From the NCBI GenBank assembly GCA_963749655.1, contig CAVVOB010000025.1, forward strand, positions 1 through 19,096: a stretch of 19,096 bases of DNA, read 5' to 3'. Each line of letters begins with the position of its first letter. Position 1 is the stretch's first letter. This DNA comes from Nitrospirota bacterium (lineage in GTDB: Bacteria; Nitrospirota; UBA9217). Under the pieces are notes generated by a model. It saw nothing but the letters and a program-made list of their open reading frames with translations, did not search any database and was not told the origin of the DNA. This document shows positions 1-19,096 of this stretch, piece after piece. The translations under genes were made by a program, and so were the position numbers.

Positions 1-130
1 CAGGAGCTCCTGGTCCTGGTCGACCAGCTGCCCTCCAGCTTCGCCAGGAGTTTATGCGCGTCGCTGGGGTGCCTATTTTCTTGTATATCTCCATCATCTC
101 CTGCATATCCATCTTCTTTTCCTTTGCCAT
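1..130 (-). CDS. DUF1579-like protein, N-terminal part (runs off the window; frameshift near 65)
   Basis: Minus strand has RBS AAGGAG, then ATG at 130: MAKEKKMDMQEMMEIYKKIGTP. After a 1-nt shift it reads (G)DAHKLLAKLEGSWSTRTRS, matching the 'MDMQxMM..TPGxxHKLLAxLxGxW' start I recognise for DUF1579 proteins. Confidence 0.65.
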   Translation of the reverse strand, partial: MAKEKKMDMQEMMEIYKKIGTPATRINSWRSWRAAGRPGPGAP

Positions 131-570
131 GGCGATTCTCCTTTACATCATCGATGAATTGCGCTCTTAATTCGTAAGCAAAGCGCGTCCGGTCGTCGTA
201 GTCAATACGATGAATGTATTACAAAAAAAAGGCGGACCCGCGCAGCGCGTGCACGCTGCTTTACGCTGAAACGGGACGAGAATGACCTGACTTGATGTTT
301 AAGCGAGTTGAATGCGGCGAATTTTGAAATACAACTTCCGGGAAAACCGGGAATTGAGTGAATCAGCGGCCTCAATTGTTACGGTAACGAGATGTTCGGC
401 TATGGAGTGTCTCTATTATGATTATCAGGCTTAAGATTGGAATCGCGAAATGTTGGATCATTTCCGTGGTATGGTAAGGCACGATTTTTCAGGTACGCCT
501 TTCTCCTTGCAAGCAGTGCGTTCAAGAGTTAAAATAATAGTCGTCCAGTTTATCGGGAGGCATCTCAGAC

Positions 571-770
571 ATGAGCGACGCGATCACTTCCGTACTCAGC
601 CAGGTCACCCAGGTGCAGGCGAACATGTCCAGCTGATTTCGACAGCCATCGTGAAGTCCAGGGCCGAGGCGGAAGCAGCGGTCGCTGACATGCTGGCACA
701 GGATGCCGCCCGGCTGAAGGCGCTGGAGTCCCGGAGCTCCGCAGGGACGGTTGTGGATCTGTATGTCTGA
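571..770 (+). CDS. Small YjfB/putative motility-like protein (~66 aa; frameshift near 630)
   Basis: GGGAGG (555-560) precedes ATG 571: MSDAITSVLSQVTQVQANMS. Adding one C at 'tcc agc' joins it to QLISTAIVKSRAEAEAAVADMLAQ...GTVVDLYV*. The C-terminal GxxVDxYV is typical of YjfB-like proteins. Confidence 0.55.
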
Positions 771-971
771 AACAACGGACGTGCAGGGTTCTGTGATTCC
801 CCTTTTTGTTCACCCTTGCCGTTCACGCCTTCCATAATCCCGAAACAATGCTCGTACCTGTTATTCATTTCACAGAACTCTGAACAATTCCCCCTCCTTG
901 CTTCTTTTCCGCTGCTTCCTTGAAGCGCAACGGCAGATAGGGCTGTAAGCGCCACTCCCGCGCCTTTTTGA

Positions 972-1000
972 TTGAAACTTCCCTCGATTTATTCCATAAT
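972..1000 (+). promoter_or_regulatory. Sigma70-type promoter upstream of the aldolase pair
   Basis: TTGAAA (972-977), 17-nt spacer, CATAAT (995-1000), 40 nt before ATG 1041. Confidence 0.55.
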
Positions 1001-1040
1001 GCGGCTCTGGCATTCATGAAAGGGAGCGAGGCACGAGGCC

Positions 1041-1685
1041 ATGACGAAAGAATTATTTATAGACAATCTAAAGAAGCACCAGCTTATGGTCGCGGTGCGC
1101 ACGGAGACCGCGGAGGATGCGCACCTGGCTGCTGCTGCCTGCGTGGAAGGCGGCATCAAGTTCATCGAGATTACCTTCTCCGTGCCGGGCGCTGAAGAGG
1201 TCATCAGAAAATTAAGCAAGGACGGCCGCGTGTCAGTCGGAGCAGGCACGGTGCTGACCGTTGCGGAAGGGAAGAAGGCCCTGGCCGCAGGAGCGACCTA
1301 TCTCGTTGCCCCGAATTTTGACGAAGAGGTCGTTGCCTTTGCCAAAAAAGAGGGCGTGGTGTCCATCCCCGGCGCGTGCACGCCTACGGAGATCTACCGT
1401 GCCTATAAGGCAGGCGGGGATATCATCAAGCTGTTCCCCTTTGTCGAGATCGGCGGACTGGGGTTTCTCAAGGCAATCAGAGGGCCGATGCCTTTTGTGA
1501 ATTATCTCCTCTGCGGCGGGGCGAACCTCGAGAACATCTCACAGTATTGCGCTGCGAAAGCAGCTGGCATCCTGATCGGCGCGGCGATCGTGAAGCGCGA
1601 CCTCGTGGCGAAAAAGGACTGGGCCGGCATCACCGGGCTGGCGAAAGAGTTTGTCGGGAAGATAACGAGCAGTTTTGAGTTTTGA
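1041..1685 (+). CDS. eda: KDPG/KHG aldolase (Eda family, class I aldolase)
   Basis: 214 aa with family motifs AVR, GGIKFIEITFSVP, VGAGTVLT, GATYLVAP, IPGACTPTEI and the Schiff-base Lys in IIKLFP. Confidence 0.88.
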   Translation: MTKELFIDNLKKHQLMVAVRTETAEDAHLAAAACVEGGIKFIEITFSVPGAEEVIRKLSKDGRVSVGAGTVLTVAEGKKALAAGATYLVAPNFDEEVVAFAKKEGVVSIPGACTPTEIYRAYKAGGDIIKLFPFVEIGGLGFLKAIRGPMPFVNYLLCGGANLENISQYCAAKAAGILIGAAIVKRDLVAKKDWAGITGLAKEFVGKITSSFEF

Positions 1686-1730
1686 GTTATCAGGCTCGAT
1701 TTTCGGGTTGCGAGTCCCGAGTTTCAAGTT
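1671..1730 (+). repeat. Heptamer tandem array (AGTTTTG-like, ~8.5 units)
   Basis: agttttg agttttg agttatc aggctcg attttcg ggttgcg agtcccg agtttca agtt in unbroken 7-bp register; overlaps the eda stop codon. Confidence 0.75.
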
Positions 1731-1841
1731 ACTGCAGAAAGAACACCTTTAACTTCCCCTGAATGGGGAAATCGTGTATTATTGCCCATCCTGTTCCGAA
1801 TGAAACGAACGGGAACATTCAATTTTCGGAGGTAGCACGGC

Positions 1842-2792
1842 ATGTTTCGTCCCCAGATAAAAGTCCTCGATTGCACGGTCCGCGACGGCGGCCTGATAAA
1901 CCAGTGGCAGTTCAGCGACGAGTTCGTGCGCAAGGTTTTCATCGCGCTCACGCAGGCGGGCGTGGATTACATGGAGATCGGGTACAAGTCGTCGGAGAAA
2001 TATTTTTCGCGCACCGACAACGGTGCGTGGAAGTTCTGCTGCGAGGACGACCTGAAGCGGATCGTGGGCGGCGTGGACACGACGATGAAGCTCTCCGCCA
2101 TGGCCGACATCGGCCGCATCGACCATCACGATATCCCGCAGAAGAGCGAGAGCGCCCTCGACATGATCAGGGTCGCGTGCTATGCCAAGGAAGTGGACAA
2201 GGCGATCGACCTGGCGCACCACTGCATGGACAAGGGCTTCGAGACCACGATCAACCTGATGGCGGTCTCGAAGGTGCTCGAAAAGGAGCTCGACGAGGCG
2301 CTCGTCGACCTCTCGAAGAGCAATGTTCCGGTCATCTACCTCGTGGACAGCTTCGGGGCCATGTATTCCGAGCAGGTGCAGTTCTTCGCGAAAAAATACA
2401 TGGATGCGCTGCCGGGCAAGGAGCTCGGCATCCACACCCACAACAACCAGCAGCTCGCGTTCTCGAACACGATCGACGGGATCATCGCGGGTATCAACCG
2501 CCTGGACGCCACGATCTACGGCATGGGCCGGGGCGCGGGCAACTGCCCCCTGGAGCTGTTGCTGTCGTTCCTCAAGAACCCCAAGTTCGACATACGGCCG
2601 GTCATCGAGATCATCCAGGACACATTCATTCCCATGAAAGCGAAAGTCGAATGGGGCTATCACATTCCTTACATGATCACGGGCATTCTGAACGAGCATC
2701 CCCGCAGCGGCATGAAAGCAATGGGAATGAAGAAGCTGCCGGATCTGAAGAAGTTCTACGAGGACTTGAGGGACGGGACGCCGCTCGATTAG
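1842..2792 (+). CDS. DRE-TIM metallolyase, 4-hydroxy-2-oxovalerate-aldolase-like (HMGL-like) protein
   Basis: RBS GGAGG. Motifs LDCTVRDGG, GVDYMEIGY, IYLVDSFG, metal-binding GIHTHNN, and DATIYGMGRGAGNCPLELL. Confidence 0.85.
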   Translation: MFRPQIKVLDCTVRDGGLINQWQFSDEFVRKVFIALTQAGVDYMEIGYKSSEKYFSRTDNGAWKFCCEDDLKRIVGGVDTTMKLSAMADIGRIDHHDIPQKSESALDMIRVACYAKEVDKAIDLAHHCMDKGFETTINLMAVSKVLEKELDEALVDLSKSNVPVIYLVDSFGAMYSEQVQFFAKKYMDALPGKELGIHTHNNQQLAFSNTIDGIIAGINRLDATIYGMGRGAGNCPLELLLSFLKNPKFDIRPVIEIIQDTFIPMKAKVEWGYHIPYMITGILNEHPRSGMKAMGMKKLPDLKKFYEDLRDGTPLD

Positions 2793-2793
2793 A

Positions 2794-2842
2794 AGTTTCG
2801 AGTTTTGAGTTTCGAGTTTTGGGTTTTAAGTCTCAGGTCTTC
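2794..2842 (+). repeat. Heptamer tandem array (AGTTTYG, ~7 units)
   Basis: agtttcg agttttg agtttcg agttttg ggtttta agtctca ggtcttc, starting 2 nt after the TAG stop. Confidence 0.8.
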
Positions 2843-2903
2843 GCGGCTGTGAGTTTCTGCGCGGTAATGGATGGCTTTAGCGGGCAAAGCGAAAAGCTTC
2901 TCA

Positions 2904-3150
2904 GCCACAAAGGGCACTGAGAGCACAAATGAAATCATAACAATCGCTGTTGCAATCCCGCGCCTTGGCATCCCCCGGCTCCTGCCGGGGGTGGAAAGCG
3001 CTCACTCGCGCGTGACACGAACGTGTCACGCATGCGCGAGTTCGCAGTTCCGGGAGGTCGCGTTGTTCGAGGGAGCCTCCGGCTCCTGCCGGAGGGGGCT
3101 CCACTAACTGTAAGCTTTTTCTTTCTCTGTGCCCTCTGTGATTTCTGGCA
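2904..3150. repeat. Nonamer-unit inverted repeat element interrupted by a miniature IS200/IS605 element
   Basis: Left arm gccacaaagggcactgagagcacaaa (2904-2929). Right arm tttctctgtgccctctgtgatttctggca (3122-3150), reverse complement ...cacagagggcacagagaaa. Confidence 0.7.
2956..3104 (+). mobile_element. Non-autonomous IS200/IS605-family miniature element (PATE-like), 149 bp
   Basis: Left end: target GCAA (2952-2955), guide GCAT (2968-2971), hairpin CCCCCGGC-TCCT-GCCGGGGG, outer stem GCGCCTT/AAAGCGC. Right end: guide GGAG (3072-3075), hairpin CCTCCGGC-TCCT-GCCGGAGG, terminal CCAC (3101-3104). No transposase ORF inside. Confidence 0.72.
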
Positions 3151-3182
3151 AAGAAATTTAATCTTACAGGCTAAAATCAATC

Positions 3183-3686
3183 TTACTCCGTCTCGCACGG
3201 CGGAACCACTTCCTTCAGCTTCTTGAGCCTCTCCGGGGTGAGCTCTGTCTTCACTTCATAGGCGCCCGTTGCGTGGGCGTCCTTTTTTTTCATCAACAGC
3301 CATTCCTTGCCCGTTGATTTCGGAAGACCTTTCATCTGTGCAAGGGCAAAGGCGCCCTTCAGCTTCTCCCCTTTGAGCTCAAAGCTCAACTTGCCGCTCC
3401 TTAACGCGTCTTCCGGATCAGCATCAAGAGCAATAAATTCTCCGGAGTCCCATACAACCACCGGCCCGGCGCCGTAGCGGCCTTCCGGAATGAGCGCCTC
3501 GAAATCGATATATTCCAGGGGATGGTCCGGCACCATGACCGCCAGGCGTTTGTCCGCAGGATTCATCGACGGGCCCTTGGGGATTGCCCAGGACTTGAGC
3601 ACGCCGCCGATCTCGAGCCGGAAATCGTAATGAAGCCGCTTGGCTTTATGCTCGTGAACGACGAAGCGAAGATGTTCGGGTGACAT
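3183..3686 (-). CDS. Stand-alone LigD 3'-phosphoesterase (DNA ligase D N-terminal/PE domain) protein
   Basis: FVVHEHKAKRLHYDFRLE..GVLKSWAIPKGPS..PADKRLAV..PDHPLEY..FE..IPEGRYGAGPVVVWDSG is the canonical PE signature. At 167 aa it has no ligase or polymerase domain. Confidence 0.92.
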   Translation of the reverse strand: MSPEHLRFVVHEHKAKRLHYDFRLEIGGVLKSWAIPKGPSMNPADKRLAVMVPDHPLEYIDFEALIPEGRYGAGPVVVWDSGEFIALDADPEDALRSGKLSFELKGEKLKGAFALAQMKGLPKSTGKEWLLMKKKDAHATGAYEVKTELTPERLKKLKEVVPPCETE

Positions 3687-3751
3687 GGCGCTGCCTCACT
3701 TTTTTAGACACGAAGAATTGCGTTAATCCGTGGTCAAGCGGGGACATCTTT

Positions 3752-3848
3752 TTAGCCACGAATTTCACGAATTGACACGAATTGAAAAGCAAGACTAAAA
3801 ATTTATGCTTGGTTTAAAAGCCGTTCATTCGTGAGAATTCGTGGCTAA
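3752..3848. repeat. Nonamer-unit inverted repeat element (CACGAAT type)
   Basis: ttagccacgaat ttcacgaat tgacacgaatt (3752-3783) faces ccgttc attcgtgaga attcgtggctaa (3821-3848). Perfect 13-bp terminal IR TTAGCCACGAATT and an AT-rich spacer. Confidence 0.85.
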
Positions 3849-3864
3849 CCCTTTTTTCGACCCT

Positions 3865-4470
3865 TCAATGTTTTTGTCCTGCTGCCCTGCAGAAGGGCAG
3901 AATCCGGCACCGCACTCGTTCCCGGTACCGATCATACTCCGCCCCAAACCTGCTGCGGAGCTCCCGCTCCTCGAGCGGGATGATCGCTGCGTTTACCAGG
4001 AGCGCGTCGAGCACGGCTGCAATACCTACGGCAATCACGCCGCTCCAGAGAAACAGGCCGACGAGCATCAGAGTGTGCGACAGGTAGGTCGGGTGGCGCA
4101 TGATCGCGAAGGGCCCCCGGTCCACGATCCGTCCGGCCACGTTCGTGACCTCGGGCATGCCCGTGATCACCGGACCGGTAAGAAGCCGCAGCGTCCAGAT
4201 CTGGAGTCCGAGGCCGAGGAGAAGGATGACCATGCCTGCATCATTCACAAAAGAGGGCAGAGCGGCTTTGTAGCGCAGGAGAAAATCGCGAAGCGTAAAG
4301 AGGACGACGGCAAGCGGCATCCAGGTGACCACCGGGAGGACATAGGTCAGAAAGCCGAGGCGGCGGAAAAAAGCAGGGAGCGCATGGACCGGAACCCAGA
4401 ACAGGGGGATGACCGGCCAGATGACGAGGGCGGCCAGGGCGATAGATCTGCGAAGGAATGCTCCATACAT
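3865..4470 (-). CDS. Isoprenylcysteine carboxyl methyltransferase/PEMT family membrane protein
   Basis: Multi-TM protein with IVDRGPFAIMRHPTYL and EERELRSRFGAEYDRYRERV motifs. Confidence 0.85.
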   Translation of the reverse strand: MYGAFLRRSIALAALVIWPVIPLFWVPVHALPAFFRRLGFLTYVLPVVTWMPLAVVLFTLRDFLLRYKAALPSFVNDAGMVILLLGLGLQIWTLRLLTGPVITGMPEVTNVAGRIVDRGPFAIMRHPTYLSHTLMLVGLFLWSGVIAVGIAAVLDALLVNAAIIPLEERELRSRFGAEYDRYRERVRCRILPFCRAAGQKH

Positions 4471-4514
4471 CTATTATACGACCGCAGTGACCATCGTTCA
4501 ACTGCCTCTTCGCA

Positions 4515-6244
4515 TCATCCGTCCCGCAGCCCTGCTATCTGCGTTTTCAGGGGGAGAGGGATCTCGAGGACCAGCTGCGTGCCTGTACCGAACGTGACCG
4601 CAACTCCCCCTCCGAGTTCAGTCGCGCGTCTCCGGATGTTCGCCAGTCCCCGCCCGCTGCAGTCGCTCTGGCTGCAGCCGATGCCGTTGTCATTGACCGA
4701 GAGCCGCAGTCCGTTTCCGTCGATCGTGAAGCTGACGGTAACCGCCGTTGCCCGGGCATGCTTGATGATGTTCGTAAGCGATTCCTTGTAGATCTTGAAG
4801 AGGTTGACGCAGAGCAGGCTGCCCGGTTCACCGGCTTGTTCGTCGTCAATCGAGGTTTCGAGGCTGAACCTGATGCTGTGGGGCTCCAGCAGGGTGTTTC
4901 CCTGGCTCCTGATCTCCGTCGCCAGCGTGCGCCAGCTCAGCCCGTTCGTATCGATGCTCCGCATGAAGCTCCTGATCTCCGTGACGCCCTCCCGGGCAAG
5001 CTGGGAGATGGTCGCAAGCCTGCTGCGCACTTCGTCGATGTCGCCCGACTTCTGCGCCACCTCGGCGATGATGCTGATGTTCGTCGTTATCCCGCCGACG
5101 CCGTCATGGAGCTCCATGATGATGTTTTCCTTTTCCCGGACATGCCGCTCCTCTTCCTGGATCCGCTCCTCGTAGAGCCGGACCTTTTCCTCCTCCGCCC
5201 GCTTCCTGTCCGTGATATCGAACAGCGTCGCAATGACCGCCGGCTTTCCTTCGTACACGACGATCCCGGCCGTGGCAGTGGCCCAGCGCTCGTCGCCGCC
5301 CTTGGTCAGGATCTTGAACTCGTATTCCGCGGGTACGCCCTTGTCCCGAGAGCCGCGTCGTGCCCCGCTGCCGCACCATCTCGCGGTGGTCGGGGTGCAC
5401 GATCTCCCAGAAGGTCCATCTGCGACAGCTCCTCGCGGCTGTACCCGGTGATCCGCTGGACCGTGGGATTGGCGTACAGCAGCGTGCTGCCCCGGTGAAT
5501 GATGATCGAGGCGGCCGTGGTCTCGGCAAGGGTGCGGAACCGGGACTCGCTTTCCTTGAGCGAGCGAACGGCCCGGTCCACGGCTTCGTTCAGCTGGTTC
5601 TTTTCCACGGCATGCTTCTGCTGCTCGAGCTCCTGCATCCGCCTCGTCTGCATGAATTCGCGGCGGTTGTACAGCTCGCGCTGATAATTCGTGAACATGC
5701 CCATCAGGTTCGCCGAAACGTAGAAGAAGTTGTCGGTCAGGAAGACCGAAAGCGCGGGAGGATGGAGCAGCACCGCGGAGATCTCGTACATGCCGATGAT
5801 GGTCCAGCCCACCATCGTGGCGGCGAGGAACCCCAGCTTGAAGGCCGTATAGGCGGTCATGAACACGAGCAGCAATCCGGCAAAGTGAAGATAGGGCGCC
5901 TGCACATGGGTAAGATCGATCAGAACCACGATACCCGCGCCCCCCACCAGCGCCAGGAACGCGACGGCGTGTTGCTGGTATTTTCTGAAAAGCGGCGAGA
6001 AGGAGAAGGCGACTACGGCGCAGGTAACCGGAAGGACGACGGCATACCGTATGATCCAGGCTTCGACCCTGACATTCGGCGTGACCAGGAAGTCGACGAT
6101 GCCGAAGAGCGCGTAGATCACGCCCACGACGATGATGTTGATCCGGAGCTGCTTCAGGGTGTTGTGAAAGGTCTCGTCCTGGTAAATACGTTCGAGTTCT
6201 CGCGGGAATTTGAGGCGATATTTATCGATCGGGAATTCGTTCAT
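4515..6244 (-). CDS. Membrane-bound PAS sensor histidine kinase, HisKA_3 (NarX/UhpB-like) class; frameshifts near 5412 and 5340
   Basis: Three ORF pieces join in order: several N-terminal TM helices; ESESRFRTLAE-PAS (YANP..TGYSREEL..MD/FWEIVHPDHRE../VPAEYEFKILTKGGDERW..DITDRK); H-box ELHDGVGG; ESLTNIIKHA; DNGIG; GRGLANIRRRA. Confidence 0.85.
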
Positions 6245-6326
6245 GGGATGCCCTTATTCCTCGGCTGGATTACAGGCCGTTTTTCAGTCCCGTGCACCGG
6301 CTGTCGATCGAGCTGGCAGATGGTCC

Positions 6327-6355
6327 AGTATAGGGGAGCCGGTGTTTGCAGTCAA
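6327..6355 (-). promoter_or_regulatory. Sigma70-type promoter for the sensor kinase
   Basis: Minus strand TTGACT, 17-nt spacer, TATACT. Confidence 0.65.
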
Positions 6356-6416
6356 GCATAATCCTGGCTCGGGGAGCGCCTTTTCGCGACGGGCACTACC
6401 GCATTCTCTGTATATA

Positions 6417-6425
6417 TGGTATGAT
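6417..6425 (+). promoter_or_regulatory. Extended -10 promoter for the DsbA/FrnE-like gene
   Basis: TGgTATGAT, about 40 nt upstream of ATG 6466. Confidence 0.4.
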
Positions 6426-6465
6426 CCTTTTAAAGACCGATTCTTTTTTCAGGCGGGGGTGCCCC

Positions 6466-7059
6466 ATGCCCATTACCGTGAAGATCTTTTCAGACTACAT
6501 CTGACCGTTTTGTTTCATCGGCGAGGGCATCGTCGAAAAGCTCAAACAGGAATTCGATCTCGAGGTCGATTGGCAGGGCGTGGAGATCCACCCCGAAACG
6601 CCAGCCAAGGGCAGGCCGCTCGCAGACCTGTTCCGCGCAGAAGACATCAGCCGCATGATGGACCACCTCCGGACCATGGGCGCAGCCTTCGGCATCACCT
6701 TTGCCGAGCGTCCCTTCCTGTCCAACTCACGACCGGCGCTCCAGGCAGCGGAGTTCGCCCGCGAGCAGGGAGCGTTCGACGCCCTTCATCCCGTCCTGTT
6801 CAGCGCTTATTTTTCCCAGGGCCTGGACATCGGAGACCTCGACATCCTCTCGCAGATAGCCCGCGACGCGGGTCTCGATGCCGGCGCCGTGATCGACGCC
6901 GTCAAAAGCGGGAGATACCTTCCCCGCCTCGAGGCGGCGAAGGAGGAGGCGACCCGCCTCGGCGTGACCGGCGTGCCGATGTTCTTCATCAACGAAAAAA
7001 AATCCATCGTCGGCGCACAGCCCCTCGACGTGTTTCGCAAAGCCTTCAAGTCGCGCTGA
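6466..7059 (+). CDS. DsbA/FrnE-family thiol oxidoreductase, probable selenoprotein (UxxC; Sec at codon 13)
   Basis: ATG 6466 gives MPITVKIFSDYI-TGA(6502-6504)-PFCFIGEGIVEKLKQEFDLEVDWQGVEIHPETP, in frame with the called ORF 6580-7059, which has the cis-Pro motif GVTGVPMF and GAQP. The UGA occupies the first Cys of the D-x-x-C-P-x-C motif. Confidence 0.85.
6505..6550 (+). promoter_or_regulatory. Candidate bacterial SECIS element
   Basis: Stem UCGGCGA (6518-6524)/UCGUCGA (6530-6536) with G-leading loop GGGCA starting 20 nt after the UGA. Lower pairing UGUUU (6511-6515)/AAACA (6544-6548). Confidence 0.6.
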
Positions 7060-7101
7060 CCGCGGCGCATCCTCAGTTCGAATCAAAGAAACACACATGT
7101 C

Positions 7102-7300
7102 ACCGCGAAGGCGCGAGGGCCGCGAGGAAAGCGGAACTCGGAGTCTGGATTTGACCGCAGAATAGACAGAATACGCAGAAATAAGAACGAAGCAAAATGG
7201 TTTTTTTCTCTCCTTCTGCGTTGTTCTGCGAGTTCTGCGGTTACCTTATACTACGCAAAAGGAAGGTTTGCCTTCCCGGCGACCTTCGCGCCTTCGCGGT
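7102..7300. repeat. Two nested nonamer-unit inverted repeat elements
   Basis: Outer accgcgaaggcgcgagggccgc (7102-7123) / gcgaccttcgcgccttcgcggt (7279-7300), 20/22 complementary. Inner accgcagaa tagacagaa tacgcagaa (7154-7180) / ttctgcgttg ttctgcgag ttctgcggt (7214-7241). Confidence 0.85.
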
Positions 7301-7408
7301 AAATGCCGTTGGTTTCGTCCGTACCGCCGGGTCATTGTGCAAAAAGAAGCTCACTCCCGATATTTTTCAGGTACAATAAAATACATTGCTTCTCCGTCCG
7401 GAGGTCCC

Positions 7409-9896
7409 ATGGCCAACAACCACAATAAACTTGTCGGCTTTCAGTATGACAAGCTCGGCAATGACCGGGAGTCCTTCAAGCATTCGCTCTCCAACCGCCT
7501 GATCTATTCCCTGGGCAAGGACCCCATTACCGCGACCCACCGCGACTGGTTTCTGACCACGGCCTACACGGTGCGCGAGCGCTTGATCGAGCGCTGGATG
7601 GAGACCATGCGGAGCTACTACGAGACCGACGCGAAGCGGGTCTACTATCTTTCCATGGAGTTTCTGATCGGCCGTCTCCTCTCGAACAGTCTCCTGAACA
7701 TGGGCGTCTTCGAGGAGTGCCGGGAGGCGTTGTGCGACCTCGAGCTGGACCTCGACCGCATCCGCGAGCTGGAGTCGGACGCGGGGCTGGGCAACGGGGG
7801 GCTCGGCAGGCTCGCCGCGTGCTTTCTCGATTCCATGGCGACCCTGCGACTGCCCGGCTACGGCTACGGCATCCGCTATGAATACGGCATGTTTGCCCAG
7901 CGCATCGAGCAGGGGTACCAGATCGAGCACCCCGACAGCTGGCTGCGGTACGGCAATCCCTGGGAGTTTCCGCGGCCCGAAGTGCTCTTCCCCGTCAAGT
8001 TCGGACGGACGGGTCGTGACCTTCCGCGACGAGGACGGCCATACCCACTTCCACTGGATCGACGCGGAGGAAGTGATGGCCATGGCCTTCGACACGCCCG
8101 TGCCCGGGTACGATACGAACACGGTGAACAACATGCGGCTCTGGTCGGCCAAGGCAACCCGCGATTTCAACCTCAAGTACTTCAACGAAGGGAACTACAT
8201 CAAGGCGGTCGCGGAGAAGAACGAGTCGGAGAACCTCTCCAAGGTTCTCTATCCCGACGACACCACGCAGATGGGAAGAGAGCTGCGGCTCAAGCAGCAG
8301 TACTTCTTCGTCTGCGCCTCGCTCCAGGACATCCTGCGCCGCTTTACCAAGTACCATCCGCGGCTGGACGATCTGCCGGACAAGGTCGCGATCCAGCTGA
8401 ACGACACCCATCCGTCCATCGCGATCCCCGAGCTCATGCGCGTGCTGCTGGACGTGCACCACATGGAGTGGGACCGCGCCTGGAACATCACGCGCCGCAC
8501 CTTCTCCTATACCAACCATACCCTCATGCCCGAGGCGCTCGAGACCTGGCCGGTCAGGCTCTTCGAGGAGATCCTGCCCCGGCACCTGCAGATCATCTAC
8601 GAGATCAATTTCCGGTATCTCGAGGAGGTCCGCCACCGCTATCCCGGCGACGTCGAGCGGCTCCGTCGCATGTCCATCATGGACGAGGCCGGCGGACGGA
8701 GGCTGCGCATGTCCCACCTGGCGATCGCCGGGAGCCACAAGGTGAACGGCGTTTCCCAGATCCACACGGACCTCATGAAAAAAACGATCTTCGCGGACTT
8801 CGAGGCGATGCATCCCGACAGGATCATCAACATCACCAACGGGGTCACGCCGCGGCGCTGGCTGCACAAGGCAAATCCCAAACTGTCCGAGCTTATCACG
8901 AAGAGCATCGGGACAGGCTGGGTGTGCGATCTGTCGGAGCTCAGGAGGCTTGCCCCCCTGACGGCCGACGCCGGCTTCCGGAAAGCCTTCCGCGACGTGA
9001 AGCGCGCCAACAAGGTGAGGCTCGCCGAGATTATCGCCATGAGGCTCAGGCTGAAAGTGGACCCCGATACGCTGTTCGATGTGCAGACCAAGCGCATCCA
9101 TGAGTACAAGCGGCAGCTCCTGAACGTGATTCACGTGATCACGCGGTACAACCGCATCCGGCAAGGCAGGGCGGGCGGCCTCGTTCCGCGCACCGTCATC
9201 TTCGCGGGCAAGGCCGCGCCCGGATACGCCATGGCTAAACTCATCATCAAACTCATCCACAGCGTGGCGGACGTGGTGAACAACGATCCGACCGTCGGCG
9301 GCCTGCTCAAGGTCGTCTTCATCCCCGACTACAATGTGTCGAACGCCGAGAAGATCATTCCGGCCTGCGACCTCTCGGAGCAGATTTCCACGGCAGGCAC
9401 CGAAGCCTCGGGCACCGGCAACATGAAGTTCGCGCTGAACGGAGCCCTCACCATCGGGACCCTCGACGGCGCGAACATCGAGATGCGCGACGAGGTCGGG
9501 GCCGACAATTTCTTCATCTTCGGTATGACCGCGGCCGAGGTCGACGCGCTCCGGGCGGGCAGGTACAACCCCTGGGACGCATACAACGCAAATGCCGAGC
9601 TGCGGCAGGCCCTGGACATGATCAACAACGGCTACTTCTCGCCCGATGCGCCGACGCTCTTCCGGCCCGTCTTCGACGCCCTCACCGGGTACGGGGACCG
9701 TTTCCTGCTGCTCGCGGACTACGATTCCTACATCGCCTGCCAGGAGCGGGTCGACGCGCTCTACCGCGATCCCGAGGAATGGTCCCGCCGCGCCGTCCTG
9801 AACGTTGCGGGCATGGGAAAGTTTTCGAGCGATCGCACCATCCGGGAGTACGCGGAAAAGATCTGGGGGGCCCGATTCATGGAGGAGCGGAAGTAG
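7409..9896 (+). CDS. glgP: Glycogen/starch/alpha-glucan phosphorylase (frameshift near 8004)
   Basis: GGAGG RBS and ATG 7409. YYLSMEFLIGR and DAGLGNGGLGRLAACFLDS in frame 1. After removing one base (ttc ggac gga): LRLKQQYF, IQLNDTHP, YTNHT, TNGVTPRRW, KRIHEYKRQLLN and the PLP motif EASGTGNMKF. Confidence 0.95.
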
Positions 9897-9934
9897 CTTC
9901 CTTGCGACAGCATCGAAGAAGACAGGAAGGAATT

Positions 9935-10125
9935 CTATCCGCAGATTACGCAGGTTTCGCAGAAGATGCAAAAGGTCCGCTTTGCTTTTTTCGCGCACGA
10001 CTTTCGAGAACCCGCTGTGTGCTCTGTGCCCTCTGTGGCAAAAGGCTTTGATTGCTTCTCTTAAAAGGGGGGGGTCCGTGAAAAGCGTTGGTACGATCTG
10101 CGGCATCAGCGAAATCCGCGGATAG
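9935..10125. repeat. Nonamer-unit inverted repeat element (CCGCAGAT type) enclosing an orphan arm of the CACAGAG type
   Basis: ctatccgcagattacgcaggtttcgcaga (9935-9963) faces atctgcggcatcagcgaaatccgcggatag (10096-10125). Internal gctgtgtgctctgtgccctctgtggc (~10014-10039) resembles the arms at 2904 and 3122. Confidence 0.8.
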
Positions 10126-10186
10126 AGATGTCGGTTTTTATCGGTTTCACGATTTCACGTGAATGACCAATTCCTCAGGAGGAGCC

Positions 10187-10519
10187 ATGCAGCATGCAAT
10201 GACAACGACAACGTTCACCATCGACGGGTACCGCATCTCGAAGACCCTGGGCGTGGTCCGGGGCATCACGGTCCGGTCCCGCTCGATCTTCGGAACCCTG
10301 GGTGCCGGTCTCCAGACCATCTTCGGCGGCAACATTTCGCTCCTTACGAACCTCTGCGAAAAAGCCCGGTCCGAGGCCTTCGAAATGATGATCCGCCACG
10401 CCGAGGAGCTGGGGGCGAACGCCGTGGTCGGCGTGCGGTACGATGCAACGGAGCTGATGAACGGCGTATCGGAAGTGCTGTGCTACGGGACCGCGGTGGC
10501 GGTGGAGCCGGAGACGTAG
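10187..10519 (+). CDS. ybjQ: YbjQ/UPF0145 family protein
   Basis: [74 protein letters not shown]. Confidence 0.9.
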
Positions 10520-10836
10520 CACCTGGCGAAGTTCGAAGCCTGCCATCTGCCGGCACGACAATATGGTGAAGCCATGAAGCGAGAAGGCCAGGGGGGGCGA
10601 GCGGTTTCCTCGAAGTTCGGTTAACGAACGGAACCATTCTTTTTTACGACCAGAAGCACGCAGATACCCGCAGGAACCTTCCCCTGCGGGGAGGTGCAAT
10701 TGTTCTACGAGATTTTTTGACCCGCAATTCATTGTCACCTACCCCAAAATACCCCAGGGGGCTTGCAATCCGCCAAGACTTGTAGTAGCCTCTGAAGTCA
10801 TACGTCAGCGGCTTCGACCGCAAAATGGGGGGGGCG

Positions 10837-11595
10837 ATGATAAAAAGAATGACAGCGCTTATGTTTTGTCTTATTGCCGCGGCGGGGCTGGCCGCATGCG
10901 GAGGCGGTGGATCCTCGAACACTGCAAGTCCGGATACATCGGCACCGTCGGTTCCATCAGGATTGGTGGTATCGGCATTATCGTCTACGCAGGTCAGTCT
11001 TGCCTGGACCGTGTCCACTGATAATGTTTCCGTCGGGGGGTACAAGGTATATCAAAGCGGAAGTCAGGTCGCCAGTTCAACGACCTCTTCTTATCTGGCC
11101 AGCGATTTGACGGCATCTACCCAATACTGCTTCTCTGTCTCAGCATACGATTCGGCTGCCAATGAATCAGCACAAAGCAGCCAATCCTGTGCTACAACCG
11201 GCGATACTGTCTATTCCAACATCAGCACAACGTTCGGTTTCTCCGCGCACTATTTAACGGGAAAGTCATTCTATTTGCCGGCAAGGATCTCCGGCTCGAC
11301 TCACATTATGGAGGTACATCAATTTACAGATGCGATTTCATCCTGGAGCGATGATTACTACAATCTGAACGGAAAATCCGCACCCTACAGCATTATCAGC
11401 GCAAACGGTATTGACGGGGTCCTCACGTACAATGACGGAACTTACGATCAATATTTCAATGTGCAAGCGGTTATGGGCGACCACATCATGGTCTGCGGCA
11501 CATACACCGGCATCGGGTCAGTGAGCATGTGCAGTGATCTGCAGGCTAAGCCATGGTACTTTGAAAGAGCCATTGCCGAAGCGAATTATCCCTGA
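10837..11595 (+). CDS. Lipoprotein with fibronectin type III domain and uncharacterised C-terminal domain
   Basis: Signal peptide with lipobox LAAC, then GGGGSS linker and FN3 (DTSAPSVPSGL..VSLAW..STDNV.V.GYKVY..LTASTQYCFSVSAYDSAANES). Visibly less GC-rich than neighbouring genes. Confidence 0.8.
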   Translation: MIKRMTALMFCLIAAAGLAACGGGGSSNTASPDTSAPSVPSGLVVSALSSTQVSLAWTVSTDNVSVGGYKVYQSGSQVASSTTSSYLASDLTASTQYCFSVSAYDSAANESAQSSQSCATTGDTVYSNISTTFGFSAHYLTGKSFYLPARISGSTHIMEVHQFTDAISSWSDDYYNLNGKSAPYSIISANGIDGVLTYNDGTYDQYFNVQAVMGDHIMVCGTYTGIGSVSMCSDLQAKPWYFERAIAEANYP

Positions 11596-11715
11596 CGCAG
11601 ATCAATCAGCGGTTGCAGGCCGGGAGGGTGGCCGGAAACGCCGGGACTTCAGGTGAGCTGCGCCGAATTTCGCTTCGTTTGACACATACTCAATCATCAT
11701 GAAAGGAGCCGACGA

Positions 11716-12123
11716 ATGTCTTCCACTCGAACCTCGACAATTACTTTATTCCTGATTGCGGTTTTCTCCGCCCACGCCATCCTCACCACATCAGGAGGGG
11801 CTTTCGCCCAGGTCCCTCTGCGGTCGTACGATACGACGCTTAAGAACATGTTCGACGCGATCCAGTCGAAATCGTACGACAAGTTCATGGTTGATGCCGA
11901 TGAGCGGTTCAAGTCCGGTTTCACCCCCAAGATGTTCGAAGAACTGGCCCGGCAGCTCGGGCCGAAGCTGGAAAAGGGCTATTCCGTGGCGTTCCTGACG
12001 ACCTTGTACCAGCAGGAATATATCGTCTACGTCTGGAAGCTTACCTTCAAGGACGTCAAAGATGATCTGCTCGTCACCCTGTTTATCAAGGACGGAAACG
12101 TCAGCGGCCTGGTGACCCGCTGA
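11716..12123 (+). CDS. Hypothetical exported protein (possibly NTF2/DUF3887-like)
   Basis: AAGGAG RBS, signal peptide ending AFA-Q, good codon style, ends KDGNVSGLVTR. Confidence 0.7.
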   Translation: MSSTRTSTITLFLIAVFSAHAILTTSGGAFAQVPLRSYDTTLKNMFDAIQSKSYDKFMVDADERFKSGFTPKMFEELARQLGPKLEKGYSVAFLTTLYQQEYIVYVWKLTFKDVKDDLLVTLFIKDGNVSGLVTR

Positions 12124-12152
12124 TTCCATTGCTCGGGACGAGGGAGGCGCTC

Positions 12153-13109
12153 ATGGCTGCTCTGATCCGCATCTTCAAGGCATTGCTGTTCCTTGCGGTC
12201 CTGTTAGTCGTCGTGGCCGGGTTCATGATTGCCTTTTCCTGGGCGCCGGACAAAGCAGCTGAAGAGCTCATCGGCCGGTGGGCGCCGCCGCCCTCGACCT
12301 TTGTGGACGTGAAGGGCCTGAAGGTACATATGCGGGACGAGGGGCCCCGCAACGATCCGGCGCCGCTTGTTCTGATCCACGGGACTTCGGCCAGCCTGCA
12401 TACCTGGGAAGGGTGGGTCAATGCGCTGAAAACAAGGAGGCGGGTAATCACCATGGACCTGCCGGGCTTCGGTCTGACCGGTCCGAATGCCCGGAACGAC
12501 TACAGCAGCGATGCCTACAGGCAGTTCATTCTTGACCTGCTCGACACCCTGAGCGTGCAGCGCTGCGTTTTGGGAGGAAATTCGCTCGGCGGAGACATCG
12601 CCTGGCACGTTGCCGTCGCATCGCCGTCGCGGGTGGAGAGGCTGATCCTCGTTGATTCCGCCGGCTATCCCCTGACCTCTCAGTCTATGCCGATCGTTTT
12701 TACGATTGCGAACACGCCGGTGCTGAATCAATTGATCCTCTATACACAGCCCCGCGGCATGGTCGCGTCGAGCCTGCGTTCGGTGTACGGTGATCCCGCC
12801 CGCGTGACGCCGCAGCTCGTGGACCGGTACGACCAGTTGACGCTTCGCCAGGGCAATCGGCGGGCGCTGCTGCGCCGGTTCCAGCAAATGGACTTCGGCG
12901 CCCAGGCCGGTCTCATCAAAACGATCAGGCAGCCGACGCTCATTCTCTGGGGCGGCCGGGACAAGCTGATCCCCCCCGACGACGCCCGCAGGTTTCAAAG
13001 CGACATTGCGAACAGCCGTCTGGTGATATTCGACGGCCTGGGACACGTGCCCCAGGAGGAAGATCCGGACCGGACCGCGGCCGAAGTGATCTCATTTTTA
13101 GGGCAGTAA
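12153..13109 (+). CDS. Alpha/beta-fold hydrolase with N-terminal membrane anchor
   Basis: GGGAGG RBS. Oxyanion LIHG, DLPGFG, nucleophile GNSLGG, LWGGRD (acid) and GHVPQEE (His). Confidence 0.9.
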   Translation: MAALIRIFKALLFLAVLLVVVAGFMIAFSWAPDKAAEELIGRWAPPPSTFVDVKGLKVHMRDEGPRNDPAPLVLIHGTSASLHTWEGWVNALKTRRRVITMDLPGFGLTGPNARNDYSSDAYRQFILDLLDTLSVQRCVLGGNSLGGDIAWHVAVASPSRVERLILVDSAGYPLTSQSMPIVFTIANTPVLNQLILYTQPRGMVASSLRSVYGDPARVTPQLVDRYDQLTLRQGNRRALLRRFQQMDFGAQAGLIKTIRQPTLILWGGRDKLIPPDDARRFQSDIANSRLVIFDGLGHVPQEEDPDRTAAEVISFLGQ

Positions 13110-13272
13110 GAGCGTGAAATTCGCAAAGGCAGGACAGGAACCGACCGCTCGGCGGGGATGCAGGATAACCTCACGGTAAAATTTGCAGGTCGGCCCTGTG
13201 GACCCTGTTGTCTTGACAATATGTTCCCGTCTTCCGCGCAGGACTCCGGCATGATCATGGTATGAAAAGGTG

Positions 13273-13967
13273 ATGCACTCTGTGTGTACCTCCCGCAGCG
13301 TTCAAGCGATTCTGGTTTGTTTCCTGCTCGCCGTCGCCCCGGTTGTCCAGGGCTGTGCCGCACTTCTTCGGACAGGAATGCTCTCCTGCACATCGCCACC
13401 CGGTGCATCGATCTTCTTCCCGGACTACTGCGTGCTCTGCCGGTATCCCCGGGCCGACAGCGTCTGCGGCAAGGGCCTCGGCTGCAAAGAAACGACCAGG
13501 GTCTGGGCGGAGACGGCGAAATTCGCGGTGATCAGCGACATCAAGACCTGCGGGTGCCCTCCTGACTTCGTCCACGGCCTCGTCCTTCCGCGCACACCGG
13601 TCACGGGCGTGGAAGATCCGCGGAAGCCGGACGAGATCTGGAGCGTTGCCTGGGAAGCGGCGCGCAAGCGCATCAGCGACGAGAACGCCATCGCGCTCGT
13701 CGTCAATCCGGCAACAGTGCGGACCCAGGCCAGCTCCATGTCCATATCGTGAGACTGGACCGGGAGGCAACGAAACGCCTGCAGGACGACAGGCGGACAC
13801 GCGTGTCCTCGCTCGACGGCATATGGAAGGCGGCCGGGGGAAAAGCCCGCGCCCTGAACATGAGCGACTACGGCGTGCTGGTCGTCAGGGACCGGGAGGG
13901 GGAGTTACTTGTCTTCGTCGAAGAGCAGAGCCCCGAGAAGATGTATACGCAGTGGGAGTGCCGGTGA
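13273..13967 (+). CDS. cdh: CDP-diacylglycerol diphosphatase (Cdh)-like HIT-superfamily protein (frameshift at 13729-13730)
   Basis: ORFs 13270-13752 and 13749-13967 join with one added base: LVLP..PVTGVEDP..W..AW..IALVVNP..RTQ-x-QLHVHIVRL, matching the Cdh motif RxQxQLHxHI. Confidence 0.7.
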
Positions 13968-14052
13968 AGGGCAGCATCAGGACGTGTGGATTCACCGCCC
14001 ATGAAATGCTTTAACAGGAATTTACTTCACTGGAAATCGACCGTGCCGTTGT

Positions 14053-14436
14053 TTACCTGCTCAATTCGACCATCTTCTTCTGAAAGGCGCGAACGTCCTT
14101 CAGCAAGGGGAACACGAGCAGGTACAGGGGCCAGACCGACGGCATCAGCAGCCAGGTCCAGAAGGGAAGAGGAGCGGTAGACGAGGAAATGCTGCACGAT
14201 CTCGATAGCGATCCCGTAGGCGAGGAGCGCGAGAAGCTTCGGCGCGCGGAATCCTGTCGTCGGCCACGAAAAGTCGACAAGAAGGGCCAGCGTGAAAAAC
14301 GCAGAGATATGTTCGATCTTGTCGTTCACACTCCGGACACCGGGAATGGAGCTGCTGGTTAGGGCGGATAGGATATGGCGACCAGGGCTGCTGCCAGCAG
14401 CAGGCGATACCTGCGGGTGTCGCGTTCGTTCTGCAT
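14053..14436 (-). CDS. VanZ family membrane protein (frameshifts near 14370 and 14130)
   Basis: MQNERDTRRYRLLLAAALVAISY / ..NDKIEHISAFFTLALL..YGIAIEIVQHFLVYRSSSLLDLAADAVG / LYLLVFPLLK. DK..H...F, E..Q...R and D...D..G are VanZ signatures. Confidence 0.8.
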
Positions 14437-14547
14437 GCACTGCTCCTTGACCCGGACGAGCCGGGATCCCAATACAGCATTATTTACAAATGCCTGCGTA
14501 TAAACAGCTTGCCGCAGGAGTTTTTCCCATGCCGCTCCTGCTGGCCC

Positions 14548-14577
14548 ATGATAAGCGAAGGGCGTTGCCGCAGTCAA
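14548..14577 (-). promoter_or_regulatory. Sigma70-type promoter for the VanZ-like gene
   Basis: Minus strand TTGACT, 18-nt spacer, TATCAT. Confidence 0.45.
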
Positions 14578-14660
14578 GGGGTTCCTTGTCTGCGCCGGAT
14601 TTTCCGGCTTCTCAGTTCCGGACATTTATGATAAGATAGGACCGCTGGGAGGACCCATTA

Positions 14661-15318
14661 ATGAACGCCATTGCCGTAATCGCCGCGAAAAGCGGACTCA
14701 GGCTCGGAGTGATCGCCGGCCTGGCCCTTGTTTTGTTCGCCCCCGTGACCCGCGCCCAGACCGTGCAGGACGTGGTCACGGGCATCGAAAACCATTACAA
14801 GAACGTATCGGACCTGACCGCCAAGGTGGATCAGAAAAACGTCCTCAAGGCCATCGGGAAGACGCAGACTTTCGCCGGCACGCTGTCCATCAAAAAACCG
14901 GGAAAGCTGCGGCTGGACTATACGAACGGCCAGATCATCCTCATCGACGGAAAGTCGGCGCTGTTCTACTCAAAGAAAAGCCGCCAGGTGGTGAAAAAGA
15001 CTTTTACCGATTTTGAACACATGAACATCCCCGTGCTGTTCCTGTTCGGCGCCGCCCATATCCGCGATGATTTCGACGTGCTCCAGGCCGATCCCAAGGC
15101 GCCCCGCTCCCTTGAGCTGCTTCCCTTGAAATCAGGGGCCGCCATGAAAAAGCTGTTTCTTCGGTCCGATGAAGCGGGGCGGATCACGGCACTCGAGATC
15201 TTCCGACCGTTCGGGGAACACGTCCGAGGTGCTCTTCTCGGACATCAGCGAGAACACCGGCCTTGACGACAAGGTTTTTCTCTTTACGCCCCCCAAGGGG
15301 ACGGAGATCATAGAATAA
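14661..15318 (+). CDS. lolA: Outer-membrane lipoprotein carrier protein LolA (frameshift near 15203)
   Basis: Signal peptide, then GTLSIKKPGKLRLDY..QIILIDGK. Removing one C restores IFDRSGNTSEVLFSDISENTGLDDKVFLFTPPKGTEIIE* (TAA 15316-15318), a typical LolA C-terminus. Confidence 0.88.
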
Positions 15319-15329
15319 CTGTCCCGGTT

Positions 15330-15358
15330 ATGCCTGTCCCCGCGGGGCGGGCATTTTT
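15330..15358 (+). terminator. Rho-independent terminator after lolA
   Basis: ATGCCTGTCCC-CGC-GGGGCGGGCAT hairpin (two G-U pairs) followed by a T run. Confidence 0.6.
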
Positions 15359-15405
15359 CGTGATTCGATACTTGCAGCTTGAGTTTTTCTTCAGGGAGGA
15401 TTTCC

Positions 15406-15909
15406 ATGGCCGCAGAAAATTCATTCGATATCGTTTCAAAAATCAACATGTCGGAAGTCACGAACGCCGTGACGCAGGCGCTGAAGGAGATCGGCCAGCG
15501 CTTCTTCTTCGATTTCAAGGGCAGCAAGTCGGGCATCACCGAGGAAAAGGACGGGCTCGTCACCGTCTCCGACGATGAGTACAAGCTGAAAAGCGTTATC
15601 GACATTCTCCAGGGCAAGCTCGTGAAACGCGGTGTGCCGGTCAAGAATTTATCCTACGGCAAGATGGAAGCGGCCCTGGCCGGCACAGTCCGCCAGCGCC
15701 TGACGCTTCAGCAGGGGATCCCCACGGAGAAGGCCAAGGAGATCGTAAAGGCGATCAAGGATTCCAAGATCAAGGTCCAGGCGTCGATCCAGGCGGACCA
15801 GGTGCGCGTATCGGGAAAGAACCGGGACGACCTCCAGACCGTGATCCAGCTGCTCAAGGGGAAGGACTTCGGCATCGAACTTCAATTCGACAATTACCGG
15901 AGCAATTGA
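15406..15909 (+). CDS. yajQ: YajQ family nucleotide/c-di-GMP-binding protein
   Basis: [88 protein letters not shown]. Confidence 0.93.
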
Positions 15910-16052
15910 GCGAATCGCGGCAGCGGCCGGTCTTATGGATCGTGCTGCCATTCCCGCACTGTCAGTCCCCGCTCTCTTGCGGGAGCCCCCTTCGCTAACC
16001 TCCGATGCCCCCGTTCGCCTAACCAATGAATTAACCTTGCATTTATCCAAAT

Positions 16053-16061
16053 TGATATAAT
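16053..16061 (+). promoter_or_regulatory. Extended -10 promoter for the chemosensory operon
   Basis: TGaTATAAT about 30 nt upstream of ATG 16092 (RBS AGGGAG). Confidence 0.5.
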
Positions 16062-16091
16062 TTCGTCGATTATGCTCAGTAGGGAGATTGC

Positions 16092-17286
16092 ATGAGTCTT
16101 GTCGGCAGACTGGAAGATCTCGCGCTACCCGATATCTTCCAGATCATCAGTTTGAGTAAAAAAACAGGCACTCTCGTGGTGCGAAGCCGTAAAGGCACGG
16201 GCATGGTCGTTTTCAAGAACGGCCAGGTGATCCAGGCCGCGAGCGACAACATCCGCGACTCCCTCGGCAATATCCTCGTATCTTAGGGCGCTGCTGACGA
16301 AGCAGTTCTGTCGCGCGCGCTGGCGCTCCAAAAGAGGCAGCCCGACACGCCGCTCGGCATGATCCTGGTCGAGATGGGCTCGGTATCAACCCAGACCATC
16401 GAAACCGTCATCCGCAAACAGATCGAGGAGATCATTTACGATCTCCTGGCCTGGGAGGAGGGCTTCTTCAACTTCGAGCTCGGCGAGATCGTTCCCAAGG
16501 ACAAGATCGAGATCGACACGCGGAGGAGTCCCTCCTGAAGTCGGGTATCAGCGCCGAATACCTGCTCATGGAGGGGACCAGGATCCTCGATGAAAAACGC
16601 AGCAAGGACGGCAAGCGTGCGCCTGCGCCGCCCCGGCACGCCCCGGCCCCGCCCGCGGCGGCCCCCGCGCCCCCGTCGAAACCGCCGGCCGCCCAGCATG
16701 TCAGCTATGAGCCGGCCAAGGAAGAGTTCCGCACCCGCATCGAGAAGGAGGAGCCGCGGCGCGAGATCACGGCACTCAAATCGATGTTCGACGAGCTTCG
16801 CTTCCCGACCGCCACGGCGGAGGTGACGCTGCTCATCCTGCGGTATGCCAGCGAAGTCGTGAACCGCGCCGTGCTGTTCATGGTGAAAAAAACGACGAAG
16901 TGGCGGGTTGGGGCAGTTCGGCATCGAGCTGAAGGGAAAATCGGCGGACCAGGTGGTGAGAAACATCAAGCTCCCGCTGGACAAGCCGTCGGTGTTCCTC
17001 ACGGTGGTCGAGACCCGCCGCACCTATATCGGGCCGCTCGAAACGAATGAATGCAACACCTATCTTGCGACCGAGCTCTGCGGCGCGTGCCGGACAGGTG
17101 ATGGCGATCCCGCTCATCGTCGACGCGGCGCCTTCGCGCTCGTGGTATACGGCGACAACCTCCCCGAGCAGAAATCGATTACCGGCATCGATACCCTAGA
17201 GATCTTCATGAACCAGGCAGGCATGGCACTGGAAAAGGCCCTCCTTGAAAAACGCATCGCCGAACTGCAGAAGGAAGAGAAAATGA
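16092..17286 (+). CDS. DUF4388 (PATAN-like) protein with Pro/Ala linker and C-terminal GAF-like domain (in-frame TAG and several frameshifts)
   Basis: MSLVGRLEDLALPDIFQIISLSKKTGTLVV..G.VVFKNGQVIQA, LGMILVEMG, IYDLLAWEEGFFNF, EYLLMEGTRILDE. C-terminal part reads RAVLFMVK..GQFGI..LVVYGDNLP..IDTLEIFMNQAGMALEKALLE. Confidence 0.75.
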
Positions 17287-17650
17287 AAAATGTCCTTGTC
17301 GTCGAGGATTCCAAGGCCATCCGGTCCATGATCAGGGTGCCGCTCGAGGAGATCGGCGGGTTTTTCGTAGTGGAGGCCGGCAACGGGTTCGAGGCCCTCA
17401 AGACGCTGCCGAGCAGGCCCTTTGAACTCATCATCACCGACATCGATGCCCGACATCAACGGCCTGGAGCTCATCGGGTACGTCAAGTCCAATCCCACCT
17501 ATCGCGGCACGCCGCTCATCATCGTCAGCACGGAAAAATCGGAGGAAGACAAGAAGCGCGGGCTGGCGCTCGGGTCGCGGGTACATCATCAAACCCTTTA
17601 AGAAGGAAGACCTCGTGGCCATGGTCATGCAGGTCGTGGGGGGGAAATAG
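17283..17650 (+). CDS. cheY: CheY-like single-domain response regulator (frameshifts near 17445 and 17578)
   Basis: MKNVLVVEDS..EAGNGFEAL..LIITDI/MPDINGLELI..PLIIVSTE..GLALG/YIIKPF..., ending TAG 17648-17650, directly before cheA. Confidence 0.8.
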
Positions 17651-17651
17651 C

Positions 17652-17753
17652 AATGCAGAACGCGGAATGGGGAATGCGGAATGAAATGCGCAGGCGGAAA
17701 TTCGCCGGCCTGTCCTTTGCCGTGGCCCGCATCCGAATTTCGCATTCCGAATT
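17652..17753. repeat. Inverted pair of heptamer arrays (AATGCGG / CCGMATT) between cheY and cheA
   Basis: aatgcag aacgcgg aatgggg aatgcgg aatg (17652-17683) faces ccgcat ccgaatt tcgcatt ccgaatt (17727-17753). Confidence 0.75.
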
Positions 17754-17758
17754 TGAGT

Positions 17759-19096
17759 ATGGCTAAATCCGACCGATCCATAAAAGAATTCTCGCAGAGG
17801 CCGAGGACATCCTGGAAGCCGCGAACCAGTCGCTGCTTGCGCTCGACGCGGCCGAGGCCGAGGGCAGGAGCGACCCGGACCAGGTGAATACCCTGTTCCG
17901 CGCCGTACATTCCTTCAAGGGCCTGGCGGGCATGTTCGACCTGAAGGAGCCCCAGGAGCTTTCCCACAAGCTTGAATTTCTGCTCGACGAACTCCGCTTG
18001 GGCAAAGTGGCCCTGGGCCGCGAACGTCCTCGACGTTCTCGGAGAAACGGTGGACCAGCTGGGCCAGCAGCAGGCGGGCAAGGGCCGGCCTTTCGACGAC
18101 TGTCGGCGGCCGTCGTGCGCATCGAGAACGTGCTCAAGGCGGCGCCCGCTGCGGCGTCGGGCAGGGACCTCGCCGAACAGATCAATCTCGATCGAGGCAT
18201 CCTGCAGGTCCTGACGGAATACGAGGAGCACCGGCTCCGCGAGTGCGTCCGTCGCGGAAGAACCTTTTCCTCCTCAAGGTCGAGTTCGACCTCGCATCGT
18301 TCGAGCCGGGCATCAAGGAACTCAACGCGGCGCTGAAGAAGATCGGCGAGATCATCTGTACCCTGCCGACCGCCGGCGGCGGGGCGGGGATCAGTTTCTC
18401 AATCGTCCTCGGCACGACCGAGGGCCGGGAAGCGGTTGCGTCAACGGTCACGACTCCTCACGCGGCGATCGAGCCTGTCGAATACGCCGACGGTCGGCGG
18501 TCGGAGGAGTCGAGAGCGGAGGCCGGCGCACTCAAATCCGTGAGCAACACGGTGCGGGTGGACGTCTTCGCCCTTCGACAGCCTCATGAACATCGTGGGC
18601 GAAATGCACATGATCAAAAACGTCGTAGGAAGGATCGTGGAGCTGCGGTCCATCGAGGGGGTCGGCGCTCTGTCCTCGGACCTGCACAAGGCTCAGCGTG
18701 CCATGGAGAGAAGGCTCAATGATCTTCAGGAAGGCATTCTCAAGGTGAGGATGGTACCCGTGGGCCAGATCTTCACCCGTCTTTCCCAGGTCGTCCGGAG
18801 ATACGTCCGGGAGGCGGGCAAGGAAATCGACCTTGATCTGCGGGGCGAAGAGACGGAGCTCGACAAGCTGATGATCGAAGACCTTGCGGACCCGCTCATG
18901 CACCTCATCAGGAACGCAATCGACCACGGGATTGAACCTCCCGAAATCCGCAAGGAGCGCGGCAAGCCCGAGCAGGGGCGAGTGGTCCTGAGCGCCTTTC
19001 CCAAGGGCAACCATGTGGTCATCACCATCAGAAGACGACGGCGCGGGCATCGATGCCGCAGACGTCCTTGTCAAGGCAGTCGAGAAGGGGCTGGTC
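17759..19096 (+). CDS. cheA: Chemotaxis histidine kinase CheA (partial; multiple frameshifts)
   Basis: MAKSDRSIKEF/AEAEDILE, HPt LFRAVHSFKGLAG, P2-like region, TVRVD, LMNIVGE, LKVRMVPVGQIF, GEETELDK, DPLMHLIRNAIDHGIE, DDGAGID. Confidence 0.92.

Follow-up and report, generated by a model that had tools for sequence, protein, structure and literature searches.

The closest described systems to the locus analysed here are IS608 and ISDra2, members of the IS200/IS605 family that insert 3' of the word at their left end without target duplication (PMC3201880). Four-base DNA guides pair with cleavage words in these systems, as AAAG with TTAC and GAAT with TCAA in IS608 (PMC5934647). The left guide alone determines the target (PMC3201880), and in engineered IS608 a changed left guide re-sets targeting (PMC3201880, PMC5934647). 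IS200/IS605 members insert on the lagging-strand template (PMC5027513). Miniature elements of this kind have been described as PATEs in Haloquadratum, Halanaerobium and Geobacillus stearothermophilus: ends-only IS200/IS605 derivatives for which TnpA acts in trans (PMC10055086, PMC7290912; see also PMC3119063).

We compared with these systems a short repeat in the window, by which we mean the whole 19,096-nt stretch of Nitrospirota DNA that was analysed. Positions 2956-3104 very probably constitute a non-autonomous miniature element (PATE/MITE) of the IS200 group of IS200/IS605, moved as single-stranded DNA by a Y1 (HUH) TnpA made elsewhere. A miniature element mobilised by TnpA(Y1) had been proposed here by a first-pass annotation made from the sequence, and the copies, the empty sites, the direct hairpin pairs and the guide covariation all support that reading. 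Its landmarks are where the annotation had placed them (Table 1). The two hairpins lie on the same strand in direct orientation, inside a direct repeat (2967-2994 versus 3071-3098) that a repeat search scored as 82% identical at a spacing of 104. The guide/cleavage pairs GCAT-GCAA and GGAG-CCAC are present at the claimed positions, each guide abutting the 5' foot of its hairpin, with GCAA 12 nt upstream of GCAT and CCAC 5 nt past the right stem. The IS608-like outer stem claimed for the left end likewise appears when 2952-3010 is folded as DNA. As single-stranded DNA, 2940-3115 folds to -50.5 kcal/mol against -35.4 +/- 2.9 for 200 shuffles, none of which reached the native value (z = -5.2). 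No inverted repetition links the element termini, GCAATCCC... and ...CTCCACT. A compensated variant of the right hairpin, CCACCGGC/GCCGGTGG, occurs in three copies of one related genome (L048, L062 and L105). By our own reading of the letters, the conserved stretch ahead of the right end may be partly complementary to the first bases of the element, TCCCGCG.

The window copy sits between two convergent genes, one HMGL-like (1842-2792, + strand) and one encoding a LigD_N phosphoesterase (3183-3686, - strand).

Table 1. Anatomy of the miniature element and its immediate flanks in the window.
Feature	Positions	Strand	Basis or remark
Target and left cleavage tetranucleotide, GCAA	2952-2955	+	Flank DNA, outside the insert; kept in the empty site
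Miniature element, 149 nt	2956-3104	+ (top, active strand)	Copy alignment, empty sites, metagenome contig ends
Outer stem, GCGC..TT / AA..GCGC, around left guide and left hairpin	2960-3002	+	DNA fold of 2952-3010
Left guide GCAT, predicted partner GCAA	2968-2971	+	Sequence; guide/flank covariation in 103/128 copies
Left hairpin, CCCCCGGC-TCCT-GCCGGGGG, presumed TnpA binding site	2972-2991	+	Fold
Central palindrome, variable passenger module	3005-3040	+	Folds and copy alignments; missing from 110-nt forms, swapped or extended in others
Conserved stretch CGGGAGGTCGCGTTGTT... ahead of the right end	3051-3071	+	Kept in all size classes and in many genomes
Right guide GGAG, predicted partner CCAC	3072-3075	+	Sequence; constant with CCAC in the tabulated type-A right ends
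Right hairpin, CCTCCGGC-TCCT-GCCGGAGG	3076-3095	+	Fold
Right cleavage tetranucleotide CCAC, the final four bases of the element	3101-3104	+	Copy ends, empty sites
T at +1 past the cut, a target-side preference or the last base of the element	3105	+	33/37 paired copies

The element belongs to a repeat family in its own genome, whose assembly comprises 4.27 Mb in 39 contigs and is 86.6% complete. BLAST of 2940-3115 against this assembly returned 63 segments, an end-anchored count gave 37 left/right pairs, 11 lone left ends and 7 lone right ends, and a motif count gave 52 loci; the genome thus holds some 50 copies of a family 50-200 nt in length. The flanks of the copies are unrelated, terminal inverted repeats are missing and the target is not duplicated; the common sequence of the copies corresponds to 2952-3105 (GCAA...CCACT), which includes the target word and one T past CCAC. 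As aligned, GCAA precedes the element in 26 of the 37 paired copies, and CCAC followed by T closes 33 of them. The family and its exact ends are a direct observation, and the copies behave as the first-pass annotation had predicted for a BLAST search, following a GCAA-like word and ending in CCAC with no duplication. One detail of its proposal fell away: the T before GCAA, which it had taken as part of the target, is not conserved among the copies, and the conserved T is the one after the cut.

The copies are built from modules: a left module, a central palindrome, an optional 46-nt hairpin insert, and a right end that is either of type A, the window's form, or of a second form, type B. Shorter forms occur as well. 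Five loci of this genome, and more in related genomes, hold 50-nt forms whose only hairpin is a composite, its left half coming from the left hairpin and its right half from the right one. Since each end retains its outer flank, the left one at the left end and the right one at the right end, these forms resemble internal deletions, and we read them, together with four further copies that retain just the first 10-11 nt and the right part, as probable products of deletion between short direct repeats.

Two paralogous empty sites in the window's own assembly define the insert: in either comparison the filled copy has TCCC...CCAC in addition, give or take a shift of one T. With junctions marked by ^, the filled site at C26:43444 reads ...TTTAGGAA^TCCC...CCAC^TATAGTTTTTGC and its empty paralogue on contig C30 reads ...TTTAGGAATATAGTTTTTGC; in a longer reading these are ...CTGTTTAGGAA^TCCCGCG...CTCCAC^TATAGTTTTTGCTG and ...CTGTTTAGGAATATAGTTTTTGCTG. 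The second filled site, C26:6970, reads ...CCCGGTGCAA^T...CCAC^TGACGCAG, against ...CCCGGCACGATGACGCAG in its paralogue on C5. A filled paralogue on C39, ...ATGCAA^element^TTAGAA, can be set beside ...TTGCAATT (GCAATT), with which contig C37 ends. This is the outcome anticipated for an empty site, an insert of TCCC...CCAC with the tetranucleotide left in the flank. One of the empty paralogous sites keeps the flank word, GGAA in that copy, and the empty sites show that the element does not simply bring the word with it. The insert starts right after the tetranucleotide, which is flank DNA, and ends at CCAC, with an ambiguity of one T. Conservation follows the same border: among 34 own-genome copies, 21-24 are off consensus at each of the six positions before the word, 4, 4, 7 and 1 at the four positions of the word, and 0-4 at the next eleven.

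Since a T stands at both junctions, the registers 2956-3104 and 2957-3105 are indistinguishable, and the second, with the words GCAAT and CCACT, fits equally well. We keep the tetranucleotide register, 2956-3104, because at the +1 place IS608 prefers a C and ISDra2 pairs a G (PMC5934647). For the window copy itself no orthologous empty site was readable, since none of the 14 other genomes of the genus has its two flanking genes side by side, and the flanks of 68 copies from related genomes yielded no empty site in the window's genome.

Does the target word follow the guide? We assembled 147 copies unique by flank from the window's genome, related-genome loci and named genome records, and counted 128; the 19 left out have other 4-mers at the place of the guide and are mostly indel-shifted or degraded. 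The pairing rule applied (guide position 1 with cleavage position 2, 2 with 1, and 4 with 4) was that of the first-pass annotation, checked against the two IS608 pairs in PMC5934647 and against the present data. Copies with left guide GCAT are preceded by the predicted GCNA in 47 of 61 cases (GCAA in 38, GCTA in 6, GCCA in 2 and one more), those with GAAT by TCNA in 20 of 23, those with CAAT by TGNA in 32 of 39, and those with AAAT by TTNA in 4 of 5. The rule-matching total of 103 among 128 compares with a mean of 36 and a maximum of 50 when flanks were shuffled among copies 1000 times. The changes are crossed Watson-Crick pairs, between guide 1 and cleavage 2 and between guide 2 and cleavage 1, and position 3 of the word, unpaired under the rule, is the most variable. 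The rule is broken in 25 of the 128 copies, among them the copy with a clean empty site that inserted after GGAA. As the copies are kin, these counts represent about three independent compensatory changes, not 103.

The right pair, GGAG/CCAC, is invariant (the commonest rows read GGAG...CCAC then T, 38 + 4), and no compensated alternative to it was seen among the right ends tabulated. Such constancy agrees with target choice by the left guide alone (PMC3201880). The guide rule is borne out by covariation in four sub-families and by the right ends of real IS200 elements described below, and the miniature family displays it with unusual clarity in nature.

The orientation of the copies is also biased. 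The top strand lies on the strand with G in excess of C in 39 of 52 loci when skew is taken over +/-5 kb (p = 4e-4), in 43 of 52 over +/-20 kb (p = 2e-6) and in 46 of 52 over +/-50 kb (binomial p = 1e-8), GC skew serving as a proxy for replication direction because the contigs are unordered. This bias agrees with insertion on the lagging-strand template, since the G-rich strand has that template's sequence (PMC5027513).

The hairpins and the architecture of the ends recur in intact IS200 elements. Elements of IS200 type, tnpA-only and about 560 nt long, occur in related genomes: genome G014 has 12 identical copies of one type, and G019 has a second type. Their left hairpin lies 17-18 nt past the boundary, with an outer stem and with TGAAAG after the hairpin; their right hairpin is followed by 9 nt ending in ACT, and their right ends fit the pairing rule as GATG/TCAC, AATG/TTAC and AGTG/CTAC, each then followed by T. 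A truncated tnpA in G019, with a 110-nt copy of the miniature family directly beside it, ends in the hairpin of the window element. Relatives of this truncated gene are present in 7 of 64 genomes of the taxonomic family, including an intact element, L092, in G056. L092 has the exact 20-nt hairpin CCCCCGGCTCCTGCCGGGGG at both ends and is laid out like the window element, with a cut-to-stem distance of 15-16 nt, an outer stem and a T at +1. Its left guide AAAA goes with TTAT followed by T, its right word is TCAT followed by T, and it encodes a Y1 transposase of 142 aa that matches PF01797 at 95 bits.

Metagenome loci with an L092-type TnpA (n = 80) extend this picture. The left guide is AAAA in 56 of the 57 left ends found and AAAG in one, and TTAT followed by T is read before the start of the element. 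On the right, TCAC goes with GAAG or GATG, and TCAT with GAAA or GATA; the rule holds in 44 of 51 right ends, with T next in nearly all, and guide position 4 covaries with cleavage position 4. The left and right stems may differ within one element while the loop TCCT is kept, and the identical 20-nt hairpin occurs in many of these relatives.

An autonomous tnpA/tnpB parent with the window element's own ends, which the first-pass annotation had suggested seeking, was not found; the nearest elements share its hairpin and architecture and have other guides. No autonomous element starting TCCCGCG... and ending ...GGGCTCCAC turned up in the related genomes and metagenome loci examined. A pattern search, judged by eye, gave no left-end/right-end pairs 0.4-3.5 kb apart in the right order in five related genomes, and the three IS200 types in or near these genomes have other hairpins or guides. 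The 80 loci around exact right-end matches held no tnpA except one relic, and all 80 metagenome loci with L092-type TnpA have guides other than the window element's. L092-type elements are relatives and not the parent, because their guides and first bases differ (TTGAGCCGCAT... versus TCCCGCG...). Co-occurrence is patchy: G001, G010 and G011 have an L092-type tnpA without the miniature element, and most genomes with the miniature element have no match to that gene. Even so, by analogy with these relatives, the best candidate for the transposase at work would be an IS200-type TnpA like that of L092. The first-pass annotation had further reasoned that a TnpB of the parent should have a TAM resembling TGCAA. 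That corollary has nothing to rest on, as the nearest relatives are tnpA-only and the window's genome has no match to PF07282 (TnpB) over the cut-off, the best reaching 14.5 bits, and we dropped it. Single matches to PF07282 occur in two of the five related genomes (G012 and G014), neither near a copy that was looked at.

The window's own assembly, at its 86.6% completeness, encodes no classical short TnpA, only long or RAYT-like Y1 proteins. The repeat could then be REP-like, spread or maintained by one of these proteins acting as a domesticated TnpA-REP. At least eight Y1 proteins pass the Pfam cut-off in this genome, including a RAYT-like one of 182 aa and several of 240-330 aa; RAYTs likewise use a tetranucleotide 5' of and beside a hairpin, and the one-hairpin 50-nt forms speak for the same explanation. 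The surroundings of these genes and the arrangement of the hairpins do not. The hairpin flanks none of 10 Y1 loci, lying 3,260 nt from the closest and 11.6-87 kb from the others. Left and right hairpins form direct pairs whose flanking modules differ, not the inverted doublets of BIMEs or REPINs, so that the pattern named in the first-pass annotation as pointing away from its proposal, inverted REP doublets linked to a RAYT, is not what the genome contains. Real IS200 elements have the same end architecture and 20-nt hairpin, and insertion 3' of a guide-matched word is backed by empty sites. We regard a RAYT-driven repeat as improbable.

Still less probable is that recombination has spread a gene for a small structured RNA, or a module with a regulatory or terminator role, in which the hairpins would serve an RNA. 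Both strands fold well as RNA (z = -3.8 and -5.7), the passenger modules are themselves hairpins, and a place between convergent genes would suit a terminator or an RNA gene; a search of 2700-3400 at E <= 10, however, found no Rfam match beyond chance (best E = 0.31, far below the gathering score), the middle of the element is freely swapped with only the two ends conserved, and guide-matched insertion, empty sites and replication-strand bias are the traits of a transposon. A miniature derivative of another class that lacks inverted repeats and duplications (IS110/IS1111, IS91 or IS607 type) is equally remote: the missing terminal repeats and duplication, and a T at both junctions that could pass as a 1-nt crossover core, would allow it, but the ends match IS200 ends feature by feature, the target word shifts with the four nucleotides 5' of the left hairpin exactly as in IS608, and no related recombinase gene lies beside the copies in the loci read.

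For an IS200-group miniature element, we infer the chemistry of transposition from IS608 and ISDra2. Each end of the top strand would fold into an 8-bp hairpin with the loop TCCT, and the hairpins would bind a TnpA dimer. The four bases 5' of each hairpin would act as DNA guides: GCAT with GCAA would set the left cut between 2955 and 2956, and pairing of GGAG with CCAC the right cut between 3104 and 3105. Joining of the cut ends would yield a single-strand circle in which CCAC is joined to TCCC, while the donor would be resealed as GCAA-T. A further GCAA in single-stranded DNA, chiefly that of the lagging-strand template and with T as the favoured next base, would then pair with the left guide of the circle, and the circle would insert 3' of this new GCAA without duplication.

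The miniature family is present in 13 of 24 other genomes of the same taxonomic family and in 0 of 16 genomes that represent ten further families of the phylum. A species-representative genome collection has 98 stretches with the exact 30-nt right end; among the matches listed (80 of 98), 39 loci are titled Nitrospirota, Nitrospirae or Nitrospiraceae and 41 are titled Syntrophaceae, Smithella, Smithellaceae or delta proteobacterium. Also among the matches listed, more than 20% of the DNA outside the element is alignable with the window's genome in 22 of the 39 loci of the Nitrospirota group, against 0 of the 41 of the Syntrophaceae group. The Syntrophaceae/Smithella/delta group is mostly of the GAAT/TCAA type, and delta-labelled records include longer forms of 283-305 nt with non-coding hairpin cargo, in which no remnant of tnpA was seen by eye. 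A gene-less element with an identical 30-nt end thus spans two distant lineages of sediment and wetland anaerobes. Viral contigs gave 0 exact matches to the 30-nt right end.

Other metagenome runs give an independent view of the borders. Contigs of four such runs, labelled freshwater sediment, wetland and soil, match the window only over about 2941-3122 (2952-3109 in most) and part from it at 2948-2956 and 3104-3107; they also diverge at 3051, where the module boundary is visible as loose contig ends. No sequencing run contained more than 0.17 of a 901-nt stretch, so the locus itself is in none of them.

The type-B right end is harder to accommodate. It is the commonest right end of the window's own genome, where 31 copies have it and 15 have type A; in the related-genome loci the numbers are 3 and 44. 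Its sequence, ...AGTCCCGACAGGTCGGGAT-GCCGGAGGGGGCTCCACT, has an unrelated 6-bp hairpin in place of the 5' arm, the loop and the GGAG guide, and retains the last 18 nt alone; folds and inspection by eye found no canonical hairpin with a GGNG guide. Type-B copies are nevertheless near-identical and sit at many distinct loci with the same target and the same end. Under the IS608 model such an end should not be cut at CCAC, and how it is cut is unexplained by the model. One possibility is that recognition would work through the retained 18 nt, GCCGGAGGGGGCTCCACT, with an inner GGAG pairing with CTCC. The type-B right end thus offers a concrete test of what TnpA really needs at a right end. We put forward only tentatively, as doubtful in its full form, a history in which guide and target have changed together to give a new insertion word at least three times (GCAA, TCAA, TGAA, TTAA) while the same kind of TnpA was kept, the family has crossed between two distant lineages of anaerobes, and the type-B right end is recognised outside the IS608 model.

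For annotation, the family accounts for about 50 intergenic repeats per uncultured genome that might otherwise be mistaken for REPs, small RNAs or terminators. With REP/BIME sequences and their RAYTs it has in common GC-rich intergenic hairpins, a high copy number and Y1 HUH proteins in the genome (PMC6006769); it differs in having neither a REPtron arrangement nor inverted doublets, and in its distinct left and right ends with separate cleavage words. From TnpB/omega-RNA derivatives of IS605 or IS1341 it is set apart by having no association with tnpB and no Rfam match.

Among miniature elements the kind is already described, as the PATEs (PMC10055086, PMC7290912), and membership of the window's family in the IS200 group is well supported. 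The PATEs described in these sources derive from tnpB-bearing IS605/IS1341 types, many with a guide-RNA gene, whereas the window's family derives from the tnpA-only IS200 group; relative to the PATEs described there, it is also distinguished by four target-specificity sub-families and by its occurrence in two distant bacterial lineages. The autonomous relatives (L092, L096, L095, L102 and L278-L357) share with the window element the 20-nt hairpin, the outer stem, the T at +1, the right-end rule and a similar total length of non-coding ends, and differ from it in their 142-aa tnpA, in left AAAA/TTAT and right GAAA/TCAT or GAAG/TCAC, and in their first bases, TTGAGCCGCAT....

With IS608 and ISDra2 the window element shares subterminal hairpins on one strand, four-base guides 5' of the hairpins and insertion 3' of the left word without duplication, as well as a preferred base at +1 (PMC5934647) and a bias toward the lagging-strand template (PMC5027513). 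It departs from them in being without genes, in its words GCAA and CCAC, in its perfect 8-bp stems with the loop TCCT, and in its T at +1; the distance between cut and stem is 16 nt on the left and 9 nt on the right, compared with 19 and 10 in IS608 (PMC3201880). The family is a natural counterpart of engineered IS608 retargeting, its sub-families differing at guide positions 1 and 2 and in the matching flanks while the right pair stays fixed, and it offers ready-made, evolution-tested guide/target pairs and minimal 110-nt ends for TnpA-based single-strand insertion tools.

The genome to which the window belongs encodes six paralogous long proteins with a Y1 domain (PF01797), 187-329 aa in length and extended in their C-terminal parts, one of which carries an in-frame TAG. 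None of these six paralogues (0/6) showed linkage to the hairpin family of the miniature element.

Coordinates of long Y1 genes and short repeats
Feature	Location	Remark
Long Y1 gene	genome contig C13:71309-72241	
Long Y1 gene	genome contig C28:139149-140084	
Long Y1 genes, three	genome contig C23:125400-133714	
Long Y1 gene	genome contig C30:83976-84962	
CTCTGTG-type repeat	window 2908-2932	- strand
CTCTGTG-type repeat	window 3125-3140	+ strand
CTCTGTG-type repeat	window 10013-10037	further window copy
Inverted repeat pair I3	window 7102-7132 / 7270-7300	~30 nt arms
Inverted repeat pair I4	window 9934-9963 / 10097-10126	~30 nt arms

The window also holds a second short repeat, made of tandem CTCTGTG-type units that are often followed by GCAAA (…TCTCTGTGCCCTCTGTGGCAAA…), and two mutually inverted copies of it bracket the miniature element. 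With up to 2 mismatches allowed, this repeat has 30 matches in the genome (~30 loci). A further run, TTTTGAGTTT(C/T)GAGTTTTG (family D8), recurs at 1668-1688 and 2791-2825, in each case immediately 3' of the stop codon of a + strand gene. The arms of the inverted pairs I3 and I4 are 84% and 80% complementary and lie 133-137 nt apart; each pair may represent a further small element or a stretch of secondary structure.

Within the window's own assembly, C13:22216-22947 and C22:177706-178435 have a region in common that is 98-99.7% identical and includes a filled copy of the miniature family. It is either a duplicated region or the mark of two strains in the bin, for which contamination stands at 5.8%.

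Longer forms of the family, 283-305 nt, occur at three loci (L184, L187 and L195) in records titled delta proteobacterium or Syntrophaceae. In these forms the conserved GGAGGTCGCG stretch is separated from the right hairpin by ~190 nt of hairpin-rich cargo that is non-coding. In the related genome G019, a truncated IS200 tnpA has its break point directly against a 110-nt family copy that faces the other way (contig C11, locus L088, 524-930), an arrangement that looks like an element-associated deletion. The right end of this truncated IS200 tnpA has the same hairpin as the miniature family.
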